Shown here: positions 1 to 64,000 of the stretch, piece by piece
Numbering within the stretch: position 1 is the first letter of the stretch
Layout of the letters: every line of letters starts with the position of its first letter
Assembly: GCF_003918875.1 (NCBI RefSeq)
Contig: NW_025766991.1
Coordinates: 2,790,001-2,854,000, forward strand
DNA length: 64,000 nt
Direction: 5' to 3'
Source: Haliotis rubra
Taxonomy: Eukaryota
Made by a program: the position numbers and the translations under genes
Notes under the pieces: generated by a model
Told to the model about the DNA's origin: nothing
The model's database searches: none
Seen by the model: only the letters and a program-made list of their open reading frames with translations

Positions 1-57
1 TATTTTTGCAAAGGATGTCAAATGGTTTCAAACAATATGCAGTTATGTGTATGTATA

Positions 58-442
58 CAGTGTGCGAAATATCCAATGACCCGCTAGCCCGTGGCTAGTA
101 AAAATCCAGTCGGGTCAGTAAATTTACACAGTAACTGGCCCGACTGGCTAGTGACTTTTCATGGGGTCATTTTGTAAATATATCACTCTCTCCGACTTGT
201 TAAGTTATAATACACTTAAATCATGCAAGATTATGGCCTGATAAAAATGTTCAGCATATTAACAGCATAATGATGAAACCCGTGTCATGCCGACAATATC
301 TTACTTTTTTAGCTATTTTTGTAATCTTTTTCTTAGTTTCTACATTCAAATTTCGGGCTAGTGAATTATTTTGTGGGCTAGTAACTTCCAGGCATAGCTA
401 GCCCAAGTGGCTAGCAAAATTTGGAAACTATTTCTCACACTG
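58..442 (+). mobile_element. Non-autonomous DNA transposon (CAG...CTG ends, hAT-like); second copy at 36465-36787
   Basis: Terminal inverted repeats (TIRs) CAGTGTGCGAAATA / TATTTCTCACACTG; homologous inverted copy elsewhere in the window. Confidence 0.7.
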
Positions 443-871
443 CGTATGTTATACTGAAATCATGCAATTACTTCACTCCATGCTTGCTCATTATCCCATT
501 TCCCTCTGAGCGCAAACGGGCATAGCTAAAAGACTTGCCAACTCACCTAACTACTTACAACATGGCTGTCTTTGCAACGCTGATCGTCTTGATCAAGGTA
601 AAGTTTCGTGGATGTATATTTAAATAGCATACCGACTCAAGTTGATATACAGTATGACTGAACACAATGAACCGTGTCTTCGACAAAACGCATGTAAAGT
701 CCAAAATTGCTTTGTCCGGAGTACTGAAGTTTGATTGTTTTGTCGTATTTTCGCACATAGCTACAACTTTAGGCGCGAGTCGTCTTGCATATTACGGAAA
801 GAGGCGAGTGTTGACGGATGATTCTAGGACAATCGGAAATGGGCGCGTGGTGTCAATGCTGGCCACCTCAC

Positions 872-1099
872 CTGGAAGCCCTTGTACTTGATCAGTTCCT
901 TGAGCCTGTCCTCGATGACCACCCGGCCATCCTCCTGCAGGTACCCGAGATCTCCTGTGTGAAGCCACCCGTCCTCTTTCAACATGGCCGCAGTGGATTC
1001 AGGGTCGTTGAGGTAGCCTTTCATCATCTGTGGGCCTTTTGCACAGTACTCGCCCAGTTCGCCTATCCCTAGAGACTTGCCGGTTTCGGGACACTGAAT
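872..1099 (-). CDS. 4CL/luciferase-like exon 8
   Basis: [31 protein letters not shown]; donor GTGAG at 871. Confidence 0.92.
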
Positions 1100-4000
1100 C
1101 TTTGAGAAGAGGAAAGACATTAAGTCCACTTTCAATGGTCATGTGACAACTACACGAAAAATTTATAAATATTTCAAAATTAAGCCTGAGTAAGACATCT
1201 TTATAAGATTTTAATAATTTCGTTTTCAAATATTCCTGGATGATTCTTAGATCAATTTAATTCATTCTTGACCCGAAACATATTTAACATCACTTGAGTG
1301 CCTCTAACAATGTTCATTTATAACATTTATAGTAATACTGAGACACCGATGATCTATATACATATAAGACACCACTACTCGTTGTGCAGAGTTATGTCCC
1401 TTATGCGTGACAGAATCCTATTATCGTTGGTTCAAATCCATTTTTCACCCTTCTGTATCACCCCACACTTCTCTAAAAATAAATAATGCATTTCTCTCAA
1501 TAACACTACCTATCAGCCCTCAATGAAGCTACCATATAATATTTTATTTTTTGAATTACGTATTTAGATCACAATATTTAATTACAAAGTTGGAATGAAT
1601 TAATGCAACGTTGCATTGAAATCGACTCTCTTGCCCTCTACCAGCCTTGGAGCGCTCTTTACGAATATCCAACGCACAACTTGAAACCAGTTCGGCAAAC
1701 ATCGACAACACTGCGTCCGACAGTTTTCGATGTACGGTGCAATTGTTTACATTCAATATATGGCAAGTGTTCTCTGTTTGGAAGCTGTTCGCCTCGACGT
1801 TCAATTAATGATTTCAGGCAAGTCGTAAGGGATAATAAGTTTTTAATGCATAAATAAGAAGCTAAAGTGAGTGCATATGCCCCAATATATATAATATAGG
1901 CCAAATATTGTCGAAAATGTGTGATATCATGCATTACTTCGGCCTGTCCTCCCAAGCTGAGGTAACTGAGGTCATGTCCAAAGCAGATCATTCATTTCAC
2001 AAATAATTCCATTCTTCACATTTCGAACAAATTCGAAAGGAATTCACATGCAGGTGATTGTTAGGTGATGTAGTTACCTTTACAACAGTGTTGGGAACCA
2101 CGGGGCCAATTGACCCCGGTTGAGCTGGCAAAACATCAACGTTGATCACTGGGGATGCTTCCGTCAACCCGTACCCTATAACACAGTTATGACACAAATA
2201 ATCGACGAGAGGAAGTATAAAGTGAACACGTTTATGAGACAAGTGAACGAGTGAGTGAGTATGATTTTACGCCGCTTTTAGCAATATTCCAGCAATATCA
2301 CGGCGGGGGACACCAGAAATGGGCTTCACACATTGTGCCCATGTGGGGAATCGAACCCGGGTCTTCGGCGTGACGAGCGAACGCTTTAACCAGCAGGCTA
2401 CTCCACCGCCCCTAATCGTTTGTGGCACAGATGACCGACACATTTGAGGGGAAATATACGCTGTGAGGAAATTTTACTAAAAACGGCTCGACTTCAGGCC
2501 ATCTCCATTTCTATGCGTTTCTCATCTCCAATCTCAACAAGCAAGAGAACGGACAGGCGAAAAATATACACCAAAATTGATTGTTGTTTGCTTATTTCGT
2601 GTAACCACTTGGTAAAAGTCTTAAAATTTATTTTTGATGCAGATCGAGTCTCTTTGCTTGCAAAGCATTTTTTAATAAATAACTACATACACTAAGAGGG
2701 GCGAAAACTAGGAAGAGAAAAGTATGTATCACTTCACGTCAGAATGACAATTCAGGACGGACAGGGGATGGAAACCAGAAAATTACGAACAGCCTTATAT
2801 CAGTCTTGGCCTATCCCGAAAACAAGACACGAAAGAGTGAGTGAGTTTAGTTTTACGCCGATTTTAGCAATATTCCAGCAATATCACGGCTCTGGTCACC
2901 AGAAATGGGCTTCAAACATTGCACCTATGTGGGGATTCGAACCCGGGTCTTCGGCGTGACGTGTGAACGCTTTAAGTACTGAGGCTACCCAACCACCCCG
3001 ACACGAAAGACCTTTGGTGAATGGTATATATTGAATTCAACAGAAACCCGCAAAGTCCAACAGCATTACTCCAACGTATATTCAGGATCTACGACGCTAA
3101 TACGGTTATTCCATTACCGTTATCTTGTAATGTCGTACTATTGCAGATTCAGAACAGCTGGGTGCCGTTGTACAAAACAACCTTACCGCTAAGACTTCCT
3201 TAAGTCAATGTTAAGGTATGGGAGTTACGGTCACCTTTGCGCTAAGATCACGTTGTACAACGGCACCCAGATGACTTTGCAGGCATCGCATTCAGTGAGT
3301 GAGTGAGTTTAGTTTACGCCGCACTCAGCAATATAATAATGCTAATAATGCTAATTGACAATATGACAGCTATATGGCGGCGGTCTGTAAATAATCGAGT
3401 CTGGACCAGACAATCCAGGGATCAACAGCATGACCATCGATCTGCGCAACTGGGATACGATGACATGTGTCAACGCAGTCAGCGAGCCTGAACACACGAT
3501 CCCGTTAGTCGCCTCTTACGACAAGCATGAGTTACTGAAGATCAATTCTAACCCGGATCTTCACGGGTCCATTATCGCACTGAGATGCATTGAGAAGGTA
3601 CAACGAACTACCCAATAAATTAAATAGAAACACAAGCACGTATACTGGTAATTTTGACACAGTAAGAATTACCAACTACTAAGACACAACTTTAAGCAAA
3701 TACGCTCTGCACCGCGATCCTGTGTTGAACCCGCTCGTACGACGGACTTTCTGACTGTGCCACCGTCTCAGGATAGCGATTGCAGTACCGGAAGTACTAA
3801 TTGCGCTTGAATCCCATAACTAATATACATGCTTGTGATTGGTTCCGTCATGCAGTCACAAAACCAGTTTAACCTGGCCCCCATCTCTCATATCGCTGAC
3901 AACGCACAAAGGGACTCGGGAACCAGTTGAAAAACCAGCAATGTGGAAGATTGGTTGGTTGGTTGTTGTTGTTTAACGCCGCGCTCAGCAGTATTCCAGC

Positions 4001-7000
4001 TGTATGGCGGCGGTCTGTAAATAATCGAGTCTGGGCCAGACAATCTAGTGATCAACAGCATGAACATCGATCTACGCAATTGGGATACGATGACATGTGT
4101 CAACAAAGGCAGCGAGCCTGACCACCCGATCTGGTCTGTCGCCTTTTACGACAAGCATGTGTTGCTGAAGACCAATTCTATAACCCGGATCTTCACGGGT
4201 GCCATGTGAGCGAAATATTCTCAAGCACGACGTTAAACCCAATTTCACCTCACCTCACCTCACGGGTCCCATGTGGAGGAGGTACAACTCACCTTGAACC
4301 ACAGGGGCCTTCAATCTGTTCACGAACTCGTTTGTCAAACCTTCACCGAGCGGAGCTGCTCCACTGACGACATACTTCAAGTTGGACAGGTCAAACTTTG
4401 AGACTACGGGATGTTTGGCAAGAAACAGGATTATAGGAGGCACCGCGTGGAGAATGTTAATCTGTGGAATAATTGACACGTCATAAATTTTACGCAAGAT
4501 ATTTGCACGTGTTAAGTTTCCCTTTAATGAAATCGGGAGACAGGACGCAAAGAATAAGTGCTAGTTCCGGAACTAAACTGGTTTCCGGCTCCCTTTGCGC
4601 GCGCCAACTTGAGATATGCGAGACGGGGCCCGGCTTACTTCCGGTACCAGATTTCAGGTTCCAAATTGCGCGACCGCCAAATATGACTTTACTAGACCGG
4701 ACCAAGTGTACAACCATGCTTGGCTGTCACAGCTGTTGACAGTCGTAATAGTTGGCTAATTTGGGGATGGTTTGCAAGGATTATCGGTTCCTTGCTGTCA
4801 ACTAACAACTATGAGACCATTCGAAAAGGTATGAAGCGTTCTTTGTGAACGGAAGTACTAAGGTCTCGCGAAGTGCCTTGACCTTCTTACGGACCCTATA
4901 TCTAAAACCATTCGGAGATGGGTGCTTATAACTTAGGTCACAACATATCTTTTACAGACTATGACAGTATGTTTGTATGTTGTGTAACACCACATTCAAC
5001 AATATTCGAGTTATATGGCTGCGGTCCGTAAATAATCGAGTCAACAGCATGAGTACTTATCTACACAACTGGAAATCGATGACATGTACCATCCGATCCC
5101 TTTCGACGCATTTTACGACAAGCATGGGTTGCTGAAGACCAATTCTAAGCAGGATCTTCACGGGTTATGAAGGTATGAGTGAATGAGCATCATTTACCGC
5201 CGCTTTCAGCAATTTACATCAATTTTCGAAATTGGGTGCCAATCTTTTCAGAGACATTGGCTTATCTAGTTTGAGCGTATTTCTCTCTCCTTGGATGTAA
5301 TAATTTCATCCTCCGGTGGAATATGAGAGTTATACATTTAAGGGCATCACTTTTTTATGTGTTTCACGTAGCCACCAAATTCTGAACATGGGCCGGTCGG
5401 TCGGGGGAAGAAAACATAATAAAGACAAAATTATCCTAATAATGTTCTTGATTCTCAGTGATTGTAATTCTTAGTACAATTTATCGCGTTCTTTGGACTT
5501 GAGGCAGCAACTGATTAAATAAAACATCTTCAAAGATATACATTTTATATGACGAGGCGATACGTGTTAGGTTCGAGTCGGCGGTGTTGGATGAAGAGAA
5601 AATAATTGGGGGGGAGGGGCACATCAGTAACATTAGAATTGTCGGTCGGGCGATGAGAAACACAAAAAAATAAAAATGCTGCCCTAACTTTAAAAAGTCG
5701 ACTTTACGTCGCAATCACAGACTGGACTGTAAAGGTTCACATCACGATGTCTGGGATATCATGGCACGCCGAGTTTGATCTATTCACATCACAAAATAAG
5801 GCTACTTGAGTCTGCCTGCTTGGAGGCCTTAAAATGCATGGTATAATTGGTATACAGGGATGATGACATTTCATACCTTGTGTTTGTGTAGTGTAGTCAG
5901 GAACATTTCTGGATCAAAACGAGGCATTGTGTAGAGAGTGGCGCCATCTTGCAAAGCGCCAAACTGTATAGGTATCATACCGTATATATGATAGAATGGC
6001 AGCACGCCTATAAACTTGTCCTCCCCTTGCTCTACCTTCAGAGGTTTTCTGTAAGAACATATAAATGACAAAATTCTGTATACACTAATACAGATTTTAA
6101 GCAGATATATGCTAGAAGTTGAATGCGTAAGGTTTTACGCCTCTTTAAGCAATATCCCAGCAATATCACGGCGGGGAACACCAGAGTGAGTGAGTTAGGT
6201 TTTAGATATTCCAGCAATATCACGGCGGGGAACACCAGAGTGAGTGAGTTAGGTTTTAGATATTCCAGCAATATCACGGCGGGAACACCAGGAATAGGCT
6301 TCTCACATTGTACCCATGTGGGGAATCGAACCCAGGCCTTCAGCGTGATGAGCGAACACTTTAACCAATAGGCTACCCCATCACCCCTATGCTAGAAAGA
6401 AATGATAACTTGTAAGATCCATACTATAATTAATATAGAGTAAACTATGGTTATAACGAACTCAAGGCCACAACTACTTTTAGTTCGACATAACCGTAGT
6501 TTGTTATATGCATTTCGAATATAATATACAGCAAATGGCTAGGATGATGAAGGTTCTTTATCGAACACAGAGACGATTGGGTAGCCTAGTGGTTTAATCG
6601 TTAGCCCACCATGTCAAACGTCCGGGTTCTATTTGCTACCTTGATGGCAATTTATCCAATCCTCTACTGGAATTTGTACATTGCAATATTACTACTCGAG
6701 CTATTAAATCAGTGCATACTGAAATTTTATTCTCAGCTCCCTGAGGAGGATATAGCCTGTACGGTGCTCGAATATTATGGTTTTACGCCGCCTTTAGCAA
6801 TATACCAGTAATATCGCGTCGGGAACACCAGAAATTAGGCTTCACACATTGTACCCATGTGGGGAATCGAACCCGGGTCTTCCGCGTGACGAGCCAACGC
6901 TTTAACCACTAGGCTTCCCCATCGCCCCTAACATATATCGAGGTTAATTAATGTTTTAAACTAAATCTAACTTATACCGCGCACCGAATGGTCAAAATTC

Positions 7001-10000
7001 AATAAAATATTCCATATTTTGATCTTTAAACGACTAAACGCACGCACACACGTATGCATGCACAAAGACTACAGACGCACAGACGTACACACAGACACAC
7101 AGCACACACCTGATCTGGTTGAGGTTAGCTACACAGTTGTGGTGCGTCAACATGACGCCTTTAGGAAGGCCGGTGGTGCCACTGGAAAACGGGAGTAAGA
7201 GCACGTCGTCTATCGGGTTGACGTTGACGTTTTGAGGCAACGCTGCCCCATCGTCCTTCATGAGTTCGGAAACAGGTCGACATCCCTCTGCTTCACCCAG
7301 ACAAAACAGGTCCTGACAAACAAAGGAAGACGGAATAACAGTTATGAGATACTTAATTGAATAACGAACGTCTGAATATAATAATGACAATAATAATTAA
7401 AAACACATATGTACAGTACGCCAAATTCACACCCTAAAGCAGGCATATGTTTTCTCAGCTCAATGGGAAAATTAAAGGTTAAAAGTTACCTTACCACCTA
7501 GTTCTACAGTGTGCCAAGCCCCTACTGTGAATACAGGCATTTTTCGAACAAAGTCACTCTCCCAAGAAGGCAGCACGTGTAACATGTGCTTCTTTGAGAC
7601 GCAGGAAAGCCGAGATACTCTCTTGAGTCAATACACGGAACAGTGGGGTGGACTAGAACTTAAAGCGTTCGCTCGTCACACCAAAATCCCGATTTAGATT
7701 CCCCACATGGTCTCCCCCGCCGTGGATTATTGCTAAACGCGGCATAAAGATCACACAGTCACTCTTGAGACTGACGCATAGGGTTACCAGTGACCAGGGT
7801 TTTCAGTGACTGTGCGTTAGTCTAAGATACGGTTAGACTGCACACAACACAGGCTACTGCACACACAACACAGGCTACTGCACACAACACAGGTAGTCTG
7901 TCTCACAGTCCCTAAACCACATTAATTCCCCTACTGCCAAGCCCTCTCTGCAGTGCTAAAGCCTTAAATGAAGCAAGTCTAGATTTCCTCTGAATCTCTG
8001 GTCTCCCTAGGGCTCCTTTTCAATATAAATGGGCTTGTTTGTTACTATCAAAATTATACATATTCAGAGACTAAGCCTTAGTCTAACAACACAGGCTACT
8101 GCACACAACACAGGCTACTGCACACAACACAGGATCTTGAACGAGCTGGCTGATATGAAGACGTTAGAAAGAATTTTATTTCTACGCAAGCATGTGTCTC
8201 GTGGTCAATTTCACAAACAGCTACTGTTTGTCCTGGGACGAATCTCCAGGATACAACTAAAAATAAGTAAACCTACGAAGCCCAAATTACCGGTTACGAC
8301 AAATTCGTCTATGGCATGGGAACCCTCAACCATAATATTTTCTTTGAAAGGCATTTAGTAGTACGCATAAAGGGTACTCCCTCCCTTCATGATATATATT
8401 TTCTCCTCCGCCCATGGCTGTCAGCAATGCAAAACTCGGAATGAAGCAAGTCTAGATTTTCCTAAGGTTCGGGGTACTGAATCTCCTACCCCTCTTGGGC
8501 TTGTTTCTATCAAATTATATATGTTCAGAGACTCGGCGCTAGTCTACAAATGAACAACAGACTTACTGTATATTTTTCTTAGAAGAGATTTTGAAAACTA
8601 TACATTAGAGCTGTGCAGTCTTTGTATGTGTGCAATCAAGAAGTATGGTCAATGAGACGTACCCGTGATGATATACTCATACACAATATATACATACCTT
8701 GACGGCCCTCTGTACAATAGGTGAGGATGACAAAGCTTCTTTGACTGTTGGGACGAGAGGTGGGATGGTGAACACAGCCTTGGCCTTTGACATCTCCAAC
8801 TGGCGAGCTAACTCGCCTGCAGCACAGACATATATAAGTTATTTGCACATTAATTTGTCGGGTCGGGTATAGAAAGTGCCAGATGGAGCCGGCCGGGTAT
8901 AGTAACTGCAAGATGGAGCCGGTTGGATATAGAAAGTGCAAGATGGAGCCAGGTGGATGTGGAAAGTGCCAGATGGAGCCGTTCAGGTATAGAAAGCGCC
9001 AGATGGAGCCGGTCGGGTATAGAAAGTGCCAGATGGAGCCGGTCGGGTATAGAAAGTGCAAGATGGAGCCGGTCGGGTATAGAAAGTGCCAGATGGAGCC
9101 GGTCGGGTATAGAAAGTGCAAGATGGAGCCGGTCGGGTATAGAAAGTGCCAGATGGAGCCGGTCGGGTATAGAAAGTGCAAGATGGAGCCGGTCGGGTAT
9201 AGAAAGTGCCAGATGGAGCCGGTTGGGTATAGAAAGAGCCAGATGGAGCCGGTCGGGTATAGAAAGTGCAAGATGGAGCCGGTCGGGTATAGAAAGTGCA
9301 AGATGGAGCCGGTTGGATATAGAAAGTGCCAGATGGAGCCAGGTGGATGTGGAAAGTGCCAGATTGAGCCATTCAGGTATAGAAAGAGCCAGATGGAGCC
9401 GTTCAGGTATAGAAAGAGCAAGATGGAGCCGGTCGGGTATAGAAAGAGCCAGATGGAGCCGGTTGGGTATAGAAAGTGCAAGATGAAGCCGGTTGGGTAT
9501 AGAAAGTGCAAGATGGAGCTGGTTGGGTATAGAAAGTGCAAGATGAAGCCAGGTGGATGTGGAAAGTGAAAGATGGAGCTGAGTGCATGTAGAAAATGCA
9601 AGATGGACCCGAGTTAAAGAGGGAAGTGCAACGTGCAGCCCTCGAACGTTGATGGCATGACTTACCTGCAGTATATGCCGGGTTTGCCGGAGTGACGACC
9701 ATGCCGCACAACGCAGCTGCCAGGATCAGCATACAGTATTCCGGAACGTTGACGCTGAAGATGGCAATGACGTCGCCCTTAGTATAGCCAAGTCGAGTGA
9801 GGGCGCTTGCCACCTTGACGGCAGCCTCTTCTACTTCCGTGTACGTGTAACTGCGCCCCGTGGGTATATCGACCTGTATGAACAACACCAAAGTAGTGTT
9901 GGGAATTGGTTGAAATCTCACAATTGATGATTGCTTCATTACCAACGAACAATCATCGAAAAAAATTGGTTAGCGTCATTTTTCAGATTTTCCTATCCAG

Positions 10001-11292
10001 GTTGTTATTGCAGATATGTATAACATGATGCAACTTGCTACTTTAAAGTGATGACTAATATATCATGAACATAAACTTCCTGGAGTCTTAGAAAAATATT
10101 TTTAGATAGTGAAGTGAATTAAACACGTTTTCAGGCCCTGGCAACTTCTAAGATACGTTCCATTGTCAAGTATTTCAAAGACTAAAACAGTAGTTCCAAA
10201 ATCGTTTATGTTCGATTATGAGAAAATGTGATCGATTGCTTGGTCGTTTGGTCACTGCGACCAATCTTCGATTATTTCAATTAATCGGAACACCACTACA
10301 CCAAAGTGTGACAAAGTTACTGGTACTATTGCAGCTTTATGTCACAGGTTAACATGGATACCCCTGTGAGATACCCTATACTGACGCCGAACCGACCAGG
10401 TACGGTAACAACAAAAATCACAATCTATTTATAACGCCTTTTGTTAATACGCCGGCGGTAAATGAAACTACCGACCTCCCGCTCGCATGTAGGTAAGTGG
10501 GTGAGTATGGTTGTAGGTCATTTTTTAGCAATATTCCAGCAATGTCACGGCCTGGGACACCAGAAATGGCCTTCACACATTGTACCCATGTGGGGAATCG
10601 AACCCGGGTCTTCGACGTGACGAGCGAACGCTTTAACCACTAGGTTACCCCATAAAGTTAAGAGTTATATGTAAAAACATAAAATGGGTGAAAGTATGAT
10701 CGACCTTTATCACCAGGTACGTATGTGTACGTGCATTGTCAAGGGGCAGACAAATGGAATGGGGCAATTATTCAGCTTTTGATTGCGCGCCGACGGCATG
10801 ATAGGTTATTCACAATACCAACCACTGGTTTGACTGGTCCAGGCTCGAATAACTGATACGCCGCCGCGACACAGGAAGAATCATTCGTCACCACTCGCCC
10901 CTTTCCGTAATCTTCCGGAATAACACGAGTTGGTCACGAATGAACAAGAATATTTTAACAATAAAAGGGATCGTATAAATGAGAAAATAACAACCACTCA
11001 CCGTTGCTGTGAGTTTGGCGTAGGGCTGCATCATCTCCAACACATATTGAGCGAAGTTCACATTGGGAATGTCCTCATCCGGAAAGGGACTGCTGGCGAT
11101 GTTATCAGGGGAGATAAGTGAGCTGAACGGCCTGGCACCTAGAGTTATCCGCCCTGAAGCTCGGGACAGCCTGCTGCAAGACGGGCAGACGGATCCTTGG
11201 GGTGACTGGAGGACCCGAGCAGTGGTAGGGAGGGGAAGGCGAGATCCATCCCTCAGACAGCGGGAGATCACACGAGCGGTGCATGGTCTCAT
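872..11292 (-). CDS. 4-coumarate--CoA ligase-like / luciferase-like acyl-CoA synthetase (ANL family), 3'-partial; exons 11002-11292, 9666-9873, 8698-8816, 7110-7312, 5877-6048, 4293-4461, 2078-2175, 872-1099
   Basis: Exons splice in phase at GT-AG sites. Motifs: AMP-binding [70 protein letters not shown]-terminal exons lie outside the window. Confidence 0.93.
2078..2175 (-). CDS. 4CL/luciferase-like exon 7
   Basis: GYGLTEASP...PGSIG. Confidence 0.9.
2249..2412 (-). mobile_element. SINE family A (tRNA-derived head, (TCAC)n tail)
   Basis: A box TAGCCTGCTGG, B box GGTTCGATTCC; many copies in the window. Confidence 0.85.
2836..2999 (-). mobile_element. SINE family A
   Basis: Similarity to other copies. 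Confidence 0.85.
3158..3270. mobile_element. 113-bp palindromic MITE (Harbinger-like, CWG ends); other copies at about 11720-11828 and 52232-52344
   Basis: TIR CTGGGTGCCGTTGTACAA / TTGTACAACGGCACCCAG. Confidence 0.75.
3295..3570 (-). mobile_element. Retroposon family C (about 240 bp, no tRNA head, structured 5' end)
   Basis: Begins GACCCGTGAAGATCC and ends GCGGCGTAAACTAAAC(TCAC)n; more than ten full or partial copies in the window. Confidence 0.85.
3953..4200 (-). mobile_element. Retroposon family C
   Basis: Similarity; (CAA)/(CCAA)n tail variant. Confidence 0.85.
4209..4260 (+). mobile_element. 5'-truncated SINE D tail insertion
   Basis: Matches the family D 3' end; 15-bp TSD CACGGGT(G/C)CCATGTG at 4194-4208 and 4261-4275. 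Confidence 0.75.
4293..4461 (-). CDS. 4CL/luciferase-like exon 6
   Basis: [33 protein letters not shown]. Confidence 0.92.
4970..5166 (-). mobile_element. Retroposon family C, diverged
   Basis: Similarity with internal deletions. Confidence 0.75.
5877..6048 (-). CDS. 4CL/luciferase-like exon 5
   Basis: [10 protein letters not shown]...[10 protein letters not shown]; phases match neighbouring exons. Confidence 0.92.
6130..6387 (-). mobile_element. SINE family A with triplicated 54-bp 3' segment
   Basis: CAATATCACGGCGGG at 6161, 6215 and 6269. Confidence 0.8.
6779..6928 (-). mobile_element. SINE family A
   Basis: Similarity to other copies. Confidence 0.85.
7110..7312 (-). CDS. 4CL/luciferase-like exon 4 (AMP-binding P-loop)
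   Basis: [21 protein letters not shown]. Confidence 0.92.
7894..8085 (-). mobile_element. About 200-bp TAG...CTA element (Academ-like, non-autonomous) inserted in a 19-bp tandem repeat
   Basis: Homologous to 18871-19069 and 23064-23261; flanked by ACAACACAGG. Confidence 0.75.
8698..8816 (-). CDS. 4CL/luciferase-like exon 3
   Basis: Phase 1 to phase 0; [18 protein letters not shown]; CAG acceptor, GTATGT donor; this frame is not in the ORF track. Confidence 0.85.
8860..9610. repeat. 30-bp minisatellite (AGATGGAGCCGGTCGGGTATAGAAAGTGCM), about 25 units, in intron 2 of the 4CL-like gene
   Basis: Exact 30-bp periodicity. Confidence 0.95.
9666..9873 (-). CDS. 4CL/luciferase-like exon 2
   Basis: CAG acceptor, [11 protein letters not shown]...[14 protein letters not shown]...NPAYTA, GTAAG donor. 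Confidence 0.9.
10500..10651 (-). mobile_element. SINE family A
   Basis: Similarity to other copies. Confidence 0.8.
11002..11292 (-). CDS. 4CL/luciferase-like exon 1 ([11 protein letters not shown]...YAKLTAT), includes a presequence-like segment
   Basis: ATG at 11292, 97 codons, donor GTGAGT at 11001. The segment [17 protein letters not shown] resembles the 4CL-like N-terminus. Confidence 0.8.
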
Positions 11293-13735
11293 GTTGATGA
11301 TTTATCTGAAATTAAGTATAATTTTATTTTCATGGCACTTCTTGAAGAATGTATATATTCTGTACCTCAAGTACAAGCTATTCATATGTTGGACGCTTGT
11401 GGTTGACCTTTGCCTATTTCGGCAAATAATATGATAAATTTAATTTTGAAAACGTTCCTGGAAACGTCAAGATACGTCATACTCCTAAAACACATTAAAC
11501 ATGCTGGTTAAGCATACCCCCTTTAAGCCAAATTGTAGGGGAAAAGATAGCAAATACATAATTGAAAAAAAGATCACATTCCGTTTTAAAGAGCAAAAAC
11601 GTAAATCCTAACTCGTATACTGCCCAGGTGTGGATTTCATTTCTAGAACTGACGTCAAAGAGAAATTATAGAGCCCCAAACAGTTAATCATAAATGAGCA
11701 CCTTTCTTTCTTTAACCCAATGGTGCCGTTTGTACCATGCAACCTTAGCGCTACCACTGTCGTAAGTCAATGTTAAGGTATCGGAGCTACCTGCTAAGCT
11801 AAGATTGCTTTGTGGAACGGGGCCCAGGTATGTCACATTCCTGTCGTAGGAATCGTAATGGCGAACTCGTAGTTACAGGGTCTGACCTCAACACTCGCCT
11901 ATGACGTTGCAGGACTAGGTTATTTACAGAGTGCAGCCATGCATCTGAGAGTCATCCCTCTAATGACAATATAACTATTCTAAGAAACGTCAAATTCATT
12001 ATAAGAAACCTTCAGCGTGCATGGCGTGGAACACGTATAAAATATATTAAGGACTGGCGAGTTCGCCCCACCGCAGAGCATACTGTATTTCCCCAAATAG
12101 ACGTTGGTATCCCAAAACGGTGTCAGGTCAAAACCAAACTTTGTAGAAAAGAAGCCAGGTCTCTGACAGACAGAAGAACCCCATTCAGCAAACAGCAACT
12201 TTATCTAATGTGAAGGGGATATAGTAGTTCAGATTATCTTAGTACTAAGATTGATTTTTGTACATGGACCTTCTCTAATACACTGTGATACATTATCGTT
12301 AATGAAAGAGGGCGTACAATATCAATAATTCTTCTGGGGGAAATACGGTTTATGGCGACAAGACCCTTGAGACTTTGTTGTGAGTAGATTCATTATTTAC
12401 ACAAAACGTACATGTCAAAGAAACGGATGACAGATGTCGTGTAGGATGTAACTTGTAGAATAAGGTCAGTGGCACATACATGTAGGTCTGAAAACTGGAT
12501 CAACTAAGTACCCTCTTATCATCGCCTAATAGGGTCAGTACGAGGAGAAAACATACTACGCCTTCCTCAGGACCAACGGGGACCTTTACCCTTGATAAGC
12601 CTTAGCCAAACAAAACCCTATGTATGTTGTTTGATTGGTATATTCCCATACTGCCCACAGTTCCAAACTGCCTACAGGTTAAAACAACATACGGTCCAGT
12701 GATCAGGAAGTGAATACACCGATCTGACCTGTTCTACCCCTGCTAAAATGAACTTGATTAGTTAGCTGGTTAATTCTATGGTGTCTTGATTTGACACTGA
12801 TGTAGTGATTACAAGGTACAATAAACCACATGACTAAAAATACATTTGTACATTGTTGACTTTTTATGGTAAGTTAATCACGTTTTTTGTCTAATTTTCA
12901 ATCATAATAAATACATCTAAAAGAAATCACAAAAACCTATTTTAAAACAAGAAAGTTTCTAGTGTAGCCTGAAGAACTAACACTGACATTATAACCATGT
13001 TTGTATACTCTGACATTACTATAAGAACACAATTATAAAATATAGTATCGGGATGAAAACAATACCAAAAACATTTAATCCAATTTCAAACACAAAATAT
13101 GAGTTATATGGTATCAAGGATGAGCACTTTGCAACTTTGACATGTAATTCGTATCGTGAACAATCTCGACATCTTATTCTTAACGGATGGATTAGTCTGT
13201 CGTACAGACCCTGAAGCAAATATATCCAAGAAAGCCAACGCAAGTGTAGAAAATGTGGCAAGTCTAGATTTCCTCAGCTTCTGAAAATGAAGAAAGTCTC
13301 AGGGCTCCTTTTCATTATATTATATTTTTTTTACTACGAACTTTTTTTCAGTAAAATATGTTCATTTCAGAGACTAGTTGTTAGTCTACGGGTGGGTATG
13401 AAATTCCTCTTGATGATAGAGATCGCGGTGAAAGAACAAATCTTCAAGTGTTACCTTTTCGACCCAGGTTTGTGTTTTCATGCACATCAGGGCCAGTTGG
13501 GAGACCACGCCGCCCCCAGCGCCGCAATGTTTCACATGTCCAAGCCAATATGTTTACCTTACACACAAGACTAACTATTCATGAAGTGTATTGTCGAAAC
13601 AATACTGTGACGTCATAGAAGGGGCGGCGTGACGATAAACTTCAAAATGCACATCGTAACTCGTAGGTTGTGAAATAGATTTACGATAGTCGTAACGTTA
13701 GGACCACTGTGATACTACAATGGAGTTAAGTCAGA

Positions 13736-13950
13736 GTGAGTGAGTTTAGTTTTACGCCGCACTCGGCAATATGGCGGCGGTCTGTAACCAGACAATCCAG
13801 TGATCAACAGCATGAGCATCGATCTACGCAACCTGGATAGGATGACACGTGTCAACCAAGTCAGCGAACCTGACCACCCGATCCCGTTAGTCGCCTCTTA
13901 CGACAAGTATCGGTTGCTGAAGATCAATTCTAACCCGATCTTCATGGGTA
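13736..13950 (-). mobile_element. Retroposon family C
   Basis: 13-bp TSD GAGTTAAGTCAGA at 13723-13735 and 13951-13963. Confidence 0.88.
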
Positions 13951-15488
13951 GAGTTAAGTCAGATCGAAATATATATATGCATTGGTGGATGTATTAACGC
14001 AAAATGGTGTCGAGAGGGAAATTTTCACAAATGTGCAAACCGGGTTTACGTTTATACATCATAAAAACACAAAAATATTGAAGTCTATTCTCGCAAATGA
14101 ACAATGCATCGACCAAAATTACTCCACAGATTGCTTATTTAATCATTGATGCAATACCTGCAAACAACAATACAAAACTGGTGACATACTTCACTGATAC
14201 ATCGTAACCCAAGCTCCGCCGAATCTGGAAAAAGAAGTCCTTTAGCGACTGTAGCCATTTTGTTTTTTCCCATTTATGAAAAAAACCCACCAAAAATCTC
14301 TTTGTCCGGAAATCAAATGTTATGGAATTACTTGCAATCAATTTATTATAACAAAAAGCTAGCTGTCGATTGGGAGACGAGAGGAAATACAAAACGGCGT
14401 TTCATGGCTATTCCTTTTTCATCATCTTTCTATATCACCTTTTTCGGGGCATGCAGTACTGTTAAGATCAGTAATAAAGTGCGTATCCATATGGATCGTT
14501 CCATGTCTTCAGGATAATCTCGTCCGCCTTCGTTTGGACTCAGCTGACCGACAGCTATTACCAGGGGCCGTGTGCCCAAATACTAACTCTGCCATTCGTC
14601 TGACATGAAAATCACCAGCCGCGCAGTCTGGTAGCGAGAACACTTCAATGCAGGTTGGGTATTAGACTAACGCTTAGTTTCCGAAATATATATTTGCTTT
14701 TGAAACAAATAACTCCATTTAAACTGGAAAAAGATAGGAGATTCGGAACCTTAGGGAAATCTAGACTTGCTTCATTTGGGGCTTTTGCAAGGCAAGGCTG
14801 GGCGGCAAGGACAATAGTACTGGCCACGTTAATCGATCGTTAATCGACCTGGGGAGGGATGCGTGTGCAGGCGAAACATGTCGGGATGGCACTAATCTAA
14901 ATGGCGGGAGAATCGCGGCATGAAAACAAAAGAATTACATTTATGAATGAAAAGGCGAACCAACCCAAAACGAATACAAACAAACGATTGATGTAATCCT
15001 GCAGCTTATAAGGACAGTACTGAGAACCTTTTGAGATGCCCAGTTCTCAAGCTAAACAACAGCGGTTTATCTAATTACATCAAAACAACAACGGACAACA
15101 AATGCCAAGACGCGTGTTGTTTGATCCGCAAGATTGGCGAAGTAGCGTTGAAGGCTCTTACCAGTAGGTACGACGGGGGCGGCTATCACGCCTGCTGCAG
15201 CGACGTCGTCGGTATGACTGACTGAATTAGATACGAGACAAGTCACTATATGGGCTGAAGATGTTTGAACTTCGCACCATCGGCTGTCCAGCGAGTGTCC
15301 CTGTCCGTCTACGGTCAGGTATTGATTTGTGTATCTCAACAGTGACATATTTTCAAGTGTTCAGCTGAGTATCGTAGGCACGTGAAGAGGGGTATGGCTA
15401 CATCACGCATAAATATGGAGGCACGCGTAGAGAGATATGGCTGTATTATGCATAGATATGTAGATATATGTAGTTTATCTATTGATGT

Positions 15489-15703
15489 ACCCATGATGAT
15501 CCAAGTTAGAATTGATCTTCAACAACCCATGCTTGTAAGAGGCGACTACCGGGATCGGGTGGTCAGGTTGACATGTTTCATCGTATCCCTATTGCGTAGA
15601 TCGATGCTCATGCTGTTCATCATTTGATTGTCTAATCCAGACTCGATTATTTACACACCGCCGCCATATAGTTGGAATATTGCTAAGTGCGGCAAACCAA
15701 CCA
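15489..15703 (+). mobile_element. Retroposon family C, diverged
   Basis: Similarity to other copies. Confidence 0.75.
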
Positions 15704-15726
15704 TCTATTGGATGTGTAATCGGATC

Positions 15727-17000
15727 ACGTGTAGAGTGCGTACTTAAACACGTGTAGAAGGTTTACTTATTTATGTGTAGACACGTGTAGAGGGTTACTT
15801 ATTTATGTGTAGACACGTGTAGATGGTTTACTTATTTATGTGTAGACAGGTGTAGAGGGTTTACCTTTTTAAGTGTAGACTCATGTAGAGGGTTTACTTA
15901 TAGATGTGTAGACACGTGTAGAGGGTTTACTTATAGATGTGTAGACACGTGTAGAAGGTTTACTTATTTATGTGTAGACACGTGTAGAGGGTTTACTTAT
16001 AGATGTGTAGACACGTGTAGAAAGTTTACTTATTTATGTGTAGACACGTGTAGAGGGTTTACTTATTTATGTGTAGACACGTGTAGAAGGTTTACTTATT
16101 TAGATGTGTAGACACGTGTAGAGGGTTTTTATAGATGTTTAAGTGTAGACTCACGTGTAGAGGGTTTACTTATAGATGTGTAGTGTAGACACGTGTAGAG
16201 GGTTTACTTATAGATGTGACAGTGTACACACGTAGAAAGTTTACTTATAGATGTGTAGACACGTGTAGAGGGTTACTTATAGATGTGTAGACACGTGTAG
16301 AAGGTTTACTTATTTACTGTGTAGACACGTGTAGAGGGTTTACTTATAGATGTGTAGACACGTGTAGAGGGTTTACTTATAGATGTGTAGACACGTGTAG
16401 AGGGTTTACTTATAGATGTGTAGACACGTGTAGAGGGTTTACTTATAGATGTGTAGACACGTGTAGAAAGTTTACTTATAGATGTGTAGACACGTGTAGA
16501 GGGTTTACTTATAGATGTGTAGACACGTGTAGAAAGTTTACTTATAGATGTGTAGACACGGGTAGAGGGTTTACTTCCAAAATGTAAACACAATAGGATT
16601 ATCTCCATTCTACCGTGACATATGCACCATGAATAAAACGCGTTTTAAATATGCACTCATTGTCTTGCGTAGTGTTTTGACACTACGCGCAGTGAACCGG
16701 CTCTCAGAAGTGGTTATTGAAAAAATTTCACTTCTAATTTTTTAGTAACAACCAATCAAAAACGAACATACTTAAATGTCATGGTAGAATTATAGATGTG
16801 TAGACACGTGTAGAGGGTTTACTTATAGATGAGTAGACACGTGTAGAAAGTTCACTTATTTATGTGAAGACACGTGTAGAAGGTTTACTTATTTATGTGT
16901 AGACACGTGTGGAGGGTTTACTTATTTACGTGTAGACACGTGTAGAGGGTTCACTTATTTATGTGTGGGCACGTGTAGAGGGTATACTTTGAGGGTTTAC
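15727..17000. repeat. 33-bp minisatellite (ACACGTGTAGAGGGTTTACTTATAGATGTGTAG), interrupted at 16577-16790
   Basis: Tandem periodicity. Confidence 0.93.
16607..16790. mobile_element. MITE-like insert in the 33-bp satellite
   Basis: 15-bp TIRs ATTCTACCGTGACAT / ATGTCATGGTAGAAT (1 mismatch). Confidence 0.6.
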
Positions 17001-17012
17001 TTTAAATTTATA

Positions 17013-17251
17013 GAGTGAGTGAGTTTAGTTTTACGCCGCACTCAGCAATATTCCAGTTCTATGGCGGCGGTTTGTAAACAATCGAGTCTGGACCAGACAA
17101 TCCAAGGATCAACAGCATGAGCATCGCTCTACGCAATTGGGAACCGATGACATGGGTCAACCAGCGAACCTGACCACCCGATCCCGTTTGTCGTCTCTTA
17201 CGACAAGCATGGGTTACTGAAGATCAATTCTAACCTGGATCTTCACGGGTC
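17013..17251 (-). mobile_element. Retroposon family C
   Basis: Similarity to other copies. Confidence 0.85.
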
Positions 17252-18706
17252 TAAATGTGTGACACTTATAGATATCTATCCACGTGGTTAATATCATTAG
17301 ACGCAGCATAGGGCTATATATTTGCAGCTATTTTGTCACTGATAGGTGCAGCTAGGGGTGCAGAGGTTATATGAACGACATCTAAGGACCAAATGATAAC
17401 ATTGACGTGGCTGTGTTTTCTCCTTTGCGATAACTACACGTGTACGAGTCTAGGCCGTATCTCTTAAGTACGACTGTCCGCCGTGAACGTATTAGTGCCG
17501 GTTGTTTGTCACCATGGCAACGCAGTAAACCTTGTCATAGAACTGTTTAGTGCTGACATTTACTTCACATCCCACACAAAGGAAATAATTCATTAATGTC
17601 AAATGCCAGATGCTATTGTGCAACGCATCATTATCTAAAAGTCAACATAACTAATAGACACTATATTTGAGACTGTACATAAAGTTTCAAGAACCTTACT
17701 AAGGGACCGTTCATAATTCATGGTTGCAGGGTGGGTGGGGTTCATCCATTCTGTTCTGGGGAGGTTGGCGGGTCATCAATTGTGTACACATGTTCTAGCT
17801 GGGTCAGCATTTTAGGGGGTACATAAAACTGTTTAAAAATGTATGCTTAAAAATAAGGGGGGGTGTCACTTACTTTGTACATGAACATTAGGAGGGGGGG
17901 ATGAAGTCATACTAATTGTACCTGTATGTTTCTCCATAAAAAATCATCCTCAAACACCCCACCTCACTATAACATGTTGCAAATATTCCTATGGGCGGGT
18001 ATAATCAGTATTATCGAGTGTTATCAAGGAGAATGTTCGAGACTATGGTTATCAGTAGGTAGTAATGTCTAGCTTTTGACGTTATTCGGCCAAAGTTTGA
18101 GGTGCATGTCCAAATAGCGGGGCAGAGGTACAAACCGGAAAAAAAACTAGAGTTTGGAGAAGAGGTTAATGATATCACAAAGGTTATAGGATATTATACA
18201 CGTATGTGGCAATTGACTCGACTTCTGGGAAGAATCATTTGCCTGTTGAAACTGAGAATAGGTTGTAGTTTGCTGGAAACAAACACAGATAGGGAATGCA
18301 CGGGATCTTGAACATCACGGTGCGTTAATTTTGATGTTCAGTATACCTTAAGTTACCACTTCAACGTGCCACGGATATACCAATAGGCGGACCTGCGCAG
18401 TAGTATTACCTCTGGCAAGAGGCCGTGTCTCGAGGCTGTGTTATATATCAGATAAAAGTAATGTTTAACTTTTGACGTAATTCGGTCAAGGTGCTCGGTC
18501 CTTGTATGAAATAGCAGGACACTGGGACAATGTCGGATAACGCCCAGACTTTCGTAAATGGGTTACAAAACCCCTACAGGTTACAGTGTGGAAACTGACT
18601 CGATTTAACTGAGAAATATTTGCCTGTTGAAATTGATAAGCCCACACTGCAAAGTCTATCGCACTGCCTTTCATAATAATCAGAGCAAAACGTGTAAATT
18701 GTTATA

Positions 18707-19307
18707 TACTATTCACACTCTGCTAAGGATCAAATCATTGATTCAACAGAAAACTATGATGTGGGGTCAAATTTGGTTTAAATATCTGAGCTTATTGTAA
18801 ACATGGATCCTAGGTTTCAGTATGTCACTGCATCTTTTGGATCCCATACCTGCTATTGACAGGTGTACTTTAGACTAATGCTTAGTCTCTGAATAGATAT
18901 AATTTTGATAGTAACAAACAAGCCCATTTATATTGAAAAGGAGACCCAGGGATACCAGAGATTCAGAACCTGAGGAAATCTAGACTTGCTTTATTTAGGG
19001 TCTTTAGCACTGCAGAGAGAGCTTGGCAGTGGGGAAAATAATGTGGTTCAGGGACTGTGAGACAGACTAGATGTACTTGTCAATGACTCGTTCTATGATT
19101 TGCAAAATGGTTGATTGGTGCCATGAAAACCATTTTATGGTTACTCATGTATCAGGTGCATAAGGTTAGATTAAAGTGGCTGTTTGCCTAAAGAGCGGTT
19201 ACCATATTATTATGCATCCAGTTTTAAATGGATAAAATTTCAAATTATAAATCTACGTTTAAGTAAAGTTGTGAATTTTTGTGATCCTTAGCAAAGTGTG
19301 AGTAGTA
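18707..19307. mobile_element. About 400-bp MITE (TA-flanked, Tc1/mariner-like) carrying a nested element
   Basis: TIRs TACTATTCACACTYTGCTAAG / CTTAGCAAAGTGTGAGTAGTA. Confidence 0.8.
18871..19069 (+). mobile_element. About 200-bp TAG...CTA element nested in a MITE
   Basis: 9-bp TSD G(G/A)TGTACTT; the empty site is visible in the host copy at 43595-43993. Confidence 0.8.
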
Positions 19308-19544
19308 TTGTATAAATGTCTACACCTACATTCATGAAATTATTCATCACATGAGGATAAAAATATAACGTAAACGTCCAAATTTATAAATATTTCGAGT
19401 AATACGTCTAAATTTAAAAATGAAATAAAGGTCATAAAACTGTCAGCATAAAATATGCACAAAACAAACATGACACTGTGATTGATGAATAAACTACACA
19501 GAGCTTTGTGTCTAGGACTACATACTCATGTTCATAATTCTGCG

Positions 19545-19714
19545 GGGGCGGTGGGGTAGCATAGTGGTCAAAGCGTTGGCTCGTCACGCCGAAGACCCGG
19601 GTTCGCATCCCCACAAGGGTACAATGTGTGAAGCCGATTTCTGGTGTCCCCCGCCGTGATATTGCTGGAATATTGCTAAAAGCGGCGTAAAACCAAACTC
19701 AGTCAGTCAGTCAG
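19545..19714 (+). mobile_element. SINE family A, young (TCAG)n-tail copy
   Basis: 13-bp TSD TCATAATTCTGCG at 19532-19544 and 19715-19727. Confidence 0.9.
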
Positions 19715-19928
19715 TCATAATTCTGCGAACTATTCTTGAGACACCATTGCCTGGAGCAAATGCACATTAGTGAGTGAGATCAGTTTAATGCCGCTTTTTA
19801 ACAGAGTTCCCGTTCTACCATTGCGTGTCTGTTTAATGTGGGAGGGAAACCCGAAATAATTCGGGTCTTTGACGTTTACCACCATGGTGAAACCTACGAG
19901 CATGGATATGATACTTACAACGCTACAG

Positions 19929-20635
19929 GGGTGGTGGGGTAGCCCAGTGGTTAAAGCGCGGTGGGCGAGCTGGCTAAAGTGCCGGGCTAGTGATCCAGCG
20001 AGCGTGAGGTGTCGGGATCGAGCCCACCTGTGACCGGGTGTAAAAACCTTGGAGTCAACTTTGTGTGCAGACTCTTTCAGTGTTGTCACAACCCCTAGTG
20101 TACAGTACGCAATCCTGTACACTTAAAAGAATCCACGAATCCGTTGGTAAATGACCTGATGGTGGCCACATGAATACGTGCAAACACCCAGTTGCGGGTA
20201 CAGCAATGTGCAGTAAACTTGGACAAAGTACTGTGACTGTGTGTCCCAGTCCACCCAGCTATGAATTGGGTACCTCGTTAGGATGAGAAAGCCACAATAA
20301 CTCGGTGCGCCTAGTGGCTGCAAGAGTTGTATACTCCCCAGGGAGTTGAGATTGATAATAAGATTGACATCCAATGATCGAGGGAAAAAATATCAGCGCC
20401 TTGAGCATGCACTAGTTGCCTGGAAATGGGCGCTATACAAATATCCTATAATAATAATAAATTAAAGAGTTCGCTCGTCACGCCAAAGACACGGGTTCGA
20501 TTCCCCACATTGGTACAATGTGTGAAGCCCATTTCTGGTGTCCCCCGCCGTGATAGTGCTGTAATATTACTTAAAGCGGCGTAAAACTAACCTCACTCAC
20601 TAACTTACTCACTCACTCACTCACTCACTCACTCA
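19929..20635 (+). mobile_element. SINE family A split by a nested SINE of another family
   Basis: Head at 19929-19956; remainder at 20462-20635. Confidence 0.8.
19957..20461 (+). mobile_element. SINE family B (about 500 bp, tRNA-like head, (AAT)n tail)
   Basis: TGGCTAAAGTG and GGATCGAGCCC boxes, central GTCCACCCAGCTATGAATTGGGTACC, tail GCGCTATACAAAT-(AAT)n; TTAAAG duplicated on both sides. Confidence 0.7.
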
Positions 20636-23063
20636 CTACAGACATAATCGAAGCGAACCATGTCCAAAAATACACACGACGTAATGATGCGCAACATGTA
20701 CATGTATAACGAAAGTGTCGAAAGTTTGCGACGGACAATACGCCACGACAGTTGTATGTACGCCAGGTTCATGAGAGTGAAAAGCATTGACTAATATCAA
20801 TATTTAATCAGGGAGTATGATGTTTATCAACTATATATGGGATACCAGAACATCCCTTAATGATATAACGCTGAGGGTCGGTACGTGTGGCATATGTGTC
20901 AACAGTAATATAAACATACGTAGGGCATATATGCAAACACACTTCAAAGTGCTTTTCACAAATCTATTTCAGGGCAGTGCGACCGACGTATATAATATAT
21001 AACTCTCTAATTCATAAAACCGGTTGGACATGAAAACAACCGCGTTATATGGGATCTACTAAAGCGGAAGGCCATCAAATATGGCGGAAGGAGACGTGTG
21101 TATTTTAATATTTTCTTTCCTATTCATTAACAGATAAACACACTAAGTTTGCGAGTTATTTTCAGTTTATGCTTTTAATGACCTTGCACCTTTAATATAT
21201 GTTGATTTTTTAACATTTTTGGACAACATTACACCAAGTTGTTTGGGAGCACCTATCAGCTGTAAGTGTCCAATATTAGATTCAGACCAAGTCATTGGAA
21301 AATCAAGCCATATATTTAAGTTACGGTGATTAAATAACATATGCTTTGTTTTTATATTTTGAATTTTGCCAATTATTTCTCAGTCTCGATTTCTAAATTT
21401 GTTAAATCAGTCTTGAAGTCTTAATGTAAACCTGATACAGCATCACCGGTAGATGTATCATGATCAGCAAGTATGATCTTATTTGACAGGGATATGGCTA
21501 AATCATTCATGTAGAAATACGTAATCTGCCTCCATGCTTACCTAACTGTCAATTATCACCATGGATACCAATACAAATTACGTCATAAGTTACACATTGT
21601 AGAGCATCCATTAGCGTTGTTTGTCGGCAGCAATAGATCCCCTTTAAGAAGATGCTAATTGCCTTTCAACGTGATCGACAAGGTCACGCTGCTTAGACCC
21701 CGTGGATAACCCGCCCTTGGTGTACACTAAGTCGTCTTTTGATCGTCACAATGCAAAGTTATGCCACATTCTGATTAAGATCTTAAAGTATTTAGCCGGA
21801 GGGTGTCAACGCTGCGTACGATACCGCCTGGTGTTTGCTGCCATTGAGCCGAATAAACACCGTGGCGCTTACTTCTGAGGTTCATGAATGTCTGGGGAGT
21901 CTTTTTGACATTCGAACATTGGTGCCAGTGTTCGACTATTTGGTCCATTGTGGCATTTGTATATACTGATGCATCATGTTATAACAGAACAATGACGGGT
22001 GCAGTTTTGGAAAAGCTGTGTGCATTTGGTGATAAGAAGATAACTGTAAGTGTGGTAGAGATGCCAATAATGCTTGACAATATGCGTTTGGTATTTTTGC
22101 TGTTTTTACTGAAAACTTTACAGTCATGCGTCATAGCGATGCAATATGTTTACCTATTGACCGCTTTCCCGTCTATAGTTTTAAGATTTGTTAGTTGTTT
22201 AACGCCGCACTCAGCAATTAAGAAGGGGTTTGGCACCTTCCAACCTCCCCACCTTACTATCTCATTATAGAACAACTGGGAGACCTATATATTAACGCAT
22301 GCAGGTGCTACTGTTATATCGGACACGCTGATAAGCTGGAATTTGATCAACAGAAGCAGCTGTTACTTTAATGTTACTGTAAACATTTTTTAGCAATTGG
22401 TCATTTTCAAATTTGCTCATAAATTACAACCTCCTGAACACACAATGGCACATGTTACCATAGCACATATCAGTTCCAATGTTATTCCCAAACCACCACC
22501 GTCGGTATTCCCAGAGGATATGTTTATAATGATTACACAATAACAACTAACATGGTCGCAATGGCGGTTGCGTTTTAAGATGTACATTTGCCATAAATTT
22601 AGACTTTTTTAATCCTGAAAACGATTCTAGTAAATTCAATTACATTCCTCAATCGCGGTTAGATTACTCATACAGTTGCATATGTGTGTGTGTTAGTATA
22701 TACATATGTATGTATACCTATCTATGTGTGTGTTTTGCGTGCGTACGCGTGCGTGTGTGGTTTGTACCCTGTCACTTAAAGGTGTCTTATGCAATAAATT
22801 CTATTCTATCCTAGTTGTGGATGCACTTGGGTGCCATTGGAGATGGGCGCATGAAATAACACCGAGATGGTTGAGTTCTCGAATGACGGCAAACATCTGG
22901 CTGCACAATTCCTCCGAAACTCGGTCATGGGTGGAACAAGGGGAAGGGAGGGGATCTTTGAGGATACGTGGGGAGGTGTCGATGATTGGCCGTGTTTGCG
23001 TTAAGAATAGCCGAGATGTGGTTAGCAACTGAATCATGAATGGAGAAGGAACAGGCTCAAGGC

Positions 23064-23261
23064 TAGACTAATGCTTAGTCACTGAATATGCATAATTTTG
23101 ATAGTAACAAACAAACCCATTTAAATTGAAAAGGAGCCCCAGGGAGACCAGAGATTCAGAACCTGAGGAAATCTAGACTTGCTTTATTTAGGGCTTTAGC
23201 ACAACAGAAAGGGCTTGGCAGTAGGGAAAATAATGTGGTTCAGGGACTGTGAGATAGACTA
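23064..23261 (+). mobile_element. About 200-bp TAG...CTA element
   Basis: Perfect 9-bp TSD GCTCAAGGC. Confidence 0.82.
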
Positions 23262-23578
23262 GCTCAAGGCGTATATAATCTGTACATGTGCTACAGCAAA
23301 CTCCTAGTCAATATCTCCTTGACTTAACTCAATTCACAAACAACCTTCTATACCGAGACTGTGAAGCATGAAGCAAGAATCTTCTATAAGGAGACATATT
23401 GTATAGGAATGCCGACAGAGTATACTATATTCGATCAACGCCAACGTGAATATAGTCAATAGTAAACATTGCAGTAGCGAAAGTCCTAACCACAGACTTG
23501 TATCAACAGGGTTATTTTGGGCCACGGCAGTATTCAATGAACCGCGAATGTTTACGTTCATAACCCTCTCGACTAAAC

Positions 23579-23608
23579 CAGAGACCATATACCGATATAT
23601 GGTCTCTG
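23579..23608. mobile_element. 30-bp palindromic mini-element with 7-bp TSD
   Basis: CAGAGACCATAT...ATATGGTCTCTG flanked by ACTAAAC on both sides. Confidence 0.75.
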
Positions 23609-24738
23609 ACTAAACTTTTACAGGTCCGTTACGTAACACATTTATCTTATTTTATGGCACCAGTACTTAAATGAACCACTGTCATGATAATTAATTCTGA
23701 AGATTTCACATAAAAATACTTACATTTTGGTTTAGGAAATGTAACCAGTTGCACAGAGATCTTGAGGGCGAGTTTAGTCTCCTCCCGCGGGTAGCTGTTA
23801 CGTCTGCTTGTCTGACTGGGTGCAGGGTTAAGGCAAGTGGACTTTGACCGGTGCGCGTTGTGCTTCGTACCCCAGCTGATGTGTTGGGTCCCCACAGCGA
23901 ACTGGCAACCCACAAAAACAGTTGGAGGCGGTGAAGGATGCCTTCGTCACGGTCGAACTGTAGGGTTCAATGCCTGTTATAATTAAGGGCAGCTAGAAAT
24001 GTTCCGCGCGACCGGTTTCCTGTGAGAGTGTATACATGTTAAGTACACTGTTAACAGCTTCACTTGTGGTAATATATCTGTGTATATATAGCTTCCTACT
24101 GATGACTGGGACAAGGTAAGGATTTGTGAGAAGACGCCCGTGGGATTTCCGCGGGGCGGTCAGTGTGCATATATATTCCACTGTGCATGGGTGTAAACTG
24201 ACACTTAAATACACACGTGGGGACGACAACGCTCTGACACATAGAAAGGAAGAAAGTAGACTTGCACAAGTCTAAAGTAAAAATTAATAGTTTAAATGAT
24301 AATGTCTAAAAAATAATAAATAACAGACTGGGGGTTATGGCAATTGGACTATTCTTTAGCACGTATTGCGGTGGAGAAACCCTGTTTGTTCTGACTTGCA
24401 CAAGTCTTTAAGGTAAAGATTGAAAGTTTAAATGATAATTTCTAAAAGAAATAATCAATAGCAGACTAGGGTCCTTAGACTCTCCGCTTATCTAGACTTG
24501 CCCCTTCGAGGGATGGAATTACTATACGTCTGTTTGCAGTGAAAACGTACCGATGAATTTCACTTTAAACAACAAAATAACTCAAATGAAGTAAAATAAT
24601 ATTGCGAATCCTCGTAATTTTACCTTGCCAATTGAACATTTTAATCTCTTAATGCTTTAGGCGACTTAACAGTTCGGTGACAAGGTCGACTGAGTGGATC
24701 GCTGCTCCCAACCGCCGCCATATACTAGTAGCAGCAGG

Positions 24739-25090
24739 ACCGCCTCCGTGGTGTAGTGGTTAGAGCGTCCGCCCGGAGAGCGGAAGGTCGCGGGTTCGAT
24801 CCCCGACCGCGTCATACCAAAAGAGGTTAAAATATGGTACTTGTTGGTCCCTGCCTGGCGCTCGGCATTAATGGGTACAACAAGGACTGGTTGGCTCAGA
24901 GTCAGTATAATGTGTCTGAGTGGGGTATTCATGCTTCACTGCGGCATGGTACCTCAGTGGGCTAGCACTATAAAACCAGCTTAAGTCTGGGCTAGTACAA
25001 GCAGCCGCACATACACATAGACACGCATGCACGTCGTCATATGAGCGAAATATTCTCAAGTACGACGTTAAACCCAATTTCACCTCACCA
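24739..25090 (+). mobile_element. SINE family D (tRNA head, MetaSINE-like centre, (TCACC)n tail)
   Basis: A box TGGTGTAGTGG, B box GGTTCGATCCC, GTCATACCAAAAG...TGGTAC core; near-identical inverted copy at 57724-58076. Confidence 0.85.
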
Positions 25091-25599
25091 TATAGCAGAA
25101 TATTGCTAAGTGCGGCGTTAAACAACAACCAAACCTAACCGCTGCTCACAATATTGATCGCTTGAGTAACTCGGTTATTTCCGGCAGTGGTATTATTCAG
25201 CTAGAATAGTTCTCAAGGCACCGACAAACAACAACAAAAAAACTATGTCTTGACATATTCGGGAGAAAAACAGACAAAAGAGCTAAGTGCCTCCTTGGTC
25301 ATGGAGAAGTTTGGGTCACGCAGTTCGTTGTAGAACGACAGGGGTTGCGCTAGGCATGGTGGTGTATAAGAACGTGATATTTGACCTCAGTATTAGACTC
25401 GTGAAAAACGACATGGGTTAACACTTGTGCATGTGATGGGAACTAAAATGAAAATTAAGCATTTTTGAGGTAGTTTGTTTTACGTTTTGTCAAAAAGTTT
25501 GCATGCCAAACTGTTTTGTAACTTTGACGACACCTGATCTAGTAAAAGAACTATTCCAATCTTGGAGACATGGTTTTATTGACAAGCTTACCATTGCAC

Positions 25600-25830
25600 C
25601 TATATAGTAGCGTGCATGCGTGTGTGTTCGTTAGTTTGCGTGTGTGACTCTTGTTTTGTCAGTGGAACTACAGCGATAACCCACTGAGATACTACGGCTC
25701 AGTTTCAACACTGGAACTATACTCAGACACAGTTCTTGCTCACACATTTTCCTGGAGCGCAGGGTAACAACTACCACCTTTATACTCCTTTCGCATGGCA
25801 CGGCCCGGAGATCAACGTAACCCAGCACAC
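25600..25830 (-). mobile_element. Decayed body of a family-D-related SINE whose head forms the 42-bp satellite
   Basis: Collinear motifs on the minus strand: GGTAGTTGTTACCCTGC, TGTGTCTGAGT, GTATCTCAGTGGG, ACACGCATGCACG. Confidence 0.65.
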
Positions 25831-28600
25831 GCTCTATCCACTAGACCACGGAGGCGGTCTTCCCGGGTAGATGCCCTTTCCACTAGACCACGGAGGTGGT
25901 CTTCCCGGGCAGATGTTCTATCCACTAGACAATGGAGGTGGTCTTCCCGGGCAGATGTTCTATCCACTAGACCACGGAGGGGGTCTTCCCGGGCTGATGC
26001 ACTGTCCACTAGACCACGGAGGCGATCTTCCCGGGCAGATGGACTGTCCACTAGACCACGGTGGCGATCTTCCCGGGCAGATACACTGTCCACTAGACCA
26101 CGGTGGCGATCTTCCCGGGCAGATGCACTGTCCACTAGACCACGGAGGGTCTTCTTGCGCAGATGTTCTATCCACTAGACCACGGAGGGTCTCCGGGCAG
26201 ATGCACTGTCCACTAGACCACGGAGGGGGTCTCCGGCAGATGCACTGTCCACTAGACCACGGAGGCGATCTCCCGGGCAAAATGCACTGTCCACTAGACA
26301 ACGGAGGCGATCTTCCCGGGCAGATGCTCTATCCATTAGACCACGGAGGCAGTCTTCTTGTGCAGATGTTCTATCCACTAGACCACAGAGGGGGTCTCCG
26401 GGCAGATGCACTGTCCACTAGACCACGGAGGCAGTCTTCTTGTGGAGATGTTCTATCCACTAGACCATGGAGGGGGTCTCCGGGCAGATGATCTATCCAC
26501 TAGACCATGGAGGCAGTCTTCTTGTGGAGATGCTCTATCCACTAGACCACGGAGGCGGTCTCCCCGGGCAGATGCACTGTCCACTAGACAACGGAGGCGA
26601 TCTTCCCGGACAGATGCACTGTCCACTAGACCACGGAGGCGATCTTCCCGGACAGATGCAGAGTCCACTAGATCACGGAGGCGATCTTCCCCGGGCAGAT
26701 GCACTGTCCACTTGACCACGGAGGCGATCTTCCCGGGCAGATGCACTGTCCACTAGACCACGGAGGCGATCTTCCCGGGCAGATGGACTGTCCACTAGAC
26801 CACGGTGGCGATCTTCCCGGGCAGATACACTGTCCACTAGACCACGGTGGCGATCTTCCCGGGCAGATGCACTGTCCACTAGACCACGGAGGGGGTCTTC
26901 TTGCGCAGATGTTCTATCCACTAGACCACGGAGGGGGTCTCCGGGCAGATGCACTGTCCACTAGACCACGGAGGGGGTCTCCGGGCAGATGCACTGTCCA
27001 CTAGACCACGGAGGCGATCTCCCGGGCAAAATGCACTGTCCACTAGACAACGGAGGCGATCTTCCCGGGCAGATGCTCTATCCATTAGACCACGGAGGCA
27101 GTCTTCTTGTGCAGATGTTCTATCCACTAGACCACAGAGGGGGTCTCCGGGCAGATGCACTGTCCACTAGACCACGGAGGCAGTCTTCTTGTGGAGATGT
27201 TCTATCCACTAGACCATGGAGGGGGTCTCCGGGCAGATGATCTATCCACTAGACCATGGAGGCAGTCTTCTTGTGGAGATGCTCTATCCACTAGACCACG
27301 GAGGCGGTCTCCCCGGGCAGATGCACTGTCCACTAGACAACGGAGGCGATCTTCCCGGACAGATGCACTGTCCACTAGACCACGGAGGCGATCTTCCCGG
27401 ACAGATGCAGAGTCCACTAGATCACGGAGGCGATCTTCCCCGGGCAGATGCACTGTCCACTTGACCACGGAGGCGATCTTCCCGGGCAGATGCACTGTCC
27501 ACTAGACCACGGAGGCGATCTCCCCGGGCAGATGCACTGTCCACTAGACCACTGAGGCGATCTTCCCGGGCAGATGCACTGTCCACTAGACCACTGAGGC
27601 GATCTTCCCGGGCAGATGCACTGTCCACTAGACCACTGAGGCGATCTTCCCGGGCAGATGCACTGTCCACTAGACCACTGAGGCGATCTTCCCGGGCAGA
27701 TGCTCTATCCACTAGACCACGGAGGCGATCTTACCGGGCAGATGCAGTGTCCACTAGACCACGGAGGCGATCTCCCCGGGCAGATGCTCTCTCCACTGGA
27801 CCACGGAGGTGATCCTCCCGGGCAGATGCACTGTACACTAGACCACGGAGGCGATCTTCCCGGACAGATGCACTGTCCACTAGACCACGGAGGCGATCTT
27901 CCCGGGCAGATGCTGTATCCACTAGACCACGGAGGTGATCCTCCCGTGCAGATGCTCAGTCCACTAGACCACGGAGGCGGTCTTCCCGGGCAGATGCACT
28001 GTCCACTAGACCACTGAGGCGATCTCCCCGGGCAGATGCTCAGTCCACTAGACCACGGAGGCGATCTCCCCGGGCTGATGCTCAGTCCACTAGACCACGG
28101 AGGCGATCTCCCCGGGCTGATGCTCTCTCCACTAGACCACGGAGGCGATCTCCCCGGGCAGATGCACTGTCCACTAGACCCCGGAGGCGATCTCCCCGGG
28201 CAGATGCTCTGTCCACTAGACCACGGAGGCGATCTCCCCGGGCAGATGCTCTCTCCACTAGATCACGGAGGTGATCCTCCCGTGCAGATGCTCTCTCCAC
28301 TAGATCACGGAGGCGATCCTCCCGTGCAGATGCTCTGTCCACTAGGCCACGGAGGCGATCTCCCCGGGCTGATGTTCTGTCCACTAGACCACGGAGGCGA
28401 TCTCCCCGGGCTGATGCTCAGTCCACTAGGCCACGGAGGCGATCTCCCTGGGCAGATGCTCTCTCCACTAGATCACGGAGGTGATCCTCCCGTGCAGATG
28501 CTCTGTCCACTAGACCACGGAGGCGATCTCCCCGGGCAGATGCACTGTCCACTAGACCACGGAGGGGGTCTCCGTGCAGATGTCCTTTTCACTAGACAAC
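25827..28600. repeat. 42-bp minisatellite (CCACTAGACCACGGAGGCGATCTTCCCGGGCAGATGCACTGT), about 66 units, with a ~749-bp higher-order duplication
   Basis: Direct tandem periodicity; identical ORF translations at 26406 and 27155. Confidence 0.95.
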
Positions 28601-29650
28601 AGTGGCGGTCATGCAGTGTTGAGGATGATCCTTTTCCACATCTTTTCATGTTCAGTATTAATTATGCCCACACTGTCCACAATATATCACTATTAGACCA
28701 GATCTATATGTTTCAATGTTAACGCTTCGTGCAAGCCTAACTTAATATTCCACTATATACTAACAACATAACCAATGGCAAAGCAAGTGTATCGAAACCT
28801 GATTTTGATCTCTGTACAACTCAGGGTAAAACAGCTAAAACTGCTGCAAACATAAGATGAGTCAGCTGAATATCGTAAAAGACGGACTTAAAAATGTACT
28901 GAACGTAACTTGAAACTTTACATTTTATCGTGCCAGAGCTAAAATCTCGTAAAAGTGATACATAGCCAAACCTAACTGAAAACAAAACCAGTCGATTAGT
29001 GTTTGGAATTTGCAAACCACAATTTATAGTACAGCAAACAGGCTGTCCCCTTGTTTCCCTAACAGGCTGACGATTTGTATTCGCAAAGAGACGATTTCAC
29101 ATTTTAGAGTTCGATTTACGAGGCTTATAGTGAGTACGTGTGATTCGGAAGGTCAACGTGCCACAACGTTTTCACTGACTAAGCCAAAAGCTTCAAGCCA
29201 AATAGCATCATTAAATAAATCATATTTATATATGTTGCTATAGCAACTGACAGTACTGATGTCAGCTGCAGTTATAATTACTATAATAATATATTTTAAA
29301 GGTACTGTAATATAGTCCATCGGTCATTGATTTGAGTGTATATCTACGTATATACCAAAAACAGCTGGAAAGATCTCTATGGCTGAAGTCTGACAAATCA
29401 ACATAATAATAGCTTTCAGGCAACAATAATACACCGATAGATGACTTAGCATTACACTAAGCTGGCCGCATAGAGCTATGGGTAGAAGATTGGACAAAGA
29501 TTTGAAAAATCAGTATTAAAAATGTGAATAAAATATATTAGATGAAAAGTCATCATTCGCAAGTTCCAAGATAAGTAACCTACCGATACATGTTTCAATA
29601 TAGTTTTAACAGATAAAAAGTGTAAAATATTAACATCTTCCAATATATAC

Positions 29651-30463
29651 AACCTGTGAAGATCCGGTTTAGAATTGATCTTCAGCAACCTATGCTTGTC
29701 GTAAGAGGCGACTAACGGTATCGGGTGGTCAGGCTCGCTGATTTGGTTGACACGTGTCATGGTATCCAAACCGCGTAGATCGATTCCCATGCTATTGGTC
29801 ACTGGATTGTCTCGTCTAGACTCGATTATTTACAGTCAGCCAGCATATAGCTGGAATATTGCTGAGTGCATTCTCTTCCCACAGAGGTTACTCCTGTCAT
29901 GTGTTCCTACGTAACCTCTGTTCTAATACGGCCCTTTCATGGTGTGAGCGTTCAAGACTCGTGATTGGAGACAATCAGATTTAGTTGTGCAATCAGCGAC
30001 GTTGTTTCAAAAGTGACCATTCGCATGGCCTCGGTAATTTCCGTATACTTCGAGAAAACTAAACCTCTTCCTCTGCGCGATGCGCAAACGTTTCTTCTAG
30101 ACAGAACTCAGTCATGTTATGGCGGATCAGTGGCGTCTCCATCGCCCTCGTTGACAACGGACAAGCTAGCCATTAAACGTCTTGTGTGTAACATCAACAC
30201 AAGTCCCCGGCAGATGGGGGATATTTGTGGTCTCACATTTGCTTGTGTTAGTCATGTTGAATCTAAGTCGATGTAACACCTGTTCTGATTGGATAGAAAG
30301 AAGGGAGATAATTCGTGTTGCGATCTTTTGCCGCTAGGGGATTTTACGAGAAACGGGAAATATGGCCGTATTAGAACAGAGGTTACGCAAGAAGATATGA
30401 CAGGAGTAACCTCTGTGGGAAGAGAATGTGCTGAGTGCGGCGTAAAACTAAACTCGCTCACTC
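29651..30463 (+). mobile_element. Retroposon family C interrupted by a 560-bp MITE
   Basis: Body at 29651-29868; tail resumes at 30429. Confidence 0.85.
29869..30428. mobile_element. 560-bp MITE with long TIRs and 9-bp TSD (Mutator-like), copy 1
   Basis: TIRs of about 65 bp starting CATTCTCTTCCCACAGAGGTTACTCCTGTCAT; TSD TGCTGAGTG. Confidence 0.9.
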
Positions 30464-31117
30464 TACTATTAACACCCCTCTCTGGGGATTAAATAGGAAA
30501 GGCTCTGCAGCTCACCTGAACTTAGAAGGAATATTGACGGCCCTGGTTAAACTCGGATCGGAATATTCTGTGTTCAGTCTCAAGCCACCATAGCTGCTAT
30601 CATTCAAACAACTTCTGTTCTATAGACCTCGTAGTGCCAGGACAAACTGCGAGGCGTCATGTTCACAATTAACACTTTATGACGTCAGCAGGGAATTTCA
30701 ATACTGTGCCAGCTGCCGGACAAACAATGTCGGCCATTATCCAACAGAATCATGCTCAATTTGCCTCAATCTATTCAGACATAAAGATTTATAGAGTTCA
30801 TTTCAAGAAGAATTTTCAAATTGGAAATGTATACAGTTTATATAAAGTAAGTACAAGACACTGGAAGTATTTTTCAATATTTTTCTCCAAAGGATTGAAA
30901 ATGCAGGTGTTATTGCAGCACAGAATGTCCTTTCTAATTTGAACATGTGTTTTCGTTGTTTACTTCAATGGGCCAAAATTTCATACGTTATTGCAGAAAC
31001 AGATGTCTCACTAATCATTTCATCTACAAAAAAACTAGTCTAGCAGTTTATGCTAATTTCGTATAACATTTCAGCTATATAAACTCTTCAAAAAAAAGAA
31101 ATGAACAGGCCAAAAAT

Positions 31118-31678
31118 CATTCTCTTCCCACAGAGGTTACTCCTGTCATGTCTTCCTACGTAACCTCTGTTCTAATACGGCCCTTTCATGGTGTCAGCGT
31201 TCAAGACTCGTGATTGGAGACAATCAGATTTAGTTGTGCAATCAGCGACGTTGTTTCAAAAGTGACCATTCGCATGGCCTCGGTAATTTCCGTATACTTC
31301 GAGAAAACTAAACCTCTTCCTCTGCGCGATGCGCAAACGTTTCTTCTAGACAGAACTCAGTCATGTTATGGCGGATCAGTGGCGTCTCCATCGCCCTCGT
31401 TGACAACGGACAAGCTAGCCATTAAACGTCTTGTGTGTAACATCAACACAAGCCCCCGGCAGATGGGGGATATTTGTGGTCTCACATTTGCTTGTGTTAG
31501 TCATGTTGAATCTAAGTCGATGTAACACGTGTTCTGATTGGATAGAAAGAAGGGGAGATAATTCGTGTTGCGATCTTTTGCCGCTAGGGGATTTTACGAG
31601 AAACGGGAAATATGGCCGTATTAGAACAGAGGTTACGCAAGAAGATATGACAGGAGTAACCTCTGTGGGAAGAGAATG
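31118..31678. mobile_element. 560-bp MITE, copy 2
   Basis: Near-identical to copy 1; different TSD GCCAAAAAT. Confidence 0.9.
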
Positions 31679-31848
31679 GCCAAAAATAAGGAAATTAATA
31701 TTTAACGTATTTAAGTCTACGTAAGTCGATTAAGCTTGAACTTGGATGATGGAAGTTCGACACACGCATGAACATATGTATTGTTGTCATTGTCAGCATT
31801 AATTCAGTTCGCTAACAGCACATGTGTGGACACAAGGGGGCGTTCAGG

Positions 31849-33036
31849 TCAGTACCTGGTGACACCACCCCTTGCAGCAGTCACTGCTCGACACCGCATT
31901 GGAAGGGATTGCACAAGTCGTCGGATTTTTGCTTGGGGAATTCATCGCCAGTCCTCCTGCAACGCGATGGCAAGTTAGGCAAGTGTCTGGGGTCGATGGT
32001 GACGTTTACTGACGCGTCGATCAGGTTCGTCCCACAGATGCTCGATCAGGTTCAGATCAGGCCATTTGGAACGCCAGGGAAGGGCATTGACGTTTGCGAA
32101 GGCACCTGTTACACGAGCTGCGTGGGGTCGAGCCTTCTCGTGTTGAAACAGCACCCTCTGGCGGTTAAAAAGTGGGAGGAGGTGAGGTCGCAGGATTTGG
32201 TCGATGTAGCCATTTGCTGTAAGATTGCCTCGAACCACCTATGGCTCTGATCTACACGTGTAGGACATGGTTCCACACACCATGACGCTATCTCCACCAA
32301 AAGTGTCCACCTGTCGGAGGCAGTTCAGCGCAAAACGTTCGTGTCGACGTCAATGGACGCATTGTCTCCGGGGTCCCATCACGTCGTTACAGGAGGGGGG
32401 CGGTGGGGTAGTCTAGTGGTTAAAGCGTTTGCTCGTTACGCCGAAGACTCGGGTTCGAATCCCCACATGGGTACAATGAGTGAAGCCCATTTCTGGTGTC
32501 CCCCGCCGTGATATTGCTGGAATATTGCTAAAAGCGGCGTAAAACCAAACTCAGTCAGTCAGTCGTTACAGGAGGAAACGCGATTCATCGCTGAACCAAA
32601 CGCGTTGCCAGTTCCCCAGGTTCCATGCATGTATCCTGTTGCAAAATGGACAGGTCGTTGTAGGTGTAGTCCTGTGAGGACAGGTCCAACTTTTGGTCGA
32701 TATGCTCGAATTCTCACTTCTCTCAGACGATTTCTGAAGGTTTGGTCGGAAATTCTTGAAAGAGCAGGCATATGTCCTGCAGGATTCGTTGCTGTAGCAA
32801 ATCGGTGACGTATATGAAACACCCGGATGAATCGGTCCTGAGCAGAAGTGGTCACTCTGGCTCTTCCACCTTTGGGACGATCTTGGGTCGAATTGAAGCA
32901 AGTACATCGATGCCATAACCATGCAAGCTATGGAGCTATGGTGGACGTTGAAGTGTCTTACAACGACAGACAGGGACTCCCCTGCTTCCAAACGTCCAAT
33001 GGCGATATTTCGGTCAGTAGCATTCGATCTTGGCAT
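31849..33036 (-). pseudogene. Decayed Tc1-family (DD34E) transposase, frameshifted and interrupted by a SINE
   Basis: Fragments in several frames: HTH region AIGRLEAGES, TTSAQDRFI, WQRVWFSDESRF, FQHEKARPHAARVT (DN mutated), WPDLNLIEHLWD, terminal GGVTRY-stop. Confidence 0.9.
32397..32561 (+). mobile_element. SINE family A, young copy inserted in the Tc1 remnant
   Basis: 14-bp TSD GTCGTTACAGGAGG at 32383-32396 and 32562-32575. Confidence 0.9.
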
Positions 33037-33414
33037 TTTTTATCTTCGTTTACATCGTAAATTTCGTAATGAAATGGTTAACTTGGTTTGTACTTGTAGT
33101 CGATGTCTCTATTCATGTTTCCGACACATTGCACATGCAGTACGTGGAACAACTTTCTGCAAGCACTTTTCATGTATCGTATTCATTTTTTATGACAAAC
33201 GTTTACAAACACGTTTTGGGGTTCGTTTGCGCGCAATACACAACAACCACGACATGATTAACGGGATTCAAACATAGGAATTGTCTTAATGGCGGTTGCT
33301 GTCAAAATATATCGAAATGAACTGCTGAAAACGCCTGTGTGTTTTGTTTTGCTTTTCTCACTTTTTGCTCTCTCACACATACACACACCACATGTATCAC
33401 ACTTGTGTATAGGA

Positions 33415-33566
33415 AGTCAGGCTCGTTGACTTCGTTGACACATGTCATCGTGGATAGATGTTCATGCTGTTGATCACTGGATTGTCTGGTCCAGACTCGA
33501 TTATTTACAGACCGCCGCCATATAGCTGACATATTGCTGAGTGGGGCGTTAAACAACAAACCAACC
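33415..33566 (+). mobile_element. Retroposon family C, 5'-partial
   Basis: Similarity to other copies. Confidence 0.75.
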
Positions 33567-34332
33567 ATTTCTGCAACATGGATAACAACTATAAATTGTC
33601 GTGACAGGACTTTACTCATTTAATGACGTTACCTTGGTTACGCATTTCATCACGAAAAACTGTGATGTGTAGAACACTTAATTATACGTGTTTGACATGG
33701 TGCTCAGGATGCACCTGTGCGTGTTTGGCGTGCACGCTAAATTGTATGCCATGTCATCACAAGGTGTGTTGAGTACAAGAGTTCTTGTTGAGATTTTAAG
33801 GCGCTCCCCTAGCCTCAGTTGGCATTGCTCACATTCCGGCTTCTTATAGTCTGTATCATATTTCTGCGCTGAACAAATCTTTTTTGATAGAAAACGCATT
33901 GTTGTTCATATAGTTTCTTATAATGTTTTTGTTTACTTACTTATCTTGAAAGAAAACGTTGTCAAACCATCTATTTAACAAACTAGCGTCTGCACAGTGG
34001 CCTCTAGCTACATAGAGTATGGGTATTCTATTTCAGGGCCTTGTACACCCTCTGGTGGAATGTCAAGCACGGCCTTGTGACATTCCACATGTAGCATATA
34101 TATCTAGGGATTGGAGTAGAGGCGGTGTTTGGTGAAGAAGTGCATGTGATGATAATTAAACATTTCTAAAACCAACATGGCAATTTCTGCGTCGGTGATC
34201 CCGAGTTATAACGAGCCTCAAACAACCAATTATAACGTAAGAGGCCTCAAACGGGTGGCGACACCAATATATTGTCGTAAGAGGCGACTAAATGGTCGGG
34301 TGGTGACACTCTCTGTTGCATATGTGGCATCA

Positions 34333-34485
34333 TACGCCGCTTTTAGCAATATTCCAGCAATATTCCAGCAATATCACGGTATGGGACACCTAAAAATGGT
34401 CTTAACACAGTGTACCCATGCGGGGATTCGAACCCGGGTCTTCGGCGTGACGAGCGAACGCTTTAACCACGAGGTTACCCCGCCT
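34333..34485 (-). mobile_element. SINE family A
   Basis: Similarity to other copies. Confidence 0.75.
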
Positions 34486-36464
34486 CGTGAAAATAATGAA
34501 GGTTTTGATGTAATTATTATTTTTTCTTTTTCATCAATGTATGAAATGCCAATGATATGGTATTCAGCTTAGCGTGAGAAGATGATTCGTTTAAGTTCCA
34601 AACACGATGAGCCTGTTGTTGTTATGGGTGGTGTTTAAGTAATAAGCTAAAATCATATGACTAGTCGCTCCACTGGTTTAGTGGATAGCGCGTCTGCTCG
34701 GCGAGAGGAGGGTCAGTGGTCTACTCCCATTTGTGAGAACTCCCAGTTGTGAGACTCCCAGTTATGAGACAGTGGAGTAGGTAATTAACAACGAAAACAC
34801 ACCATACTCCCCTGTCTGATAGAATGGATTCACCCTAGCTAATTACTGATTGGCTATATAACTGAATCTTGTGGAGGTAACTTAATGACACTTTATAAGA
34901 TAAATTGTTTAACATACTCAGGTAAATGTCTTTAATAATTAAACACTTTGTGTAGGTTACTTCGTGATCAAAGAGAAATTAATTTACCTACTCAAATTTA
35001 TTCCGTCTCCGAAACTACAAGCTATAGTTTAAGAAATAACTCTGAAATAACTCTGAAATTTACAGTCGAAATGACCCTTATGCCAAACCCTTTCTACCCG
35101 ACACAATAAATTTATGGAATGCCCTACCAAATTGCAAAGAGTCATGCTGTCTCAAAGAATTTTAAAACCTAATTACAAAGCCGAAAACAAGATTTATATT
35201 GATCTTAATTATGGCTCTTGTTTTGTCAAATCGTTCATTGCTGCCTCAGGCTCGGATCTAGCGACTCAAACGCCGATAAGTATAACAGACATTTAATAGA
35301 CAGTGCATGTTGCTCTTGTGGATATCAACTACCCGTTATAACCTGGATAATTTTTTGAACGGAAACAAAGAATTTACTCCTTGTGTAAACCAGAAAATAG
35401 TTGAATCCGTCCACGATTATATCATCAAGACACAACCTTCAAGTTTTCACAGGGAAATACTGAAATTAACTCAACAACCTTCTCATGATTGATTTATATT
35501 CCCACAATACCTTGTTAGACACACACACAACTCTAAATCTCTAATTATGACTACTTAGAGAATAGTTGTATTTGATGTAATCTGTATATATTTATATGTA
35601 CTTAAAAATATATTTATGCAATAGTCAATATCGATGACGTCACATCCTCCATTTCAGTTTATATTTTATGTTGCATGGGAGCGGTGTTAACATAAGCAGT
35701 AATACTTCACCAATCCCAATTCATTTTCATAAATAATAATAAAATATGTTTAAACCAAAATGACTTTCAAACTTCATAATAGTCAATAAAAAGGTGTTAT
35801 CATAATTACATATTCTTCTGAATAAATAAAATATTCAATGAACTAATTTATTTCTGTTGTGTAAATATAATCTTTGATAATCTATTTCATTAATCAACTC
35901 ATCAATGAACTATGCCTCCTGTGGGTACTGGGCTGGGCTGATCCCACTTTCATTTTAAGGATGTGGAAACACCACCTACTGAACCATTAATTAATGTGTC
36001 TCACAAATGGGAGGACACCGGGTCAGTGGTTCCAGTCCGTCTGTGACCACATTTACAATCGTAGAAGTGTTATATTGAATGGGAGTGTGTGCTGCAATGC
36101 CATTGGTCAAAGGCGTTGGTAAACGGCTATAGATCCCGGAAATTGTTCGGACTTTCTATTGAGTGTGAAAACTTTTCCTGTTTAGTTTTTCAGTTTTTCG
36201 CTATTTAATCCCAAATTTGAACAAAAATCATTCCCCTTGGCAAAATTTGCAACGTCAGATCTATTTAAGGATTTAAGAAAACCTTCGATCTAGTTGTGGG
36301 AGAGATTTTGTATTTACATTCGATCTTTAAACTTTATTTATATCTTTATTTATATATATGAGTATTCATTTGTTTTGGTTTTATTTGTTTTGTTGTTTTT
36401 TTATATGTGCGTGTCTGTGTGGGTGGGTTGGGGGCTGTATTTGCATCAACTGAAATCCGTGCAA

Positions 36465-36787
36465 CAGTGTGCAAAATAGTTTCAGAATGTCGCCAGTCAG
36501 TCGGGATAGCAATGCCTGAACGTCAGTAACCCACAAAATAATTCACTAGCCCGAAATTTGAATGTAGGCACGGGTTTCATCATTAAGCTGCTACTATGAT
36601 GAACATTTTTATCAGACCATAATCTTGCATGATTTAAAAGTGTATTATAACTTAACAAGTCGGAGAGAGAAGGATATTTAAAAATGATCCCATGAAAATT
36701 CATCAGCCAATCGGGCCAGTAAATCTCCACAGTCTCTAGTATTTTACTAGCCACGGGCTAGCGGGCCAGTGGCTATTTCGCACACTG
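36465..36787 (-). mobile_element. Second copy of the 58-442 MITE family
   Basis: Reverse-complement similarity over about 320 bp, same TIRs. Confidence 0.7.
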
Positions 36788-37249
36788 TTGTATAACCAAC
36801 GCCACCCCGCCGTTTGTTATGATGGGGAGATTGACCATTATCCCGCCCCGATCCCATTTTGTTCACTTCAGTTGCCGTGAAAGCCATGGTGGCTGTGTGG
36901 GTTAGATCTCTGAGTCAGGGTGCTTGACTGGGAGGGTGGATTCAAATCCCAGATAGAAATCTAGAATCTGTACTTTAAAATTACTGAGAAAGCGTAATCC
37001 CAAATAAACATAAACCACTTTCTAAATATCATTGTGTATTCACAATGCTTATAGTATTATTATCCTCCCTTCTACAGTTTCAATTAACGTAGTAAAAAAA
37101 TTTTTTCGCAATATACCATGGCACACAAGTAACATTTTCCTGCATTTTCTGCATTCCACGAGGTTCCCGTGGGATCATAATGTTGAAACAGGCTATAAAA
37201 ACTTTTTATCACATTCCTCCACGCCACCTAGCGGGAATTTACCGGAGAC

Positions 37250-37364
37250 GGGAAAGTCGGCCATGTTTACGATTTATTGACGGACGAGGTGCATGGATTT
37301 CCCTCACAAAATGGACTGATAAACTCCAGTTATCTTTATTTAGCTTTCGATTTCGACAAAACAA
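37250..37364 (+). other. Probable non-coding 5' UTR exon of CCDC85 (start approximate)
   Basis: CAA|GTAAGT donor at 37365 pairs with TTTCAG acceptor at 37604; CpG-richer segment upstream. Confidence 0.5.
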
Positions 37365-37609
37365 GTAAGTTGTGAGTTGTTTATGTGGATTGTCAGTTTA
37401 CTTTTGCAGTTTCTACTTTTGTATGCAATAACAACGCTGATGTGACGGGTATCCCTAAGTTGCCAAACCACAAATTGTCCACATCGTTTGCATTGTCAAC
37501 CTGATCTCTGTAGTTTGCTAACGGGTTGGACTTGTGCCATATAAAAACATATGCTATATGTTAATTAGCTGGTTAAATAAACGATCAAACATTGCCTGTT
37601 TCAGCCTGA

Positions 37610-43208
<5,599 letters not shown>

Positions 43209-43594
43209 AAGTTCAGGGAAGCGTTCCTCGATTCACTTCTGTTTTAGAAATAATTTGAGAACTGCTTAGTGCTACACTAGTCTGCTTGGAACATGTATGA
43301 CTAGAATGCCATATAACTACTGGAGAAAATATATCTCAGAACCTGTTTCAACCATTATCACTGTGATATAGTATATACATGTACAAAAGAGGAAAGACAA
43401 ATTGGCAGTTGTCCTATAGTCCTTGCCAAAGTTTGTGTCATGTGAACGGCTAGAAAGTTACCATTTTTCGGGTTTGGCTAAATGTTATCACTATAAGGAC
43501 TTGTGAACTAAAGATGTTTAAGGACTCGTATACTAAGGATATAAGTGCCTGCCAATTGTGAATCTTGTTAAATGTTCTGTGAAGCTGAAAAGTA

Positions 43595-43993
43595 TACTAT
43601 TCACACTTTGCTAAGCATCAAATCATGGATTCATCAGAAAACTATGATGTGAGGTCTAATTTGTTTTTTAAATCTAAGCTTATTGTAAGCATGGATCCTT
43701 GGTTTCAGTATGTCACTGCATCTTTTGGATCCCATACCTGCTATTGACAGGTATAGTGTACTTGTCAATGATTCGTTCCATGATTTGCAAAATGGTTAAT
43801 TGGTGCCATGAAACCCATTTTTATGGTTACTCATGTATCAGGTGCTTAAGGTTACATTAAAGTGGCTGTTTGCCTAAAGAGGGGTTACCATATTATTATG
43901 TATCCAGTTTTAAATGGATACAATTCCAAATTATAAATCTATGCTTAAGTAAAGTTTGGAGTTTTTGTGACCCTTAGCTAAGTGTGAGTAGTA
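43595..43993. mobile_element. About 400-bp MITE, uninterrupted copy downstream of the CCDC85 stop
   Basis: Same TIRs and body as 18707-19307. Confidence 0.8.
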
Positions 43994-44242
43994 TATATTT
44001 AGTACATGACAAATCCCTACATAAACACACAGTAGTGATATAAATGGATATACAGAACAGTAAGACCCCGTCACCGAAATACCTTAGTTGTGCGTGCGAC
44101 GTTAAATAAAACAAATAACTAACTAGTAAGACCTTTGTCTGTTAGTATTATTTAAAAGCTGTGGAGTCCATGAAGTAACTACCAAAACATCGCAATGAAC
44201 AAATATTAATTTCCAAAGCTAAACCTGTTTCCATCAGTTAAT

Positions 44243-44432
44243 ATTTTGACATGGTCTGTGACACAGACGAATATGGACATGTTTAGAGCCATTTCTTAAA
44301 TCACGTTCTTCAGTATTTTGACATGGTCTGTGACACAGATAAATATGGACACATTTAGAGCCATTTCTTTAATCACATTCTTCAATATTTTGACATGGTC
44401 TGTGACACAGATGAATATGGATATGTTTAGAG
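44243..44432. repeat. 72-bp tandem repeat, about 2.6 copies
   Basis: ATTTTGACATGGTCTGTGACACAGA repeated three times. Confidence 0.85.
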
Positions 44433-47400
44433 CTTTATCATGGTGAATAATGATTTGATAGTACTATGCATCTTATCGCCACTTGGCACTGTTACCATGG
44501 TTACACCTGCCACTTTGACAAGGCTCTCTTTGATTAATGTGTTGTTTGGCATGCTAAAATGCAGTTGATAGTTACATAGTATGAATATTTGAAAAATTGT
44601 CTGTCAAAGTTCCACTGCCAAAGTGTAATTGTTATTAACTGTTCTATTTATTCTTTGAAAAAAAGTGTGCAATTTCAGTTTCAGTCATGATAATTACATT
44701 CATCTTTTCATTATTGTCCCAAACGATTTTGTTCAGTATTAAGGGGTATGTTTCAGCAGACATCATTTTGAATCCCTGCTGTATGTAAAGGCAAAGCCAA
44801 GGCACTAATGTTCTGCGATGGAAATGAAAATACATCAACTAACATTATTACCCGTTTTAGCTGTTCAAACACTATTCCATACACATTAGGATGAAAATAC
44901 CCTGACTGAGAATTCTGTCTCAGACATTTTCTGTAACTGGGATATAAAATGGAAATCCTAAACAATAATTTCTCAAAAGAGAAATTGGTCAAATCGAGTC
45001 ATTTTCTGTTTATGTAGCTGTGCATACAATTAGACTACATGCACACGTGGAATAATGACTGATCTGCTTACTTTTTGATCTGAAAATGGAGAGTCGCGTA
45101 TGATTTTGTTTTGTATTTGACATTGTAGTGTATAAAGTATTGTATGTAGCTTATTTACCTTTATATTAGTGTGGGTTTTTCTCATTTTTACCATCTTCAC
45201 AATAGGGCATGTTCAGTGTTGTTCCTCCTATAACCATATATCTGTAGATGTTGGGGTTTGTGCTGTATTTTACAGTGTGCTCTCTGTAGGTGCTGTTTAC
45301 TATGTTACACTGTATTGACTTTTCCTGTGATAACATAACCTCCTATTATTTTTCATATATTTCGGAGATAGGAGGCATTGTTACTTATCATCGAATAAGC
45401 TGTATGGATTGACATTCAGTGTTGTGAAAATCTCAATCTTGATGAATTGTACGATTACAGGACTTTATCCCTGTTGTGCCTATTCACACTTCACCTGCTG
45501 TCTTCACCAACAGTTTGTTTTTATAGAATTAAACCATGAAAAGATTAGTTCGCACATATGAACCATGTACAGAAAACCATCAATGACAGTATGTCACAAT
45601 GGGGGATATTTAGATGAGGAAAATATTTACAGCTACATCCACTTACACCACCACCACTCATAGCTCCCTGTACACCCACAACATCATGGCCCACCCTAAC
45701 ACCATCCTCGCCCCTATACCACCGCTAAAGTGTCAGTATCAGCAGATGATTTCTGATTTATCACTGCTTGTGGGAGCTGGACTTCAATCAGTATTAAAGT
45801 GTCGTCAATTAATTATGTTTTTCTACACTGGATTTCTCCACATTTCTGATAATAAAACAATTGCTATATCACATTTCTTAGTGAAGATAGACAAGAAGTG
45901 AGACCTCTTTTACAGAGTAAGATGGTTGTGAGTTTAAACTTCGTGTTACCCAAATGTTGTCATGTGTTAGCACAGTAATTTACATATAGCACTATTTTCC
46001 TATTCCAATGGTTGTTTTCACTGGTTATATACATGGTTTTATTAAGCCCATTTTTACCTCTACACTAATTTATCAGCCTTACAAAATCAAAATTTGGTGG
46101 AAGGTAATGGTCTTCCTAAATACACTTTATGCTGTATTTAGATTGTTAATTTTATGTATATTTTACCAACACTGTACAGACAATGAAATATTTGTACCGA
46201 ATGGTCACATTTGTTTTTTGGTATTAAACTAGTCAATGACACTAGTTATTAAAATACTTAATCACTAAGATTGATGTTTGTGGTGTGTGAAGCTCGTGTT
46301 GTTAGGACAACTACATTGATTCTTTGCTCTCTATAATTTGAAGTAGCCAGACATTGATACCCAATTTTCTCCAAGAACTGAATGGTACAGTTCCTCTTTT
46401 GCAAGCAACACTTCACACTGTTAAACTATAACGAACAAAATAAAGATACCTCATAATTGTTTTCTATATGTCAAACAACGGAAGAGAATACTTTACTTCC
46501 TGTTGCTGTACATCACTTGCTCGAATCACGAACAGAATGTTGGTGCACCTATAAACATTATTTGTCTCTAAAACGTGTCTTGTTACACATCCAAATGCAA
46601 GTCAAAAGTCACAATATTCTTGTGAGAAACTAAACTTTCAAAGAAATAAAGCCCAAAGTGGACACCATCTAAATCCAAGCGTCCCATAAAGAAGAGACGA
46701 CAGCTTGTTTCAGGGTTCAAAATGTGTCAGGAAAACAGGTTTTAATATCTCATCAAAGATACAATTACTTATATAATGTCATACAACAAAATACATGATG
46801 CTAAGCGAAATTCCACAAGAATACCAGGTGTCTAATTCCAATTAACATTGTTTTTTTAACCAGTTGTACTTCATCAAATGTTGTGTACCAGGCAACAACA
46901 TCTTGTGACCTCTTTCACGGACTTGAACTGTGATTGGTCCATCCACCTTTCGCTCTCCAAGCAGATGTTCTGTCCACTACAGTTGAAATGACAAGACTAT
47001 CACAGATAAAATCCAGGATTATATTTCAATTCTGCTGCTTATGGGGAAAATCAAGCAGCAGATCTGACACCACTTATTTCAACAGCTAACTCCAGATTTT
47101 CTTACATTAATTTAGGAAATATAATACAGATTGACATGAAAACAGACAACACGATATGAGACATAAATAGACAGTTTATTTTTCTATTATGGAATACCAT
47201 ACATCATACAACAGGCTTGAACCCATCAGGACATCAACTTTGACAACTTCTGGAATGGTGGGCAAACACATGCGTATCTGATAGTTGGACAGGAGTCCCC
47301 ATCAGAGACACCCCACCTTGTGTAAAGTTGAAGACTTTCTTTACTCAGTGTTCGAATCCCGAGAGAGAAACTGGGTTAGTTTGATTCAGTCTCACTATAG

Positions 47401-48371
47401 ATCTATCTATCTCCGATACAATGTCATGTCTGCTTTTTGTGGGAGAAAAACCAAAGCTGACATTGGTTGTGGACATTTATGACCTTAGTCAAACTCTTGT
47501 GTCTGGCTAAGGATAAATTTGCTTGGGTACTTGTTTCGAACCTTTATCTGAAAATTTACATGAAACTTCTTTCCTGACCTCAAGAAGCTAAACACCACGA
47601 TGGTCAGAGATGAAAACCTCTTCCTGATTTGAATTATGTCACAAAATCATATTTCCTTTACAGTAAATGTGCCATTATGCTCTCTTCGTATGAGAAATAT
47701 AATATATGCAGTATTTATTTTCCACAAATATCAACATATCCCCATTATAATACCCATGAAGATAAGAAAATATATACATTGAGCATTGATTAACACAGTG
47801 TTTTACAGTGAAATACTGGCAGTAATTATTAAACAGCCACTTCATGAGGTGGCACTATGCAAAGATCAAGTCTTCCAACAACTAACCAGAGTAGTAATGT
47901 GTGGATATAAAGGGCTTTGTCTATATTAATATGATTGGCCCACTGCTAATGATTAAATTACAAGAATACCATATGGTGATATCAAGGACTTGGAAGAAAA
48001 ATTTGTGTACATAATACAGAATAAAATTACAGTTGTTCTAATGTCAAAAATATTTATTTAACTGAATAAATAAGGAATACGGTATCAAGAGGAATACACA
48101 TTTGCAATGAAAAGTCCACAAAAACACTGGGTGTCCAACCACAAATAATATCTTTTCATCAATCTGAGCGAAGCAGTGCAGTGATTTCAAGGCCTTGTCA
48201 GCTGTGTTCCAGCTGTATCAGACCGGTAAATAAAAGTCAAACAAGGAACTGAAAACATGAACAAGCTCCCTAGCTGTTAAGTTTGTTAAAGAGTAATACA
48301 ACACGAGGATTGAAATGTGGCAGAAACAATATCATAAAGCAACAACATAAATGGTCCTTGTTTTGGAGATA

Positions 48372-48784
48372 CAGTGAGACCCCGGATATCCAGACACATT
48401 CGTTTTTATGTAAATCGTCCGGAAAACTGAATATCCGGATATCTGGATTTCTGTCATCCAGGCTTACCGTATACTACCGTCTATAAGCCGAATTTTAAGC
48501 AGTGTGTAGAAAGGATTAGCAGACCTTGTCTTGTGTCAAAACACGTGGGACACTCGTGCTTCACTTCAAACGGTCAGCGGAAGATCAAAGCTTCGTGAGG
48601 ATAAGTGAGTCAATTTTGTGTTGATTTAACCGGTTGGTTTGTAAAATTTACCGTCCGGGAACGGAAACTGCATATCCGTTATAGACAGTCACTTTTATAA
48701 CGTAAGAGATTGGTTTTTTTATAAAAATTGATCGGAAGGCGAGGTTTCCGGATATTTGGGGTCAAGGTATCTGGGGTCTCACTA
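48372..48784. mobile_element. pogo/Tigger-like MITE
   Basis: TA-flanked CAGTGAGACCCCGGATA / TATCTGGGGTCTCACTA TIRs, subterminal TATCCGGA repeats. Confidence 0.65.
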
Positions 48785-49312
48785 TATATCAATATGCTAT
48801 CAGTGTCGTATTTCTGTCTGGGTTGTTCATGAACATTCAAGGTCTTCTGTCTTATTTTCCATCTACTGAACAGCACTACCCACCATGGGTTTGACAAACT
48901 GAAACATGCATCTCTGACAGGTAAAAAATATACAGGAAAAACAAATGACATAGCATTCATAAATCTGGATGATATGATGTTTGATCTTAAAGTATAACAA
49001 AGCAAAGATAAACATGGCCACCAGTCCAGTAACCAAAAATCTGGGAGTATTAAGTGCTTCTCTAGGATCTAAGGAATTTACAGAAACCAGTAGTCAAAAT
49101 TTGGGCTTTGACTAGTAGGGTATGTCTATCTCTGTAACGTTGGATGAACTAATGTGCGGAGAAAATACACAATTTTGAATTCCTCAATGAAGACATCCAC
49201 CTCAACAAAATGTAGGGCAAAGTAATACTCCTCCTTAGTAGAGAGTTCCACACCCAGTGTATATAGCACCATGACAGATGAAGATGGCTACCATCTGAAT
49301 GTATAATTCAAA

Positions 49313-49474
49313 TCACATTGGGTCCGTAGATGAGTGTCCAACTCGCTGGAGGAGACGTTCCCGTTCTCGGTTCATGCTGGTGAGGAATGTTTCCTGTCTG
49401 TGGTAGCGGTAGAGCTTAATGACTGACAGAAATGACAGCACTAACCAACAAATCCATGTTGCCCACAGACCGAA
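49313..49474 (-). CDS. TMEM179: TMEM179 exon 4
   Basis: FGLWATWICWLVLSFLSVIKLYRYHRQE...TDPM-stop. Confidence 0.9.
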   Translation of the reverse strand, partial: FGLWATWICWLVLSFLSVIKLYRYHRQETFLTSMNRERERLLQRVGHSSTDPM

Positions 49475-52400
49475 CTAGAACACAAAAATACTCACTGTAC
49501 ACATAACAGGATAACACACTAACCCGTTAATTTCGTGGTACAAGTTTCAAACAACATATGATAAGTATACCTTTAAGAGATACAAAGGTAGGTGCTGTTT
49601 CAAAAGGAGTGAATGTGAGTGAGTGAGAGAGTTTAGTTTTATGCCGCACTCAGCAATATTCCAGCTGTATGGCGGTGGTCAATAAATAATCGAGTCTGGA
49701 CCAGACAATCCAGTGGTCAACAGCAAGAGCATCTATCTAAGCAACGGGGATACAATGACATGTGTCAACCAAGTCAGCGAGCCTGACCACCCGATATCAT
49801 TAGTCACCTCTTACAACAAGCATGGCACAGGGGTGGAAATAACTTTAAAATTGCTAATGTACTCCGGTACAGTGGCACATGTAAAATCACTTGCCCTGAC
49901 AATTTTTCCACTATACCGGCCGTTTTCTTGTTGATCCTTTAAATAAACAACATAATTAACATTGGAAAGTCAACTGGACACCGGTACAGTGTGATATACA
50001 AATTTGCTTGCCCGACAGAAAAAAACACTGGACTCGGACGTCGGGCAATGGGTTATTTCCACCCCTGATGGCATCCAATTTTAACATTTGATCCATATTC
50101 TACAATGACAGATCAAGCGGAGGGGTACACATCATGACATGCCCCCTATTTTCAGACTCTGTATGGACCCGTGAAGATCCGGGGTAGAATAGGTCTTCAG
50201 CAACCCATGTGCTTGCCATAAAAAGGCGACTATCTTGTCGTAAGAGGCGACTAACGGGATCGGGTGGTCAGTTTCGCTGACTTGGTTGACACATGTCATC
50301 GGTTCCCAATTGCGCAGATCGATGCTCATGCTGTTGATCACTGGATTGTCTGGTCCAGACTCGATTATTTACAGACCGCCGCCATATAGCTGGAATATTG
50401 CTGAGTGCGGCGTAAAACTAAACTCACTCACTCACTCAGACTCTGTCATATGGCACTTCATGACTTGAGTAGTGTGCAACCCCCTCACTCCATCCTATTA
50501 TAAATTTACCTTTACAGACTTTAGATTCTCAATGGGTTTATTTTATGTGTGAACACCTGGGTTTCGATTACCCACCTAGGTTACAATGTGTGATGCCCAT
50601 TTCTGTTGTCTCATGACGTGATATTGCTGGAATATTGCTAAAGTGTAAAACTAAACTCGTTAACGCACTCTAGTTTCTTACCTGTGACATTTCAAACTCT
50701 GTGTAGTAGTTGTCGGTATTGATCAGTAGCCCTGTAGTGAACACAATCCTGCCATCAAACTGGCCATTTTCACATCTGAAGGAAGCACACACAATGTTGA
50801 ATTACACTGAGAGTAAGTGAACTGAATGTTGTTACAGCCAGCAATAATTCAGCTCTATCTCAACTGTAAGTAACTGCGGCCTACCTGAGGAAATCAGCAT
50901 TAGAAAGATCAAGACACATGGCTTAACACAAAGTCCTACCATGACAACAGCAATACAGACAACGTCCTTCTGGAAGTTGTAGCCAACTCTACGCTATGCA
51001 TATTTTCTCCCAAAATCTGCAATTTGTTGATCTCTGTCAAGATCACTTAAAACTGTTTCTGTTGCATTGTGATATTTTCATACCAGTTGTGTCATTCTTT
51101 GAAACTTTGGGCATTCCATCTTGAGGTTTTGTCACACTCCTTTACAATAATGTAAGAGCCTCTCCATGTTCTATTTTGTGCTGCCTGTGCCCATCATCAT
51201 TAACTTATAATAACAATAATTAGTCCATTTATATTGTGCTAAATCCATACCAACAGCATGCTCATATTGCAGACAGTTCATTATTACCCCAGATAACCCA
51301 AGCTGCCTATGAAGCACTGGAAGGTTATAGTCACATGACTTATCCCACCAGGTACCCATTTTCTGCTGGGTTACATAGAATTTACCTTTACTACAATAAC
51401 ATCATGGTTTGTTTGTTGTTTAATGCATTACTCAGCAATATTACACCTATCTGACAGCAGTCTGCAAATAACTGAGTCTGGAAGAGATGATACAGTGATT
51501 GGCATAATAAGTATTATCTACGCAATTCAGAGATGATATGTATCAACTAAGGCAAGTTGTTTTCTGGCTAATGTCGGTGACTTACTTCTCTATCTGAGAC
51601 ACTGGATTCGTGATGAGCGAGCACCACTCTCTGAAGCCCACACTTGCTGTGAGAGCTGTTGCAAACAGCACCACTGTCATGACGAGTGTCACAGCACAAG
51701 TAACAAATGCATCAAGCCAAGAACTGGAATAGACAGCAAAAAATAATTTTGTTAAACCACAAGTTCAAGATCAACATGTTCATTTGGGTAAAGACTTCCG
51801 CCCGTATCCCCTTAAATTTGATTCTAGTCAAATCATACTTCACTTAGTAAGGATGAGTTTTAACATGTTTCTTTAATTGTATCTGAACATACTGAAAGAC
51901 ATATTCAACTTTAAAAAATGCCACTCAAAGAATTTGTTCTACATCGTTAAAATTTAGGAGGGGATATGGACGGAAGTCTTACTTGTATGTAGTAACATGG
52001 CAAACAGTATCAAACAAATAAATTTATATCATCGGGTCATAGGTTTTGGGGGTGCAGTGTTTCCCTCATACAGAAAACTGTAAATACTTGGATGGCTTGA
52101 TTTAAGATAAAGTTGTCACATTAATAAGTGAAGTTGCTAGAAGTTCTGACGTTGTCAGCTGTTGTACAGTTCTTCCTTGATTGAAGGAGATAATGGTCCG
52201 AGGTTATAACAGATCGTTCTATGATTTACAGCTGGGTGCCGTTCTATAAAGCGATCTTAGCGATAAGGTGACCGTAACTCCCATACTTTAACATAGACTT
52301 AAGGTAGCCTTAGCGCTAAGGTTGTTTTGTACAACGGCACCCAGGCCTGAACCGAGGCTCTATGGCAACCTTAGGGTCTGATAACCACCAGAGACAATAT

Positions 52401-52915
52401 AATAGATTATATGGTCTCTGCACATGGGCTTGTATTGCTGAAAATAATACGTCCTGGGTCCTACAAGCGTACTCTGATATCCATATACATATACACATGG
52501 ATATCAGAGTACGCTTGTAGGACCCAGGACGTATTATTTTCAGCAATACAAGCCCCTGTGGGTCTCTGTAACCACAGACGATAAATACATCAGGAATTGT
52601 TAGCTCAGTGTTTTACCTGTCAATCCCTCTACACAGATGTCGTGATTGCCAGATCATGTAGAATATCGACAAGACCATCACAGCAACACCAACGAAAACA
52701 GTAAAATTACATGCACTATTTGGTCCCCATGTTATGTTCAGTTTCACTTGAGAAATGATCGACTGTGGCATCCATGAGCCTGAACTATAGAGTAAACAGT
52801 TGCCTGAGAATTCATTCAAGTTTGACCAAACGGGAACAAATATGAAGAAAGAGAAAATAAATGACAAGAGAAACGCTGTCACTTGAGACAACACGAAAAT
52901 ATTTCCAAGTCCCAT
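49313..52915 (-). CDS. TMEM179: Transmembrane protein 179 (230 aa); exons 52617-52915, 51586-51723, 50682-50775, 49313-49474
   Basis: 693-nt spliced ORF with four hydrophobic segments. Motifs EFSGNCLLY, WGPNSACNF, SVGFREWC, QFGLWATWICW, KLYRYHRQE match the TMEM179 family. Confidence 0.92.
49615..49825 (-). mobile_element. Retroposon family C, truncated by a MITE
   Basis: Similarity to other copies. Confidence 0.8.
49828..50067. mobile_element. 240-bp MITE (hAT-like ends)
   Basis: Perfect 16-bp TIR CAGGGGTGGAAATAAC; ATGGCA duplicated on both sides. Confidence 0.75.
50166..50435 (+). mobile_element. Retroposon family C with a duplicated 5' hairpin
   Basis: TCAGACTCTGT on both flanks (50152-50162 and 50436-50446). 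Confidence 0.88.
50682..50775 (-). CDS. TMEM179: TMEM179 exon 3
   Basis: CENGQ...NTDNYYTEFEMSQ; TTCAG acceptor, GTAAG donor. Confidence 0.87.
51586..51723 (-). CDS. TMEM179: TMEM179 exon 2
   Basis: SWLDAFVTCAVTLVM...SVGFREWCSLIT; TTCCAG acceptor, GTAAGT donor. Confidence 0.9.
51791..51980. mobile_element. 190-bp MITE
   Basis: TIRs AAGACTTCCGCCCGTATCCCCT / AGGGGATATGGACGGAAGTCTT. Confidence 0.65.
52232..52344. mobile_element. 113-bp palindromic MITE copy in TMEM179 intron 1
   Basis: Inverted copy of 3158-3270. Confidence 0.75.
52389..52420. mobile_element. 32-bp palindromic mini-element, same family as 23579-23608
   Basis: CAGAGACAATAT...ATATGGTCTCTG; TAACCAC at 52382-52388 and 52569-52575. 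Confidence 0.72.
52421..52560. mobile_element. 140-bp foldback element with 8-bp TSD
   Basis: Perfect 59-bp inverted arms at 52426-52484 and 52497-52555; TSD GGTCTCTG. Confidence 0.85.
52617..52915 (-). CDS. TMEM179: TMEM179 exon 1
   Basis: MGLGNIFVLSQ...HLCRGID; donor GTAAAA. Confidence 0.9.
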
Positions 52916-53168
52916 TGCTGGAGACAATATAAACACTATCAAAGGGGAGTGAACTCGATCGGAAGTCTCGTGACGATGAATCGGATGTTGTAAAAAAAGA
53001 AACAGTCCGAAAATTGGCCTGGTAAATTTTCAGTGCTTCATAACACTGGAAGGGACATAACTGCCGTCAGCACAAATATAAGTAAACTCCACACAGCGTT
53101 CCAAGGCGTTTTATGCAATGCACAAAGTGCTAAACGCGTTGGTAGGAGTTACAGCACATCAGCTCAAA
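52916..53168. promoter_or_regulatory. Bidirectional promoter between TMEM179 and PRPF39
   Basis: Divergent ATGs 253 bp apart; ETS-type CGGAAGT at 52960-52966. Confidence 0.6.
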
Positions 53169-53250
53169 ATGTCGGCCAACTTGGACAAACCAGAATTGGA
53201 GGTAGCTCCGTCAAGTGAGGACACCGCTAAACAGGCTGAAAGTAATCAAG
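53169..53250 (+). CDS. PRPF39: PRPF39 probable exon 1
   Basis: AAAATGTCG start, [11 protein letters not shown]..., phase-1 donor AAG|GTAATC matches exon 2. Confidence 0.7.
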
Positions 53251-56200
53251 GTAATCCTGTGTTGGTGTGAGACATTGAGACTTATTCTAAATGCATGTAT
53301 GTGAATGATGATCTGAATTTTAATGAGAGACACATATTTCCAGATTATGTGAACTATATACGTGGAAATATGTTTGAAAAGACGACCAATGTTTATACTT
53401 TTTACGCAGACGATATTCTATGAATGATTATGACAATCGGTGCATATGTGAGATCAGTGTTGTAATTGAAAGGTTTTGTCGAGATTTACATTTTATCAGG
53501 CATTTCACATGAATAACACGCGAAATTGATATGGCGAGGTGCAATATTGTGCAATGTAGATCTATTTCCTGGTGGCTGCGTTTATGTACAAAGTGTTTTG
53601 CCATTCCTGTTATTTGTACCATGACATTGGATATTTATGTAAAATATAGACAATTATGTAATAGTAATTATGATGCATTCCAAATGCTGAATGATATTCA
53701 GAAGACAATTAACAGGTCATATGTTTTCAGGGCCGTTTTCGGACGTCACATGTTTTCAGACGGCAGTGTTTACTCTCGCTCTAACGTGTCTAGTTCAGTA
53801 GTTGCCTCCCACAGATATTGTAACTCTTATGATGGCTTTCGTATAAGATAAAGTTGGCTTTATTCAGATAATGACATGTTTTACTACTGTTCATGTGATA
53901 TTTGAGACAATGGACGTGCTTTTAAAAGTGTCCAAGAACCTATATAAGTTTCAATCTTTCATCCCTCACTGACATCATGCAGTCACACTTTTGACAACTG
54001 TAGTCTGTTTTGTACATTTGTTCTTATATTTTGGAAGAGATAATAACAGATCCATTCCATGATTTATGGGTGATAGCCAAGTGATTTGAGAAGGTGCTTA
54101 CCTCAGCAGCCTGAATTCTGATTATTTTTTTACCAGATTAGCGCTCTCACGCCACGGGTTCTACCTATGGCGACGAAGTTGCTTAGAAATGGAGAATATT
54201 AAATTTCCTATGCAATTGTGTACATTCAAGAGCAACTACCTAAACACTTCGAAAACCAAAAACCCTCCTAAGTTTTCTCCGAAATTTTGTTCGGTGTTAA
54301 AAACAATATATTTCTCCGCTTTTTTTCATGCTCAGGTAAAAGCACTATTATGGAGTAATAATTCATACAAAAATTAATTATTAGTTATTACCACTGCAAG
54401 CGGTATATTAGGATTCAGATATTAGGAAAATATAAATACAGAATATTAGTTCCATCATGATCAGTAATAGATTAGAGAAAGACACCAGTTTAAAGTAATA
54501 TAAACTCATCTCACAGACATACTATTCAAAAAGGTATCAGTTACGACTACATAGTTTAAAAGATAATTCTTGATAAATCCAAGCCTAAGGTAATAAGGAC
54601 TCATCTCTTAGACACACCCTTCAAGTAAGACAAAAGCTGTCTAGACGGTTTAATCAATCACTTTGATTTGTTTTGTAAGGTAAACATGTCATCACCATCA
54701 TAGAGTAGTAATTCATACAAAACTTCATTATTAATTATTACTCCATTATAGCACCATGCAACTATATTTCTATTTGGATATTTATTGAAACTCTGAGTGA
54801 ACAAAATACTGAAGGACATATAATTTTGGTTGACTTTATGGCATGTTTTATGTATTTGGCATTGTCGGAGAAAGACAAGATTTGAATGTTGATTAGGATG
54901 TATCTGACCCAAATTCCTATTCCAAGTACACTAGAATACTTTTATAACGAACACGGATATAATGAACTGATGGCTATAGCGAACTGTTTTAAAAGTCCCG
55001 AATAAACCTTATATTATCATATAAAAAGTGAATAGTGAACTACGCATATAACGAACTAATTTTAGTGGTCCCCTGGAGTTCGTTATAAAGGTATGAAAAT
55101 ATTCCTTATGTTTGGAATGATCAGAATTATGCTGCAACGAGTGACCAAAGGAGGACATAGCTTTCTTTGTTTCTTAGTATAATTTAGATTGAAATGCAGT
55201 TAACAATTTGATTTCCTGTCTTCACAATACAGTATTATTGTAAATTTAAATTGATTAAGTTATAAAACACAAGTGATTTCTTTAACGTTTGTGACAAATC
55301 CTCAAATGGCAGATCATTTCCCCTTAATCACTGTACATGCTTTGATGTGTGTTTTCATATGTTTTTCCTATCATTGTTTTCATAAGTGGCTTCCAATCAA
55401 TTCTATCATGCTTATCCTTTTCATTGTATAAACATTCTGTACATCCATTGCATAAACATACCACTTAATCTCTTTGAACTCTGCAAATCTCAATCAAAAC
55501 ACATCACTTTATCTCTGTACATCTCAATCAGTAATACTATCTCACTGGCTTCCTGTACATACTATATATTTTGGTCGTACCATATTCTGTCATTCACCTG
55601 ATAAAGGGGCAAGAAGTAGCCCAGAATCGTTGTGTTGTAAATATTAAGGAAGTTGTAAATCCATACCATACGTTGTTATGAAACAATATGACATCATTGC
55701 TCTGTCCAATCACATTTAATGGGGTTGGTGTTTTTTCTATCAAACTGCTGGACACACTCCTTAAGCCAATCCATTAACATGATAAATGCTCAAAATCTGA
55801 AAGATCAGTTTGTATTTCAGAAACAGCAATGGTGACAGAAAGTAAGACAGAAGTAGTTGCAAAGACTGAGAAGACTGAAAAAGAGTCTGAGCTGGACAAA
55901 TATTGGAAGGCAGTGAAGGAGAACCCTAATGACTTCACTGGTTGGACGTACCTGCTGCAGTTTGTTGAACAAGAGGTAAGGGATGTTCATGAAAACATTC
56001 AGTCAGCTCTGTGAATCGCCATAAGCAATTTCTATCAATGTTATTGTTCCAATTATATAGGTGATTTACCTAAATTTAAAATCAATATCTTTTTTCAAGA
56101 AATCCAGCTTAATGCAGTAGAGTATGTGGCACCCAAAAATGTACAGGTATGTATGAGGAAATGTTGACTTAGTGTCTGTGTCAGACTTCTCAACAGCCAA

Positions 56201-59200
56201 GTAGTGGGTATTTAAGTGCAGTCCAAAGCAGTGTGTGACATATGTTCATGACAACTGGTTAATGATCAGAATTATGAGGTTTCCTGCGCTTCTGGTAAGG
56301 GTGATAACTCATGCAGATACCAGCTGGAAGACCACAAGGAAGGAAGACAACACAAAACCATGGACTTTAACAATTTTATTCAAGCTGAATCTGAGGATTT
56401 ACAAACAAGTTTTTAAAAAAAGACAGACAAGGCTTTTATCTGTTGTGTATTACCTGTAGCTTGAGTGGGTTTAGCATGTTAATGTTCAAGCACATTGGAC
56501 TATAATGACTTGAACTTTGTCACACACTGCCTATGTAGAGACTCGGGCTTAGTCCTAAATAGATAAATCTGATATTTAAAGTATTAACATAATGATCTGT
56601 TTGTTTAAAAATTGATGTCACTTGAAGTTGTGAATACTGAACAATGTATCCAAATATTTGCATGTATAAAGTTTCTTGTTATTGAAGCCATTTTTATTTC
56701 ATTTCCTCAGAACAACTTAAAAGCAGCAGAGGAGGCTTATGATGCATTCTTCAGTCACTACCCATATTGCTATGGTTACTGGAAGAAATACAGCGATATG
56801 GAGAAGAAATTTACTGACATTGACCGAGCTTTAGCGGTATGTACTTCTACCATTGAATTCCGAGTCCTCTCTGAGCGGCAGATTTGGAGAGACCTCGAGA
56901 GTTGCATAAATGTATGATATATATGAACTTTGATTCTGTTGATTTCAGAAGACTGCTGTGTAACTCTTCAGAGTTTGTCTTATCAGATACTCCTCAACAG
57001 TACCATGTACGTTTGATATCTTTTAAGATAATACCTCTGGGAGATGTAACTGTCTCATTAACCTAGTCAGTCTCCATGTGACTAAATCTGTATTTGGTGG
57101 TTTTATGTTGGACCATGAGGTTTTAGATTTTCACATCACTCTGACCCATAGTGTTTTTTGTTTGTTTGTGTTTTTGGGTGGGGGTGGGGCAGTTTATCAG
57201 ATTTAACAGATGATATATCCTAGTAGGTACTTGTCTTTGCTCCACGGCTCCATGCTGTTGGACATCCGTCACAGGAAGTGAATGTAAAACTGCCTGGGTT
57301 GTAAATTCCCCATGGAGTTGAGTATGATAGTAGGGGAATTATTTGGATTTACTGGTCGAGGAAAATAAACATTATTTGAACAGATGCTTGTATTTGGATA
57401 AACTGTAATATGTAAATGTATAATTAAGATCCAAGACCAAGCAGCATCCCCCTGCTGCATTGTATTTTAATCTGTTAAAACAAAAAAGGAAAATATTTAA
57501 TGAGTGAGAAATGTACAGTGTTTCTACAGTGACAACATTTTGTCCAGTTTAGATTGACTGACGAACATTCAGTTTATTTTTTTTCGTGTACTTTTTTTCA
57601 CCGTGTTTATTGTTTCGAGGAAAGAGTCCTTGAGAAGAACCACCTAAGCACTATTAATGTATTATGTGCGCTCAATTCCAAAATTGAATATTCAAACCTA
57701 TTTAACTGTATAATCAAGTTTGTGAGGTGAGGTGAAATTGGGTTTTACGTCGTGCTTGAGAATATTTCGCTCATATGACGATGTGCATGCGTGTGTATGT
57801 GTATGTGCGGCTGCTTGTACTAGCCCAGACTGAAGCTGGTTTTATAGTGCTAGCCCACTGAGATACCATGCCGCAGTGAAGCATGAATACCCCACTCAGA
57901 CACATTATACTGACTCCGAGCCGACCAGTCCTTGTTGTACCCATTAATGCCGAGCGCCAGGCAGGGACCAACAAGTACCATATTTTAACGTCTTTTGGTA
58001 TGACGCGGTCGGGGATCGAACCCGCGACCTGCCGCTCTCCGGGCAGACGCTCTAACCACTACACCACAGAGGCGGTATCAAGTTTGTAGCACCAAGCAGT
58101 ATGTATAGCTGAAAGGGAACACTTAACACCTTGGTAGAAAATTATTAATAAAATCACTGCTTAGGATTCTTTGAAAGATGCATAGGGGGCGGTGGGGCAG
58201 CCTAGTGGTTAAAGCGTTGGCTCGTCACGCCGAAGACCCGGGTTCGAATCCCCACATGGGTACAATGTGTGAAGCCCATTTCTGGTGCCCCCCGCCGTGA
58301 TGTTGCTGGATATTGCTAAAAGCGACGTAAAACCAAACTCAGTCAGTCAGTGAAAGATGCATACAATCATTTTTCTCCTGACTTTCTGAAGTGAAAACTG
58401 GGCACATGTAGAATAGAATTCATGTAGATTCCTGACTATACTGATCTGAACACCACACATGTTCACATATTCTTCAAATTCATTTGCTTCTTAAAATATT
58501 AATTGCAGAAAACGTTGTGATGAAATCTAGCTTTCCTCTTGTACTGCTAGCATAGTGAATTTAAATGTGAACAGATAACCTGTTTGTGCTCAGGAATTTA
58601 TCAGACACTGGATTTATTTCTACACAAAACAGCTTCAGTTTATGCTGTAGGCACCCTTTGCAAGCAGTAGATTGCTCAACCTTTTGGATGGGGGACTTCA
58701 CGCGTAATAGGTGAAAAGAAATTTCCAACAGCAGATTAGGTTGTAGGGTAGAAGATTTGTTCATGGTTTTTTTATGCCGTGTTTTTCTTTGCAGAAAATT
58801 GCACCCAATGCATGGAGTGCTACCCCTGTACAAACACCGGGTTTGTGAAATTAAGCTAAATCTTAGCAGTCAAATTTCTCTTTTGAAATTTGTCACTCTG
58901 ACATGAATGATCTAAGGCCGGGGCCACAAAGGGAGACCACTCTGAGGGCCAGCCTTCCACACAGGCGTGCACTGGGAAATAGTCACGGTAATGAAATCAG
59001 TTGTAATTCATCGTGAATCGGATTCGCTCGGGTTCCGTGGTTTTGTGGATTTCCCTTGTAACCTCGTACCCAAGGTAAAGGTATAAGTGTCGTTTTGATT
59101 GTGTTAAGTATGTGTGTCTTGTTTTATCAGGTGTTTGAGCGTGGAGTAAAGGCTATCCCATTGAGTGTTGAACTATGGCTGCATTACCTCAACTTCTACA

Positions 59201-62200
59201 TCACTGAGTTTGGTTCCAATGAAGATGGGGAGGAGAAGATACGGAAGTAAGTTTCTTTGGCAACTGTTGTTACCATCAACCTTGTCTGAAGACAACATGA
59301 ACAATATAACTAATGTTGGCAAGGTACAGTCAAGAGTTATTTTAACATTTTTAAGGATCTTAATTTTATGGTAAGAAAGGCGGTTAAGTTGGTTCTCAGT
59401 GACTCGGTTAAAATTTAATGTTGTGACAAGTTCTCTTAAGGCGCCAGAGTCAAACCTTATTGAATTTTAGAGATAGGAAACGTAAAAAAAAGGACTTTAC
59501 TGAGGAGAGATTAGTGCAGAAATGAGCAATGCAGGGTTTTTTCAGTCCAAAGCGACTTATTTAGAACAGGCCATGGCTTTATGCAAATTAGTGTGCGATG
59601 ATATTGTGTTTCAAAGGACACTTTTTAAATGCCCATTTTGAAACTAGGCTTAGTATATTTTGCGTCAGCTATAGTTTATAAGAAAGCTAACTTTAATACT
59701 GAAACTATTAAGGATCTAGCTACCATGGAGCCTCACTATCACTATAAAAAAAACAGGTAGGAAGGGTCGTCTTAAAAGCAAAACCAGGATGAGTGTCACA
59801 GACGGTGGTGTGGGTCGTACTGGGGGATAGAGATATCAGCTAACATAAGATAATCCTCTTAGGGAAATTATACTGGGGGAAGTAAACGGCATGTCTTAAC
59901 AATTAACAAATAATATCCAGTTCTGTCGATATTGGGGTGGTCTTGCCACCTATATATTTTGAGACATTTAATACGATAGTTGATTTAAGCTTTTCTATGG
60001 GTATCATATTGTTAAACATTATAAAAGACGCGTAAGATGATAATCAATAGATCAGACATATTCAATACACATGAAAAAAGCATAAAATATCTTTGAGATG
60101 ACCCCTTATGCCTGTAGGTAGCATATGCATTTCATGCCAGGTGAGTCGACGGTCCGTCGTCATATCTGGCTGAGCCAACTCAGTGCCATCTATAGTCTGA
60201 TCTATTGTTTTCAGCAGCCGTTAGTATTTTTGCTAAGTTTTGCCCGATTTTACAAGTAAACATGCATTTCTAGATATCCTATTACACATCCCACTGAACG
60301 CCCAGTTAGGCCGATGTGGGTTATTTCAACATATGCTACTTGCAGTTGTGTAAATTTTAAGGATACAGAGTAACAGCCAAAAAACAGTTTTTTCCTATTT
60401 CAGACAGTACTTTAATAGTTTTGTACCTCTATTGTGAATACATGCTTCTTATTCGTGTTTCAGCTTAGTAATGTTTTTGTCAGAAGTATATTACGGTCTT
60501 TATTCAATGGCTGTTTGATTTGCCTAGACTTTATGAGAGGTCAATCACAGCAGCTGGCACTGACTTCCGCTCCGATAAACTCTGGGACTCCTATATATCC
60601 TGGGAAAATATGCGACACAACAAGAAGAAAGTGACACAGTTATACAAACGATTATTGTCAATTCCCACACAGCTATACAGCCATCACTATGACAAGTAAG
60701 TATGGGAGTTCAGAGTTGGTTTAAAAAAATCAGTGGAATTGTCTGTAAGAGCTAACAAACATTTCGATCAGATGGTCGAATGTGACCCTTGGCTTATTGA
60801 GTGTCATTGTACCTCCTTGGCATGGATCTTGGATCGTGATTTAACGATGAGTAGTCCACATTGATGAGAGTGCAGTATTCATCACTGTAGATCCTGCAGT
60901 GTCTGGTGAAAACATTCATCCCATTTGGGAATCCAGTTCCTGACATGACATGGCCAACCAATACCTAAACAATTAAAGGCACTATTCACATGTCCCTTTT
61001 GGCTTCAACTTTTGTTCAGTGATTGTTTTGGAAGGGTAACCTTGATGTGGGAGTTGTTACTGTTTGTCTGGTTTATACTTGAACTTGGAAGAGGCAATTA
61101 ATGGGATTGGGAGGTCAGATTCATTGTCCCCCACACAATGCAGAATGGGGACTATGTATTCAGCGGCGTCCGTCCGTACGCAGACACCAGTCGATTTGGG
61201 TGACCTTGACCTTATTTTCAAGGTCACCACGACACTTTGACCACCTTTCAAACTCTTGTTAACATGATATCTCATGCACTGTTGTATCCAATATCTTCAA
61301 ATTTGGTGACAGCCTACATTGGGGTATTACGCAGACACCAGTCGATTGGGGTGATTTGACCTTATTTTCAAGGTCACCACGACACTTTGAACACTTCACA
61401 AACTCTTGTTGACACGATATCTCATGCACTGTTTTGCCCAATGTCTTCAAATTTGGTGACAGCCTAAATTGGGGGATTATGCAGACACCAGTCTATTGGG
61501 GTGACCTTGACCTTATTTTCAAGGTCACCACGACACTTTGACCACTTTTCAAACTCTTGTTAACGTGATATCTCATGCACTGTTTCATCCAATATCTTCA
61601 AATTTGGTGACAGCCTACATTGGGGGATTATGCAGATACCATTCACTTCAGGCATCTTGTATGTAATCAAAAAATAAAAAGTAATAAATATAGATATTCC
61701 ATTCTTTAGCGGCGGGGGACATTGCCATATCAGTGGCAAACACTTGTTGACTTTGTGGGCACATTTCATCGTATCCCAGTTGTGTAGATAGTGCTCATTA
61801 TGTAAATCACTGGATTATCTCATCCAGACTTGATTATTTACAGACTACATCATATAGCTGCAATATTACTTAGTGTGACATTAAACATGTTAAACAACAA
61901 CAAAATCCTACGTGGTAACTTCCACAACTTCCATCAGTCCAATCATAGTATGTCAGAAACATTTCTGATATGATTTAGTATGTAAACTAGAAAAGTCCAT
62001 TAGATAACAGCAGATTCATTTCAATAAACAACCTGTTTCAGTTTCAAGAAGCATGTTATGGAAAACCACCCAAAGGATATCTTGAGTCTGGATGAGTTCT
62101 TGAAGTTGCGGCAAGAGGTTGTCAAGGCCGGCACTGTGAAGGTAGATGAGGAGGATGCTGGTGCTGAGGTCCCACCTGGGGAGGATGCACCCCCTGGTGT

Positions 62201-63621
62201 GGATGCACCACCAGGGGAAGAAGCTGTGGGAGGGATGGTGAGTTTGTTTCAACCAGCTTCTGTGTTTGATTTGAAGGATCATGATATCATTAATCTCGTA
62301 GAATAACATTCTACATTCAAGTGTGTATCAAATGTATTGTCCTGGTTACATACATACAGGTGTACAGCAGATGTGAATATTCACACGTGTATAATTGATA
62401 CAGATTTTCAATATTTAATTAACCTCACCATCTGCATATAATAAGTCGGTGAGATGTGTTATAGGTTTGAAAACACTTAGAAGTTACCATGGTGAAATGG
62501 TTGATGTTCATCCAGTCTTACAATTGACCAACTTTTGACAAATGTGTAAATATTGTCTTACTTGTAACAGTGATCAGTTTTGTGAAAAGCATGTAGAAGA
62601 CTTTTGGACCATTTTACACAAATGTGTTTTGTTTGACAAACTGGTATATGTGTGTATGTACTCCAGGCTGATGAAGATGAAGCCAAGAAACTGCGAGAGT
62701 GGATCTTGGAACACCAAGAGACAATCCACAGACTGAATGAGGATGAAGTCAGCAAGAGATGGACTTATGAGGAAGCTGTAAGTTTCTTTCAAGTAACCAA
62801 CTCCTCCAAAGTGAAGTGTCTCAGTATTTAGAGAACTGTTTGTTCAGATTATTTGTAAGAAAATCAGTATTGTGTTAAGTGAAACTTCTGATCCCACAAG
62901 TGAAAGTCTGAATCACAAACATAGTCTATCATGATACCTTCAACTTTATCCAGAAGTGGAAGAAGTTTGTCCTTATAAGTAAGTGGATTGATTGACAAAG
63001 AAATCACAGCACACCACTCTCTTACATTGAATCATAATGTCAGTTTGCTATTTCTCAAGACATTGCCACCATCCACTGATTCAGATTCGTCGCCCATATT
63101 TCCATGTGAAACCTCTGGAAAGAGCTCAGCTGAAGAACTGGCGGGAATACTTGGACTTTGAGATTGAAAATGGATCCCATGAGCGAGTGGTTGTGCTGTT
63201 TGAGAGGTGTATGATCGCATGCGCACTTTATGAAGACTTTTGGATGAAAGTGAGTAAAATATTCCTCTGCCTACCGAAATCTAAAGCTGAAGAAACAAAA
63301 TCAAAACTACATGAATGTTGAAAAATGGGTCTACAAACTCAGGATCTGTAAAATGACAGCTGCCATTTTGCAATTGAAATGTTTGACTAACCAATGAAGT
63401 GAACATACAATAGGTGTGAAACCAAGTCATTCAAGTAAGAATTTAAGATGTAATTTCAGAATACCCGTAACCTATATATCCGGTATATTTTCAGTATGCC
63501 AAATACCTAGAACAGCACAATGTAGATGGGGTAAGGAGCGTGTACCAGCGTGCCTGTACAATCCACCTGCTGAAGAAGCCGTACATTCACTTGTCTTGGG
63601 CTGCATTTGAGGAGAGACAAG
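53169..63621 (+). CDS. PRPF39: Pre-mRNA-processing factor 39 (HAT-repeat U1 snRNP factor), 3'-partial; exons 53169-53250, 55821-55975, 56711-56836, 59131-59246, 60528-60695, 62042-62237, 62667-62777, 63085-63249, 63495-63621
   Basis: Motifs [83 protein letters not shown]; all junctions in phase. Confidence 0.95.
55821..55975 (+). CDS. PRPF39: PRPF39 exon 2
   Basis: [26 protein letters not shown]. Confidence 0.92.
56711..56836 (+). CDS. PRPF39: PRPF39 exon 3
   Basis: [20 protein letters not shown]. Confidence 0.92.
57724..58076 (-). mobile_element. SINE family D
   Basis: TSD ATCAAGTTTGT at 57713-57723 and 58077-58087. Confidence 0.88.
58185..58350 (+). mobile_element. SINE family A, young copy
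   Basis: 13-bp TSD TGAAAGATGCATA at 58172-58184 and 58351-58363. Confidence 0.9.
59131..59246 (+). CDS. PRPF39: PRPF39 exon 4
   Basis: [22 protein letters not shown]. Confidence 0.92.
60528..60695 (+). CDS. PRPF39: PRPF39 exon 5
   Basis: [26 protein letters not shown]...[11 protein letters not shown]. Confidence 0.92.
61124..61748 (+). mobile_element. Helentron-associated interspersed element (HINE/DINE-like) with three ~150-bp internal tandem repeats
   Basis: Subterminal inverted repeats TGTCCCCC / GGGGGACA, (GTCC)n microsatellite, core repeats containing TGACCTTGA...TCAAGGTCA, 3' hairpin TTGCCA-N6-TGGCAA, T-rich ends. Confidence 0.8.
62042..62237 (+). CDS. PRPF39: PRPF39 exon 6
   Basis: [23 protein letters not shown]...PPGE. 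Confidence 0.9.
62667..62777 (+). CDS. PRPF39: PRPF39 exon 7
   Basis: [14 protein letters not shown]. Confidence 0.9.
63085..63249 (+). CDS. PRPF39: PRPF39 exon 8
   Basis: [12 protein letters not shown]...YEDFWMK. Confidence 0.93.
63495..63621 (+). CDS. PRPF39: PRPF39 exon 9
   Basis: YAKYLE...[27 protein letters not shown]. Confidence 0.92.
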
Positions 63622-63696
63622 GTAACTTGGTCATATAGTATATGATAATGTATCAAACTACATCTGTCACCGAAGATGGTCCAGCATGGTGTATTG

Positions 63697-64000
63697 TTGT
63701 CCCCCCCTTCGCGTTTAGCGCGAAGCTGGGGATATAGTATTAGGCTCTGTCCGTCCCTACGTACAAATTGGAATATCTTAAGAACCGTTGATTAGATTCT
63801 TTTCATATTTGGTACCTAGGTTCATCAGTCAGGTTTGGTGACCTTGACCTTCATTTCAAGGTCACAAGGGGACTTTAACTTTTTACCCCTGTCAGCTTGA
63901 TATCTCAAGAATCGTTCACTGGATTTTCTTCATATTTGACACCAAGCTTCGTCTAGGGAAGCGCAGGGCCCAGTCAATTTTGATGACCTTCACGTAATTT
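63697..64000 (+). mobile_element. Second HINE-like element, cut by the window end
   Basis: TGTCCCC...GGGGATA inverted repeat, GTCC microsatellite, TGACCTTGACC...TCAAGGTCA core. Confidence 0.7.

What the first reader, a model, noticed from the sequence alone, without database searches (positions are those of the whole stretch)
25600..28600. A 2.8-kb satellite that is the tandemly amplified head of a SINE, still attached to its body
Seen: the reverse complement of the 42-bp unit (GATCGCCTCCGTGGTCTAGTGGATAGAGCATCTGCCCGGGAA) matches the first ~40 nt of SINE family D at 24739 (ACCGCCTCCGTGGTGTAGTGGTTAGAGCGTCCGCCCGGAGA). On the minus strand the last unit runs straight into a decayed family-D body (25830 to 25600) with four collinear motifs. 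So about 66 Pol III A-box modules without B boxes are stacked upstream of one SINE body. Inference: this captures a satellite arising from a tRNA-derived SINE promoter half. It may act as a TFIIIC/insulator array. An intact family-D copy lies about 0.5 kb away in the opposite orientation, so a read-through transcript could form dsRNA.
Basis: partly seen in the sequence, partly recalled or inferred. Interest (0 to 1): 0.75.

Follow-up and report, generated by a model that had tools for sequence, protein, structure and literature searches.

The report
Minisatellite grown from a SINE head
A 2.8-kb block of 42-base repeats is the front end of a common jumping element (a tRNA-derived SINE) copied about 66 times beside its own worn-out body. 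The same has happened at about two dozen other places in this (abalone-like) genome, so it shows clearly how satellite DNA is born, but nothing suggests it has a function.

Summary
TRF finds a 42-bp x 66 array at 25837-28597. A profile of 30 genomic copies of SINE "D" matches every unit at SINE positions 2-43 on the minus strand. The last unit runs into a decayed, near full-length copy (25859-25571, E=1.2e-17).

The family (~355 bp, A and B boxes, (CACCT)n tail) fits the published Haliotis MESC SINE. The pattern recurs: of 27 head arrays examined, 15 abut a SINE body in the right place and orientation, with periods of 23-47 bp. Nearly all units start at the SINE's 5' end. Body and B-box segments almost never form such arrays.

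Four young arrays lie with their bodies inside 11-12-bp target-site duplications. In one array, and probably a second, the unit contains target-site DNA, so that duplication arose in genomic DNA after insertion. An 18-unit block duplicated at 99.3% identity shows growth by unequal exchange.

Contigs from two other coded organisms carry array junctions, so the locus is old.

The TFIIIC/insulator idea is weak: no unit has a B box. The dsRNA idea is also weak: complementary stretches are at most 39 nt. This is a mollusc counterpart of the SINE-derived satellites described in squamates. Another first-stage note (s1-344995) reports a similar array elsewhere in this genome.

The parts
25860..28610 (-). 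66 head-only repeat units (mostly 42 nt, some 40 nt), each equal to positions about 1-42 of the SINE head (acceptor 5' strand, D arm/A box, 5' side of the anticodon arm)
   Evidence: TRF; per-unit nhmmer hits to profile positions 2-43; unit table with 51/66 A-box and 0/66 B-box
25571..25859 (-). Decayed, near full-length SINE copy. Its own head (25818-25859) is the last, 67th unit of the array. It has internal deletions and a degenerate B-box region.
   Evidence: nhmmer profile positions 2-340 of 358, E=1.2e-17, alignment; pairwise alignment; no close copy elsewhere in the genome
26028..26771 (-). Block A of an internal 18-unit segmental duplication
   Evidence: 744 of 749 positions identical to block B; paired equal-score hits 749 bp apart
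26772..27520 (-). Block B of the internal 18-unit segmental duplication
24737..25089 (+). Neighbouring intact young copy of the same SINE family (tRNA-like head, body, (CACCT)n tail). It is convergent with the decayed copy and is an independent insertion, not part of the array.
   Evidence: nhmmer E=1.7e-138; Rfam tRNA 28 bits; 97-99% identical copies genome-wide

Best explanation
The array is a minisatellite born from one inserted copy of an abundant tRNA-derived SINE, which fits the Haliotis MESC-type family. I propose three steps.

1. A short microhomology-mediated tandem duplication arose in genomic DNA at the 5' end of the inserted element. It covered the first ~42 nt: the 5' acceptor strand, the D arm/A box and the 5' side of the anticodon arm. 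This step is inferred for this locus. It is shown directly at a younger sister locus.

2. The duplicate was expanded and partly homogenised by unequal exchange or replication slippage, up to 66 extra heads. This step is shown by 40+42-nt dimer patterns and a 99.3% identical 18-unit block duplication.

3. The attached body and the array then decayed together. The locus is shared with other coded organisms.

The 5' A-box part of this SINE is a recurrent seed for such arrays in this genome, with at least 8 different period/junction classes. The cause of this hot spot is unknown.

The array most likely has no function of its own. The units are A-box-only and cannot form a complete Pol III promoter.

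My odds: SINE-head origin 0.95; post-insertion DNA-level birth and growth 0.65; no sequence-specific function 0.75.
For: Origin: all 66 units match profile positions 2-43, and the last unit continues into a SINE body with E=1.2e-17.

Recurrence: 15 of 27 arrays examined abut a family-D body on the 3' side, in the same orientation and register (E from 5.9e-6 to 8.8e-132). Under a generous 1% chance rate the binomial P is 1.6e-23.

Private periods: 23, 29, 34, 35, 38-40, 42, 43, 45, 46 and 47 bp. The 46-bp type occurs at one locus only.

Post-insertion birth: at C2169 the 45-bp unit is made of 4 nt of upstream flank, the whole 12-bp target-site duplication, GT and SINE positions 2-28. The same 12-mer follows the (CACCT)n tail, and GAGC microhomology lies at the join. 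At C25 the 47-bp unit carries 5 nt that match the 13-bp target-site duplication, which agrees at 10 of 13 positions. C979 and C2411 arrays lie with their bodies inside 12-bp duplications, perfect and 11/12 respectively, and their first units are complete.

Growth at DNA level: blocks 26028-26771 and 26772-27520 are 744/749 identical. There are alternating 42/40-nt variants here and a 46/45 dimer at C1924.

Head specificity: tandem pairs of a head 12-mer at 32-48 bp spacing number 628 genome-wide, against 7 for the reversed control. More than 100 of the 628 come from one array on contig C4 built on a different tRNA-like unit. A body 12-mer gives 0 and a B-box 12-mer gives 1. A body 16-mer gives 2 single duplications, against 23 pairs in 4 arrays for the head 16-mer.

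Age: contigs of organism B (about 97% identity) cover 25451-25865 and 28553-29100. A contig of organism C (about 92%) covers 25244-25885.
Against: No target-site duplication could be found around the window's own element, so its in-situ birth is inferred by analogy with younger loci.

At C1924 a perfect 11-bp target-site duplication abuts a partial first unit. In-situ duplication alone does not explain this.

About ten 40-bp arrays, and the 40-nt units inside this array, share the same join. The window array could therefore descend from a dispersed array-bearing element rather than being born here.

Neither short direct repeats nor hairpin potential explains why the head in particular is amplified.

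Lack of function is argued from missing B boxes and decay, not measured. The block duplication could in principle be an assembly error.
Confidence: 0.7

Rival explanations
1. The array was seeded at the RNA/cDNA level during retrotransposition. On reaching the 5' end of the SINE RNA, the LINE reverse transcriptase switched back to an internal site (or onto another SINE RNA) and recopied the first ~40 nt. The element was therefore inserted with a partial or multiple head, which DNA-level processes later expanded.
For: In nearly all arrays the unit joins position ~28-48 back to SINE position 1-6, so it is anchored at the RNA 5' end. At C1924 a perfect 11-bp target-site duplication directly abuts a partial unit that starts at about position 29, as expected if extra head sequence was already present at integration. 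Arrays plus bodies lie inside target-site duplications.
Against: At C2169 the unit contains the complete target-site duplication plus 4 more upstream bases. At C25 it probably contains 5 target bases. Neither can come from SINE RNA. Dimer patterns and the 99.3% identical block duplication show DNA-level growth. C2201 has a unit in a different phase, about positions 10-59.
Confidence: 0.15
2. The window array is one copy of a dispersed array-bearing element: a SINE subfamily or composite element that already carried a 40/42-bp multi-head array and spread by retrotransposition or segmental duplication. It was not born at this locus.
For: At least ten arrays (C2193, C213, C890, C447, C2099, C126, C185, C1791, C2185, C1557) have a 40-bp period with the same join and share the GGATAGAGC variant. 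The window array holds 8 such 40-nt units, and its 42-nt unit differs only by 2 nt at the join. The first unit at C890 is truncated by about 7 nt.
Against: Identity between arrays is only 66-77%, so there is no sign of recent spread. Heads without B boxes give no Pol III route to transcribe kilobase arrays (inference). Other classes are clearly private to one locus. First units at the window, C2193 and C213 are complete.
Confidence: 0.12
3. One reading: the stacked A boxes act as a TFIIIC/Pol III binding array (insulator), or the locus yields dsRNA by read-through with the inverted intact copy.
For: 51 of 66 units keep an A-box-like motif. An intact copy lies 482 bp away in convergent orientation. 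The junctions and first units at both array ends are retained in at least two other coded organisms.
Against: No unit has a B box. The attached body's B-box region is degenerate. Units have diverged to 87% with frame-free indels and CpG decay. Complementary arms are at most 39 nt. No run on record as RNA holds the stretch. Sister arrays differ in period and sequence, as expected for neutral minisatellites.
Confidence: 0.05
4. It is not SINE-derived: a satellite derived directly from a tRNA gene, a coding 14-residue repeat (42 = 3 x 14), or an assembly artefact.
For: Open frames of up to 228 codons run through the array on both strands. The unit is tRNA-like.
Against: The last unit continues into a SINE body, not a tRNA 3' half. 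12 of 66 units have lengths that break any reading frame. There are no Pfam matches. Independent contigs from other runs confirm the junction with the body and the outer array end.
Confidence: 0.02

Closest known systems
SINE-derived satellites (sSats) of squamate reptiles (Vassetzky, Kosushkin & Ryskov 2023, PMC10702118)
   Same: Both are tandem repeats made from a portion of a tRNA-derived SINE, with a longer terminal unit that continues to the SINE terminus. Both have many loci per genome, locus-specific alternating subvariants, and independent origins from different SINE portions.
   Different: That work is in vertebrates, with units of 67-215 nt that often include the B box, body or LINE-derived region, and thousands of loci in some species. 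Here the host is a mollusc, units are 23-47 nt, and they are almost always the 5'-terminal A-box part. A few dozen loci are seen. Some units contain target-site DNA, which fixes those births to after insertion.
PcH-sat of the limpet Patella caerulea, related to Nin-SINE (PMC11121367)
   Same: A gastropod tandem repeat with a segment homologous to a SINE.
   Different: PcH-sat is a 179-bp pericentromeric satellite making up to 10% of the genome. Its homology is to a 118-bp SINE segment, and no attached SINE bodies or target-site duplications are described.
tRNA-like tandem families of amphibians (PolIII/TAN, Xenopus satellite 1/OAX, Rana/polIII, Hy/polIII), as reviewed in PMC10702118 and PMC9659126
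   Same: Tandem repeats that contain tRNA-related sequence.
   Different: Their units are 200-750 bp, and the reviewers find no demonstrated parent SINE. Here the parent SINE is present both as dispersed copies and physically attached.
Haliotis MESC-superfamily SINE (Matetovici et al. 2016, PMC4758252)
   Same: The parent element has a tRNA-derived head with A and B boxes, an internal (CA)n-like stretch and a (CACCT)n tail, as described for Haliotis MESC SINEs.
   Different: In the passages I searched, that paper reports a (CA)n expansion inside the SINE and no head arrays.
Mouse B1-derived unstable VNTR family (Bois et al. 1998, as listed in PMC9659126)
   Same: A minisatellite expanded from a short motif inside a SINE.
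   Different: Its unit is a 6-nt motif, not a 40-nt promoter half. I know it only from the review table.

Membership tests
SINE-derived satellite (sSat sensu Vassetzky 2023) | Head-to-tail units homologous to part of a SINE that also exists as dispersed copies in the same genome | tested here: met
   Units match profile positions 2-43. The exact head 16-mer occurs 16,774 times in the genome, and the best 40 copies are 97-99% identical.
SINE-derived satellite (sSat sensu Vassetzky 2023) | Terminal unit extended into the rest of the SINE up to its terminus | tested here: met
   25859-25571 matches profile positions 2-340 of 358, E=1.2e-17. The same holds at 14 other arrays.
SINE-derived satellite (sSat sensu Vassetzky 2023) | Multiple loci per genome | tested here: met
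   27 arrays examined, and more listed but not examined.
SINE-derived satellite (sSat sensu Vassetzky 2023) | Satellite-like chromosomal location (subtelomeric or heterochromatic) | not testable with these tools
   The assembly is in 2855 contigs with no chromosome map. Arrays of 0.1-5 kb are of minisatellite scale.
Haliotis MESC SINE | tRNA-derived head with A and B boxes | tested here: met
   Rfam tRNA 28 bits over model positions 1-71, gathering score 29. A- and B-box motifs are readable.
Haliotis MESC SINE | (CACCT)n terminal repeat and internal (CA)n stretch | tested here: met
   Alignment of 30 copies, compared with the description in PMC4758252.
Haliotis MESC SINE | MESC central conserved domain | not tested
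   No reference MESC sequence was on hand, so the assignment rests on the head, tail and (CA)n features only.
Complete type-2 Pol III promoter (tRNA-like gene) | A box plus B box in each unit | tested here: not met
   A box in 51/66 units, B box in 0/66.
Extra-TFIIIC (ETC) / TFIIIC insulator site | B-box motif, the high-affinity TFIIIC site (established knowledge) | tested here: not met
   0/66 units have a B box. The attached body's B-box region is degenerate. Binding itself was not testable.

The most novel reading that the evidence does not exclude
The 5' junction and A-box region of this Pol III-type SINE is an intrinsic hot spot for minisatellite birth. One possible cause is that a bound Pol III initiation complex stalls replication forks and provokes microhomology-mediated template switching over about -20 to +48. 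Added A boxes might then reinforce the effect. If so, active SINE promoters would act as a systematic, sequence-defined source of new satellites.
Probability: 0.2. Interest if true: 0.7.

Novelty: new member of a known kind. Interest (0 to 1): 0.42.

Why it matters
How satellites arise from unique or dispersed DNA is usually inferred after the fact. This genome holds a graded series at one SINE family: 2, 3, 9, 29, 32 and 66+ heads. Bodies and target-site duplications are still attached. One unit contains the target site itself, which places that first duplication after insertion and at the DNA level.

It extends SINE-derived satellites from squamates to molluscs. It also shows a strong positional bias toward the 5' A-box part that current models (random duplication, the library hypothesis) do not predict. 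For annotation, these arrays should be masked as SINE-derived minisatellites and not read as tRNA gene clusters or Pol III regulatory arrays.

Tried and rejected
1. Hairpin-driven expansion. DNA folds of unit trimers are no better than shuffles for the window array (z -0.6 and -0.4), C25 (-0.7), C2169 (-0.5) and C979 (+1.8). Only the native head 1-48 (z -2.7) and C1924 (z -2.0 to -2.7) fold well.

2. Head enriched in short direct repeats. The head has one 5-mer pair at 20-50 nt spacing, equal to the shuffle expectation. The body has an 8-mer pair and yet forms no arrays.

3. Target-site duplication around the window element: none found.

4. Coding repeat: there are no Pfam hits, and units of 38, 39, 40 and 43 nt break every reading frame.

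5. A younger source family closer to the unit. The 91-95% single hits are ordinary family-D heads with CpG decay. The decayed body has no close relative in the genome.

6. Full census of array loci. Pattern listings are cut at 100 rows and were filled by one array on contig C4.

7. Expression. No run on record as RNA holds the stretch, and all runs laid were contigs.

8. Prior description in molluscs. Three full-text searches found none for SINE-head arrays. This is a limited search, not proof of absence.
Full report
**1. What is in the window**

TRF reports a 42-bp array at 25837-28597 with 66.2 copies, 87% matches and score 3722; the sequence is. About 0.8 kb to the left lies a tRNA-like retroposon. 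Rfam tRNA scores 28 bits over the full model at 24742-24814, where the gathering score is 29. ARAGORN calls no tRNA gene in the window.

A search of the window's own assembly (G000, 1.378 Gb, 2855 contigs) found more than 1,600 first-look candidates for this element. The 40 that were scored are 97-99% identical. Aligning 30 copies with their flanks fixes the element at about 355 bp. It has a tRNA-like head with A and B boxes, a body, a CA-rich stretch, a conserved 3' region and a (CACCT)n tail.

These features are the ones published for Haliotis MESC-superfamily SINEs (PMC4758252). An earlier follow-up note of this scan also calls the genome abalone (s1-344836). From memory, and therefore unverified, the assembly size and contig number resemble a published blacklip abalone assembly.

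**2. Testing the observation**

I built an nhmmer profile from the 30 copies and ran it on the window.

- It finds the intact copy at 24737-25089 (+), E=1.7e-138.
- It finds a second intact copy at 58076-57725 (-).
- It finds a decayed, near full-length copy at 25859-25571 (-), covering profile positions 2-340 of 358 with E=1.2e-17. This copy has deletions of 11+3 nt in the anticodon/T-arm region and about 23 nt in the body.
- It hits every array unit separately on the minus strand, at profile positions 2 to about 43.

The head of the decayed copy (25818-25859) is in register with the array and forms its last unit. So there are 66 head-only units (25860-28610) plus one head attached to a body. 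51 of the 66 units keep the A-box pattern TRGYNNAGTGG and none has a B box.

**3.

A search with 421 bp of the array found arrays on more than 20 other contigs at 64-77% identity. It also found single 42-bp hits at 88-95%; these are heads of ordinary dispersed copies carrying CpG-decay variants.

I then scanned them with the profile and TRF. Of the 27 arrays examined:

| Result | Loci |
|---|---|
| Family-D body directly 3' of the array, same orientation and register (15) | window, C291, C890, C1202, C2136, C1924, C447, C669, C2099, C1380, C2201, C25, C2169, C2411, C979 |
| Weak traces of a body (2) | C2193, C1557 |
| No body detected (10) | C213, C2423, C2200, C2228, C126, C185, C472, C2223, C1791, C2185 |

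The E-values for the attached bodies range from 5.9e-6 to 8.8e-132. With a generous 1% chance of such an adjacency, 15 of 27 has P = 1.6e-23. The association with SINE bodies is therefore real. The loci without a body are old arrays in which the body may have decayed or been lost.

**4. Many births, one place in the element**

The periods differ between loci: 23 bp (C979), 29 (C2423), 34 (C2411), 35 (C291), 38-40 (about twelve loci), 42 (window), 43 (C2201), 45 (C2169, C2200), 46 (C1924) and 47 (C25). The 46-bp type occurs at one locus only.

In nearly all arrays the unit joins position ~28-48 back to position 1-6, the 5' terminus of the SINE. The exception is C2201, with about positions 10-59. 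All units contain positions about 6-28, the A-box/D-arm region.

Genome-wide counts of tandem pairs at 32-48 (12-mers) or 32-50 (16-mers) bp spacing show the bias:

| Probe | Tandem pairs |
|---|---|
| Head 12-mer | 628 (reversed control 7) |
| Body 12-mer | 0 |
| B-box 12-mer | 1 |
| Exact head 16-mer (16,774 single occurrences in the genome) | 23, in 4 arrays |
| Body 16-mer | 2, both single duplications |

More than 100 of the 628 head-12-mer pairs come from a single array on contig C4 that is built on a different tRNA-like unit. The 5' A-box part is thus specifically what grows into arrays.

**5. How the arrays arise**

Young loci with intact target-site duplications are informative.

- **C2169**. 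The 45-bp unit consists of 4 nt of upstream flank, the whole 12-bp target-site duplication, GT and SINE positions 2-28. The same 12-mer follows the (CACCT)n tail. GAGC occurs both in the flank and at SINE positions 25-28, at the join. A unit that contains target DNA cannot come from SINE RNA. This duplication therefore happened in genomic DNA after insertion, through microhomology.
- **C25**. The 47-bp unit carries 5 extra nt that match the end of a 13-bp duplication, which agrees at 10 of 13 positions. This probably tells the same story.
- **C979 and C2411**. The arrays (23 bp x 29 and 34 bp x 3) lie with their bodies inside 12-bp duplications, perfect and 11/12 respectively. Their first units are complete.
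- **C1924**. This is the exception. A perfect 11-bp duplication abuts a partial first unit that starts near position 29. That would fit a 5' template switch at retrotransposition, or a later deletion. I leave it unexplained.

Growth after birth is at the DNA level. In the window, blocks 26028-26771 and 26772-27520 (18 units each) are identical at 744 of 749 positions. 42+40-nt dimer patterns occur in the window array, and C1924 is built of 46/45-nt dimers.

For the window array itself no target-site duplication survives. Its first unit is complete.

**6. Why the head? Ideas tested and rejected**

- Hairpin potential is not shared by the arrays.
- Short direct repeats are not enriched in the head.

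Two ideas remain open and are inference only. One is fork stalling at a Pol III initiation complex. By my own knowledge tRNA genes are replication-fork pause sites in yeast, and the duplicated span of about -22 to +48 roughly matches the footprint of such a complex. The other is instability left by repair of the 5' junction after retrotransposition.

A further open point concerns about ten 40-bp arrays, and the 8 units of 40 nt inside the window array, which share the same join. These could be recurrent births, or descendants of one dispersed array-bearing element.

**7. Age and independent support**

All runs laid on 24600-29100 were Logan contigs.

- Organism B has contigs at about 97% identity over 25451-25865 (unique flank, body and junction) and over 28553-29100 (the two outermost units plus flank).
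- Organism C has a contig at about 92% identity over 25244-25885 (flank, body, attached head and part of the next unit).

The array is therefore older than the split of these coded organisms, and at least its ends are not an assembly artefact. Array length and copy-number polymorphism could not be measured from contigs.

**8. The functional suggestions**

Units lack B boxes and the attached body's B-box region is degenerate. By established knowledge TFIIIC is recruited mainly through the B box. An A-box-only array is therefore a poor candidate for TFIIIC binding or insulation.

Complementarity between the intact neighbour and the array locus is limited to arms of 31-39 nt at 79-94% and 35 nt at 74%. 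Long dsRNA is unlikely.

No run on record as RNA holds the stretch. Open frames through the array are a by-product of the 42-nt period; there are no Pfam matches, and 12 units break any frame.

**9. Comparison with what is known**

The closest described phenomenon is the SINE-derived satellites of squamates. These are tandem repeats from portions of tRNA-SINEs, with a longer terminal unit running to the SINE terminus. They have many loci, alternating subvariants and independent origins (PMC10702118).

In gastropods, PcH-sat of Patella shares a 118-bp segment with Nin-SINE (PMC11121367). Older amphibian tRNA-like tandem families lack a demonstrated parent SINE.

I found no description of SINE-head arrays in molluscs in three searches. 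This is a limited search. Another first-stage note of this scan (s1-344995) reports a similar 3.3-kb array elsewhere in this genome, which agrees.

**10. Verdict**

The feature is real and well explained. It is a mollusc member of a known kind, the SINE-derived tandem repeat. It adds two points of value. It shows a strong bias to the 5' A-box part. It also includes loci where the unit contains target-site DNA, which fixes the birth to after insertion. The functional readings are not supported.

Noticed in passing
G000 contig C4, about 78406-82958 and beyond: A very homogeneous 43-bp array with more than 100 units. The unit contains the same D-loop 12-mer but otherwise differs from family D, so it is probably the head of another tRNA-like SINE family.
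   Followed up: partly
L095 (G000 C1924:431400-434400), minus strand: A 46/45-bp dimeric head array (about 32 units) plus a full young SINE body lies between perfect 11-bp target-site duplications. The unit next to the 5' duplication is partial, starting near SINE position 29. In-situ duplication alone does not explain this.
   Followed up: partly
L096 (G000 C2169:250100-251700): The SINE copy attached to the 45-bp array lacks positions about 36-85 (anticodon arm to B box and T arm). The repeat unit includes the whole target-site duplication.
   Followed up: yes
L064 (G000 C2136:818000-822500); also the joints 25089 to 24738/24739 in read laying: Full-length SINE D copies occur as head-to-tail tandems and clusters. 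Contigs from several runs show the tail-to-head joint (11 contigs in X1 and 19 in X3 at the 25089-to-24738 joint alone).
   Followed up: no
window 58076-57725 (-), 4199-4255 (+), 10486-10339 (-), 46981-46878 (-): A second intact family-D copy, an isolated D tail fragment, and several weaker tRNA-SINE head/body matches, probably from other SINE families.
   Followed up: no
window 8861-9611, 15748-16576, 16796-16989: Other minisatellites of 30 bp x 25 and 33 bp x 25 (+6) of unknown origin. Fetched loci elsewhere also hold many 19-66-bp arrays, so this genome seems generally rich in minisatellites.
   Followed up: no
window 39802-40296, 44240-44433, 61180-61641: Short arrays with long units: 165 bp x 3, 72 bp x 2.7 and 151 bp x 3.
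   Followed up: no
L098 (G000 C979:1055400-1057000): The array-bearing SINE D copy is inserted inside an older SINE-like element of a different family. That element's tRNA-like head and MESC-like core lie upstream, and the rest of its body lies downstream of the target-site duplication.
   Followed up: no
window 25094-25132: Directly after the intact D copy's tail lies a fragment resembling the D 3' region. Many contigs start or end a different repeat at 25098 and 25132.
   Followed up: no
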